DNA from: Phallusia mammillata
Lineage: Eukaryota
Direction of reading: 5' to 3'
Assembly: GCA_965637545.1 (NCBI GenBank)
Contig: OZ281500.1
Coordinates: 7,068,001-7,132,000, forward strand
DNA length: 64,000 nt
A program made the translations under genes and the position numbers. Below, in pieces: positions 1-64,000 of this stretch; positions within the stretch are counted from its first letter, which is position 1; every line of letters begins with the position of its first letter. The notes beneath the pieces were generated by a model, which saw only the letters and a program-made list of their open reading frames with translations, was not told the DNA's origin and did no database searches.

Positions 1-118
1 GGTTAAGAGGCATTTGCATTAGTCAAGAATGTGGATTAGAAGAGGTGTCTATTTTCTGTCACTGGGGTCCTCGAATTCACGGCAATACCGCGACACACCG
101 TTCAAGTTTCGTGGCATT

Positions 119-3100
119 TTACTCCCTATTTAAACCGACATAAACAAACGTGGCACATGCATGCCTTGGTTTAAAGCATGTTTGTGACGATGTGGTATGT
201 ATAGAATGAAACCTACTTCAGTTTGGACTGCAGAAAGCGAAGGCCTCTCCAGCATGGGTTGGTCTTGTAATATCGTCGCACTAGCGTCCCCACGCGGCAG
301 CACGAATCTCTCATCTTAAAAAAACCCAACTCATTTGCCCACTTGCGAAAGATTTAGTTTTACAATTACCAACTTACGTAACGCGACCCTTTTTGCCTAA
401 ATAGTTTCCGATGCTTGTTTGAAACGACTCGGCTTTGCGTTGTGTTTCCACTTGTTCCAGAAGATTCTTCTTCGATAACAGTAATTACGACGGTGTCAGT
501 TTCCGTCGAGTTTACATTTATGTTGCTTTCGGATGTATTTTGCCTCGCTTTAAATTTGTTTGGGTGATCAACTCTGTCCAAGGACCCGGTTTTGTTGTTT
601 TGATGTCCCCTCATTCTTGTTTTCACAGCTGGTGGAGTTGAAAAAGATCTGCAACATGGCTGTTAAATTACCAGCAGACCAAAGAACCAAATACAAGAAC
701 ACAAACATCACCTTAGCTTTTCGCAGATTAAAACCAAATGTAGTAGCGATATTTTTTCAAATATTTACCCATTGGCGTTGCGTAGTTTGGACTCGAAACA
801 ACGGTAGCGCTCCAAACCAGTACGTCGACAACACACGTGATTATTGACTTCACAATTTGCGTCCTGCTGCTCACGTTTCTGTAACAGAAAAGGCAACAAT
901 TTAATCTTTTACCAAAACTTAACTTTATCATAAAATAAAATATTTGTCACCTTTGCTATAAAACAACGCAGGCGTTGAGTGGAACGCAGAGCACAGCAGG
1001 TCCGAGCATTTCTTTCAAATATAATCCATTTCCTGGTCATTCGTGAACGCTTGCTGCTCGCTGGAATTCGAATCTTTAAACGCAGTAAACTAGCAATGCT
1101 TTTACAGTTTTTAGAGACTGACGATGCCTGCATAGGCAAAATCTATTTCTCGATTTTAACAACTTCGTGTTTACTAATTTAAAGTCAGAAGCATTTGCTC
1201 TTTTAATATCACTTACTGAAACAGTTTGACTCAGGGAAGGTGGACACCAGATCATGTGCGTACCATTTATATTTAGAATATAAAGTGAGAAATCAGGGAT
1301 TTTTTACACTCAAATATATTAAAGCACGGCAAAAAAAATTTTACTGATTTATTTCGTTTTAGGGAATTATGTTTGTAGTCGTGCGACAGTAATAAGCCTG
1401 AACTTCCACATGCTTTGGTTCAACTTCCGTTACATTTTCTTTATGTCTGGGAGTTGCATTGCGTGTGACATTTGCCTGAGGGTGGAAGTGTTTGAGAGAA
1501 ACGCACAGGGTTACAGTTTGGCAAGCACCCTTGGCGTATCCTGCTGGTTTGATTGATTTCCTTCAATTCATTTACGCAAGCCAAGCACCTGCCGTTCTAC
1601 CGGAAATTGTCGTCAAACTTGAGAAGCCTTGCAACAATTTGAGAACGCTTGCCAAACCGCAATGTTGACACAATTTTACCATGTTTTGCAAAAATCCTCT
1701 TGGCGGCCTTATTTTTTTAACCAACTTTATTTGAATGAGTTTAAGTTACGCATTGAATAGCTTAATGTTTAAAAAAGCTTTACCATACCAAGCCATTGTG
1801 CGCTATACTTTGGGATACTGTACACAGCAGCGTATGGTGTGAATAAGCAAATCGGCAATATTAAATCCCACCACTTTGACAAACACCCAACATGTCACCA
1901 ATACAAAGTCAATGACTTTACCTTTCTCACGAGTAATTCGTGCGAGTTTTGCTGTCGAACGTGTCTGCACATTCCGTCTACCTTTGCCTGAGTTAAAACA
2001 CAATTTTCCGGTTGTTCGACAAACGACTTGACGTCGGATGCCGTGTCATTACCGATTGGAGGTCTACAGAAAAAAGAAAAACGTGATTTTTGTCAGAAGA
2101 AATTATACATAAACTCGTCTTAGGATAGTTACAGTTGCGGCGGGGGGGTTGTTGCTTCAGTCGTGGGTCGCTGTCCCCCTTCCCGAATCGCGCGATCCAT
2201 AGACATGTTGTTGCTGCGTTGATAAAATTATTTTATTTTTTACATAGCCTACCTATGTATTTAAGACTACAAAAACAAGTTATAGCAGCGTTTCTTTCCA
2301 GACAAAGGCCCATTGGTAGGAAACCAATGCAAATTTTATGAAATTCAATACTGCAAGGGACACAAGGATTTACTTCAACTATGTGAGGTGGAGAACCACC
2401 GAACTGGACTGTAACAAGGCTAAAACTACAAACAAAGTTTAAGAGGCTTATAATTACACAACTGTGATTAATTGTGACTAACGCGAGAAAGCCCTGGTCC
2501 ATGATCAACTTAGGCTTGATGACGTCACCGGGATAGCGTTCGAAACAGGTGTAGCGCTGTGACGAAATAGAGTAGCAGCATGGGTGGGCACGAGCCCCTC
2601 TTGCATCATCTTCCATTTCTTGAGCGCAAAACTGGTTTAAAGCATCTCTCCTCTGTTAAAGCATAACACAGAAAATAAATACAGCAACATAAAATAAAAG
2701 GTGCCAGAAGCAAAATTGTCAAGCATTATGTCATGTTCTGCAAGCCCACAAGTTATTGCTTGTTGCTTAGTGTTGTCGATTTGGTTCATACAAATAGTCA
2801 TATCCATTCCCGCAACTTATTGGCATTATTTTTTTGTCAAATAAATCACAAACAGTTGGTTCTTAACTTACATAACCGTTTATACATGAGTGTAACACTG
2901 GGCTTGGCGCTCCTAAATTGCAGCAGAGTCTTTTGTTTTTGTGGTAAGTTCGAACCCAGGTTATGCGACGAACCATCCAAACTGGCATTCCAGAAACAGG
3001 AACAATGTCCTAAAAATCAAAATAATAATGTACATCAGAAAAAACGATTTGACATGTGATGAATCTTTCCCTAATACACTTAGAACGTAGGGTATGTCAA

Positions 3101-3567
3101 ATCAACGAAGAAAAAAGAAGCGCCCGATAAGGGACTTGAACCCTTGACCGTTGGATTAAAAGTCCAACGCTCTACCGACTGAGCTAACCGGGCTCGCGAA
3201 ACCGACGTCTCAAATATTGGTATACATCGATCGACCTGATATTGAAAGCGCCGCCTGCAAATGGTATTTGGAGTTTCTGTTTCGTCAGTTGGCAGCGGGA
3301 ATGGTAAAATAATAGCTTGGAAAGGTGCAGGTATAGATACCGCCAATTCTCTTGATTCTTGTGCAGAATCCGATGAAAGTTCTGAACGTAATTTTGCAAA
3401 AACAAATTTTTGAGATATGTCTCGTTCCAAACTTTGTTTACGACAGGCAATCGTTTACAACACACAATAAATTTTACAAACAATTTACACATCGAGTTCT
3501 TACTTTGAGCGAATGTTCCAACAAGACAACTAATAGCAAGAACAGTGGGATATCGAAGATTTAACAT
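119..3567 (-). CDS. ECM1: ECM1-like secreted protein with serum-albumin-type CC-X7-10-C repeats (multi-exon; the part between about 1920 and 1130 is unresolved)
   Basis: Signal-peptide exon 3567-3504 (MLNLRYPTVLAISCLVGTFAQ). Phase-consistent exons 3381-3236, 3009-2872, 2652-2483, 2063-1922, then about 1125-951, 878-769, 648-378, 314-217, 125-119. Repeat 1 reads FPLP..NTIC..RLCCNLGAPSPVLHSCINGYRRDALNQFCAQE..HPCCYSISSQRYTCFE. Repeat 2 reads RTCCALRSTQRLRCFIAKKREQQDANCEVNNHVCCRRTGLERYRCFE. Both match the vertebrate ECM1 pattern (CC..C..AMSRFCEAE..HWCCTRQGEARFSCF). Confidence 0.75.
3121..3193 (-). tRNA. tRNA-Lys-TTT: tRNA-Lys (anticodon TTT)
   Basis: GCCCGGTTAGCTCAGTCGGTAGAGCGTTGGACTTTTAATCCAACGGTCAAGGGTTCAAGTCCCTTATCGGGCG, 73 nt. 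Acceptor, D, anticodon (TTGGA/TCCAA) and T (AAGGG/CCCTT) stems all pair. A and B boxes are intact, and a T-run Pol III terminator follows within a few nt. Confidence 0.97.
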
Positions 3568-4617
3568 ATTTTACTGTCTTCACATCAAAACATTTGCAAC
3601 AAAATCTTGTCCTGTGTTTTAGCTGACACTCTTATTCTGAAAAACGGTATACACATACACCATGCAGTCTTGTGCTATGCCCATATGTGTTTACAAAAAC
3701 GAAAGGTCGTCGTAAAATAGAATCTTGCGACCACAAACCACTGTCTGTTTGGTCGCATATTTGTTTCTCGATGGCAAACAAAACTCATTGCTTACAAACT
3801 ACGGATGTCTACATGCTATACCCGACTATTCTCTCAGTGATATCGAAGATCTATCCTTGTTAGGGCCGCTTACAGCAAATTCGACTGGTTACAGAATAAA
3901 TCGATTGTTACATTTGTTTGATTGCTTCCTATTTGGCACTTTAAAGAAAAAGTACATCGGGGCTTTACTTAAAAGAAAATCTCATTCTCTAGTGCCCCCA
4001 GCTGTTTACATTTCTGTACATTATTTTGTTAACGGGTTTAAATGAAAAAAAATTCAAACCTGGTCCTGATCTTCATACTTTGTTGTGCACATTAAGTGCA
4101 CGTACTGGAAGCGCACATCCATTAATCTTTCCAAGCAAAAAACTAATAAGGCTAAGAGAGATTAAATTAGGTAATGAGTGGTTGTCACAACATCCCCAAG
4201 GGACACAAACAAATTATAACCTTAAGTGCGTTACCCTGGGGAATTATTAAATAAACGTGTGTCCACGTGTAATGCTAAAGAGTCGTGAGAAAACAACCGT
4301 GGGAAAGTATAGTGCGGAAGTTTGGCTTCCGAATTCCAATCATTCAATTTGTAATTTTGTATCTTGGATTTGAAAAACTTGTATTTGGAGTTTGTAACCT
4401 TCCTAGTTAGCCTTTTTTAGTCTCTAAACTAACTAAGTTGCCTTGAAGGTTTTGTGAGATTAGTGTTTTATTTGGTTACTAATCAAAATAGCACTTTATA
4501 CTTTTCTAGAGTTGTGTTTACTGCCATGTAATTAGAACTAAAACCTCAGTTGCTGTGAAAAACGAAAACCTATCTGTGCCCTGTATAAACTCATCCCAAT
4601 ACCGCTATACTGAAAAA

Positions 4618-5770
4618 ATGGCGAAGAAGGCGACCAAGACTGAATCAAAAGAAACAATTAAAGTGATTTGTCTGGGTGACAGTGCTGTTGGCAAATCCAA
4701 GTAAGTGTTTTAGCTTTAGGGATAAAATTTGATTTTATAAAACATTTTTTGTGTTTTAGATTGGTGGAAAGGTTTTTGGTGGATGGATAGTATCCTTTTT
4801 TGAATGTGTTACTTAATAATTACATAATCTTAAACATGTTTGTCTGTTTAAAATGTGGGTTTTTATAATTGTAATAAATATAAATCAGCTCCACTTTTTT
4901 CCTTGACAAAAGCCTACAGCAAACCACAACAACTTTCAACATATGCACTTACTTTATTCAACTATGAAACAAAGATCAATGGAAAAACGATTTCAGTTGG
5001 TAAGATGCATTGGTTTTTATAAATAAACAAGTAAATTTAACCTAAAACATGCATAGATTATTCTGACTCAAAATGTTTGTAGATTTTTGGGACACAGCGG
5101 GCCAGGAAAGATTTAGTTCCATGCATCCATCATACTACCATGATGCTCATGCCTGTATCTTAGTATTTGATGCAACAAGAAAAATAACATACAAAAACCT
5201 GACCAAGTGGTATCAAGAGTTGCGTGAGTTTCGACCAAACATTCCATGCCTGTTGGTGGCAAATAAAATTGATGGTAAGATGTTCATTTGTTAAATATTG
5301 AAATGTGTGAAGCAGTATTATAATTTTGTTACTGTTTAGTTGACTTGGGAGTTACTCAAAGAAGTTTTGCCTTTGGAAAGAAGCACAATTTGCGTCAATA
5401 TTTTGTTTCTGCAGCAGATGGTACAAATGTTGTAAAGGTTCGTATTTTGTATTTATTTACTTATGTTCTATGCAAAATGTGACCATTACTGATTTTTAGC
5501 TTTTTCGGGATGCAATTAAGGCTGCCCTCCACTACAAACAAAATCCCACTGATTATGTTGATCAAGTGCTCGCAGAACTAGAGGCAAGTAACTCAATTGA
5601 GACATAGCATAGGGTTATGAACTTAACGGTTGTTTTTGAATTGTTATTTTCTGCCAGAACTATGTTTTCTAATATTTTCACACTACTTTGTTTTCCAGAA
5701 TATGGTGAGTTCTGAAATCAGTGAAGAAGATGAAATGCTTTTTAATAAATTAAGCAACCAAGCTGCCTAA
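4618..5770 (+). CDS. RABL2: Rab-like protein 2 (RABL2), 7 exons, 212 aa
   Basis: Exons 4618-4700, 4760-4789, 4920-4999, 5083-5274, 5340-5437, 5500-5583, 5699-5770 total 639 nt. Motifs IKVICLGDSAVGKSK, QQLSTYALTL, DFWDTAGQERF, ELREFRPNIPCLLVANKID and FVSAADGTNVVKLF are characteristic of RABL2. No C-terminal prenylation cysteines. Confidence 0.95.
4790..4919 (+). other. U12-type (minor spliceosome) GT-AG intron, RABL2 intron 2
   Basis: 5' site GTATCCTTTT. Branch site TTTTCCTTGAC at about 4897-4907, with the branch A 13 nt from the AG. No polypyrimidine tract. Removal restores codon TA|C (Tyr) in frame. Confidence 0.9.
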
Positions 5771-8209
5771 ATACCCATTCCATGATGCACGATAGGCATA
5801 AATGATGTTGGATCAATTCCCTATTAGTCCTGCATTGAAACCAATGTCCCTTGAAATAGTCTATGTAGTGAATATTCGTGGTACTCTGTTTAGGTGCTTT
5901 TGTACTTTTTGACATATTTAGTTTTAATTTATTTGCCAAGTGTTTAAATGTCAAATATTATTTGTTTTATACTTTATACTACAGTATTGTATTGTAAACA
6001 TGTAAAATAACTGGACAACTAAATCTCAGAACAGCCTTGTTACACCAAACGTTTGTAAATGTTAAACCTTTTTAGTAATAGTTGCGACTTGGAACAATCC
6101 TTTGTTATGAGTGGTTTTGCACATTCCTGCCTGTATTTTATAGATCTATGTGTGTTTCAATCGTTGTGGAAAGGGCGTTCATGGCGTCAGTTAAACAATG
6201 TTATCCTATCTTTTAAGTCCGTTTGTGATGTTTTTGTGGTAATTGAGTGGAGTTGATTTCGCTGGGTGGAAAAGCTATAGGTTCTCCATTTACATGAAAA
6301 TCAGAAAGTTGAAACATGTGAGTACACAACTGATGGGTGAAGGGTGGGCGCGCACAAGCAGAACCAGGGCTCCTCAACAGCATTATTTCACCACCCATCT
6401 CTACTTTTAAAATACAAAAAATATTTTACCTGTGGGCATAACCCGAACAAAAATTTGTTATTGAATGATAAAAGTAGATACCGCCAATTTAGTATTACAA
6501 AATGCCCAGCGGTTGGCGCTATACTGTCTAGGTTGAGAATTGAGTTACGCCGTCAATACAAAGCGCTATGTGTTGGGGGCACGTTTGAAACTGAGTTTAG
6601 CACAATTTAAATTAACACGACTGCATAAAAGCAGTAGACCTAAGATTGACCAGTCGTATTTGGGTTTGACGCAGAGTTGTGAGGATGAATAAAACGAACT
6701 TGATTCGGGTCCAACTTTACCAATTTTCGGACCTAATTTGGACTTTGTTCAAAAACTTCGGGTTTATCTGGTTTTCGGGCTTGTACTTTCCGTCTCAGAC
6801 ATTGCTCACAAGTCTGGTTCACCATGAATCAAAATAAAGTGGTGGCTGAGGGCAACATATGTTGAAATGACATCTGCAACACCGGAACACCTTATCCAGG
6901 ATTTTACCTAGGTGCGCAGCTGATTCTATGCTACGTCATTTCCAAGATGCCACTTAAATCGATCCTTGCGAGAACATTACCGATACTGCAGGTAAATATA
7001 GGTTACATGGACAATTAACTTTTCAAAAGTTCGTTCACGATCATTTTGCGTAATGTTAACAATGATTCGCTACAAATATCAAGTTTGGGATAAGGTTTCA
7101 ATTTCGTCTGTTCGCGCCACACACTACAAACAATAATTACTCCTAACACACAATACAATTTTAACTCAATTAATCATTCACATGTTTCCTGCACGTGGTA
7201 CCACAAAATTGTAAGGCAATTCTTGGCAAAAACAACCAAACCCCAACCAACAGAGCTTGGCTTAATCATCATCGTTCGCAAGGTCTTTGTGTGAATTACA
7301 ACCCATAAAATGCAAGCCGACTTGGAGCGGATGTCAAAAGTCGAATTGAACACGCGACGTTTCAACCGAAACCGAGGCTCCAAACTCGTGGGAAATCGGT
7401 AGTCTTGACATTTCGTTTCTTAAAAACAGGACGCGAATTGCCCAGCGAGAAACAATAGTTCCAGAAGCAGCAGGTCAGTAACGTTGAAAAGGATAGGTCC
7501 GCTTGGCAAGCGAGGGAAGGCTGCAGGTCAGTTTAGATTTAACATATTTAGAAATAGTTGCTAAAGAATTGATCAAAAAGCTATTAGCCTATTATAGATA
7601 CCAAATAGAGTCACTTTTTTGATATTGAGTGCAGTGACTGTGATGTTGTTTTTAGATTGCGAAAATATTCACTGAGGCTTAATTTATTTTCAATCAGTTG
7701 CGTACAAAATTAGCTGATAGACAATCACGCCCAAAGTCATGCGCAAATTTGGAAGATCGGGGACCATGTACTCTCATGACACACGTGCTGACCGGGATCA
7801 CACCGATTTCCGGGCACCAAACCACCCGCTTGAGCCATTGTTGTCTATTACGTCACAGTGCATGTTTTGGCGTCATAAGCGAGGGGCGCTTTCCATGTGT
7901 ATCCGGTTCAAACCAAGTCGCAACAGATTTGCAAGCGTATAAAGGGGAAAGGTTTCTAGCTTGGACCTTAGTCGCCATAAGGCCTATTGACAAGAATATA
8001 GATAGACTCTTGTCTAGTAACCGCTAACGAGCAGGTAGATATGAATGTACCACTACTTTTAGTTACGCAGGGGGTTAGATGGGTAAACCTGTATCGAATA
8101 GGAATTGGTTCCTCAATGTACTGGAATTTTGCTTAGGGCTGTTTCAAATACGGGCTATTAGCTTTAGTGACCAATTTTTTTACCTTGTTTTGTCTTGCAG
8201 TGAAACAAG

Positions 8210-9115
8210 ATGAACGGTGATCCATACTTGACTGTTGATAATGGCACAAGACCGTCACTGTATTTCCAATCACGAGGAAAGACGTACGACGAAGCAATTA
8301 CTTCCTGTCAAATGGATTACGGTGGAAAACTAGCCGTCCTTAAAGAGCCTGGCTTTTTGGATAGAATATCAGATGTAATACCAACGGCATATTCACATTA
8401 CTACCGCATAGGGTTAAAGAAAGAGGTCAACGAAGATGTTTTCCACTGGGAGGATGGAAGCCTTTTCAAAGACGGTGCGTTGACTATACCCGATGTGGCA
8501 GAAACAAATGACTGTCTGGCAATGAGCGTTTACAAGCCTATTGGGTCAAGCCACGTCTTGCTTCGCCCAGTAGAGTGCGATAGAGCGCTAGCTTACATCT
8601 GTCAAAGCGTGGAATCGCCAGATGATTTGAATGGCAGTCAGACGATTGAAAGAGTGGCACTGGCCGCTGCGATAGCAACAGCGGCAACTGTTTGCCTCCT
8701 TTTAGTTGTAGCTTTTCTAGCGGTTTTCTTGATTCGCAGGAAGTGGGCAATAAAAGAAAGGAAAACGAAACGCGAAACCAAGACAAGTACAACAACAGTT
8801 TTAACGTCGGACAGTGAACATGCTGAAACGCCGTCAAATGAACCCAGTTTCAACACACTGAGTGCAAATCAGGGCACTATCCCAGCGTACCAGGATGTGG
8901 GCTATTGTAGTGTTGATGAACTTGCAGAACAAGGTGCATTTGATTTGGAAAGCGGCGGTAGCGAGGTACACAAAACTGCATCAACACAAGTGTACACAAT
9001 GGCTGAAGATGTCACGGATGTGTCAGCATTGTACAGTGTGGTGAACAAAAAAACAAAACGCAACGCGGTCAAAAACGAAAAAGATAGTTTCGATGACGTA
9101 ACTTCTAACGGTTAG
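8210..9115 (+). CDS. Single-pass membrane protein: C-type lectin-like domain, TM helix and tyrosine-motif cytoplasmic tail (5' end unresolved)
   Basis: 301-aa ORF. CTLD with four canonical Cys (TYDEAITSC..GGKLA..YRIGL..FHWEDG..DC..EC..AYICQ). TM VALAAAIATAATVCLLLVVAFLAVFLI followed by RRK. Tail carries YQDV, VGYCSV, YTMA and ALYSVV. AATAAA at about 9167. Confidence 0.85.
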   Translation: MNGDPYLTVDNGTRPSLYFQSRGKTYDEAITSCQMDYGGKLAVLKEPGFLDRISDVIPTAYSHYYRIGLKKEVNEDVFHWEDGSLFKDGALTIPDVAETNDCLAMSVYKPIGSSHVLLRPVECDRALAYICQSVESPDDLNGSQTIERVALAAAIATAATVCLLLVVAFLAVFLIRRKWAIKERKTKRETKTSTTTVLTSDSEHAETPSNEPSFNTLSANQGTIPAYQDVGYCSVDELAEQGAFDLESGGSEVHKTASTQVYTMAEDVTDVSALYSVVNKKTKRNAVKNEKDSFDDVTSNG

Positions 9116-9784
9116 TTGGTGTTCTAACTTCGTGTGCAATGCTCTGTACAGCTTTTGTCTGCCTGAATAAAATTTGACACCGTGGAGACATGCTGAAATT
9201 TAGTGCAAAACCAGAGAGCAGACAATGACCCTACAATGACAGCGGTTTAGTTTGGTTTAATTTTGTAACCATTTATTTTCATAAAGAGTCAAAGCAAAGA
9301 ATTTGCTACACACAACGAAGGTTGATACCCGCACACTGAAAAAAGGACATTTTCTAGTCACCCGAAATGAGTTTATTACAAATCGTGCATTGTTTGTTTA
9401 AGTAATAGGCAAAGAGGGTTTGCAGGTGCACAGGAGAGTTAGCTCATTGGTACAAGGTCCAGCGAGTCCATTGGTTAGAGTTTAAATAACACAAGTACAA
9501 ATTTGTGTGAAGTACAATTTGCCGGGAGTTCATGATTTAAGTCTAGATGATATATAAAAGCCACGGAAGTTGCGACAGCGTGTTGAAATTTTTGCAATAA
9601 CGCCGGCACTAACCTTAACACACAAATAGGGGCCTATACCGTGTAACCATAACGAATTAAATATAGAAAAACAATGCTCAGCTGCATATACTGATCGCCT
9701 TAAGAAAATCAGGCGTTGCTTTTTGTGGTGATGGATTACTGCTGGCATGGTTCAATGTATATAAAAAAACATACTCCACATGCA

Positions 9785-12700
9785 TTAGGACTTGTATGTA
9801 ATTGGCGGAGGCGGCATAGGAGAAACAGATGTGGCTGCAACAGCGTGGGCAACCGCCTTTCTAAACCACATGCTAGATCCACGAGATGTCTGGCCCTTAA
9901 TTTAAAAATAGAGTATGGTTTATACAACGCATGAAGCTAAACAATAAAAAATGTGATTTATAATTTTCTTGCTGTACCACACTAATGTCATGTTCAAGTG
10001 CCAGGTCTTTTTTCATGTGTTTAAACCCCTTGCTCTTAGAGCCCCGACTAGACAGCTATGGTTTTCCTAGGGTTTACCACAAAACAAACTCACAAAGGTT
10101 CAAGTGAATACAGTTTACATTTCAGTTTAATGATTATCAAGCACTGCAATTGGCACAGTACATGTAGCTGTAGTTGCTTTCCCATTTTATAGCAATTATA
10201 TTGCAGTTGTAACCAAATTTTAACAAACAAAAAAACCTACCAACATGAAAAGAATACCTGTTTATGCAGATCTTTCAAGCAAGAGTACCATCCACCATAA
10301 ATAACCATAAAAGGTGGTCTGCCTCCTTGAATTCTGGCTCCATTTACAGCCATCACAGTACTAGTTACTGACAGTGGGTAGGTGACTGTTTGGGCCACAT
10401 AGCTCATTGCCATTTGTGAGTATTGCCTTAAATCCTTCAGATCACTCTAAACACATAAAAATCATGTTTTACCGAAATGCCTTATTTTTATCTACATAAT
10501 GATTTAACACTTATAGAACTGATTATTATAACAATTATAAATTGCACAAATAATTGAAAGCAAGTTAGCCCAAGCCTGTTTAAAAATACAATAACTTTTT
10601 TCTTTCAGTTTTCAATTGCAAATTTAAAAACAAACATATATATATTTTGTTTTTATTTAGACTTACTAGACTTAAGTTTACTTAATAAACTCAATACTTA
10701 TACTGATAATACAATCAAACAAGAAAAACATTGTTAGAACTGAATAGCTATATAGAGGAAGATAAAACAATTTGTCTTACTGATTCAGTCAGGACATATG
10801 TGTTTAATGCATAAGCCAATAAATTACTCAGCCAGATGGTAATGATCTCAGCAACGAGTCTTGGAGCCAAACCGCTAGAAAAACAACCATTAATGAATTT
10901 TGTAATAAACCTGCATCAAGTGCATATTAAGAACTCACGCAAAGAACCCAAGAATTCCATCTTCCTTATAGATCTCCACAGTGGATAAATACATGTTGCA
11001 ATAAATAGTTTCTTGGCCAATAAACTGGGCCATTGTCCGGAGTGCAATTACTTGTATGTAAAATATAACATGTAAATTCCAAGTGTAGTGGTCAAAGAGA
11101 GTCGTTTTTATCTTTTACTTTATTAAACATCTAAACATGTGTATGTGCTAGTGCTCAATACTGATCAGAATGAACAACTATGTGCAATTTGCATGTAAGT
11201 GAAAAGCTACAGTACAGCTCATGTAATAAACATACCATGAAAGGGTTGTGAAATGATGACGGCACTACATCGAGCGATCATTTCCTTTGTAGTCTACAAC
11301 AAAGTATGTTTGTTGATGCACCACAACAGCTGGGCTTGTTTTGGTTGTCAGTTTGTCACATTATTTCCACAAGCAAAAAAATCGCATTAATTAAATAAAT
11401 TACCTCAAAAAAATTCACATAAAATTAGATTTAATACATATATCAATTTCAAAATAAATTCGTAAACATTGGTAAAAAATTAAGAATGATACAATTTGGA
11501 AACACATTTAGACAACATCAGTTAACAATCAGGAAAAAGACAGATCTCATCGCAGCAAATGTCACACTCACGTGATCGCAAACCTTGTTAAGTAGAGTTT
11601 TCACATCATCTTTGCTTGTTGGTGCTTCCCGACTCATTTGTGGTTCAATGAACTGCAAAACCAACAAAAACCAGTCACACAAAAGAACAAAGCCACAACT
11701 ATAAAGACACTGTAAACAACAATAATATAACACATGCAAAAAAGTGAATTGTAAATAGTCACTTCGATCACAAAAAAGGCAAAGGTGCCACTTATGTACT
11801 AATCATGGTAAATCACCGCACAGCAATCTCATTAAAAACAAAATTAGTCAAACATCAATAATACAAATTGTTTCCAACAAAAGACTAATATTCTACAAAC
11901 AGTACACACAACCTGCAACAAAATTTTAGTTTGTGCTTGGTGCAGAAGTAAACAAATGAAATATTGGCAGGCACAACATGCTACTGGACGGGGTGAAGAA
12001 AATACACAGCTGATTAGAAACAATGAAACTATACATGTTTGTCATCATGCAATCACTTACATTGACCTTTTTTAGTGCCTGCAATTTGAAACAAATGTGA
12101 AATTATATAAAATGTCCTGTGATTAAAAAAAAAAAAACTACTTGAAGCATGAATATATTTAATGTACATGTATTATTTGTTGACATGCATAAATATACAT
12201 CTTTGAATACAAGAGTATACAGGGAAAGGATGTTAAACTAAAAATTGCTGACTATTTTTTTAAATTGAAGTAATAAAACAAACATGGACTGTACTATCAA
12301 TTCATCACCCATAACCCCTATTTTGTCTCTTCAGCATCTAAGGCTTAAGTAAGCAGAGGACTAACTTTTTTCACCCTGGCACAGCCATAAACATACAATC
12401 TAAAAATGCACAATCAATGATATAATTATCACATTAATTCCATGAGCATTAGTTTGATAACGAAACAAACGTGGTTATATCTGCACTGTTGCATTGGTGT
12501 ATGACTTCTAATAGAATCACACATAATTGTGTAGTGCAAAAAAGATATTATATAAGTTATTATTAGATGCAAATAGCAGATTTGAATTCCAGTTCAAAAA
12601 TGTACTAAATATACACCAGGCAACAAAGGTTTGCAATTATGTTCACCTGACCAACAGCAGAATATGTAAGCGAAGTAGAAAGATTTGCACAAATCCTTGG

Positions 12701-13306
12701 CCCTACACCACGATACAATCCCAAGAAGCCATCAGTTTTCCTAATATGTTTCACTGCAAAACAATATTTAATAAGTCAGTAGGCAAATGTAAAGGGCCAA
12801 ATTTGAAACAGGTTTATGACAGAAAAATTGTTGATGTTTGAAGTAGTTTGAAAAAGTGTCTTCTTTACATTTGAAAACATTTTAGAGATAAAATAAAAGT
12901 TACAATAAATTACAAGGAAATCAAACAAAATACCAAATAGAGATAAAAGACCAAATTTAACTTAACACAATATAAAAGCACACATAAATAGCCACTGTAC
13001 TTACTATACTCAAAAACGCCTGGGTATTGAAGTTGTTTTCGGAAGAACATGTTTCTTCCCATTACTGGTGCAAGCGGTTCATGTCCAAGCTGTAAAAATG
13101 ATGAGAAAAATTAAATGAAAATCAGCATCAGTTTCTATCCGTTTGGTAATAAATTTGAAAACAACTAAACATGATGATTGTCTCAATTGAAAATCAAGAT
13201 GTGCAAATCAGAATCCCACCTGAATTAGGACTTTGACATAAGTAAATGGATGTGCAAGCACAGTCATTCCTGCCCCAGCAGCAACAGATTGCCAGTCAAT
13301 ATCCAT
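9785..13306 (-). CDS. MTCH2: Mitochondrial carrier homolog (MTCH2-like), 9 exons, 303 aa
   Basis: Exons 13306-13220, 13089-13005, 12753-12647, 11652-11584, 11293-11236, 11050-10939, 10874-10781, 10446-10258, 9895-9785 total 912 nt with matching phases. Motifs HPFTYVKVLIQLGHEP, KEMIARCSAVIISQPFHVI, QFIGQET, GILGFFAGLAPRL, TYPL..MAVNG, SRGSSMWFRK. Confidence 0.95.
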
Positions 13307-13891
13307 GGTATGTTTTAGATTGTTTGTATGCAATGCAAAAACACAACTTCCCCTTAGCAGGCAAAAGTAAAATCTGTTTGAATTTGAAACAAAAACACGA
13401 CTTTGAAAACCAACACACCTTAAAACACCAGACAAAAGCTTGAAACTACATCACTAATATTAAATAACAAAATATGTCGAAGTCGAATCTCGCAATGAGC
13501 AATCGAGAGTCAAGAATCGAGAGTCGGGTGTCGGGACAGATTTCTGCATTGTGCAATCATCCGTAAAGAGCAAAGGTCTTTTTTCATACATAAATTATTT
13601 GCAACAATCTAATATGCCCGTTATTTGTTAATTTTAAACTGATGACCTGGATAAACAAATTAAAAACGTCCTTATTACGGCTCAGCCATTTTGTGTTAGT
13701 ATAACGTAAGAACTGACAGTAGCCAGGTTTGCGAAATTCCGGTGGGTGGCGCAACAGAACATAGGCGTTTATGGTGACAATAATCAAAGAACCCTGTCCT
13801 GGGTTCGAACCCCGTGAAAAAAAATCAAAGAACCCTTTAAATCGCTTGGTGCACATTTATATCGCTTGGTGCACCTTTATGCCACTTAGCG

Positions 13892-14839
13892 TAGGGTTGC
13901 CATACGTCCGGATTTTCCCTGACATGTCAGGGAATTTAGTGTTTAAATCTGCGTCAGGGAGAAATGTTAAAATGTACCTAAAAGTCCGGAATTTAAGAAA
14001 ATATATTTACATATTTTAGATTAATGTACTAACTGAGAAAGTTTCCAGTAGTTAGCTACAACCGCTTCTATACCAAACATAGAAATAAAAATCTGCGTCT
14101 CAAGAAAACACAGCATTCAATTCTACGTGGGAACGTGGAAAATTTCATTTGCTTTAACTGTGTACCTTGTTTTTTTTTCTGTGTGAAATTGGTCCGAATG
14201 GTTTTTAGAGTGGTTAAGGTTGGCGACCCCTTATATATGTGCTTATTGTTTCAAGGATAGTAAGATTAGTGAGCTTAGCCTAATAAACTTAACTAAACAG
14301 AAGCCTACGCAGAAACTTAAGTGACAAGGATCAGAGTATCGTATCTAACGTTTTGTAGTGTCGCCGTCCGTGTTATTTCCGAATATTCCAAATTTATTCC
14401 GGAATAGAAGTGTTTAGATCGCAAAAATGGTTAACGCAGCGGTTCTCAAACTGGGGTCCGCGGTCCTTTAGGGCATTTTGCGGGAACCGCGAAAAGATGT
14501 AAGTAATTCTTTATTCTTATTTGGCGTCAGTTTGTGCCACTGAATAAGTTTAAATCAAAGTAAAATTGAGAATCGACTGTCTCCATTGCTAAACAATGGC
14601 CTTTATTGTATGAAAACTAACAAAAATGCAATTGTTTGCGCACAATCGTAATGTTTTTGGCTTGTCTGTGATGTCAGATTTGGATCCTTGTTATGCGCAA
14701 TTTTGCATAACTAGCTAAAATCCTGCAATGAACTTTCGTTTTTCTATTTACACATTCAGAAAAGTTTGAGAAAAACTGGGTTAACGCAACCTAAATTAGT
14801 TTTGTCAGGGATTGTGTATCATAAAATATGGCAACCCTA
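13892..14839. mobile_element. Non-autonomous hAT element (948 bp)
   Basis: TIRs TAGGGTTGCCATA / TATGGCAACCCTA. Perfect 8-bp TSD ACTTAGCG at 13884-13891 and 14840-14847. Contains a nested CAGCGGTTCTCAAAC MITE end at about 14437. Confidence 0.9.
14515..14730 (+). repeat. Dispersed repeat; second diverged copy at about 50005-50205
   Basis: Shared blocks TATTTGGCGTCAG..TGAATAAGTTTAAATCAAAGTA..TTG(T)T(T/C)GCGCACAA..GGATC..TGTTATGCG..AACTAGCTAA occur at both loci. Confidence 0.7.
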
Positions 14840-15507
14840 ACTTAGCGCACCTTTATGTCACTTAGCGCACCTTAATATCGCTAGGTAAAGGTACATCTAG
14901 CATTATACAGATGCACCAAGCAAAATAAAGTTGCACCGAGCGATGTAAAGTTGCACCAGGCGATCCAAGTGATCCAAGCGATCCTGTATATTTTAGATGC
15001 ACCGCCGTGTGGTATGTTACGGCTCGTATCAATGCAAAGATTTATTTTGAAACGTTTGTGTTGTTTTGCAAGAAAATTTAACTTTTCGGTTGTCCTTATT
15101 TTAGAGTGTGGATGGCAACCCTGCCTATAGCAATGGTGGTTGTATGACGTAGGTTCATTGCGATTAAGCAAGCAACAAAACTGGGCCTATAGGTAACAGG
15201 TTCCTTTTGGGGGGATTTAATCATATTGGGATTAGTGTTTCGATACCTCATAATTATTTTTACGCTACGTCCCGCTACAAGGCTTTAAATATTTATTAGT
15301 CAAATGGATTATTAAATACATAAACACCCCTAAATAATTGAGTCAGCTATGAAGTTTGTTTAGCGATATGATAAACCATACAAACCTATAAAGCAAAAGA
15401 CCTATTAAAATATAGATTATGTCCGTGTATTTGGGTGGCCATGTATTATAACTATAAGAGCGCAAAGCTTAGATCATGTTAAGTAGGCTATTTGTTAGGC
15501 ATGTATA

Positions 15508-17094
15508 CAGTGCCGGCAAAAAAAATCTTTACATTCAATGGCAAAAAAAAACTTTACATGTCAATTTTGCAAAAAGTTATTAGCTTACTGTTTCCGCTAA
15601 AAACATTATGTTACAAAAACGCTTATAGTTATGTCATAAGCTACTGTCTGGCTACAAGCAGGGGTGGGGAACCTACTTAGTACTGCGGGCCGCATGAATT
15701 GCACAACATTTTCGGGCGGGCCAAATATTTTTTTTTTTTTTCAAATTCCGTGTCCCTAAGCACACAAGTGTTTTATATTTCATCGCTCCGGATTTTTTTT
15801 TATTTCATCGCTCCAGATTTTTTTCTTTGCTGTTACTTATTTGCAACAAACATGGAATTCAGGTTTATCACTTAATTCGACTAACATTTTTCCATTCTTC
15901 TGGAACACCCTAGCTCCGTTATACCGAATACATTTTATAGCTCTAAAATCAATTTAAAACTAACACCACATGGCAAATACTGCAAGGAGAGGCAATCGAG
16001 TCACTGTTACGTCACAAATACAGCAAGTGGTTGAATGTGTGGCAATTTTTGTACGTTTGGCGTCAAACGTGGAAGTGTCGAAGTCATTTCAAGTAAATAT
16101 TTGTACATAAACATTTTATTGTTTTTTTTATGTTAAGTTTTATGCTGTACTTTAACAAAATGTTGACGCGGGCCACTTTAAAAAGGCAAGCGGGCCGCAG
16201 GTTCCCCATCCCTGCTTTAAAGCAAGGCCATTGCTCTGCGTGCCTAGTGTTGCTTTACAGCTTCGTGAATAGTAAGGTCGGTGAAATCACACAATATTTC
16301 TTATTTTACCAAAGTTTTGAGGTCTTGCAAAATTTTATTCAAGCACTAAAATGGGTCGAAAGAAGATGCAAATTGGAGAAAAATCTTGTGCCTTGACTTT
16401 GTTAAAGAAGGGAGATTCTTTGATTGCTGCAGTGAGCATGGGCTTCTTGGCTGCACGGCGACATGGTAGCTTAAGATCCTTGTGGAGTCGATGACGAATT
16501 GTCTTGTTTGAAACGTTGTGGAAAAGCTCAGGGTGCTTGTTTTTTAATTCAACGGCGGTTATAGATGGATATGAGGTTACTTCATGCTTCAAAAGCTTCT
16601 CCGTACTTGGCGAAGTCTTCTTAGCTGCGCCAGAACCTGATTTCCTCCTCGGAGCCAACCTGTTTGGCAATTACGCCGCTGACCTTTTAATTGATAAATA
16701 ACCTTTCTTGGGACCCCCAATATCTCTGGCAACAGCAATCACAGAATATCTATTCTCTAGCAAAGTCAAGGCACAAGATTGTTCTTCCATTTGCATCATC
16801 TTTTGACCCATTTTGGTGTTTAAATAAAATTTTGCAAGACCCCGAAACTTTAGGAAAATAAAAAATATTGTGTGATTTCACCGACCTTACTATTCACAAA
16901 GCTGTAAAGCAACACTGGGCACGCAGAGCAATGGCTTTGCGGTAAAGTGTAGCCAGACAGTAGCTGATGAAATAACTATAAGCGTTTTTGTAACACAATG
17001 CTTTTGGCGGAAACAGTAAACAAAGAACTTAAGCAGAATTTACATGTAAAGTTTTTTTGCCGACCGAATGTAAAGATTTTTTTTGCCGGCACTG
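15508..17094. mobile_element. Tc1/mariner derivative with about 360-bp inverted arms and a decayed transposase 5' portion
   Basis: Termini CAGTGCCGGCAAAA / TTTTGCCGGCACTG with TA on both sides. Minus-strand remnant 16811 to about 16420 (MGQKMMQMEEQSCALTLL..VARDIG..*..RKSGSGAAKKTS..PSITAVELK..VSNKTIRHRL..RRAAKKPMLT) is a Tc1-type HTH region. No DDE domain. Confidence 0.9.
15659..16214. mobile_element. hAT-type MITE nested in the left arm of the Tc1 element
   Basis: TIRs CAGGGGTGGGGAACCT / AGGTTCCCCATCCCTG. Absent from the mirror arm. Right TSD CTTTAAAG; the left TSD is reduced to AG. Confidence 0.8.
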
Positions 17095-17108
17095 TAGACT
17101 ATATAGCC

Positions 17109-17429
17109 CACGGATGGGCAACCTTTTTAATACAGGGGCCAATTAGGAAAATGTATTGCTTACAGAAGGGCCGCACATCAAATAAACACTAATTTATATT
17201 TTCAGCTTTTACTAGAAAATCACGTACAAACGCACCTGAAATATCATAGCAGATACACATTAGTGTAGCGGTGTAGCCTATGGGTTACATCGCGCTTCAA
17301 ACAGGAAACTGAAAGAACAAAAGTTCCAACATTATGAACGCTCAAATCGCCTTATTTGGGGAAAAATAGCTGGAAGAAGATGAAGAGCCGCACAAAAAAC
17401 AGAAAAGGGCAGCACGTTCCCCACCCCTG
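17109..17429. mobile_element. hAT-type MITE (321 bp)
   Basis: Ends CACGGATGGGCAAC / GTTCCCCACCCCTG. Perfect 8-bp TSD ATATAGCC at 17101-17108 and 17430-17437. Confidence 0.85.
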
Positions 17430-17761
17430 ATATAGCCTGTTGTCGGGGTGTAACTTACACCGTGTAAGCTTTCGAAAATTCCAAACCCGGTCCGAACCCG
17501 AAAGTGCAAGACCAAAATTCAGCCCAAGCCCGAATTTTTTCAAAAAAATAAAGACCAAATTATAGGTCGATTCTGACAGAAAGGCAGAAGATCAATACGT
17601 GGGAACAGAAGAGAGCTATCGAGTCAATTGTTATTGAAATTTGCAATTCTATTCACAGACATGTAGATTAATTTTTAACAATCGCTAGGCAGACATCATC
17701 AGAAAACAATGGCGCATATAGGAGAGCACTGTTTTTGAACGAACTTATACTAATTTATACG

Positions 17762-18143
17762 CAGGGTTGCCATCGACTTGAAACCAAAAATAAGGACAAT
17801 GGAAGAATTAAATTTTCATATGAATAGAAACAAACGTTTTTGAACAAATCTTTGCATTTATACGAGCCATGACATATCATATGCAGTATTTTGGCCAGAA
17901 ACAATTTGTTCCAGCAACACCTTGTTCGTAGAGAATACTTTGTACATCTCCTGGCAGCTCAGGACTATAGGTTTATGTTACTTGTAGCAAGGATTTGACT
18001 AGTAAATGTTGAAAATAAAACAAAATAAGGACACAAGTCAAAAATAAGGACATTTCTTAGAAAAAAGGACAATGCATTTTTCTAAGACACTGCCCTTCAA
18101 AATAAGGACAAATCTTAGAAATAAGGACGGTATGGCAACCCTG
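17762..18143. mobile_element. hAT-type MITE (382 bp)
   Basis: TIRs CAGGGTTGCCAT / ATGGCAACCCTG. Subterminal AAAATAAGGAC repeats. Perfect TSD TTTATACG at 17754-17761 and 18144-18151. A solo end of the same family lies at about 15090-15123. Confidence 0.9.
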
Positions 18144-18863
18144 TTTATACGCCATGGCTCGGCCACCGTTTCGTTGGCAACGATTGTCTTTGAACAAAGA
18201 AAAGGTGCTTTGTGATTTATCGACTGACACCGAAACACAAAGGATTTGCTTTTGACAATCAGGGATCAAATAGCATAACAGTCCGGTTACTGGTCTATAA
18301 TAGAGCGTGAATTATTTAACAAAACCTGAATGACTGTGCACTTTACATGTGTTTCCATGTAATTATTAATTTTCCATTTTTCGCGAAACATTGCTTGATT
18401 ATTTTGAAGATTGTCGTTAATGGCATTATTAACAAAGTGGTATTTTTTCAAAGCTGGGTAAAATGCTTAACAATTGTGGGTTACTTTGAGATTGCCTAAA
18501 CAGCATTTTATGAAACAGCCTATTTATTGTCAATAAACTTTCACAGTGGTCTTGTTTTGCAGCCAAACACGGTTTATCATCAAAACATTAGCATATTGTT
18601 CCAATGGTTGCAAATCACATTTTATGGTCATTTATTTGTGTTCTTGTGTACGTGGGTATGTTGTGCTCTTGATTGTGCAAAATGTCTTGCTGCGCGCGTG
18701 ATAATTATATTACGCGTGTGTGTGTGCGTGCTTGGGATGTGTTCGGCCATTAGAGGCGCGTGTGGCGCTGAAAAGAAAAAGGCGTCTCGGACAAAAGATG
18801 TGACCCACCGGTGTCGTTTCACAGGCAGTTGGTAGTTTTGCCGTACAGCATCCATATCGTGCG

Positions 18864-21435
18864 ATGGACTTATTGTCGAATCGCAGCAATATGGAGAACA
18901 GCTTGTTTCCTGGCAACCACCAGCATAGCTCAGACTCAGAAGTTCGGGTGATCGACAGGTTTTCTTTCGCTTTCGATGAGAACAAACTAAATAATGACGA
19001 CCAGACCGCTCAATTACATCATACCTTACATCATCTCTCCCTCACCGGAAAGATGAGGGTAGTCATGGTGATGGCGTGTCTCATAGTCGTTCCTTCCTTC
19101 ATAATCTTCGTCATTTGCCTTCTCAAGGATAAACGAAGGATGCGGAAACTGGAAGCTGAGGCGAAAAGGGAAAGAAGTAGTTTTAGAAAGAAGGTGGGAA
19201 GGTAATGTTACTGCTCATATGAGCGTACAAATGTGATTTTGTATCGCCAAAGAAGTATGCTAGCATTATCAATATATAAACAGGCTGTTGGTGCCAGACA
19301 TAATGTGTTAACAAAACAAGTGCCGTTTCGACGTCCCATAAGTCCCATGAAGACGTCTCAAAAAAATTTCAGTAAAAAAATGCTGGAAGAGCCACCAATT
19401 TGTAATTATCAATATATTTCATGCAAAAATAGGACATTGTACAAACGCTAGGTATCAGATATCTGTTTTTATAATCGCCATTAAGCTGTGTTTTAAACAT
19501 ACTCCATGTATTGAGAGTGCCTCAGGATAAGCAGTTTTATTACAATCACGTCTTGGATTTAGAAAGTCTACTTGATTGCAACACATGGAAGCTTTAACGC
19601 ATGGATGCAGGTCATCAAAGATGATCACAGTGACTAAAATGAAATCCCTAGCAAAATCTAATACAACATAATTAACAAACCCGGCGGATTAGCGGGTCAA
19701 ATAATAAGGCAGCGGTACTAAGAAGGGCATGCACCCATATTTTTTGTAGAAGTCCTTGGTTATTTTTTTACCACCTAATAGAAGCGTTTTACCATGTTTT
19801 ACTGTTTGGTACATATATTCGATTTGGTTTGTGCCTTAGATTGCTCAAATTGTCTTAGATTGACATTGCAGTTTGACTTTAACTGATTTTATGCAAGCAG
19901 ATTAGTTGGTTAGCCAAAACATCAGGTAACTGCAGCTCCGAGATAGCTCTATAAAGCTCAACGACTTAAAATTGTGCCAATATGTAGCAGTATACGTTTG
20001 CCCACATACTTTGGAAAGTTGCGTTTTCGACATTGCGAGTATTTTTTGTCCGGAAACTCATGACGTATTGATCAGGTTCAGCAGAGTGTTATACACTGTA
20101 CAAGATTCGATATGTATCGACGGCATGTTCCTTTCACGAACAGTCGATATGCCAAATCTAATCAGAACCCATCAAACCGGCGCTTGTGACATTGCGTCAG
20201 ATTAACCATTTGTGGCTGCACAGTTTTCATCATGGATACGTCCATACTGTAGTGATGAAGACAACTTCTGTCAGCGGGAGTTATATTAGTACCAAAGAAC
20301 TGCTCTTGTCTCTCTACTGTCACAAGCCAAGAAATCGTTGCGACTTTGCACATTAGTCGAATTTGCGTATCCTAATCTGCTGAAGCATTAAACATGACAG
20401 AAATGTTCACCCATCCCTGTGATTGACACGCATATGAAGAGCATTGGAATTGACCCAATGGTTACCATTTATACAGGTGACCTTTACCTGATAATTCGGT
20501 AATAAACCTTTTCGCTCAGAAATTCTACACCTTTTTGGCAAGAAGTTCAACAGCAGCGCGAGGCTTTGGGTTGATAAATAATTTATTGACGCCGTCTTTG
20601 TAATCCCCTGAATTCAAAAAATGTGCGGCTTTGTAAATACCGAAAGTACAAAAGAAAAATGTTGGTGCAAATTGTTAGTACTCCCAAACTTCGTGTCAGT
20701 TAAGTTTTCATTCGGCTATGATTTTGGGTTGTAAGCACATCAGTCTGTACTGAGATAAGGTTTGTGATGGTTTTGGAAATCAATAAAATAATTCGATAAT
20801 AGTTTTATGCTTTTATGTCCACAGTTTGATGTCAGATTATTATGGTCTTGCTCTGTCAATCCAACATGATTACTTCACTAAAATCGAAAAACAAGTGCAG
20901 ATGTTAAAGCGTAGAATGTATTTACAACCTCTCAAACGCTTTTTGCAGTATAAGATGCGCACTCAAAGACGCATTTTGCGGGCTGTTCTTGTGTCATGTA
21001 ACAACAGAACTAACAACAACAAAAACACAACAATAGCACACAGATATTACACTTTGTGTTTTTTTGTGGTTTATAATAGCTACTTGTGACTCCAGCTGCA
21101 CCATTTTGTTTTAATACCTAATACATAAGATAATGTTACATGTCTTTATTATTATACTTTAGGCGCTAAAACAATATAAATTAAATTGATTGATAAGAAT
21201 TTTTCATTCTAGGATAAACTCAGAGACTGGACCCTCGAAGTATGACCGCCGACAAAACATTTCTTATGCTTATCACCACCCACGGGTACCAACGCGCAAT
21301 ACAGCTGACAACAACAACCTACGTAACGGAGAGTGGCGTCACACTCCCGACGTCACGAATCCAAAAGGGGAAAACCAATCAAGGCGAAGCTCGGAACGGA
21401 GGGTGGTTATAAATATACCAGAGGAAAACACGTAA
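18864..21435 (+). CDS. Orphan single-pass membrane protein without signal peptide (113 aa unspliced, or 227 aa in a 3-exon model)
   Basis: Exon 18864-19201 has an N-glycosylation sequon (NRS), TM VVMVMACLIVVPSFIIFVICLL and a basic stop-transfer segment. Phase-2 donor AG|GTAATG matches exons 20825-20947 and 21213-21435; total 684 nt with an open frame. No recognised family. Confidence 0.55.
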
Positions 21436-23029
21436 AAGGGATAAGGCACAGTATGTGGTGGTTAACTGATGGTTGTATACATAACAACATCCTTATCTGG
21501 AGACTGTTACACGCCAAGATAGCGACAAGGATTCCTGAAGCAAGAACGCTGCGCAATTATTTTCAATCACCGGGTGCGATACACGATTTGCCGGTAAACT
21601 ATTTCTTGGCATTTTTTACGATTAAATTTCATTCTTGTAAAGTTTGTTTATTTATGTGAAGAGGTTTTTGGTAGGTAGTAGCAAACTCTAAAGACACGCC
21701 TTGCACACTCTTCTGGTATTGGTCACTGATTCATGCTCTATTGCTGTTGGCCATGACTTATGATCATTTCAACCGATTTAGGTTTCTGAATATTTTTTGC
21801 AAAATGGATTGAAGTAAATTTTGTTGGCATTTTTTCAACTATTTGACTGTTTATGCTTGCTGTTAGCGATTTATCAACGAATAAATCCAAAGCCTAAATA
21901 GGCCCTATTACGCCAGCTTCCGGCATTTGGTTTTGTCTGTCATGCAATATTAATCCAGAGGCATGGCTTGCAACAACGCACCATTCATGTGGTGGTGAGG
22001 CAGGAACTGAAGGATGTGCTTTTTCTCAGTGCATGATTTAAAGGATAGCACGAGCGTTTGCCTCCGTAAACACTCATCAATATTGATTAGCCAGATGCCT
22101 ATCCTGGTGCCCACTAATTGCATTTCGTCGTCTTGCAAATTTTAAACACAAATAAAACCAGATAAGTGGGATCGGCTTAAGGGTTTTCTCCCACTTATTT
22201 GCATCATGTATATTTTAATAGCAATTGTGTGTCATACTTATCATGCTAGCAAATGTGCCTCGGAATACCAACACTGTCTGTATACAACAACACATAGCGC
22301 ATTAAATCCCAGCAGCACAGCTGTGCGTGCGTAGCCTACTTCGTAACCTACGACGTAAAGGTCACATCACACCACTATCCTGCAATAACGAAACGAGCCA
22401 CGTAACATCTGAAGCCAGCATCAACTTATGCCACCCTTGGGACTTGGCATCGGCTCATACCCTTTGCATATCAATTGCAAACGCCATCATAACTTTATTG
22501 TCTCCTAATTCGTTGTGTTGCAAAGTTTAAACTGGGTTTTCAACAGCTCACAGTGTTATAGATATAGTGTTATTAAATTGTTTGATTGTTGCATAATTTC
22601 TGTCCAAATCGAACTAACACCGGCAACGCAATGAAATTTTTATGTGCTAGCCTTAGCTGAGTTAGGAAACACCAGCACGAAACTATAACACACATACAGC
22701 AGGTTAACGCGTATAACGTAACTGTAAAAATAAACCACTGAAGCAAATAAAAATGATATTACAGAGTAAAACGCATGTTTAGAGCAGATGAAATAACAAG
22801 CAACGTATCACAACAATTTTGTAACACATTGAAATATCGTCTGCCATCTGCAGAAATATGTCTTTTGCAGTGGGTGTTGATTTGTCGGCGGATGACCAAA
22901 GGCGTGTCTGATTAGACCGTGGTTTAAAATTCCGTTTCGACTATTAAAACATATTGCCCGTATAAAAACCAGAATCTCTTTCTGTTGAAGAGGCGTTCGG
23001 TTGCATAAACAGATTTCCGCTGTAGCATT

Positions 23030-23265
23030 TCAAACAATTGACTCCATCTGCTTCTCCCGAGCCATGCATTTGCATGCGCCGATTGCACAGAAGGCTACAG
23101 GCAGGTAAGCCACCACTACGTTGCCCACCACCTGTAGTGGTGTCGTGTTGTCATATGGAATACCAATAGACCCGAATATCCACATCGTTGCCCCACCCAG
23201 CATGCATAGCAATGCGATTCCCCATAACAGCAATGTGCAGCCGACAGCTTTATACGAAGGTTTGT
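23030..23265 (-). CDS. Probable terminal exon encoding a two-TM hairpin (upstream exons not found)
   Basis: Acceptor TTTTTAG, phase 1, then KPSYKAVGCTLLLWGIALLCMLGGATMWIFG..LQVVGNVVVAYLPVAFCAIGACKCMAREKQMESIV and stop. Two hydrophobic segments. Confidence 0.4.
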
Positions 23266-24265
23266 CTAAAAAGTTGATTTTAAGCGATCAAGTAACAGTA
23301 ACACTAAACGCCTTGGTGGCAGGCTACACTTTGTCATAGTAATTTCGCTTTAAATAGGCTTATGTAGGCTATGCAACATTTCTATAATCTGTATAGTACA
23401 ACATTGTAAAGGAATTCATGCTGTAACCAACCTTCTATAACGTCGACTACCGGCATTTCCACTAAACCCGATACCTCCAGCGTTATGAGCTAGTCAGCAA
23501 TTACACAATAACCAGTTTATTAAGTTCCCTTACAACATGCAGACTACAGCCGCAATGCAACTAACCAAGCATGTTCAGCTAATCAATGTCACAGCAACCT
23601 TTGTTTGAAGCTCAGTCGTTTCGACTTCCGACATAAGTTAGGAATGATGCATTGCCTGCTGTCCGCGGCAAAAGATTTCAGTGTTTACACTTTGTTTGCG
23701 TTGCTGTGAAACGTGAACCATGGTATTATGTTGCGTTCGTGAACAATGCCAGACATTTTGCGGACAAAATGTCGACGGTAGGCTAATTTGATTTCAAATA
23801 GCAAAAATTCCATTATAAACACGTGATTAGACAAATTTGCTCGTTGTAATTATGGTTCTATCAAATATTAATGAACTCATCTTTTGTGAACTTTGATATC
23901 ATGTTCGTGATAGACTGCTGTTGAATTGTCCTTTGTAGAGATGTTTAACGAGGTACAGTACTAGTCACGACCATTATACCAAGCAAAGGCCTACAAATTA
24001 TATAAACTAGATTGCACGTTACTAGATTCGGATTGTATATCTCCATAAAATCAAAATATCAAAGATGGTAAACTAGTTTGAGACCAATGTACGGTGCCAA
24101 AAAGTGTCAAACGTTACCCCAAATACCTCAGCTATTTTTGTCATTTCGTCGATTAAAACAGCTATGACGCCAAACAGCCCATTATGACCAAAAAATCAGG
24201 TTCCATTCAAACTTGTGGAGTCCAAAAGTACTGAAATTAGGACAAAAGTGAACAACTGCTTCAAA

Positions 24266-27139
24266 ATGAGATGTAATTCTTCGTTTCGTGTGGATGTGAC
24301 AGACTTTGGGTATGCAGAATCAGAAAAAATAGCTTTTATAAATGATCTGTTGCTTGGAGAGATACCCAGGGAAGATTTGTTAAGTCGACTTACAAAGTGG
24401 AAAAATAGCGACCTCGCAAAGGAAGAAAATGCTTACAAGCTAAAAGGGGTATTCGTGGGGGTACTGGATACCAACCAGAATCAAATAGACAATGACGTTG
24501 TTATAGTGCCAATTTCGCAAGGGCCTGCCAACCAACAAGCTGTTGTGAATACCCTATACTCTGAAATATCTAAAAGCAAAAGCCGTTCGGTCGAGGCTGT
24601 ACTGCAAAAGACAAAGGTTGGTTCTGCCATGTCACTGGACCTTGGAAAACAACTGAAAAAATCCAGAAGATCTGAAAGGCGTTATACTCGAAGTATTGAA
24701 CCCGGCATCGTTAAAAAACTTACAAAAAAGTTCAGTTCAGAAAGTTTGGAAAGTTTTGCAAATGACACAAATAACATGTGTGCAAACGATAAAGTTGTGG
24801 ACAAAAATATACCAAACACAGCAAGCCAAAATGAGGAACTGAAAGGCACAGACAAGGAAACTAACTTTCAAAAACCCAAGCCTCACCCACGAAAATGCAA
24901 TCGACCATCTCGGGAAGGTAGACGCAATACAGGCTCTTTAGCTCCTACTTCTGGTCGGTTTTCAAACTCTTCTGATTCTGATAATTCAGACTGGAGTGCA
25001 ATGGGTTCAAACATGGTTGGAAAAAAAGATTTGCGCATTATGGCAAGCATGTCATCATTAACTACAGACAGTAGCAAACCGTCACCGCGAAAGGTTCAAT
25101 ACAAATCCTCGTATCAACTGAAAAAAGAAAGATTAGCACAGGAGAACAACGGCAAGCAACTCATTATTGGTCGCCCAAAACAGCACCCTCATAAAGCGGA
25201 AACCAAACAGCTAAACTATTACAAAGAAGATACCTCGTCTCCAATGCAACCAAACACGGGTATAATAGAAATTGGCAAACGGAAATCACGAACGACAAGA
25301 AATTTTAACGTCAGCACATCCGAGTAAGCATTACAATATATATTTGGTGTGTTACACCAGTGGTCGGCAACCGACGGTCCGCAACCCGGTGCCAGTCCGC
25401 GAGGAGTTCGTTACCGGACCGTATACTTTTTCAAGTTAAATGCTTCAAAACGTTTAGCCCATGTATCGCAGGAAATATCGAATAATTTCAGCGCTTTTAT
25501 TGCTAATTATTTGTGTTTTTGCTGAAGGCCGGTCCGCGATAAAATTTCAGTTTCAAAAACGGTCCGCAGTAAAAAAAAGATTGCCGACCCCAGTGTAACA
25601 CGAATGATAACACTCTGTACAGCACCTAGAAAATGCAGTTATATTTTGTTAATGCTGTGGTGTCATTTCAGCAGCAATTCCGATCTGGGTCAAGTCAGAC
25701 CGAAATCACTCGCAGAATGTTTTTCTCCTTCCCCTCGTTGTGTGGACCACATCCGCTATCCCTTTACCGATAGCTCTTCTTCCTCTGAAGATCGTATGTT
25801 CAACGCAGAAAGACAGAACAGACGAAATCTAGAGAGCGCCATGTCGCCGAAACGGGCGGGTAAATACTAAGCCTTGCAATAGCTTTTCTTCCATGTGTAG
25901 GGGCCAGAATTGTAAGTGGGCCCAAAACCAGAAAGTAGAAACCTTAGCCCCTCCAGAACCGATAACAAAGCCTGTATTACAATCACGAACGTTAGTGAAA
26001 ATACGACAAAAAATGATCTTGAGTACAAAGTCAGGTTCGATTTAAGCTGGTTTTATTGAAACTCTATCCCAAATCCGCCCTGACTTCCAACTTTGAAACA
26101 CAGTATACACACAAGTATGGAAATGCAATTACGGTAGCAACGCTGTGGCTACCAGTTTATCCGCATAGTAAATGTTTACGTGTAAGCAGTGTGCAAGTGC
26201 GCAGCTTAGTGGGTAGCCTACATTTGAATTATGAAATTCTATCTTTCTAATTGTTTTGTTTATTTAACACCATTTTATTTAGAACTCCAGGACTTGGATT
26301 TCGAGGACTTAAAACGTGAAAACGAGGTCTGGCAATCTCTTCGGCGCAAAGTAGATGAACCCACACGGAAGGAAAGACGAAATTTCTCCCCACCTAATCA
26401 ACGGGTGGAAGAATACAAGGAACGCGTGCGTCGGTTCAGCCTAGATCAAGACGCACAGCACGCCAAGGCCCTTAGCCAACGCAAACCATTGCTAAAATCT
26501 CTTAAATCATTGGGCCCTCTTATAACCGCAGCACACAAAATGCGAGTACCAGGCGGTGAAAGACAACAACAAGAAAACAGGACCCAGAGTCAACCGAGTC
26601 CCCACAAAGCACCTCTTAAGTCATTGGGACCTTTTACATCAACCGCCCAACAAATGCGAAGATCAAGTGACGAAGCGAAGCGAAGGTTTAATCACGAAAA
26701 CGGCGTGAATCGTGAGCAGCAAAGCTCATGGGACAAAACTAACTGTTGGAAAGGTGCGTAATTATCTTTTTTATTTGTGTTTGGGTATACATTATGGAAT
26801 TTTAACGTTTCCGTGACCAATCGTTGCGTTTATAACCCTGCACAACTTCCATGGCTTTACAAGAGCCTAAATCATTCAAATCTTTTATTGGTGAATCGAT
26901 AAACCCATGCAACTTCCTAGCATTAAAAGTTTAATTCAAGCACCCTTACATATTTACGAGTTTAAGCAAAAAATGTTAGAACGTGTTTTACAGCCCCGAG
27001 TCCCTCAAAAGGTCCAAATCCGCTCAGTGGCACTTATTTTCCATCACAATTCTGCGATTCCTTGATTGCAGTGAAATCCGCCAAGTGCTGTCCACCCAGA
27101 ATGAGAAGCAGAGAATGGGACATCGCCGATTTTAGATGA
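24266..27139 (+). CDS. Uncharacterised, mostly disordered Ser/Lys/Arg-rich protein, 4 exons, about 620 aa
   Basis: Exons 24266-25323, 25672-25859, 26283-26753, 26994-27139 with phases 2, 1, 1 and 1863 nt open. The start could lie upstream via an acceptor at 24199. Internal duplicated motif LKSLGP..A..MR. Confidence 0.75.
25358..25593. mobile_element. hAT-type MITE in intron 1 of the 620-aa gene
   Basis: Ends CAGTGGTCGGCAA / TTGCCGACCCCAG. Internal GGTCCGC repeats. Near-perfect TSD TGTTACAC / TGTAACAC. Confidence 0.8.
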
Positions 27140-27689
27140 CCAAAAAAGGCCCGAGAAAAGGAAAGACTGGAAGCTGAAGTAACAAAACAAGGATTTTTAT
27201 GCTCCGTTTAGACGTGATTCGATCGCAGGAGTTGGTGTATAACTGTTTTTTGCAATACCTACCTACCACAGTAATGCAAGTGTTTTCGCTAAATCAGCAT
27301 GCATGTAATATAAGCAATATGGACTCGACGCTTTTAGTAATTACACAAGGACGTTATTAATAGGTTCGGAGCCAGCCCTATCGATGTACATATCTATGTA
27401 TGATTGTACGCAAAACATGGTTTCTAGATTAGAACAAGTCAGAGCGTTGTATTGTCATAAACGTTCAAAAATGGCTTTTACATGCAGAGCATAATCTGTA
27501 CAACTGTTCTCTGCGCCTTAGATGTCGATTAATCTGATACACGCAAACTGCTAACTTATCATCGACCCAAAAAAGGACGGATACGATTTGCAATAAAACG
27601 TATTTAAGCAGCCTCATCACATGGTAAAAGCATTATTCGTCCGAAACCCGTTGAAAAGTCGATGATTTAGAATCGGAATACGTACAGCA

Positions 27690-29266
27690 ATGAAGACAGA
27701 TACGTTTGGTGTTCTGTGTATGGTAGTTATGTTGGGGCATTGCACTGGAATTTCCTTACCTCAAAATGCTACAGAACGTTCGATCGAGTCGGCTCGATTA
27801 ACTGCGTATTTCCGCAGGATGAGAGAAGTCATGGATGATATCGTGGATGACTATGTAAGAAACTATAGTTGTAAGTTATTACACGCTGCATCAAGGGCTG
27901 GGCTGTAAGTCTGCCGGGGTTTGGGCTTGACGCGGGCCTGAATTTACTTTCCGCAATATGTTTGCTTCATTTTCACCAACTTCTGGGCCTTGTTTTTCGT
28001 TTTTATTCGGGCTCTGGCCGGATTTCGGGTTTTCCGACAAGATGAGCATAAATACCGAATCTGATCAATTTCAGGCCCGCTTACAACTCTGGCTATTATA
28101 TATTTTGTTAGATCCTACAAGAAATGGACTGCGAAAGCGTTAAAATATGCAGAAGACCACTTACAACCCTGAGTCTAACAGTAGCCTACTACCTGTAGTA
28201 AACAATGCAAGCGTAAGTAAACTACAATAAAACACAATTAAACACATTTTTTTACTAATTAAATAAATCTCGTTAATACGTTTTCAAAATATTTTATCAA
28301 GTATCCGTTTACTTCACATAAGCGAAATCAATTGCTGCTAAGTTATAATCAATTTTGTCTCATTTTTCGTCATTTAACTTTCCCTTGGCTACGTTTCACA
28401 GATAAGTAATGGCAACTGGACAGGGGTGATGCAACAAAATCTTAACGGACTGCAGGACTTCAATTACTTTCTACAAGGTTATTTTAGAAACAGACGATCT
28501 TCCGAAGACGAAACTATTGCGAGAAAACTTCATGATCTAGCAGGCTTTCTTTCACAAGTTATACCTGTTTTCACAACCAACGTAAGTCAATTGTATTCGA
28601 ATGTAATGGAGGGTATTTTGGGGTTTCAACAAGCATCTCGAAAGCAAAGCCAGCTGAAGTTTTTCATCCAGCCCGCTGCCGCTGAATATGATATCCCGTC
28701 AAGTTCTTCTTAAAAATTAGGCTATGTGTCAATTATCAAAAAAATACCGCTTGCCGAAATCATATGCATAAATATGCGCACTTTAGTAAAAACGCTGGTC
28801 ACACCACCTCTCTTACTGCAGGCAATTGCAGATATTTGCCAAATCAAAGTTCCTGCTTGGATATTTTCAAAAGTTGATGTAAAAAATCAGCAATGTGACT
28901 CCGTCAAACCTTTGCTGGCCTCTCCTGAGACCTCTTCAAGGCTTTATTAACTACGTTTAAAATAATAAAAAGCTTTTGTGTTTTTTTACGTTTGAACACA
29001 TACTTGCAAAAATACATGGGGCAATTTGCTATGTACTGTTGCATGCGTTCTCGCAGATACAGGAAAACTACTGCTACGACATGAACATCAGGAATCTTAG
29101 CAGCTATCCTCCATGTGACGTGTGTGAACTTCCAACAGTATCAAGTCACTACCTGGAAGTTGTCAGAAACTATTATTTTCTTCTTCAGTTATACGATTAT
29201 GTCGCCGATTTTGACAACTTCTACCAAAAATTCTTGGCATTTGTATCGATTCCTAAACAATGCTAG
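27690..29266 (+). CDS. Secreted 204-aa protein; candidate long-chain four-helix (IL-6/IL-11/CNTF-like) cytokine
   Basis: Exons 27690-27854, 28153-28212, 28402-28581, 29057-29266 total 615 nt, and all three introns are phase 0. Signal peptide MKTDTFGVLCMVVMLGHCTG. Four amphipathic helices. Four Cys in the mature chain. The gene call is better supported than the family call. Confidence 0.7.
27890..28092. repeat. MITE family with (C)CAGAGTTGTAAG-type ends and GCCCG subterminal repeats; several copies in the window
   Basis: Right end CTTACAACTCTGG here and at about 34555. Left end CCAGAGTTGTAA at about 49711. Both ends, degenerate, at about 6672-6816. Further fragments at about 17445-17545 and 25905-25950. 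Confidence 0.65.
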
Positions 29267-29615
29267 GTTATCATCGAAACTTTTTAGTATTCTTTGCTGC
29301 ATTTTTTGAAGTATTACAAATAACTTATATATAGTATAGTATATTCGCAGTAACAATAAAAAAGGATGGTCATGTAAGCCATTTATTAGCGTACCAAAGT
29401 TGAGAAAGGTGATGTAAATAAAGCAATATGTTTAAAATAACTAAATAAAATACACAGGAAAGCCAGTTTTGCATTGATTTGGGAATTTACATTTTATACA
29501 GTAACATGTAAAGAGACAGGAAAGTGCTGATTGTCATCTTAAAGTAAAAGATCACGTTCAGTTAGCATGTTAAGGCGGGTCAGTTTGTTTCATGCCTTGA
29601 GGTGTTCAACTAATA

Positions 29616-32322
29616 ATGCGAAGTGGAGCATTTACGATGCTATTTCTCTCAAGTCTGCTTTGTATTCTATTGGCCAGGGTGATCTCTGGTAAGTTAAACT
29701 AACATAAACTATTTTGAAAGGGTCTGCACTCACACCGAAAAAAAGATTGCATTAGGAAACAGAAAACGCATTAAGAACAACAACAACTTTAAAATCAATA
29801 GCATACAGATTAAATGATATTCTTACATGGGCGCCGCCACGTAGGGGCAAGGGGGGGCACTTGACCCCCCCCCCCCTTGGAAAATCAAATTACCGCAAAA
29901 TTACAAAATTTTCTCGAAAAAGGTGATGACTGAAAAACGATAATGCTCTAAGAAGGGAAGTTGAGATAGTCAAAGCGAATGTCTAAACAAGCGACTTTAA
30001 CGATGTCTGCATTGTTTACGTATCTGGTGTTGTTTTCATAGCATCTGCCGTTTTTATGTTTTTTAAATGGACAAAATGATTCATAGTTGCGTGACTGTAC
30101 AGGGATTTTTCATCGTTGACGCAAATCTACTGCATATATTTTATGCCATGTGTACATAATTACTTGAAATAGCAATCTATCTCTGCAAGTGTGTTTTTTG
30201 ACCCCCCCTGAAAAAAAGAATCTGCCGGCGCCCATGTATTCTTATATGTGTTGGACAAAAACTTGGCCATGGGAGTTTCATATTTGCACAAACCGTTTAA
30301 CAATACAAAGACGTTGTCTTATTTGTTTAATAGTTTATGTATGAATTTCACGATTCCTGATTACCTATAACGCTGATGTATTTGTGTAATTGTAAGGATC
30401 GCCCTTAACCACTAAAGATACATGCAAAGTCTGTTCGGAAACTTGCGACCTTATAGGTTTGCCCTCGATGATAACGGATGTCAAATCTGTAATCGCTGTA
30501 ACGATGTTCCAAAAAAGGAATAAAAGGCATAGCCAAAAATTACTTGTTGTGTATTTTTGGTTAACCTAGTCTAATGCTTTCGATTTTCACATATTTTACA
30601 GCTTGTTTATGTTACAGAGGAGGTTTATCCCGACATGCAACATCAACGCGAAAACGGAGCAGATATTTCTAAACGGGCAGCTTTAATTATGCCTGATCAA
30701 TATCAATGGCCCAAAAACGGCTCGTTGGTTTCCATTCCATTTGCTTTGCACGAAAATTTGAGTGCGTACATTTGCTTTTCTTTGTGTTTGTTTTTCTTGG
30801 ATTTTTGGATTAACAAATGGTTAAAGTTATTATCTATATTTCGTAGTTTCGGCGTATTATACGCACCTCTGCTAAGCGCTTACAAAATTGATGATAATCA
30901 ACCAATAAAATTTTCAGCACGTTATCAGCTGCAGAGCATTAAAATGGCGGTAAAGGAATATAAAGACAATACGTGCATCCGATTCATCCCAAGAACAAGT
31001 GAACATGATTATGTGCAATTCGTTCGTTCCAACCATTGTACCTCATATTTGTTCAAAACGGGCGGAATGCAAGAGGTTTGACCCAAAATCGTTTTTTTAA
31101 AATACATGTCAATGGTAAACATACACTGGAGGAAACGTGATTTTTAATTCTGAGAAACTTTGTTGTACATATTCGTATTGCGTAAATTGACCAAATTGTT
31201 TACGGCAGGTGTGGCTCGATGTTGAAGGTTGCTTTAAAGGTTTGCTGACTGTTCTGCATGAAACAATGCACTTGCTCGGCTTTATTCACGAACACCAGAG
31301 ACCTGATCGCGACAAGTACATAACTATTCTCAAAGAAAACATCATTCCAAGTACATTAAATACTCTTTAGGCGATTCTCTTAGGGCTAAATCTACAAAAC
31401 ACTATTTTGGCTAGCTCAGATGTTTCAAAGCCGCAGTTTAAAGGTCTAAATGTATGTTTAAATAAGTAGCTGCTGAATATGGCTTTTAATTGTCACTATA
31501 ATTTTATTTATTTACAGCATTCTGATTTGAACGGCGTTATTTTATCAACTTGATCATAATATTTCTCCGTTTGTATGTAGTGGAGCATACAAAATGGAAG
31601 GTATTATTGGAAGTATTGAAAGCGTTTCTTTGTTTTTCAGACTTGCTGGCAAACTTTAAGCCCTTTAACAGCTCATCCATAGATTCCTTCGATTCCCCGT
31701 ACGACCTAGATTCGGTTATGCACTACAATGGTTCCACCTTTTCACGCAACGGCAAGCCCACGATCATAGACAAAAGGTATCACATGATAAGCAAATACGA
31801 GTCCCCAAGAATGCAATGTGGAATCAGTTTGTTTTTACCAACGACATATTTGTTTAGCACCAACAAATCGAAGTTTGTGCCTCCAAACTCCACCTTTTCT
31901 GCCAACGATGTGTATCAAATAAATATGAAGTACAACTGCACCGGTAAGAAAAGATTTTAAATTAAAGCGTTTTACCAAATCTCAAAAATCAAAACTTTCA
32001 TCTATTTAATTTTTACAGACAAGCTAGCTGAACTCGCCATCAAATGCAAATTAGAACTAAAGTGAGTATAACGCTGAAAAAGCGGCCTTTATGTATCAAA
32101 TATGTCCCAAAAAATATTGCAAACACATTTACTGTGACCAAAACAAACTAAACAGTTGGTTTGAGCTGGTTACATTGTTTTGACAGAAACTGCACTGACG
32201 TGCAAAGGCTTAACCAGTGGTTACCAACCACTAGTGGTACTCGACGGCATTCCTGGTGGTACGCAAACACATTTTGTTTTTTTATTTATGCCGCTGTTTT
32301 GCACACAAATTGCATATTCTGA
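29616..32322 (+). CDS. Astacin-family (M12A) zinc metalloprotease, about 305 aa (3' end uncertain)
   Basis: Exons 29616-29688 (signal peptide), 30618-30761, 30918-31075, 31209-31350, 31641-31776, 31858-31943, 32019-32061, 32187-32322 are phase-consistent. Propeptide ends KR|AAL..QWP. Motifs [24 protein letters not shown], Met-turn [20 protein letters not shown]. Confidence 0.9.
29826..30236. mobile_element. hAT-type MITE (411 bp) in astacin intron 1
   Basis: TIRs CATGGGCGCC / GGCGCCCATG. Perfect 8-bp TSD TATTCTTA on both sides. Confidence 0.9.
30397..30530 (+). pseudogene. Frameshifted antistasin-like pseudo-exon inside astacin intron 1
   Basis: One frame reads TCKVCSETC and the adjacent frame continues [17 protein letters not shown], together giving the antistasin pattern C-x-C-x3-C-x2-[G/R]F-x2-D-x2-GC-x2-C-x-C. 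A stop (TAA) follows and there is no good donor. Confidence 0.7.
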
Positions 32323-35300
32323 CATAAAACGTTTATTACTTAAAACACCGGGTGGCGTATCACTTACTATGCTGGTGCAAAATTAGGACGACGGAAACTG
32401 TTTGTAAATAAAATGTTGCGTCTTCAATTGAACTGAGAGTAATTATACTGAACAGTATCAGACCCAGCCAGATTTGCGTGTGTTGAAAAAGGAAACGCCC
32501 ACTACACATGCGAATGAGTGTGCAAACAAGTTCACTACCAAAAGCCTCAAAAGGAAAGCGTGCAAGATTCACCAGAGAAATTATTCGGAAGTTATTTTGC
32601 CTTGTTATACTGTTTGGTTGGTTGTAATACACAGTGAGATGGTGGATTTTGTTTTGCTTCAATGCAAGTTAGAAAAGTCTATTGTTTAGTTGCTAGGTGT
32701 CTCGCGTGAGTACAATAAGGTTCCCAACAGGGGGCGGAACTCCTCCCTAGGAGGGAATTTGAAAAAAAACTCCATGGGAGGAATTTACTTACATTTGTAT
32801 GTGGTTTGTAAATAGACACTTTTAGCTCTGGGAATATGAACTGTAAAAATGATAAAAGCTCCAATTTTAATTTTTTTATGGTTTACTTTAGCATCTACTA
32901 TGTAGTCGATTGGGGAGGAAGGGAGGAATTCATGGCAGCCGGTAGAAAATTTTGCACGAGGGGGTAAATTTTGACACATATACTTATACATGGATGGATT
33001 ACGATATCATACAAATAAGTACAAAGAGTCTCCCCTTTTGCCGTTATGTGTCGGCGCCTATGGATAAATTCGTCGATAAAGGTTGGGAACCACTGGTTTA
33101 ATGTAAACATGTCAACCAAACTCAATGTCAAACGCTTTTTCGTTGCAGGTGAAATACACTCCCTAATGGTCCTTTCTGGGGATTCTGTCTTCGCACATGG
33201 AAAGTTAAACAACACTTCCAAATGGGATAGTCAACAGTCAACATTATTTGCCTAAATTAGTCACACTTAGTCTGTATGGGATGCACTCTTAACGCGTTGA
33301 GGTAAAAAGTAGTAGAAAAAGCTATACACACCCACTTACCGCAGTCACGCCCTAGAACTTCCCCACTGCCATTGTTAAACAATTGACCGTTCGGGGCGTT
33401 GGAGAAATCCATTGTTGGGAGCATAAAGTGAGGCGCCTAAGAGATAGGCTGGTTTGGGAATAAGAAAGGCATTCTTGCAAACAGTTTAGGGACGATTGTA
33501 AACTATGCCACTTTCCAGGATTCAGCAGTTAGTGTTTGTACATCGCAAATCTTATTATAAATGAAGATAGGTATGTATATTTCAACATTTTTTCTGCAAA
33601 TGCGTCTGTTACATTGATTACACATATATTTAGCATGGTTTTGTTAGATTGACAACAATTAGGCCAGTCAAAGACCAGAGAGATGCAAAGTATGAACTTA
33701 GTCATGTAGTCAGAATCGCTGCCGGAATTTGTAGGGTTTAACGAAGGAATTTTGAAACACGGGTTTTGTGTGCACACATATATGTCAAAAAATGTATTGT
33801 AAATTCTCCTAAAATCAAATCCAGGTGTCCTTTTTGGCCCTTGGTTGTGAAGCGATTTTAGCAATTGTGCATGGGTGAAAAAACTTTATAAAACTCTCAA
33901 ATTTAATAAAAGGTCGAATGGGCAACTGAAATCAATAATTTGCGCTAAATTTAAGCACCTTTGTATTGATCTCTTATTATGTACAAACTTTTGCGACCCG
34001 TAACGTTAGGAGTGAAAAAACAGTGAATGTTTTACTATGTAACAAAAACGGACGCCACGGCGCACGGCCAAACAAACAATAAGGAGAAAACTCAATCTGT
34101 ACATTTGACACCAAGCTAAAGAAATGCAAAACCACAATGTTTCTTGTCTAAACATAATTCGTTTTGCGGGACGATCTTGTTTTTTCACCAAAACAGCTCT
34201 CGAGAACTGTAGACTGCCAGTCTGGTTTGCATTGAGGTTAAAAGATTTCCTCAGCATTATGCGGGTTTTTGTGCTTGGTGGTGCCTATAGTGCGTAAATC
34301 CGAAACGTTTTGAGTAACATGTTTAGGACCGAAAGCTTGTTTGACAGGGATACTAAAGAAGACCTACACACTAAACAATAATAGACAGCGGCCAAAACAA
34401 GACGTTTTAGGGCTGTTGGGCATTAGGGTACATACAGCAATATAGCTACTTAGCTAGGTAGTTATTTTAAAAAACATCATGTAAAGTCAGGCCCGAACTA
34501 AGCCCGCGTGTCAAGGAAAACCTAAGCCCGAACCCGATCCGACTTACAACTCTGGTGTAGCATACAAGCATATGAGGTAAGTTCTAATTAGAGGCAATAT
34601 CGTTGGCATCAGCCTTCATTTTGCATACGGCGCTTGTGTGGCCAAAACAGTAACGAAACCTTGCATATCCCTTGGCATGGGTCTGAGCGCGTTTCTCTTT
34701 CCGCAAGTAATCTTTTCTCGTTACAGACACAAACAAGTAAATCGGGTTTTCGAAATTTTCAGCTTGAGAGAGCAAGGCCTAAGTAACCTTTGTTTTGTAA
34801 CTTTTACGTAAAGGTGACCTTTTTCGAAAAGAACGGCAAAGCGATTTCCTGGCAAAAACTTTTCCTCGTGTAAAGTTTTGTAAACAAGACTGTATGATAG
34901 AACTAACATCGGTGTCAAATGGGTATTTTTTACGTTTTGTAACTGATAATGCATAGAACAAGCTCACCTTAAGACGTTATTAATCCGGCCGCATTTCCAT
35001 GATCGACGCCCGCTTGAATTATTCATCGACGCAAAACGAAAATGACCTGCGTTATTGCGTTATTAGTGACAGTTTTAACTGCTCGAACAACCTGAAACGT
35101 AGCATAGGTCGCGTGTCCTCACAGGTAACTGAATAATCGCGTAAAGCTGTGAACAGGTCAAGGAACATCAAATGAGATTAGAATTGAAAAACATATATTT
35201 GATGAAAATAGTAAATAATTTTTTTTTTAATAAATGTGTATCTATTAATTCATATAATTTTCAAGTGAATAGCCCAGCTAGAGCTAGAGTTGCCAATGCA

Positions 35301-37577
35301 AAACATGCTGTAACAATTTATTTGCGCCTATAGCGACTGCGGAAACGTCAAACGATGATATGTTGTCAAATTCAAAGGTCGCTTCACCCTCCGTTGGAAA
35401 TTCCACCGCCGAAAAATCGTTTCTGCTTTAACACAAAACCACACCAAGGCATTTACTGACACAGTTTTGCAATAACTTTAAAAATTTCGCGAGTCGTTTA
35501 GTCCATATAAAAGCACCTTAAATGTCGAAACTGTCTGCACTGTGCAGCTAAATTGGATTGTCTAATTTTGTAAATGTGTGCGCTTTGTTTGATTTTATCA
35601 CATGGCTCAGTCAGTGGTGTGGGCCACACTGCTGCTATGGCACAATGCTTTCTGCAGCTGTTGTATATTCCACTTGTAATGAACAGTAGCAGCATGCAAA
35701 TGCAGAGCAACAGCGGGAGGAAGAATGGTTTGTGTTGACGTGCACATTTTTTGCGGTTGACGCAACGACCGCTGGCAAGTCAAGCGCAGAGGACTGATTA
35801 GTGCAGGTCACCGTCAACCGTAGTGCCCTTCAGCTCAGAACGGCTTGTCTTTCTTTGTGTTGAAAATGTGGAGAAAGCTTAGGGGACAAGGGGTATGTGC
35901 TGGTGGTCAGATTAGAAGCAGTAGAAGTTGGATCGTATGAGCATGTGCCGCCTGGTTTAAGCACTTATTCAATTACTTTCACCACATCACTTATGAACAT
36001 TCAATTGAATTTTAGATCACAGCACATGTTGTACTGGTGAGTCACGATATAGACTCGTGTATTTAAAACAAATGTTTTTTGTTGCTGAACTGTACTAATA
36101 GAGCAACACGATTTGTTATTTAGAACTTAACCCTGTACAGTATAGAATAAAAACTAGTTTGTGTAACAAGTCGGCCTGAAAACAAAAAAATGAAGTAAAT
36201 TGCTTTATCGTTTAAATTTGGATTTTACATACCGAAAGTTCCGCTAGGTTTTTTTGGCGTATGCGTTTCACAAACCACATTTGAAAGTCGTATTAAAAAA
36301 TTGACAACTCATCTACATGGCGTACGAGTTCCAACACGTGTTAATTTCATTGCATGTAAGAGAATAGGTTATTCCACCAATGGTAACAACATTTTTGTCA
36401 AAACGCCAAAGTTACAAAATTATATTTAAAGCAAATATGTTTTTAAAATTTTATTTTTTTATCAAAATCTCCTGAAAACAGGTTCCAGTTTGCTGTACCA
36501 ATATGGCTTTAGTTCAGATTGTGGTACCCAGAGGTTAAGAGGAAAGTGAATGTTAATGTAATGACCCATATCACGGTTAATCCACTTCAATTATCCGATG
36601 CTAAGTAAACGATTCGACCCTTGGGCGTGACCACGTGCATGAAACGTAAGCCGTAACCGCAGGGGGTTAAACCGTGTCGTGTCAGCAAAAAGGTTAAGTA
36701 GCAACATGACAGCTTCGTCTCCATTACATTCTTGTACGCAAATATTTCCTTTATCACCAAGTATTAAACCCATTTCTTACCGAATTTACCGTTGGTTTGA
36801 GGCGGTGTTGTAAGTGATGGGACAGGGATTTTTATTGTACATAGTTCACTGATCTTTAAATGAGTGGCATGTCGAGAGATTCCCAAATGTGCGTAGAAAT
36901 ATTCGCTTTTTATAGTGTGAAATATTTCTGGATTTACGATCCTATTGACAAAGTACGGGCGTGCATAACAATTTTAAAAGGTCGTTTTATGTTGTTTGTC
37001 ATAAAAAGCAATCTGGCTCACTAAAATAAAGTTGCAAATGAATTTTCCTCTAAAAAGTTTTGTTATGCTGGCCTGCAAAGTGTGCCACGAATATACAAAT
37101 CAGTTCGGTAATACGCATGCGTAAAAAGTTTAAGGAAACGCTGATACACTTTTATAAACGCGTACGTATCATAGCAAGCAAGTGTGGTATTTAATGATGC
37201 ATAAAACTTCCAAGAAGGTTGTGCATCATGCTGACAAAATGCGTCAAAGGCGAGGGAGCAACGGTATTTGACGCGGATGTGCACTTTTAGCGCGCAGGGC
37301 ATTGATACCAAAGTGTCGGTAACCAGCAGCTTAACAAAACAGTGTAAACAGCGGCAATCTTACGGTCCTCGTTTCATATTGATAGCAAATGTTAAATTTA
37401 TGCTTAACCACTTAAATTCTGGCTGTTAGATTAAAAGTGGTTATATGAAGGAAAATGTGGCTAGGTTTTGGTGTAAATTGAGCGGACTTCCTAGCGAGAC
37501 TCTTGCAGGCTTTGCGCTGAACGTGATATGGACGTCCCGTGAGGAACAATAGTCGACGTGCTGGCGGTATAGCTACG

Positions 37578-37663
37578 TGGAAAGGAGACATATTACTTTC
37601 AGTTTTTATAGTCGTTTGTTTGGAAAGGAGACATATTACTTTCAGTTTTTATAGTCGTTTGTT
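37578..37663 (+). repeat. Perfect 43-bp tandem duplication
   Basis: TGGAAAGGAGACATATTACTTTCAGTTTTTATAGTCGTTTGTT occurs twice in a row. Confidence 0.95.
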
Positions 37664-39454
37664 TAGTAAAATATGTATTATCAGGACGAGCCAAATTTGT
37701 TTACAACAGCAAAAACAACACTGCTGACACTTTGTAATGTGTACGAATCAAGCACTTTTGGTACAGAAGTTTTTGTTACATTTACGAAAAACGGTATAAT
37801 TTTTGTAAAGCAGTGGTTCTCAACTTGTGGTACGCGTACCTCTAGTGGTATAACGGAGCTTTTTGAGGTGGTACGCTAGTAGCTTTCTGCTATACCTAAT
37901 TGAAGTCGGATCATAAAAAGCTCAAAAAAACAACAACTTAAATAGCAGTGTTTTTTCAGAAAACTCGTTTCTTGGACATTCTTTTGGAATTGCTAACCTT
38001 GCTGGCTTAAGAATTTTATGTCCTTCCCTACACTTTACAACAGGGTTTAGGTGGTGCGCAGCAGTAGAAATGTTTATGGTTAGCGCTTCGACGAGTGGTC
38101 GCTATTTTGGGTATATTGGTTTCGATTGTTCTTGGTCACTTAACTTTTTTTGTAATGACTAATGACATCATATGACGTCACTTCCTAAAATGTACCAATG
38201 ATTTTACACGAATAATTCTATTGTAACGCACCGTTAAAAAATAGTAACAATATGTACATCACAGATAGTGACGTGAATATAAGGATTATCTGAAAGTAAT
38301 GTTTTGACTCCGAGTAACTTTCAAGGACATAAACGGGCAGCAAGTAGTGTAGTATTATAGTTAAAAACCATGAACAGTTTTTACAGCCTCAAACATACCG
38401 CGTTACTAACGCAAAATCAAATGGCTAAGGCAGTTGGGTTTAAGCAAATTTTCGTTCAGTTGTGTGCATAAATCCGCCACAGTTTTTTTTCCACTCTTCA
38501 CAATCTGCAATCCTAAAAAAGCAGGTGCTTGTAAAATGGCGTAAAACTGAAACTCGTACGTGACTCACGTTTACATAAGGCCCCACCATACACGTCGATA
38601 TTTTCTCTCTAAAACCAATTATGTATTTTTTTCTGCATCTGCATTGTCTTAGCGTTACGAAATGGATGTTCGACAGACAGAAAAAACGGCAAAAGACCGA
38701 TCACCGTTGTACCGTGTATAGGAGCCATCAATCAAACTCTGTTCCGCAGCTATTGACAGGAAACGCTTGGTACACATCATACCAGTTCTTTGTACTCCTG
38801 TGCTTTATTGAGAAGAAAATGTTCAGCCTGGTACAGATAGCGACTGGTAAAGAGATTAAACCAAATATTTACTGCATGTTGATTTGGAAGTCAGTGAACT
38901 AGTACATGAGTGCTGGACAACAAATATGCTGAACCAAAAGGTTATTCTTGTAACTTATAGCAGTTATCATACGTCAAGAGATGATTTATCAAAATAGCTT
39001 AGACATTTATCAAAACAGCATGGACAGACAAAACTATCGAAAACAGAACTAGTGGTGCATGTTACTGACTTGAAAAATTAACCAAACACTTGTTTTTAAA
39101 AGGTTCATATATTATAGCACCTTATTTTAATTTGCTTACATTAGGGTCCCAGGTTTTAGTCATCAAATCAAAATTTTGCAAAAATCGATCTTAGTTTTTG
39201 ATGTATACAAAGCAAAACAACATAAAATTGTTTCAGTACCCTTACTTTTTTTCCTGATTGTTTCCCACAGGTTCACAGTCCATACCAGCCTGCTAAGCTG
39301 GAAAACTGTATGCATAAGTTAAGTGCTTAGGGAAGTGAATCAGAACCAAGTGGGGTGCGTTATGTTGGAGTGCATCTCTGTTGAAAAACACAAACTTTGT
39401 GCCGGCGAAGCACAACCGTAAAAACTTCGTGAAATCAGCGAGACAAGAAGAAAG

Positions 39455-42400
39455 ATGTCACGAGCCCAGAGCAAGAATGAGATCTTGAATATGAAGCGGG
39501 TGACGTGGATGACTGGAGAAAAAGCACGCAGGTCACGGCGCAGCACTAGAGGGCGCTACCACGCCGTCATTCCACCCAAGTACAAGTTCTATTCCACTGA
39601 AGGTATAAACCTCTGCACGGGTGAGTAAGAATTTTTTTAATGCGAATTTTTTGGGGGGGTTGTTGATAAGATTTGATCGCTTTGAATAAATCAAATAGTT
39701 TGTAAAAAACGCGAAAATGTCATTGATAATGAAACTGCTTAGCTGTTCAAAGTGGTACAAATACATGGAATGTTGAAATATGCTGTGTTGAAGTAAGTAT
39801 CGCACTGGACTTGGTCTTTTATTTGTCGTCTCAGAACAAAACATTTGCAAGACTGTAGTTTGCTGTCTTTTGAAACACCATTTTTCCCTCGCAAATATCT
39901 TCTGTAGCAAAGGCTGATTTTGGGGCTTCCAACTAACATTCAATACATTTAACAAAAATGTCGTTCAACTGGTGTTAATGTTAAACAAAAATACTAACAA
40001 AAATTTTGTTATAATATAATTATTTTTCATGGTATCACGCTGTTCTTGCGCCTTTCGCTTGTTGCTTGCATTCGTCATTCATTGCTCTGAAGAAGTCCTA
40101 CCGTTCTGGTGGACGAAACGTCAGCGAAAATACAAGTTATGGATAGAAACAACTAGTATTTTTGTTTAACATTACACCAGTTGAACGACATTTTTGTTAA
40201 ATATGCAACCTGGTGGACGAAAACGCCTGTACAGCATTCAATACATTTACAATCACCTTTGTACCAAAAAACATTTTGTGACACTTTGTCGACATCTAGT
40301 GGCATATATAGTTATTTCTATTAGCCACTTGAAGGTTTAAAAGCACCGAAACAAACCATCTGTGAAATTATTTTGCGTTTTAAGTTGACTTTTGCTTGCT
40401 TGCTGTGTTGACGATGGGCACTGCAACCCGCGGAGAAACAAATTTTAAATAACTATGGAGCGACTGATAAATATGTCCGTCACGTTGGGCCGTGAGTGAT
40501 ATTATTGTCAATTCAAAATTGTGCTGCTGAGAGACGATATTTAATGACATTTCAATGTGAATTTTTGTGACTCCTCAATCAATCAGGATGCCGTGCTAAA
40601 ACGTTTGGCGTTGGTTTCAGCCAGGAGAACTTATTGTACTTCATGGCTGATTACTAAGGGCGTATATATCTGCAGTGGAGGCCCCACATTCCTTCTGCGG
40701 CCGTGGGTGTTTTTTTCGAGACACCGTCTCTATCTAGCTGGCTGGCCGTTGGCATTTTTAAGCTCATCCGCGCTTCAATGGGTCTTATTTTTGATCCTAA
40801 ACGGTTTGCTAGCCACCCTCCACACGACAAAAGTCTAGTGTGGTGAGCCGGTTTAGTCGCCGACGACCCGACTATGAAACAGGTAGTACTGGATTACATA
40901 TTACCAGTAGCACGCAGAGCATGACCTGACACAAACTCCCACTTCATTTTAATAACCCGACGGGTCAGTTAATGGCATTTCAAATGTCAATTGTATAAGG
41001 CAGGTGTCATAGTACAACAATAAGACGACACGGGGTTTGCTATCAAGTTTGATTTTGTTGTTACGTCCCTGGACATAAGTAAAAACAAATGAATTCGCGA
41101 TAAACTTAGTCGCCAAATAATTTTGCTTTTGAGTAACTATTTTGTAATCAGCAGGAAGTTACCTTATGAATGTGTTTTCAAAAAGTTAAATAACCTTGGA
41201 CTTCGCTCCAGTCATGTGTACGCAGTTTTAGGGTATTGAGAAGTTGAGGGTTGAAATAAACAAACACCAACGTCAGTTCCATTTTCCCACGGGCCCATGG
41301 AAACTTCTGTAGTGTAGAGAAATTGAAATTGCACAACCAGTAGCGACGACATAATTGAGACCTTGGGGAATTTGGCGACCTTTAAAGCGTCTGGAATATT
41401 CGTCATAGGAATTCGTCGATTTTAAAATTCGACGCCTGTTCGTTAAATAGATATGTAAGCTGCAAAATTATTGAGTTTGAATTTGAGCTGCAAGGGTGTT
41501 GTTTCCGTGTTTTGCAATAAGAAAGAAAAAACGAGTGTTAAAATGGTGGTAGTTTACAGGCAAACGTGGTTATTTTTAGGGCAAAAACCTAGTGTGAAAC
41601 ATTTATGCAAAGGTTGTGTTGTTTTTACCTCAAAGATATGTCCATGCTTTACCACGTGAAATAATATCAGGGCCCTGCGTAGCTTGAAACGGTTTCGTCA
41701 TGGGGTCTTCACCAGGTCTACTCGTTAGAGCGAATTTTAAAATCAACTGCGTGTAATGTTACGACCCAAGAGGGTGGATTTTTTGACCGCAATTAATATG
41801 ATACACACAAGAAGAAGATAACATGTTTTTTTCGTTTAGAAACATAATTCAGGTTGTTTATATTTCACAATACAGTATATGCTTATGACGCAAATCAGTT
41901 TATATTGAACAATTTTGAAGAAAAAGCTGTAAATATTGTACTGTTAGGTAAACAAAATTATTTGCCCGAAAATAAATGATGCGCAGAAAGTTTTTATAAG
42001 ATTAAGGCAAGTAACAATTCCAAGCAAAATAACGACTAAAGTTTCAAAGACTTGAGTGTTTTGAAACACTAGAAAAGTGAGACATACAGGCAGGCTTTTA
42101 GTTAAACCCGAGCACCCTTAACTTTTCTCAAGTTTCCCGTTGTAGTGGTTTCGGCACGGATACAAATTCGTGAAGACCTGTTACAGCAAATCGTTGGCCG
42201 GATACAGTCGAATAAACGAGTCAGGACATGGTAAACTTGCTGTCTGCATAGTTAAACTTTCGGCGAATAGTGGTATTTTGAGATAAAAATGGTATACGAT
42301 ATTCGAAGTATATTACGTAGTCTGGCATACGATGGTTGTAGAGATTTTGCTATCATATTATTGTTAAAATCGGCATTTTTGTGGGTATTGGCGCGACTTG

Positions 42401-45400
42401 TGTACTCAAGACGAGTCGTTTAAAGTGGTGCATGCTTACATGGATAAGTAAGTTAATGACTTTCACAGTACAGTATATCATCGTTACACGAGAGCTACGT
42501 TGTGCTTATTTTGGGCGTTGTATTGTAGGCCTGGAAAAACAGCGTAGGACCATGGCTGAAAGCAACCATGGCTGAAATACATCCCACATTGAAGTTTGGT
42601 CGTTGAAATGCGTCGAACATAATGTGCCGCAGGCGCCATTGAAATTTCGAAGGTCTCAATCTCCATATAGTCCAACTGCATACGCCATGTTTTTTTACAG
42701 GCAATTAACATGCGTTTTGAACGAACGGTTGACAAGGAAAACATTAGCGGTCGCATTAAACCGGATGTATTGCAGGCGGTTTGCATGATGCGAGGCGTGA
42801 CATGTATGACGACAAAATGTATTGCTGTCAGTTTACTTCCAATTCAGATAAGTTTAAGGGTTGCGTTGTCAGTAACTGCATGATGAACAGTGACTCAATC
42901 CAAGTAGTTTGTAAAATAAGAAGGTTACTCTGGCAGAAACGTGAATTTTATGTGTAGTATTGCCGTTTAACGTTTGTATATTGTAAGCCTTTTTTGTTGA
43001 TATTATCTGCTAGAAATATGATCTTTCCGATACGTTTGAAAATAGTCATTAAAAGCGTGTTTGTTATCCACCAGCAGAAGTTAGTTTGGCTTTCTGGCCT
43101 AACGATTTGATATTATGAAGTAACTAGAAAAGTCGAGCCCTAACTGCAGCTACATGTCTGACAACAGGAAATGTAGGCAGTGATGATGCAGTTTTTAGAA
43201 CCCTTGTTAATGCCAGTCGATGCAAACAATACATCAAAAATGATGTTAAACAAATACTGGCTTTCATATCAAAATGTCTACAGTCCTAAAACACTATATC
43301 GTACTGTTAGACCAGTCCACCTAAAGCTTGTATTAAAGCAGGTGTACACCTTGGTGCTGATAGTATCTAGTTTTTGTACTACAACCTGTCAACAGCCCCT
43401 CTCCTGGCCCCACCAACGTCCCCCCCCAGTCGTGTTTACCCACAATGCGCCAACCTTACTTTCTTGTGAGCCCTAGTCACATAACGATTTATGAAACGGT
43501 ATAACTACAGTTCAGTTTAGCCAATATCCACCAATTATGCTCTTTACTGTTTTGTGCTTCATAAAATTTCGAAGTTGCGCAGCTAATTCCGGATTGGTGA
43601 TTGTTTAAGTGCTATTATGATGCTATGTTTTCTTTCACTAAGCAAAATAAACTCAACTCAACTCTCAGCAATAAATCAGAAAAGCCCACTACATTTTGTA
43701 TGCAGATTATGCCGCAAAACCAGGAAGCAAAGATATAAGCTATTCAGCCATTTGACGCTCGAGCGCGCCACAATAATACGCACACACTTGAAATTGAATG
43801 GCCCGAAAATTTTTGTCACGTTGCTGCTTGTTTTCACTTCACGCTTAAGTGCAATATAATGGGATGGCTACATCAGTACTGTGCCGTTGAGGTAAAGACA
43901 GCAGGGTATGAATTGTACAATTTTCCTTGATATTCAACCATGTAGTCGCTAAAAGATGTGTATTCTTAAACCTGAGACATTTTGTTGCATTTCTAGACCG
44001 TTAAGGCGAATTGTTGTGCGTATAGCTACTCGTTTATTGCCTTAGGTGATTTAGTGTGGTTAGCGATAGGCGAAAAACAAAACTGAATGTTTGATATTTT
44101 GCGCAGGAAACGAGTTAGCCGAAATCCCAGGCATTATGTGTTGTGCTAAATGGCAATTGAAACCACAAAGGAAGTGCAAAAATATGTTTGAAGATCTGAA
44201 GGGCAGAGTGTTTGTGAGATCTGTTTGTGCCGTTAAGCGCTGACAAGTGAAAACGAATTAGTATTGGAAACCCAGCTGATGCGCCCCTTGTCCTTAAAAT
44301 CAAAATTGTTTTTCACACCGATGAACAAAGGTTCAAAATTTAAGCCGATAGGCTATATCCACACATATTTAAGAGTATTGCAATTATTTCTTCACATACA
44401 GTGTTGAATAGTGTTGCAGAAGGTTGATTAAACAATATAGTATCTTGATCTGTGAAAAGGCAGCGGATTTGAACCGGTTGCTTGTCACAATGCCTCAGAA
44501 CAGCACCAGTCGCCGTTCGACGAAGCTATGGAACTTCGCGCGCCCGGATAGTAATAACGAGCAAATCCCACAGCAGAGAAACCATTCCATCGCGGGCGGT
44601 GGAAACACAGGTACAACACCGACGTATCAGTCTTACAGTACTTGGTCTTATAATTTCGAAAGTTTCATGATTGGGGTAAACCCATAATAATATACTTCAC
44701 AGATTCACATAACCAAGGAATATTTGGTAAAATTTATCAACAGTGTTGTATTGCCTGTGTTCGTAAATAGCACCGCTTTGCCCGCTATGCCAACTTAACT
44801 ATATTGCTTGGCAACGCCGGTCAATTGAGCGTATCAGCAGTTAGTTAGTTTTGGGTCACTGCAATCCTGTTGCGTTGGCGTAACGAAGGCAGCACAATAA
44901 CAACAACTAAATCTGGGCATAGTTCACATTGTTTTAAGGCGTCGTTTGTAGCGACGGTTAGGGTTGCGTGATTGACAGTTGTCGTCACCGTTGCACGTCG
45001 CTATTGGCAGTTGCAGCGTAACCGACATAAAATTAACGGATAATCTTGTTGTTGCGCCATGACTACAAGCTTTTGCCGCGTAATGTTTGTAGGCCTAACG
45101 ACCTGCGTAGCTTGCAATGCGCCAAATATGCCGGGTGCAATTTGGAAGTCTCTTTGGTGTTGCTTCCATCGAAGGTCATTCGTACGGACGATACATAATG
45201 ATAAGCATTCATTATTTGCTTGAAATAAGTACAGCTCTTTACGTTGAAAACGAGGGATTTTAGCCCTGAGCAACCTATCGTTAAAAGTTTATCGTGTGTA
45301 CAGTGATCAATGCAAAAATAACCAATTCAAAAAGTTGTTTACTGGATCACAGTTGCCTAAAATGTGTTTTACCACTTATGCCTCATTTACGCACTGTCGT

Positions 45401-48400
45401 TATTACAAAACCAAATACTTATAAATTCACCTGGCGGCCGAAAACCTCGAGTCTTGCACCAAGTTAACCGCGTGGTTGTCCGTCAGCAACGAGACCGTGT
45501 AGATAATTTATAAGAGGTACAGGGTGATCCATTACATTTGCTGTCAAAGATCAATAACGAAATGTCTTTCATGCATCTATGCACGGTTTGGCAAAGGCGT
45601 ATTGATCAGAACCACTTAGCCTTTGTCAAGTCGAGCCTTCTGGCAAGCGCTTTCGACAACAGCGCCAACCGCGGCCAGGCTGAAACGTCTCGGAATGCTG
45701 TTTGTATCGATCAAGAGCGCTTATCCCCAACGTAGAAACAACATATCGGTTTGTCCCATATCTAACCCGAGACCCCGAAAAACGCAACCACCGTCGGGCT
45801 CGGTATAAATTGCCCGACTAGTTACCCTTCCACCCTATTGTCGTCGCTGTTGTTTGGTTAGCGTGTGCTCTTCGCGACAGTTCCTCTTTACCGTGAGTGG
45901 CGACGCTGGTCTCGTAGCGCAGTGGTGGACGCTTGTGGACATGGGAGGTACCGGCGATACTTCGACAAGTGAAAGCATTTTTAAGGATGTCGGTCAGTTG
46001 ATTGCTTAAATTGGTGGCGAATGAAAATCAGTCCAGGTGTGAAGACCACGAACATAGACAGATTAAGACAAACGACATAACTAGGTTTTACGTAGCTTTA
46101 AAACGTTTAGAGATAGAGCACAAACGTTGTTAATTTTATAGCTTTATAATCTTTACGAAACTAAACTATTTGAAACTAAACTAAGTGACATATTTTCTGA
46201 CCTCAGAGATTTTAGGTGCGTAAAATTGAAATAACTAACGTCTGAAGGAAAATTTAAATAGCGGCATTTTGGTAAAAATTGTACCAGTAAAATGTTGACT
46301 AATACAGGATTTCCTTGACAGGGTCGTACATCCTTGACAACGGTATAGGTTTCCAAGATAGGAATTGACGAACCCCCTTGTAGTAAATCCTCGTAAGGTT
46401 TATTATGCGTTGAATAGGCGACGCCAAACTTATAAACCTAAGAGATGTCGTGCCTTTGCTTCGGTTGTGTCGGTTTTATAGCCTTAACAAAGATGGCGAT
46501 CCATTGATACTTTGTTGACACAGCTCTAGGGACAACACAACCTCTAAAACGTTGTTCAACACAATAGGGTTACCTTTAGTAACAGTGCCATCACGACAAA
46601 TTAAAACGTCATTTTGGTTGGGATGTCAAAAAAACGCTGAACGGCTGTCATAAACGCACAAGGCTTTGTTTTCTTACTTTGTCGCCGTCACATCCTACAT
46701 GATTAGGCGGAAAAAATAAACATCGCACACAAGTGGTATTGGTTAATCATTACTTTTGGATGGGACGGACGGTTTTGTTTGAGAGGCCGTATCTTGGCTG
46801 ATAACTGCCCAAAGCTGAGAAGGAAACATTTCATTTTTTGGATGTTTTTTCCTTCAAGTTTCTGGTTTTGTGCTTGTAACTGCTGGTTGACAACTATTTC
46901 TGATTTTTTTATTGGTTTTACGCTCTTGGTTCGCGACCCATGTAGCAAACCCATTTAATATGTTGATTAAATTGTTCCATATAGTTCCTTTGACCAAATT
47001 AAGTGTATTCGTTTAAATGAAAGCAAAATGAAGATACCTAAATATCGTTTTAGTTGTTACATTTCCATTAGTATGCGTTCGCAGTGTATTTGAAAACGTT
47101 GGAAAACTTTCGATTGTTTTAAATGTTTGCACCATGGGACAAAAGCATTTTGGGATTCGAGAAGCCGGTGTTGAAATTAACGGATTTATAACACGCCGTT
47201 ACTTTTTATGTCGTAAAGCAACCTCGATCAGCTTTGCTTGTGAAAAACAAGATATTATCGCATGTAAAAGGCGTACTTTAACCAATTATTCCACTGCTCT
47301 GCCGCGCGTCTGTAGCACGAATAACAGCATCCTGAAACACCGAATTGTGTACATGTGTCTTTTATCTATTTACTTGTCAAATCCGCTGTATATTTAACTT
47401 GTTTGCATACGTCCGTTGCATAATTCATGCTATTCTTTTCAGGTAATGGTTTTTCGTTCAAAGTCTGTCCCAACTTGAATCAACTCGTTCTTGCCTTTAC
47501 CACATTGATGTTTTTCGTCTCTTTCGAGTGCCTTCTCATCACAATCATGACTGTTGGACCCGGCCTACAGTCCAGAGGATTTGTTCAGGTCAATTGTACA
47601 GGTGAGATATGTGCCTTAATATTATCGAGTTAGTCGCTTATATTGCAGCACAGTTTAACCAAGTTTTTGCAATCGACCTCTGTTTTAGGTTGTACACCGA
47701 TAATTTGTATGTTCTCATTGTATGCTGGGGTAAAAACTACGGACTCTATCACAATAGGTCAGCGTAAAGCGCGATGTCAAATTAAGTGGATTGCTAACGG
47801 GTGGGATTTGAATCCACAGGAGTGGATGGACCGCACAGATTTTTGCATTGATTTTTTACAAATTTCTTGGCTTGATTCCGTATACCGCACCATCTAGGCC
47901 GGAGGTCTCAAACCGCATGCGGCCCTCCAAAGGTTTTTGTGCGACTCGCGAACTAACTTTTATAATTTAGGTGTTTAAACAACTAATCAGGTATTTCATT
48001 ACCTCAGGTCAAATAAGGTATTTCTATGTAACGGGTTTTTTTGTAGTTGGTTTGCATAAACGCTTAAGAATTGATCTGAAATCGAATGTTTCTGTACTAA
48101 AATTAGTTGCTGACCAAAAATGCAAGTAACGTGTATTTTTGCGCAGTAATCAATACATTCTACAACGGAAATTCCAGTTGTTACGTCAGCACGCTTTCGT
48201 CACACGGCGTCGTTAACGTTTTTCCATGTTTGCAAATCTACGTCACACCCCATACGTCAGCCTCGGCTGCCGCGAACAGGTCGAAACGAAGTTTGTGGCC
48301 CGAAAACAGCGACAGCGCCGAAGTTGAGTCGCCTCGAACAAGAAACAAACGAGCCGCGACGACCGACTTCTCCAATACATCTGCGCTTCTGCTCTTTCAG

Positions 48401-48733
48401 AACGAGTTGAACTTTGCTGGCAACGATTATCTGTACAGAAGGTGCTCGTATTTGCCGGCGTACTGCCCTCAAGACAAGCAAGCGATATTGACGGGCATCA
48501 GTGACCAAGCGCGTAAATACGGACGCATTAACAGCACCTATACATGTTATTACAACGCTGCTCAAAACCGCGTTATGTTACAGCGGCTTATCACGGAGCA
48601 AGCTATGCTGTATTCCATCCTTTGGCCAATTTGTGGGATGATTGCAAGCGCTATTGGCTGTGCAGCGTTTTGGAAGCGAAACTTTAAGCGCATGAGCAGA
48701 CTCTTCATTTACAACAGCTGGTCGGCGTCGTAG
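39455..48733 (+). CDS. KCNMB: Calcium-activated potassium (BK) channel beta-subunit-like protein, 303 aa
   Basis: Exons 39455-39620 (phase-1 donor GTGAGT), 47443-47601 (TM1, ending VNCT) and 48147-48733 total 912 nt. Motifs FPCLQIYV, LLFQNE, RCSYLPAYC, YTCYYN..VMLQRL and TM2 LYSILWPICGMIASAIGCAAF match the KCNMB loop and TM2 (YPCLQVYV..CSYIPKC..FSCY..LFHSLFWP). Pairing of the first exon is inferred from phase. Confidence 0.85.
44490..44610 (+). CDS. Candidate alternative first coding exon of the KCNMB-like gene
   Basis: ATG-initiated MPQNSTSRRSTKLWNFARPDSNNEQIPQQRNHSIAGGGNT plus 1 nt, with phase-1 donor CAG|GTACAA compatible with the acceptor at 47443. Confidence 0.45.
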
Positions 48734-49440
48734 CGCCACCTCGGGTTTAGTTTCTTATTATTTTTTGTGCCACGACGTGTCGCTGCGGAGCGACATTCAA
48801 TGTTCCACTTTATTTACGTTTTAAACGTTTTTCATTGAACTTTGCGGAAGCTCTTTAATACAGATTAAGCATTACTGTTTCTGTGAACTTGTGCGGTTTG
48901 TTATGTGTCATGTTTAATGGTAGCAGAACAAATACGAGATTGCCAACAAGAGATTTTCAGTTATATATTAAGCTAAAGTTAATTTGAGTGGAGTTGAGTT
49001 TGTTTGGTGAAAGATAATGAAACATTTGTAGTAAAACAATCAACAAAAATAAGCGACGAAGCAACAGTTCTTCCTAATCACGATCAGTTCACAAATAGTG
49101 TTAAACGATATATATTTCTCCCTTCCTATGTGGTGATCATAAGTCGCCCTTATTCAAATAGATTGTGGGAAGGATCCTGTAACAAAAACTGAATGCAACA
49201 AGCTGAGAATAGCTGTGCGTTGTTAAAAGTGAATGAAACAATTTGCATAGTCAAACTCGCTGCAGATGCACCGCCAATACAAGACATCTCTTGACTAGGG
49301 CTTGAGTTTGGTGCCCTAGTGGACGTTGGTGAAATAAGTCGTTCGTAAAACTTACTACACGTGTATGGAAGACAAGGTGTTCGACAGAAAACACGTTAAA
49401 GAAACAAACCTATTTGGAAGGAAAAACACACAGGAGTGAC

Positions 49441-49600
49441 CAGGGTTTTTTTAAGGTTTGGTTTGGGTGACCGCTAAGTAGTTTTAAGAGACCGCAAGTG
49501 TTTCATTTAAATACCAAAAAATAGCCATATTCAAATTTTGGGAAACACTGGAGAAATTTGGGGGACCGTTTCAGTCCCCCAAAACACCTTAAAAACACTG
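49441..49600. mobile_element. hAT-type MITE (160 bp)
   Basis: Ends CAGGGTTTTTTTAAGG / CCTTAAAAACACTG. Perfect TSD GGAGTGAC at 49433-49440 and 49601-49608. Confidence 0.85.
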
Positions 49601-50686
49601 GGAGTGACAATTTTGCTGCTAATCGTTTACTTTTGACTTAAGTTATAATGTTTAGTCGTTAGTTTAGTTGTTTTGTGACAATTGGGTCATTTACGCATAT
49701 GGCTTTGAACCAGAGTTGTAATTGGGCCTGAAATTGGAGCCCGAACCCGAAAGTACAAGCCCGAAACCGGGCCCAAACCCGAATCGTTTTTGAGAAGCGT
49801 GTTTAGGCCCGAAAGTTTGATTGACAGGCCTATACATTGAAGCACCAGGAAAGACCAAGACAACAAACCCATATAGAAGATAATAGACAATTGGTCTTGA
49901 ACAATCCGTTTTAGGACCGTTTGACATTAGGTTAGGTCCAGCAACTGACTACTTGTTGGGGTCCGTGAAGGGGAACCTTCGAGAGATTGAAGTTTTTCTA
50001 CGATCCTATTTGGCGTCAGATCGTGCTATTGAATAAGTTTAAATCAAAGTAGAATTACACCCTACTGAAAATACCCTTTATTCCATCACAGCTAACATAT
50101 ATGCAATTGTTCGCGCACAACTCTAATGTATTTATTTGCGATGTCACAAACTGCCTTTGGATCACTGTTATGCGTGATCTTGCAAAACTAGCTAAGTTTC
50201 TGCATCCCGCTATAGGAGAAATGGAAAATGAACTAACATTGCTTATGTGTTGTGAGTAAAGTAACGTTTATTTTTATTTGCATTCACTTCATCACATTGT
50301 CATTGTTAAACGGTTACGTTAAACAGCAAGGACACCAAAAAACATGGATCATCGAGTTAAGTGTGTTGTTTTACGGGTCATTGCAGATTATAACACATGA
50401 CGTTTGCTTTTTCACGTTGATCGTAACTTAAGAATAGCGACAATAGTTTCGGTTGAGCAGTGATGCCAACCCGTGTGGATTTGCGCTGCTGCAGTTACTG
50501 AATATATATTATGACATTTACGCCATAAAGACATAAAAAACGCATAATATGTTAGTATATGTTACAGCGTAACAACTCAAATCAGTATTAGCTAGCCAGT
50601 GCATTTGTAATAAGAGTAATTTCACAATTGCACACCTGCATTGGGTCCACAAGGAATATTTTTAATCAATTCTAGACCACGTTTAA

Positions 50687-52067
50687 AGAGCCCCGGCACC
50701 GGAAAATTATTTTTTAATATGTTGTTTTTCGTATTTTTATAAACACGATTTCAGGTTTAAAACCACAAAAATCAAAGTCACTAGTCAAATATTTACGTTT
50801 TAAATCTAAAACACTGACACCTAGCAGATATTTTGTCACTTAGCTCGAACGTCATGTGACGTCACCTCGTACCAACTTGGTTTGGAGCTTGTTTGTAGTC
50901 GGTGGTTGTTAACGTTCTGCGACGCCAAATACGTTAGTCAGTTTAGCTATTTTGGTGTTTAAATGTTTTCATTTTTATACTCCAGTGTGCAAAAATGCCT
51001 GCAGTGTGTTCTTTGTATGGTTGCAATTCGAGAGGAAATCAAAAGGCCAGCAAAATGACACTTTTTCGCTTTCCAAATATAAAGCGATTGCGGTCAGCTT
51101 GGATTAAATTTGTTAACGTGAAAAAAATGGAAGGGACCAACGGAATACAGTGTTCTTTGTAGCCTACATTTCACAGATGAATGTTTCACAATCAAAATGC
51201 AGTATGACAGGGGTATGGCAAAAGTTCTGGTGTTAAAGCCAAATGCTATTTCAGCAAGAAATGCCATTGAGAGCAGCTGCAAGAAAAGTAGCCGCACAGC
51301 GTATGGTATGCTTTAGTTAATTGTTTTATAATCTCATTTAACATTAAAGTCTTTAATATTACCATTATGTTATACTAATTTAGTTTATTGTCATGCCATT
51401 TACTTGGTAATAACAAAAAAGTGTGGTTATGAAAAAAAAGGTGTAATAATATCAATACATTTTCATGTAGGGAACCACCCGATCTAAGCTATGAACCAAA
51501 ATACATTGTGTGTAAAAAAAAACTTCTTCACCTCTTAAATGGTGTACCAGAAGTAAATTAACTGCAGATTTCTCTGGACACTCAGCTAAATTTGGTACAT
51601 ACACAATGATGGATGATGGATCTTTGCAACAATAAAATTGCTATTAACCTTGTTCAGGTATTCAGATGGTATATAATATTTTCTAGAGTAATGAAGTGGT
51701 AAACAGCAATGATATGGAAAAAGAAGGATTCTTGGGATGCATTGAAAACATCACAAGCAAGTGATTGTTTATTAAAGCCTTTGTTACTGACAGGCATCCA
51801 CAAATCATTAAATACATTAGTGAAGAATTGTCACAAACAAAACATTATTTTGATGTTTGGCATGTAGCTACATGTATATATGTTAGAAATAAAAGATGAG
51901 CATACACCAGTATATTTGTTTTTATGGTTTTAATTTTAGGAATCCAAAAGAAACTGACAGCACTTTCTAACAAAGCATGTTGCAAAGAGTTGGGACCTTG
52001 GGTGAAAAGCTTATGCAACCACATGTATTGTTGTGCAGCAACGTCACAAGGCAATTCACAACTTATA
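50687..52067 (+). mobile_element. Kolobok DNA transposon, copy 1 (non-autonomous, right part missing)
   Basis: TTAA followed by AGAGCCCCGGCACC. Frameshifted THAP domain from 50996 (MPAVCSLYGC..LFRFP..W..LCSLHFTDECF..LKPNAI). Transposase fragments SNDMEKEGF..TDRHPQI..FDVWH..KKL..CNHMY. Colinear with 61928-63317. Confidence 0.85.
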
Positions 52068-52699
52068 CTTCGTTTCCATGGCCACTTTATGTCCGTCTTT
52101 TATGGCCGAGTGACCATATTTGGAAGTGACCCAAATGACGCACGGCCAAATACATGGCCATAAGCGGTTTTCGTATGTCCTTCCCGCAGGGGTGGACATA
52201 CGGCTTATGGCCGTCTTTACATGGCCATTCGCGCAGATTCAGGTGTTTTGTTACCAGTGCAAAAATGAAACGACTGTTAAGTTTAAGTTATCTGCAAATG
52301 TTTTTCATCATTATGGTAACGAAATGGATTATATCAAGCAGCTTATTGAATTTTTGACCCCCGTGGATTTGGGTTCTGAGCAATGGATTGAACTCTTGAC
52401 TGGTTACACATCATATTAGTTGAGACATATTTCATTGCTAAGTTCTATCAAGAAAAGCTCACCAAGACCTAAACTGTTAAAAAAGATGCACTGAGGAGAT
52501 GACCAAGGTAAATTTACAATTATCTTTTTCAATAATATTGCATTCCTGATGCAACCAAGCATGATTTTAATAATTGTTCTGTGTGTAGGAACTGCTAGCA
52601 TTTTGTGCAAGAGGTAATTACAAGAAACTTCAAAACCTTTGGCCTCTGTTTCAACAACTAACTTTACAACTACAAACAAATCAGGCTCTTACAAGAGAA

Positions 52700-55600
52700 A
52701 CACATTCATCTTTAGATGTTTTGGAAACCCAAATACAAGAGAATCATAAGACCTACTTAAATCAATTCAAACTCTGCTAAGTTTCACTGCTTTATGGAAC
52801 AAAACATACTTAATGAGGATAAATATATAACAACAGGGGAAAACTTAGACAAGTTAGACAAGCCAACAAATCAAAAATCTTCATTAATGAAAGTTTAACA
52901 AAAATGAACAAAAAGCTGTTTAACTGCTGTCTGCATCACAAAAAATCAGCAAATCTTCAGTACATATGGACAAAAAATGGAACAATTCCTTTGAAAAAGG
53001 ATGATGAAAGTGCAACCATTGCTATACGGAATATAGAGGACATGAGTCTTCACAACATTCCATGGGATGATGTAGAAGCCTCAAGGATTGTTGACAAGTA
53101 ATGTATATATATATCCACAGCTTTTGTCCTGGTGATAAATTATTATTGTTAGTTTTTCCTTTTTTACTTGTTGTTACACTGTCTCAAATGAATACTACAT
53201 TTAAATGACTGGAATGGCAACATATTATGATATAACTGATTATAATTCCTTACTTTCAACTGTCTCTTGTAATGACATTGTGATAATTCATTTTAATGTA
53301 AGAAGTTTGACAAAAAACTATGATGTTTTGATGGAGTTCATTGATACCTGTAATTTAAAGCCCGACATCATTGCAATCTCCGAAACCAAACTCAATGATC
53401 AAACCTCTTTAAATGTTAGCATATCCGGATACAACTTTGTTCAGCATAATTCTGAAACACATGCTGGTGGGGTTGGTTTGTACATTAAAGAATCATTCAC
53501 ATTTAATATTACTAAAACATATTTCATTGCAATGCCAAAATGTGAAAACCTTTGGGTTGAGCTACAACTTCAGGATACAAAACATGTGATCATAGGGGTG
53601 GTATACCGACATCCAAGTTATAACATTTCCGAATTTCAGACAAACTTAGAAAAATGTCTGTTTGCTCTAAATAAAAAGAAAACTGTTTTTTACATTCTTG
53701 GGGATTTCAATATTGACCTAAGTACTAGCAGTACACTATGCAACAACTACAAGGAAATGTTGACAAGCCTAAACATAAAACCATTGATCAATACATACTC
53801 TCACATAGCTCCTTCCCTAACAAGATCTGCCATAGATCATATATATACAAATAATGACATAGGGCAACTCGTACCTGGTTTAGTAGAATTTGATATATCT
53901 GACCATCTTCCAATATTCGTCATTGCCAAACACATCCCACACAAAGTAGTCACCACAACAAGGAAATTCAGAACCTATAAAAACTTCAATCTAGAAAGCT
54001 ATTGTGAAGATATACTGCAAATCCAAGCCAACGTCATATTACCTTCATCTGTTGAAGAAACAATGGTTCACATAATGTCGCTTTTGCAAGAAGTAATAAA
54101 CAAACATGCACCATATGCTAAGCCTCCCAAAAATCGTCGCAAACATAACCCATGGATCACAAGAGCAATTCTGAACTCCATTAACACTAAGAACAAAATG
54201 TACAAAAAACAATCCACTCGGACAACACAAACATCAAAACAACTTACAAACTTTATGCAAAAATGCTTAAAAATGTCATAACAAAATCTAAACAACTTTA
54301 CTACACAAACCTTTTTACAGCTAACCAAAACAATCCCCAAAAAACCTGGCAGACAATACGGAATATCACCTCACACAAACAAACAAAACACAACAACATC
54401 ACAAAAGTTACAAATAACTCACAACACATTACAGATCCCACATTAATAGCTGATGCATTCAACACCTACTTTTCGACAATTGGCAGCAACATGGCAAGCA
54501 AAATTCTCTCTACACCACAACCTCCAACATTATTTCTTCCCTGTCCGACTTCAAATTCATTTTCATTTATACCTACAGATGCAAGTGAGGTTTATAATAT
54601 TATAATGGCACTAAACGAAAGGAAGGCACCAGGACCATACGATATACCTGTAAACTTGCTTAAACTTGGTGCCCCATATCTATCTCATCTGCTTAGTGAC
54701 ATATTCAATGAATGTGTTCATTCCGGTGTCTATCCCAATTGTCTAAAACTGGCAAAAGTCATTCCGTGCTTCAAAGGTGGGAATTCCCAGGAAATGTCCA
54801 ACTACCGGCCAATATCACTGTTACCAATTGTGTCAAAAGTGCTTGAAAGATTAATACACAGCAGAATGACAGATTACCTGCACAAGTTTAAACTCATTAC
54901 CAAGTTCCAGAACGGCTTCCGACCCAAACACTCCACAAGTCTGACTATAGCAGAAATTCATGACCAACTTGTTTTAAATTGTGACAATGGTCAAATCACC
55001 TGTGGAGTTTTCTTGGATTTGGCAAAAGCATTTGACACTGTTGACCACACCATACTGCTGCAAAAGTTAAGTTGCTATGGTTTTAGAGGACACATACTGG
55101 ATTTTTTTAAAAGTTACCTGACAGATCGGAAGCAAATTACTCACATCTATCCAAACCACAATTCTGGCAGCCAAGATATGACTTGTGGCATTCCACAAGG
55201 ATCTATTTTGGGTCCTTTGCTTTTTATATTATATATAAATGACTTGCCAACAGCATCTAGATTTAACACAAGATTATTTGCGGATGACACATTTCTCTGG
55301 ATGTCAGGCAGCAACTTCTCTGTACTACAAAAAAATGTACATGAAGAATTTGGCAAGGTTGACCAATGGATGCGGGCAAACAAGTTGTCACTAAACTACA
55401 AAAAAACAAAATTTATGATATTCACCAAGAAGAAAGATATCCTTCATTCCAAATTTAAAATAACATATGGACACAACTCTATAGAAGAGGTGCAAACAGT
55501 GAAATACCTTGGCGTGTTTTTTGACAACAAATTAAATTTTAAACCCCACATACAATATCTTCGCAAAAAAATTAGTTGCAGTGCTGGCATGCTTGCCAAG

Positions 55601-56152
55601 CTACGACGTCTGCCTGAAAACATTAAACACGTTGGTTTTCACACATTCAAAAAGAAAGTAAAGCAGTTTCTTGTTAGCAAATACGCTTTATTTTAAAATT
55701 TGTTCAGTCATTACATGCTGCCCCCACCCACGTGCTGTGGTAAACATGCCTTGCATTGTTTTTGTTCTGATTACTGTGTCCAATCAACAACTATTACGCG
55801 CTGCTGGCCTTCTTTTTTCCTTGCTAATTTGCCCTCCAGCTTTTCAAATCAATCCTGCGATCGTTCTTCCATTGTATTGCTATTATGTTTCTTTATTTTA
55901 TTACGTATCGTTGCTGCTGCATTGCTCAGCAACTTCGCCCTAACAGTCACTCTTTCGGTCTAGGTGACCGCTAATTACCCATCGTCCTTTTTCGTAGTTC
56001 ATCGCTACTGAATAAACAATAGTAGGTCAATGACTTGGCGGCCAATGATTGGCCTTTCATTGACCCGTCACGCAGATACTTTTGTTGTGCAATTTCGTTT
56101 TTTTTCTCGTTGTGCAATGTCTCGTGACAAATAAACCATTGAATTGAAATTG
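52700..56152 (+). mobile_element. Non-LTR retrotransposon of the CR1/L2 group (Crack/Daphne-like), decayed; 5' boundary uncertain
   Basis: ORF1 remnant KIFINESLTKMNKKLF..YIWTKNG. AP endonuclease 53205-54281 (HFNVRSL, IAISETKL, GDFN, IDHI, SDH). RT 54263-55696 (NYRPISLLP, FLDLAKAFDTVDH, GIPQGSILGPLLF, FADDT, KYLG). Frameshift near 54265. 3' end AATAAA plus (A)TTGA repeats. Confidence 0.92.
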
Positions 56153-57390
56153 TATGTAAACAATTTTGTACTTATTCATGCACTAAATTTATAAACGTGA
56201 CCAACATAACTGGTACACAATGGACTTGTACACAATGGATAATTTAATTAAACTAAAAAACCAATAAATATTAAGATGCATTGCTAAATTTGAAACAGTA
56301 AACAATTGCCCTCACTAAGTATTATGTACATATACATTTGTATGATTCATTTTATTTTCTGGTATACAATATGTAGTAAAGCATGATAAACCTCACTAAA
56401 CCTGTTGAATTTTAGTGAATATTTTGCTTCTCATCAGTTAATAAAAGTTGTTTTCAACATATTTATTGTATTTTGTGTAAATACACAAGCAAGGTGTGTA
56501 TATAAGAGATATAGTTCAATGACATGTCGAATGAAGCTGTAAACAGGTAAACCCTCCTCTCTCTGAGGAATGTGTGAAGTGGGACAGGTGAATTAATTTC
56601 CAGGGATTGTAAAGAACACTGCATGCAATAAATAAGCTTCACCAAGGTTCTCCTCTGTTTGCCTCTTAACCTGTAAGCACCAAGTATGATTAAGAACACA
56701 GTGTGTATAAAATTAAAACAAACACTTGTCAATTTGATTACCTTTTTAATATCCAACAATTTCCCTGTTTCCTTTTGTTAATACATCTTATTTATCAAGT
56801 ACTTCCACATACTGTTGGCAGCGAATTCCAGCTGCTAATATATTATATAATACCAATATTTTGATATAGTTACAACTGACAAAAAATGTTTCTAAACTTT
56901 GGTGAAATGATCAGTTTTGCACATAAAATGAAAACCAACAACTTGAAACCGGCAATCTTTCCCGCTACTCGTCACACTTGAACAAACTTGCGGACATGGA
57001 AACGCATGCGCTTTTGGGCCATTCGCGTTTGTTCGACTATGCGAAATGGCCATGTTTTATGTCCATGTTCATGTGACAGAGTCGGGTTTTAAACTCCAAG
57101 TTAGTTCCGCTATAGGGGTCTGTAGGCAATACTGCTTTTTTAACTCCCGACATTAACTTTTAACATGGCAAAACCTATAAAACGCTAAATGTGATCAAAG
57201 TGAATGACACAGATATCATGAGTGATGTTAAAATCCATATCTTTCAAAAGTCGTCAAACAACAAACGCTTTTACTTTTGAACTTTAAGTTGACTGCAACC
57301 CAGCTAACAATTTGACGTATATAAGACGTCGATTTTTGGTTAATTTTTGGGGCTGGTTACGTTTTCTGAAAACGTTTATTTAACGTAAAT

Positions 57391-57960
57391 GTGTGGACTC
57401 CAGTCTACGTAGAAACAACGAAAAAAACTACGTTCGCATAAACGTCCCTACTACGTATCTCCTCAACGTCGCTACTAAATCTGTCATTACAACGTTGATT
57501 TCCTACGTCGAAATAACGTGCCCCCGAACGTTCGTTTTACGTAAAAGTGTGGACTCCAGTCTACGTAGATACAACGAAATAAATTACGTCGAGTTAGACG
57601 TCAATGTTACGTATCTCCTCAACGTCGCTAGTAAATCTGTCATTACAACGTTGATTTCCTACGTCGAAATTACGTGCCCCCGAACGTTCGTTTTACGTAA
57701 AAGTGTGGACTCCAGTCTACGTAGATATACAACGAAATAAACCACGTTGGGTTAGACGTCATAGTTACGTTCTAGTCAACCCGTCATTTGAACGTTACAC
57801 ATCTTCGTCAAGATTACGTGCCCTCGAACGTTGGTTTTACGTCAATTTAGGGGCTTCAGTGAACGTAGATACAACGAAATAAACTACGTTCCAGTTACGT
57901 TTTTCCTTTAACGTCGCTACTAAGTCCGTCATACAACGTGGCATTTTTACGTCAAAATAT
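57391..57960 (+). repeat. 156-bp tandem subterminal repeat array (about 3.5 units) rich in ACGT motifs
   Basis: GTGTGGACTCCAGTCTACGTAGA starts at 57391, 57547 and 57703. A diverged third unit and a partial fourth follow. Confidence 0.9.
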
Positions 57961-58039
57961 CAAGTTCTATACGTTTCATTTACGTAGTTGGATCGACTGC
58001 CATAATAGACCGCCACCCAATGTTGCGTCACAGCGTGTG

Positions 58040-58225
58040 CTAAAAATGGTGACTTTGAAACGGTGGTAAATGCAGTTAATTAAATTAAAAGCCTGACCTC
58101 CCATCAACTTAGGACAAACTTAACCACACAAACTTGTCATCACATTTATTCTGAATCTGATGACATTAAAAAAATTGTTGAAGCAGAACTGCTGGAAAGT
58201 GAGTGGTCCAATTTCTACAAAAACA
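58040..58225 (+). pseudogene. Possible decayed hAT (Buster/SPIN-like) transposase fragment
   Basis: FETVVNAVN*IKS..HQLR..AELLESEW loosely resembles VV..VN.IRSR..HRQF and EL.D.EW. Contains a stop and is short. Confidence 0.3.
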
Positions 58226-58266
58226 AATATGATTAGACATGGGCGATTTAAACCAAGCAACTGTTA

Positions 58267-60303
58267 TCAGCCGTCAGCACATAAAGAGTTTTGTACCTTG
58301 TAAGTAGATCCACCCCGCTTGCGAGGTGAGTGCTTCAGATACTCGCTGATGTCCCTCTCAAGTCCTTTTACATCGGCCTGTTTGTGGGTTTTTAAACAGG
58401 CTTCTGCAATAAATATAGAATGTTGTAAGTTGCACTCAAAAATCTAACACTGCAATTCTAACTTTTATAATAGATATACACATGCTTTTTGGACAATAGG
58501 TAAATTAAACTATAGTTATAAAATATAATAGCATCAAATATAAAGAAATAAAATAACATAACAGCACAAACACCAGTTTAGAAAATAATTGTTTCACACA
58601 TATTAAATGACTTACTTATTATAACTTTACACAGAACAAGGTGGCAAAATGCCCGCTTTCCCTTTCTTCCTCTGAAACTAAATTCAGACCAAACGCAATT
58701 ATCTCCACACGCTTTCATTGCCCCTCTGGCCATCTCTGCTGCAGTGGACCCTCCCAATCTTCTCAAATATTTGATCTGCATTTGAATTATGCCATTATTT
58801 ATACTAGGTGAAGTAAGGGGAATCCCTAAAAAAACTTAACATTTAAAATACAACAAATAATCTCTCTTTTTAAACAGTATCAAAAACCCAATAAGACTGA
58901 CATTGTATAATAATCATAGGTTTACAAAAACTCCATCAAAAGCTAAGCAACATACCACTTCATTTCTATACTCTCTTGTAAGCAAACGTTCTTCCAACTC
59001 TAAAAGTTCATCCACAGAGATCGCTGGGTGTAGTTCTAACTCCTTTTCAGTTGAAGAACTTTGCTTGAGGAACGCATTTATTTCTTGAACATGTTCCAAA
59101 ATTACATTCAGCTTTTCTGAACAAGAAAGTTTGGTTTACTAATCGCACGATTACAATATTAATTTGCTCAAAGCAATCTAGCTTACTTTCAAGCAAATTT
59201 TCCTCTTCGTCGTTTGGTCTGGATTGCTTACTTTCAAGCAAATTTTCCTTGTCATTTGGTCCTGGTTCTATTAAGTAAATAACAAAGTGGATGATAAAAT
59301 GTTGTTTAACCACCAAAATACGTCTACTAAACAGACCTTTGTGAGTTGTTGGGAATACGTCTTCATCACCTAGAACATATTTATTCGATAAAAAAATATA
59401 AATATAAATAATAATGATCAATGCTAAATCCACTATAAAGGCAAAGTAACTCATTTGATGTTTTTTCGGCAAAATAAACTGGTTTATGAATGAATTATCA
59501 ACACACCACACTTCTCATTAGACCACAAAGATTTTTTTTACGAGTTTTTGTTGTAAAGGTCTGTAAAAATGCCCTACTGATTGAACTACAAAAGCAGCTT
59601 ACAAGTTTTCTCTGACCTTGTAAATTTTCAGTTGTTTTTCCTCCTTGTGTCACCTCCTTACTGTCACTATCAAGGTTCGATGTGTCTAATGCTAAAAAGC
59701 ATTTTTTCGATGCCTTTTCGTAATTATCTTTTCAAATACATTAAAGTAAGACTGAATGTTTATCAAAATCAGTTTCTGTATAAATGTACCTGCATGACCT
59801 AGCTCTCTAAACTTATGTGTGGTCCAAGTTTCTGTGTCTGGTATTTCCTCCTTTCTAGCTTTTTGTCTTGCACCATTCTTTGGCCAAAAACATTTCTAAG
59901 ATAAACAGTAAAAAAATGATCACTGTAAATCAATCGAACTACCAAATGTGTTCTACAACTTGGGTTTGCACCAAGTCTGCAAAACAATTTACTTGGTCTG
60001 GTTTTCTCCTTTCACTTGTAGGTTTTTGTAACAATATACACTGACTATACCTAACCTTAACATATACTTGTATTGGACCTTACTCATATTCTATGAGCTG
60101 ATGACAGTATTAAAATTTAAGCATGTTGGGTTGTAATGTAACAATTATAACTTGGCTTTCCATTACAAAATAAACTTTGCAGTAGTCCTGTTAATACAAC
60201 AATAAAAAACACACCAAATTTAACTTACTCCTGGAGAAATAACCCACGAGCTGTGAATGACTTCTACACTTTTCTCTTCCACAAATTCGACAATGAAATA
60301 CAT
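58267..60303 (-). CDS. Spliced transposon accessory gene with a DUF4806-like C-terminal domain
   Basis: First exon MYFIVEFVEEKSVEVIHSSW, then KCFWPK..WTTHKFREL..YEKA..DTSNL. Later LHPAISVDELLELEERL, YLRRLGG..MKAC..WSEFSFRGRKGKRAFCHL.LC..I, and a final exon EYLKHSPRKRGG. Internal exon limits are not fully resolved. Confidence 0.7.
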
Positions 60304-60374
60304 TTCTGCAAAATATTAGGTCATTATATTGTGGGCAAATGTATTTATGTCAAAAGAAACTACAGTCATGTACT

Positions 60375-61927
60375 TTATATGTCATGCAAAATAGCCATTA
60401 GAAGCTGTTTTTTAACACATTTAACACAAAAAGCTTGAACAAAATTTTGATCAAATGAAACAACTTTCATTCGTGTAACTAGTGGATTAACAACATACAC
60501 CCCAATCATTTTTGAGTCACAAGGATATTTAAATAAACTTTGAGGATTAGGATATAATCGGCATAAATATTTAACGGAACTATCAGTGTCTCCACAAATC
60601 TTGCTTACTACATCCACACACATGACGTCTGATTTTCCAAAGTTAATGACAAAAGAGTTATTTGGTTCTTTGGTAGGTAGGTCACATATCACTTTACTTG
60701 AAAGTTTTCTGACAGAACTTTTTTCGTGTACACGTTTGACAACTTGTGCGATTGGATTCTTTCCTGATCTAACCATTTTTTTTAACCCTTGCAAAAAATT
60801 CTCAAATTTAAACCCACTGCAAGCATCTAGACCACCAAAGTGAATAGCATCCTCGGACAAGTGCAACAAGCTATGAATGTTGTACACCATGAACTCCTGG
60901 CCATACAAGGTTCTACAATTAGAGACAAAATCTCTCATCAGTGAACTTGCAATTGACGATTGTAACGAGACCAATGACGGAGATATCAAAATTGCCATTG
61001 CAATGCTAAGAGTCAAAAAATGATTGTACAATTTTTTGGGCAAAACTTTATGAAGCACAATTTTTCCAGTATATAACAAAAACTGTCGGAACTCAGTTGC
61101 TTTCCAGTGTTCTATTTCCTTTAATGTTCTTGGTTTTCTTGCAAATACAGAGGGTACAAAAGATTTGAGGTGGATCAGTTTTTCAGAAATTAAATTTATT
61201 TGTTGTACCCCTAGTCTAACATTTTTAGGGCCTCTAACCCATGTTACTAAAAGTTTTTTCATGACACCCAAGCACACTTGGTGCATATAATCAATAGGAA
61301 ACTGTTTTACCATGTTGATAGGCAGGCCACAAAATGGAGATAAACTGTTGTGATGCTGTTTGTTTACTTGGCTACGAAAAGACTCATCAGTTCGTTCAAC
61401 ATAATTACATGTTTCTTGGTATGTCATGCGACCCACCCAAGTACCCTGTTGAGCACATTTGTCACATCCATAATACCCACAAAAAAGTTTTGTTCCTTTA
61501 ACCATTGATCGTGCAGGAGCATCACAAACTACACTGTGGATCTTGCATGCAAAAGTAATACCCTTGTAAAAAATTCCATGTGTCAAAATATTATTCAGTT
61601 CTTGTATGAAATCTTCTAAAAAGTCCAAGTTCGATGGTTTAGATAATCCATATGTAAGACACACACAAAATACACATTTTAAGTTTACTATGCAACCAAC
61701 TACAGGCCAAAAACAAGATTTGGAACTTTTGAACAAAGGCAAACCATCAATATTAAAAGCAAGTTCCAAGTGCTTAGGCAACATTTCTTTTTCTTCAAAC
61801 ACATCTAGTTGAGCAATAATCTTTTTTTGCAAGCCAAAATTGTAGTACTGCATTCCAGACTTGTTAGTAATGGAAATATTTGTTTGTGTCTGAAGAAGTG
61901 TCCGTGAACAGGATGGAACATCTTTAA
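60375..61927 (-). CDS. EnSpm/CACTA-type DDE transposase; 5' end cut off by the Kolobok insertion
   Basis: RTLL.T, LAFNIDGLPLFKSS..FWP, VCDAPARSMVKG..GYYGCDKC, DYMHQVCLGVMK, WKATEFRQFLLYTG, YNIHSLLHL, FKFENFL..PIAQV. The ORF-track start (MPGL) is Kolobok terminal sequence. Confidence 0.88.
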
Positions 61928-64000
61928 AGAGCCCCGGCACCGGAAAATTATTTTTTAATATGTTGTTTGTCGTATTTTTATAAACACGATTTCAAATTTA
62001 AAACCACAAAAATCGATGTTACTAGTCAAATATTTATGTTTTAAATCTAAAAACACTGACACCTTGCGGATATTTTGTCACTTAGCTCAAACGCCATGTG
62101 ACGTCACCTCGTACCAACTTGGTTTGGAGCTTGTTTGTAGTCGGTGGTTGTTAACGTTCTGCGACGCCAATTACGTTAGTTAGTTTAGGTATTTTGGTGT
62201 TTAAATGTTTTCATTTTTATACTCAAGTGTGAAAAAATGCCTGCAGTGTGTTCTTTGTATGGTTGCAATTCAAGAGGAAATCAAAAGGCCAGCAATATGA
62301 CACTTTTTCGCTTTCCAAATATAAAGCGATTGCGGTCACCTTGGATTAAATTTGTTAACGTGAAAAAAGGGACCAGCGAAATACAGTGTTCTTTGTAGCC
62401 TACATTTCACAGATGAATGTTTCACAAATAAAATGCAGCAGACAGGGGTATGGCAAAAGTTCTGGTGTTAAAGCCAAATGCCATTCCATGTATTCATTAG
62501 AACAGTCTTCTTCAGCAAGAAATGGCATTGAGAGCAGCTGCAAGAAAAGTAGCACATGGTATGCTTTAATTAACTGTTTTCTGACATAATCTCATTTAAC
62601 ATTATAGTCTTTAATATTACCATTATGTCATACTAATTTAGTTTATTTTCATGCCATTTACTTGGTAATAACAAAAAAGTGTGGTTATGAAAAAAAGGTG
62701 TGATAATATCAATACATTTTCATTTGGGAACCACCCAATCTAAGCTATGAACCAAAATACATTGTGTGTAAAGGAAAACTTCTTTACCTCTTAAATGGTG
62801 TAACAGAAGTAAATTAACTGCAGATTTCCCTGGACACTCAGCTAAATTTAGTACATACACAATGATGGATGATGGATCTTTGCAACAATAAAATTGTTGC
62901 TATTAACCTTGTTAATGTATTCAGATGGTAATTTCATAATATTTTCTAGAGCAATGAAGTGGCAAACAGCAATGATATGGAAAAAGGATTCTTGGGATGC
63001 ATTGAAAACATCACAAGCAAAGGATTGTTTATTAAAGCCTTTGTGACTGACAGGCATCCACAAATCATTAAATACATTAGTGAAGAATCGTCAGAAACAA
63101 AACATTATGTTTGGCATGTAGCTACAAGTATGATAGAAATAAAAGATGAGCATACACCGGTATATTTGTGTTTATGGTTTTCAATTCAGAAATCCAAAAG
63201 AAACTGACAGCACTTTCTAACAAAGCATGTTGCAAAGAGTTGGGACCTTGGGTGAAAAGCATATGCAACCACATGTATTGTTGTGCAGCAACATCACAAG
63301 GGAATTCACAACTTATAGTTGACAAGTGGCTGTCAGTCTGGCAACGTGACTCTGAAGTCTTCCCCAGCACCATTCAACAAATTTTCTGTAGGCAGTATAC
63401 ATGTAACGCATAGAGATTGCTGGTTGCATGTTAGTAGTTAGTACAGTAAAACTTACTCGTGACGGGTGTTAATTACCCTTATCAAGATTTCCCAATTGAC
63501 GTTTAAATCGATAACATGCTGCTTCTAATACACGTTGAGACATGTAGATTCAAATCCAGGATATACTTTTATACAAAGCAGATTAGACTCGGAATATTCG
63601 TTGAACTTGGCTAACTGCTGTTGCACTTACTAATTTCATGGCAGCAAACGCATGATTTTCTCTCCTCCATTATCACATAGTTAATACATAAACACCTGCA
63701 ATAATTCTGTTACGTGGAAAATACCTTTTGTCAACAACAAAACACCTACCTTTTTAAGCAAACAGTTGTTATTTATTGCTTAACTGTCAACTACGTATAC
63801 TACGTTAGTTTTATCAGTTGTAAACAATAAAAAAATGTACGCATCAAAGCTAAAACAAGCAATAAAAACAACAGCTGATCAACGCCATTGTTAGAAGTTG
63901 GTACGATGTGACGTAACAATCGCTGCTACATATCAAACCAAGGTGTCGCTCGAGAGCTCATTGTTTGATTGAATATCTCGAAAACGAGAAATCATAGGAC
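61928..64000 (+). mobile_element. Kolobok DNA transposon, copy 2 (internally deleted; right end just outside the window)
   Basis: TTAA followed by AGAGCCCCGGCACC. THAP remnant from about 62238 and transposase fragments to about 63340. Convergent KolX fragments on the minus strand. Confidence 0.88.
63350..63710 (-). pseudogene. KolX (P2X7 C-terminal ballast-like) gene remnant of the Kolobok element
   Basis: Three decayed exons: C.N..IMEERKSCVCCHEI, then LCIKVYPGFESTCLN..LEAACYRF, then YMYTAYRKFVEWCWGRL. Confidence 0.8.

What the first reader, a model, noticed from the sequence alone, without database searches (positions are those of the whole stretch)
27690..29266. Candidate invertebrate-chordate IL-6-family (gp130-type) cytokine hidden as four small phase-0 exons
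SEEN: four exons joined by three phase-0 introns give a 204-aa secreted protein that the ORF track does not show. It comprises a signal peptide, helix A (LTAYFRRMREVMDDIVDDY), a 20-aa loop exon (KTTYNPESNSSLLPVVNNAS), an exon with helices B and C (GVMQQNLNGLQDFNYFLQGYFRNR-RSSEDETIARKLHDLAGFLSQ), and a last exon with a Pro/Cys loop and helix D (HYLEVVRNYYFLLQLYDYVADFDNFYQKFL). KNOWN (from memory, to be verified): IL-6, IL-11 and G-CSF are about 200 aa with phase-0 introns separating helix A, the AB loop, helices B+C, and the CD loop+D. CNTF, LIF and OSM have an intron right after a Tyr ending helix A. By-eye matches are CNTF RKIRSDLTALTESY and LQENLQAYRTFHVLL, IL-6 [21 protein letters not shown]..LIQFL, and IL-11 SLPTL..GVL. 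INFERENCE: this may be a ligand for the gp130/domeless-like receptors reported in ascidians, for which I know of no described ligand.
Basis: partly seen in the sequence, partly recalled or inferred. Interest (0 to 1): 0.92.

Follow-up and report, generated by a model that had tools for sequence, protein, structure and literature searches.

The report
Sea-squirt IL-6-like four-helix cytokine gene
This is a real four-exon gene of a small sea-squirt family of secreted proteins predicted to fold like the vertebrate IL-6 group of cytokines, so it is a testable candidate ligand for the orphan gp130-like receptor of tunicates, although the copy in this window is broken by five extra letters in exon 2.

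Summary
The gene is real.

Exon 2 was misread:
- It starts at 28112, not 28153.
- It encodes a conserved C-x5-C loop in another frame.
- In this window it is 101 nt long and hits a stop at 28196.
- Contigs of two public read sets lack 5 letters at 28182. That gives a 96-nt exon, the length seen in three relatives, and an intact 216-aa protein.

This protein matches two uncharacterised Clavelina lepadiformis proteins end to end (35% identity, E=1e-47). It also matches three intronless transcripts and a four-exon gene on metagenome contigs.

Evidence for the fold:
- AlphaFold models of two relatives (pTM 0.77 and 0.78) are four-helix bundles with long AB and CD loops.
- Searches of the PDB return only helical cytokines at the top: IL-11, CLCF1 and IL-6 at Z 15-17, with the first unrelated fold at Z 8-9.
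- A language-model search gives LIF, CNTF, IL-6, G-CSF and IL-11 clusters.
- The C-x5-C loop, a G-L-x2-[FY]-x3-L motif and three phase-0 introns echo IL-6.

Limits: HMMER finds no known family, and expression and receptor binding are untested. I found no prior description in the papers searched.

The parts
27602..27609 (+). TATA-like tatttaag about 80 nt upstream of the start codon. A 'tacag' at 27683-27687 just before the ATG could instead be a trans-splice acceptor.
   Evidence: Read from the sequence. This is inference only, with no transcript data.
27690..27854 (+). Exon 1, 55 codons: signal peptide (about residues 1-20) and most of helix A. It ends ...DDY and has donor gtaaga.
   Evidence: It aligns to exon 1 of P0004 and of the L005 gene, and the intron falls in the same alignment column.
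28112..28212 (+). True exon 2: end of helix A, the C-x5-C loop and the 'TxLxLxxLP' stretch of the AB loop. It is 101 nt in the window, so the frame is broken. It is 96 nt in the read contigs.
   Evidence: tblastn of P0004, P0012 and P0008 hits 28112-28183 in the +1 frame. Exon 2 is 96 nt in L004, L007 and L005. Acceptor ttgttag|, donor |gtaagt.
28182..28186 (+). Five letters present in the window but absent from the contigs of runs X1 and X2. They shift the frame into TAG at 28196-28198. They are either an assembly error or a null allele.
   Evidence: read-laying table 4: 'left out 5' at 28182 in X1 (98.4 of 98.4) and X2 (275.2 of 275.2). Removing them gives ...TLSLTVLPVVNNAS.
28153..28212 (+). 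Its internal acceptor and frame are an artefact of the 5-nt frameshift.
28402..28581 (+). Exon 3, 60 codons: conserved Trp, helix B with GLQDFNYFL, a short BC loop and helix C.
   Evidence: It is 180 nt, as in both Clavelina genes.
29057..29266 (+). Exon 4, 69 codons plus TAG: end of helix C, the CD loop with Cys and C-x2-C, helix D (LEVVRNYYFLLQLYDY...) and a C-terminal Cys.
   Evidence: phmmer of this exon alone found the family (E 7e-18 to 1e-4).
29355..29449 (+). Three AATAAA/ATTAAA poly(A) signals, starting at 29355, 29417 and 29444, in the 3' flank.
   Evidence: Inference only.
28822..28878 (+). It is not supported.
   Evidence: No relative has residues between the exon 3 and exon 4 equivalents. 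The reads also differ here by 1 nt at 28817.

Best explanation
The locus encodes a member of a tunicate family of secreted proteins of about 215-230 aa. Each has a signal peptide and six conserved cysteines; the window protein also has several N-glycosylation sequons. The proteins are predicted to adopt the long-chain up-up-down-down four-helix bundle of class I helical cytokines, and they lie nearest to the IL-6/IL-11/CLCF1 (gp130) group.

The likely mechanism is inferred, not shown. The protein would be secreted and would bind and oligomerise a tall gp130/domeless-type receptor, activating JAK/STAT. The most conserved surface is the disulfide-capped tip formed by the start of the AB loop and the N-terminal half of helix D. 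That region corresponds to 'site III' of IL-6-type cytokines.

In this window the copy is interrupted by 5 extra letters in exon 2. Two public read sets of the species carry the intact form.

My sub-confidences are:
- real conserved gene: 0.95
- helical-cytokine fold: 0.85
- homologous to the vertebrate IL-6/G-CSF group: 0.6
- signals through a gp130-like receptor: 0.5
For: - The gene is conserved. The corrected 216-aa protein matches P0004 at 35% identity over 208 aa with 3 gaps (E=1e-47), P0012 at E=5e-40 and P0008 at E=8e-25.
- Four genomic loci share four exons with identical phase-0 intron columns.
- Only the exons are conserved between the loci.
- Relatives are expressed. P0008, P0013 and P0014 sit as uninterrupted ORFs on contigs of about 1 kb, as spliced mRNA would; I take L001-L003 and L008 to be marine metatranscriptome assemblies from their sample ids, which I did not check.
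- Fold: the models have pLDDT 78.7/pTM 0.77 and pLDDT 79.9/pTM 0.78, each with four long helices.
- PDB scans give IL-11 Z 17.0 (rmsd 2.6 A, 163 of 165 residues), CLCF1 16.3-16.9 and IL-6 14.2-15.4. The top 21-26 rows are all helical cytokines.
- The Foldseek top 50 are all long-chain helical cytokines.
- The language-model neighbours are LIF, cardiotrophin-2/CNTF, IL6, G-CSF-like and IL-11 clusters at 0.92-0.95.
- Motifs: C-x5-C after helix A in 6 of 7 members, and G-L-x2-[FY]-x3-L in helix B in 6 of 7. They correspond to human IL-6 C44-C50 and to the second half of the IL-6/G-CSF/MGF signature (PMC3271213).
- IL-6 genes have three introns in the cytokine domain, and lamprey IL-6.2 and skate lack the signal-peptide intron (PMC13081863).
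- Ciona has a gp130-like receptor with no ligand identified in that study (PMC1963337).
Against: - No HMMER match to any Pfam cytokine family or to any PDB cytokine sequence, even at E up to 10.
- The C-x9-C half of the IL-6 signature is absent, and the other four cysteines have no IL-6 counterpart.
- The models come from an alignment of only 11 rows, and they are of relatives, not of the window protein.
- Helical bundles can reach Z of about 14 by chance, according to the tool's own note.
- GH/prolactin-type hormones score nearly as high (Z 15).
- No RNA of this species covers the locus.
- The window copy has a premature stop.
- No conserved synteny was found.
- The exon 4 search listed no protein from any other named species, so no annotated Ciona or Styela homologue was seen.
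Confidence: 0.6

Rival explanations
1. It is a long-chain helical hormone or cytokine of another branch (GH/prolactin-like or leptin-like). It would act through a different class I receptor, such as CRLF3 or a short homodimeric receptor, rather than a gp130-type one.
For: - Placental lactogen and prolactin score Z 14.9-15.2, within about 2 of the best IL-6-family hits.
- Hormone_1 clusters are among the language-model neighbours at 0.94.
- A cysteine at the end of helix C and another at the C-terminus recall leptin's single disulfide. That comparison is from my memory.
Against: - The seven or eight best structural families are mostly gp130 ligands.
- The C-x5-C loop and the G-L-x2-[FY]-x3-L motif are IL-6/G-CSF traits (PMC3271213).
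- The only class I receptors reported in Ciona are a gp130-like one and CLF-3 (PMC1963337).
Confidence: 0.15
2. It is a tunicate-specific secreted four-helix protein that resembles cytokines only by convergence. It would have some other role, such as a matrix, tunic, carrier or antimicrobial protein.
For: - There is no detectable sequence homology to any known family.
- The family was seen only in tunicate-derived sequences.
- The tool warns that helical models can reach Z of about 14 without kinship.
Against: - The up-up-down-down topology with two long crossover loops is rare.
- The matches cover whole cytokine chains, for example 163 of 165 residues.
- Unrelated bundles align to only about 113 residues, at Z 9.2 or less.
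- Motifs, intron architecture, size, signal peptide and glycosylation sites all fit a cytokine.
Confidence: 0.15
3. In this genome the locus is a pseudogene. The 5-nt insertion is real and the gene makes no functional protein in the sequenced individual.
For: - The window reads 101 nt in exon 2, with TAG at 28196.
- A 5-nt insertion in non-repetitive sequence is not a typical consensus error.
Against: - Both read sets lack the 5 letters at full contig depth.
- Across 2 kb, X1 differs from the window by no substitution and only two indels. That pattern suggests assembly indel errors rather than a diverged allele.
- The rest of the coding sequence is intact and conserved.
- Even if the insertion is real, it would be one allele, not the state of the species.
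Confidence: 0.3
4. It is a class II (interferon/IL-10-type) cytokine. Those genes also tend to have all phase-0 introns.
For: - Interferon genes are described as having 0-0-0-0 intron phases (bioRxiv 10.64898/2026.05.30.728932).
- Fish and mouse type I interferons appear at Z 9.5-10.4.
Against: - Interferons and IL-10-family members score 4-7 Z units below the IL-6 family.
- The models have four long helices, not five or six.
- All language-model neighbours are class I long-chain families.
Confidence: 0.05

Closest known systems
Interleukin-6 (human IL-6, PDB 1ALU and 1P9M; IL-6/G-CSF/MGF family, Pfam PF00489)
   Same: - Predicted long-chain four-helix bundle: Z 15.4, rmsd 2.4 A, 151 of 157 residues. 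It is also the best Foldseek hit.
- Highest sequence identity among the P0004-model matches, at 13-15%.
- C-x5-C directly after helix A.
- G-L-x2-[FY]-x3-L in helix B.
- Three introns within the cytokine domain, placed after helix A, within the AB loop and after helix C. That these IL-6 introns are all phase 0 is my memory of the human exon sizes (19/191/114/147/168 nt).
- Similar size, plus a signal peptide and N-glycosylation.
   Different: - No Pfam or HMMER match.
- The C-x9-C disulfide before helix B is missing.
- There are four further conserved cysteines (end of helix C, C-x2-C in the CD loop, C-terminus) that IL-6 lacks.
- No intron in the signal peptide. That state is also seen in lamprey IL-6.2 and skate (PMC13081863).
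- No TOMM7 neighbour was seen.
IL-11 and CLCF1/CNTF (PDB 8QY4, 4MHL, 8D7H, 8D74)
   Same: They are the best structural superpositions, at Z 16-17 and covering 161-175 residues. All are gp130 ligands.
   Different: Sequence identity is only 6-14%. Mammalian IL-11 has no cysteines (PMC3271213). The FxxK site-III motif of CNTF and LIF (from memory) is not conserved in the family.
Lamprey and hagfish IL-6-like genes (bioRxiv 2026, PMC13081863)
   Same: They were also invisible to sequence searches and were found by structure, gene architecture and synteny. Some have four coding exons with three domain introns.
   Different: Those genes are vertebrate, keep TOMM7 synteny and were tested functionally (STAT5, SOCS). 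The tunicate family lies outside vertebrates, shows no synteny and is untested.
Drosophila Unpaired (Upd1-3), ligands of Domeless
   Same: They are invertebrate secreted helical ligands of a gp130-like receptor. They are the only well-studied non-vertebrate analogue.
   Different: By my memory, Upd proteins are about twice as long and have no solved structure.

Membership tests
IL-6/G-CSF/MGF family (Pfam PF00489; related PF16647, PF07400, PF01110, PF01291) | Significant match to the family profile HMM | tested here: not met
   hmmscan of the window exons and of P0004, P0012, P0008, P0013 and P0014 at E up to 10 gave no cytokine family. A family profile searched against PDB sequences gave no IL-6-type chain.
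IL-6/G-CSF/MGF family | Signature C-x9-C-x6-G-L-x2-[FY]-x3-L (as quoted in PMC3271213) | tested here: not met
   Only the second half is present. G-L-x2-[FY]-x3-L occurs in helix B in 6 of 7 members, including the window (GLQDFNYFL). The C-x9-C pair is absent in all.
IL-6/G-CSF/MGF family | First disulfide loop C-x5-C at the start of the AB loop (human IL-6 C44-C50) | tested here: met
   C-x5-C follows helix A in 6 of 7 members, and P0013 has C-x7-C. In the window it is CESVKIC at 28130-28150. The bond itself was not verified.
IL-6/G-CSF/MGF family | Gene architecture: three introns in the cytokine domain separating helix A, the AB loop, helices B+C, and the CD loop plus helix D | tested here: met
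   On the tunicate side, four loci have identical phase-0 intron columns. On the vertebrate side the evidence is PMC13081863 (one signal-peptide intron plus three domain introns) and my memory of the human exon sizes for the phases.
IL-6/G-CSF/MGF family | Conserved microsynteny with TOMM7 (PMC13081863) | tested here: inconclusive
   The called neighbours in Clavelina are PID, PDE12-like, SNF2-helicase and claudin genes. The window ORFs are a lectin, CaKB and a LINE. Nothing besides the gene is conserved between loci. A tiny multi-exon TOMM7 could have been missed.
Long-chain class I helical cytokines (four-helix cytokine superfamily) | Up-up-down-down four-helix bundle with long AB and CD crossover loops | tested here: met
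   The P0004 and P0008 models show this layout. The top 21-26 rows of exhaustive PDB scans are all helical cytokines. The window protein was not modelled itself; it is 35% identical to P0004 with 3 gaps.
Long-chain class I helical cytokines | Secreted protein of about 160-200 mature residues with a signal peptide | tested here: met
No dedicated signal-peptide predictor was available.
gp130-type cytokines | Binds a gp130/LIFR-type receptor and activates JAK/STAT | not testable with these tools
   No complex prediction or assay was available. A gp130-like receptor exists in Ciona (PMC1963337). Two unverified notes report gp130-like receptor genes in this same genome.
Class II cytokines (interferon/IL-10) | Bundle of five to seven helices matching IFN or IL-10 structures best | tested here: not met
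   Interferons score Z 9.5-10.4 and IL-22 scores 7.2-8.1, well below the IL-6 family.

The most novel reading that the evidence does not exclude
This family is the tunicate pro-orthologue of the vertebrate IL-6/G-CSF/IL-11 group and the missing ligand of the tunicate gp130-like receptor. If so, a complete gp130 cytokine-receptor-JAK-STAT axis existed in the common ancestor of tunicates and vertebrates, before the vertebrate genome duplications.
Probability: 0.45. Interest if true: 0.88.

Novelty: new member of a known kind. Interest (0 to 1): 0.78.

Why it matters
A 2026 survey reports that IL-6 was detected only in vertebrates (PMC13203501). IL-6 of jawless vertebrates was recognised only in 2026, through structure-guided work (PMC13081863). 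Ciona has had a gp130-like receptor on record since 2007, and that study named no ligand for it (PMC1963337).

A conserved tunicate gene family with the IL-6-type fold, an IL-6-like disulfide loop and helix B motif, and the same intron plan gives a concrete candidate ligand. It can be expressed and tested against the gp130-like receptors noted in the same genome.

That would date the origin of the gp130 cytokine system. It would also give a simple chordate model, before the vertebrate genome duplications, for IL-6-type signalling. The finding also shows how one small indel in an assembly can hide, and distort, a short multi-exon gene.

Tried and rejected
- **Pfam on the three reader exons and on five full-length relatives:** nothing relevant.
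- **Family profile against PDB sequences:** only de novo bundles, and interferon-beta at E=0.87.
- **P0002 and P0003 from the exon 4 search:** false positives. They are Ig/PKD-repeat surface proteins.
- **Enlarging the family:** three word-indexed searches added only P0013 and P0014.
- **RNA of this species:** 12 runs listed as possible RNA hold almost none of the locus's words. Two of them were laid and gave nothing.
- **ESM Atlas by shape:** only bacterial proteins at TM below 0.4. Exon 4 alone in the Atlas gave nothing.
- **Paralogues in the window:** none.
- **Synteny between the window, L004, L005 and L007:** none beyond the gene itself.
- **Allelic dN/dS in Clavelina:** 0.76 from 6 non-synonymous and 2 synonymous changes, too few to interpret.
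- **ATTTA motifs in the 3' UTRs:** enriched in some relatives but not clearly in the window.
- **Splice rescues of the window allele:** I considered donor GTAGCC at 28181, or donor GTAGTA at 28195 with an acceptor at 28406. I set them aside once the reads showed the 5-nt difference.
- **Window protein as a whole:** it could not be submitted to the search or fold tools. A spliced sequence has no reference, and I did not type it.
- **Profile-profile comparison with IL-6 alignments:** not possible, because no IL-6 sequences were on hand.

Full report
**1. The observation**

The window is AT-rich animal DNA with no N runs. They are 165, 60, 180 and 210 nt long and join to a 204-aa protein. That protein has a hydrophobic N-terminus and five N-x-S/T sequons. 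None of the exons I scanned (1, 3 and 4) matches Pfam, and the window holds no paralogue.

**2. Relatives exist, and they correct exon 2**

I ran an exhaustive phmmer search of exon 4 alone against 1.84 billion representative proteins. It found six true relatives, with E from 7e-18 to 1e-4, and two false positives made of Ig-like repeats. The relatives are:
- P0004 and P0012, two 'uncharacterized' RefSeq proteins from separate loci of the ascidian Clavelina lepadiformis.
- P0008, and later P0013 and P0014, which are uninterrupted ORFs on contigs of about 1 kb, as spliced mRNAs would be; I take L001-L003 and L008 to be marine metatranscriptome assemblies from their sample ids.
- P0001, P0006 and P0007, which are exon-4-like pieces on metagenome contigs.

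It reads ILQEMDCESVKICRRPLTTLSLTV and sits behind the acceptor ttgttag|, in phase 0 with exon 1. That frame then runs into TAG at 28196. Exon 2 (28112-28212) is therefore 101 nt long, which is not a multiple of three.

**3. The break is five letters that the reads do not have**

I laid the contigs of two public runs of the species on 27500-29500.
- Both leave out 5 letters at 28182, at full contig depth (98 and 275).
- Both leave out one letter at 28817. X2 also leaves out one letter at 29408.
- X1 shows no substitution and X2 shows one.

Without the five letters, exon 2 is 96 nt and ends ...TLSLTVLPVVNNAS. Exon 2 is also exactly 96 nt in both Clavelina genes and in a four-exon gene on metagenome contigs L005/L006.

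- P0004: 35% identity over 208 aa, 3 gaps, E=1e-47.
- P0012: E=5e-40.
- P0008: E=8e-25.

The intron positions fall in identical alignment columns in all four genomic loci, and all are phase 0.

The pattern of indels without substitutions points to assembly indel errors. A real null allele in the reference individual cannot be excluded. Two runs labelled as possible RNA held nothing on the locus, so expression in this species is untested.

**4. What the protein is**

All seven full-length members share the following:
- six cysteines in the mature part (a signal peptide is evident in six; P0013 lacks its start)
- C-x5-C just after helix A (C-x7-C in P0013)
- a 'T-S-L-R-L-x-x-L-P' stretch
- a conserved Trp
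- G-L-x2-[FY]-x3-L in helix B, in 6 of 7 members
- 'L-P-S-x-x-L-E-V-x-R-N-Y-x-F' opening helix D
- a C-terminal Cys.

HMMER finds no Pfam family and no PDB cytokine.

AlphaFold2 on an 11-row alignment gave confident models for P0004 and P0008:

| Model | pLDDT | pTM | Helices (residues) |
|---|---|---|---|
| P0004 | 78.7 | 0.77 | 31-61, 94-118, 125-153, 179-213 |
| P0008 | 79.9 | 0.78 | 22-52, 85-117, 124-156, 180-211 |

Both models have long AB and CD loops and a short BC loop.

Foldseek against the PDB returns only long-chain helical cytokines in the top 50 for both models. IL-6 is first for P0004 (E=1.9e-3, TM 0.73 by target).

An exhaustive VIA-align scan of 48,161 representative chains gives these Z-scores:

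| Match | P0004 model | P0008 model |
|---|---|---|
| IL-11 | 17.0 | 16.0 |
| CLCF1 | 16.3 | 16.9 |
| IL-6 | 15.4 | 14.2 |
| Placental lactogen | 14.9 | 15.2 |
| OSM | 14.3 | 13.8 |
| IL-27p28 | 14.3 | 14.3 |
| CNTF | 13.8 | 13.9 |
| LIF | 13.4 | 14.0 |
| First non-cytokine (partial ferritin match) | 7.8 | 9.2 |

The tool warns that helical bundles can reach Z of about 14 by chance. Here, though, the matches cover entire cytokine chains, and a clear gap separates them from unrelated bundles.

An independent language-model search with P0004 lists LIF, GH-like, cardiotrophin-2/CNTF, IL6, G-CSF-like and IL-11 clusters at 0.92-0.95. All ten best hits belong to one clan.

**5. Comparison with IL-6**

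PMC3271213 gives the IL-6/G-CSF/MGF signature as C-x9-C-x6-G-L-x2-[FY]-x3-L and the first human IL-6 disulfide as C44-C50, which is a C-x5-C. The tunicate family has the C-x5-C and the G-L-x2-[FY]-x3-L half, but not the C-x9-C.

[quoted passage not shown] It adds that lamprey IL-6.2 and skate have lost the first. That leaves the four-exon plan seen here. From my memory of the human exon sizes, the three domain introns of IL-6 are phase 0.

Membership by profile is not shown. Resemblance in fold, motifs and gene plan is.

**6. Mechanism, context and novelty**

By analogy, the protein would be secreted and would bridge gp130/domeless-type receptor chains to activate JAK/STAT. The strongest conservation lies at the start of the AB loop and the N-terminal half of helix D. 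In this topology both sit at the same tip as site III of IL-6-type cytokines. This is inference; I could not inspect model coordinates.

Supporting context:
- Ciona has a gp130-like receptor and CLF-3 as its only class I receptors (PMC1963337).
- Two unverified notes of this scan report gp130-like receptor genes elsewhere in this genome.
- A 2026 survey found IL-6 only in vertebrates (PMC13203501).
- My paper searches found no tunicate IL-6-like ligand.

**7. Limits**

- The window's own protein could not be folded or searched as a whole, because a spliced sequence has no reference.
- There is no profile-profile test against IL-6 alignments.
- There are no transcripts from this species.
- No synteny was found.
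- Allelic dN/dS in Clavelina is uninformative.

Noticed in passing
window 28817 and 29408: The read contigs also leave out one letter at 28817 (X1 and X2) and one at 29408 (X2 only). X2 has T>C at 28602. Indels outnumber substitutions, which hints that this assembly carries small indel errors that could break other short genes.
   Followed up: partly
window 28066-28093 (intron 1): 31-letter contigs at depths of 145-1500 pile up here. This marks a short, high-copy repeat inside intron 1.
   Followed up: no
window 53205-55696 (+): Two overlapping ORFs carry an endonuclease/exonuclease/phosphatase domain and a reverse transcriptase domain. This is a non-LTR (LINE-type) retrotransposon whose ORF2 is split by a frameshift.
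   Followed up: partly
window 8210-9115 (+): A 301-aa single ORF has a C-type lectin domain followed by a transmembrane-like segment.
   Followed up: partly
window 48107-48733 (+): This ORF matches the calcium-activated potassium channel beta subunit family (CaKB, E=5e-14).
   Followed up: partly
window 24215-25327 (+), 26231-26761 (+) and 60375-61940 (-): Long ORFs of 370, 176 and 521 aa have no Pfam family. The 370-aa ORF, just upstream of the cytokine-like gene, also has no convincing language-model neighbour. It may be disordered or non-coding.
   Followed up: partly
L004/L010 and L007/L011 (Clavelina lepadiformis): Clavelina has two paralogues on different chromosomes. The two assemblies differ by six amino acids in one gene and by about nine plus an indel in the other. 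RefSeq lists three isoforms with alternative first exons for LOC143468855. The family therefore seems to evolve fast.
   Followed up: partly
ESM Atlas clusters: The neighbours include a cluster of 114 mostly molluscan 'hypothetical proteins', 11% of which carry Pfam IL6, and an arthropod cluster without a family. Other invertebrate IL-6-like candidates may be sitting in the databases.
   Followed up: no
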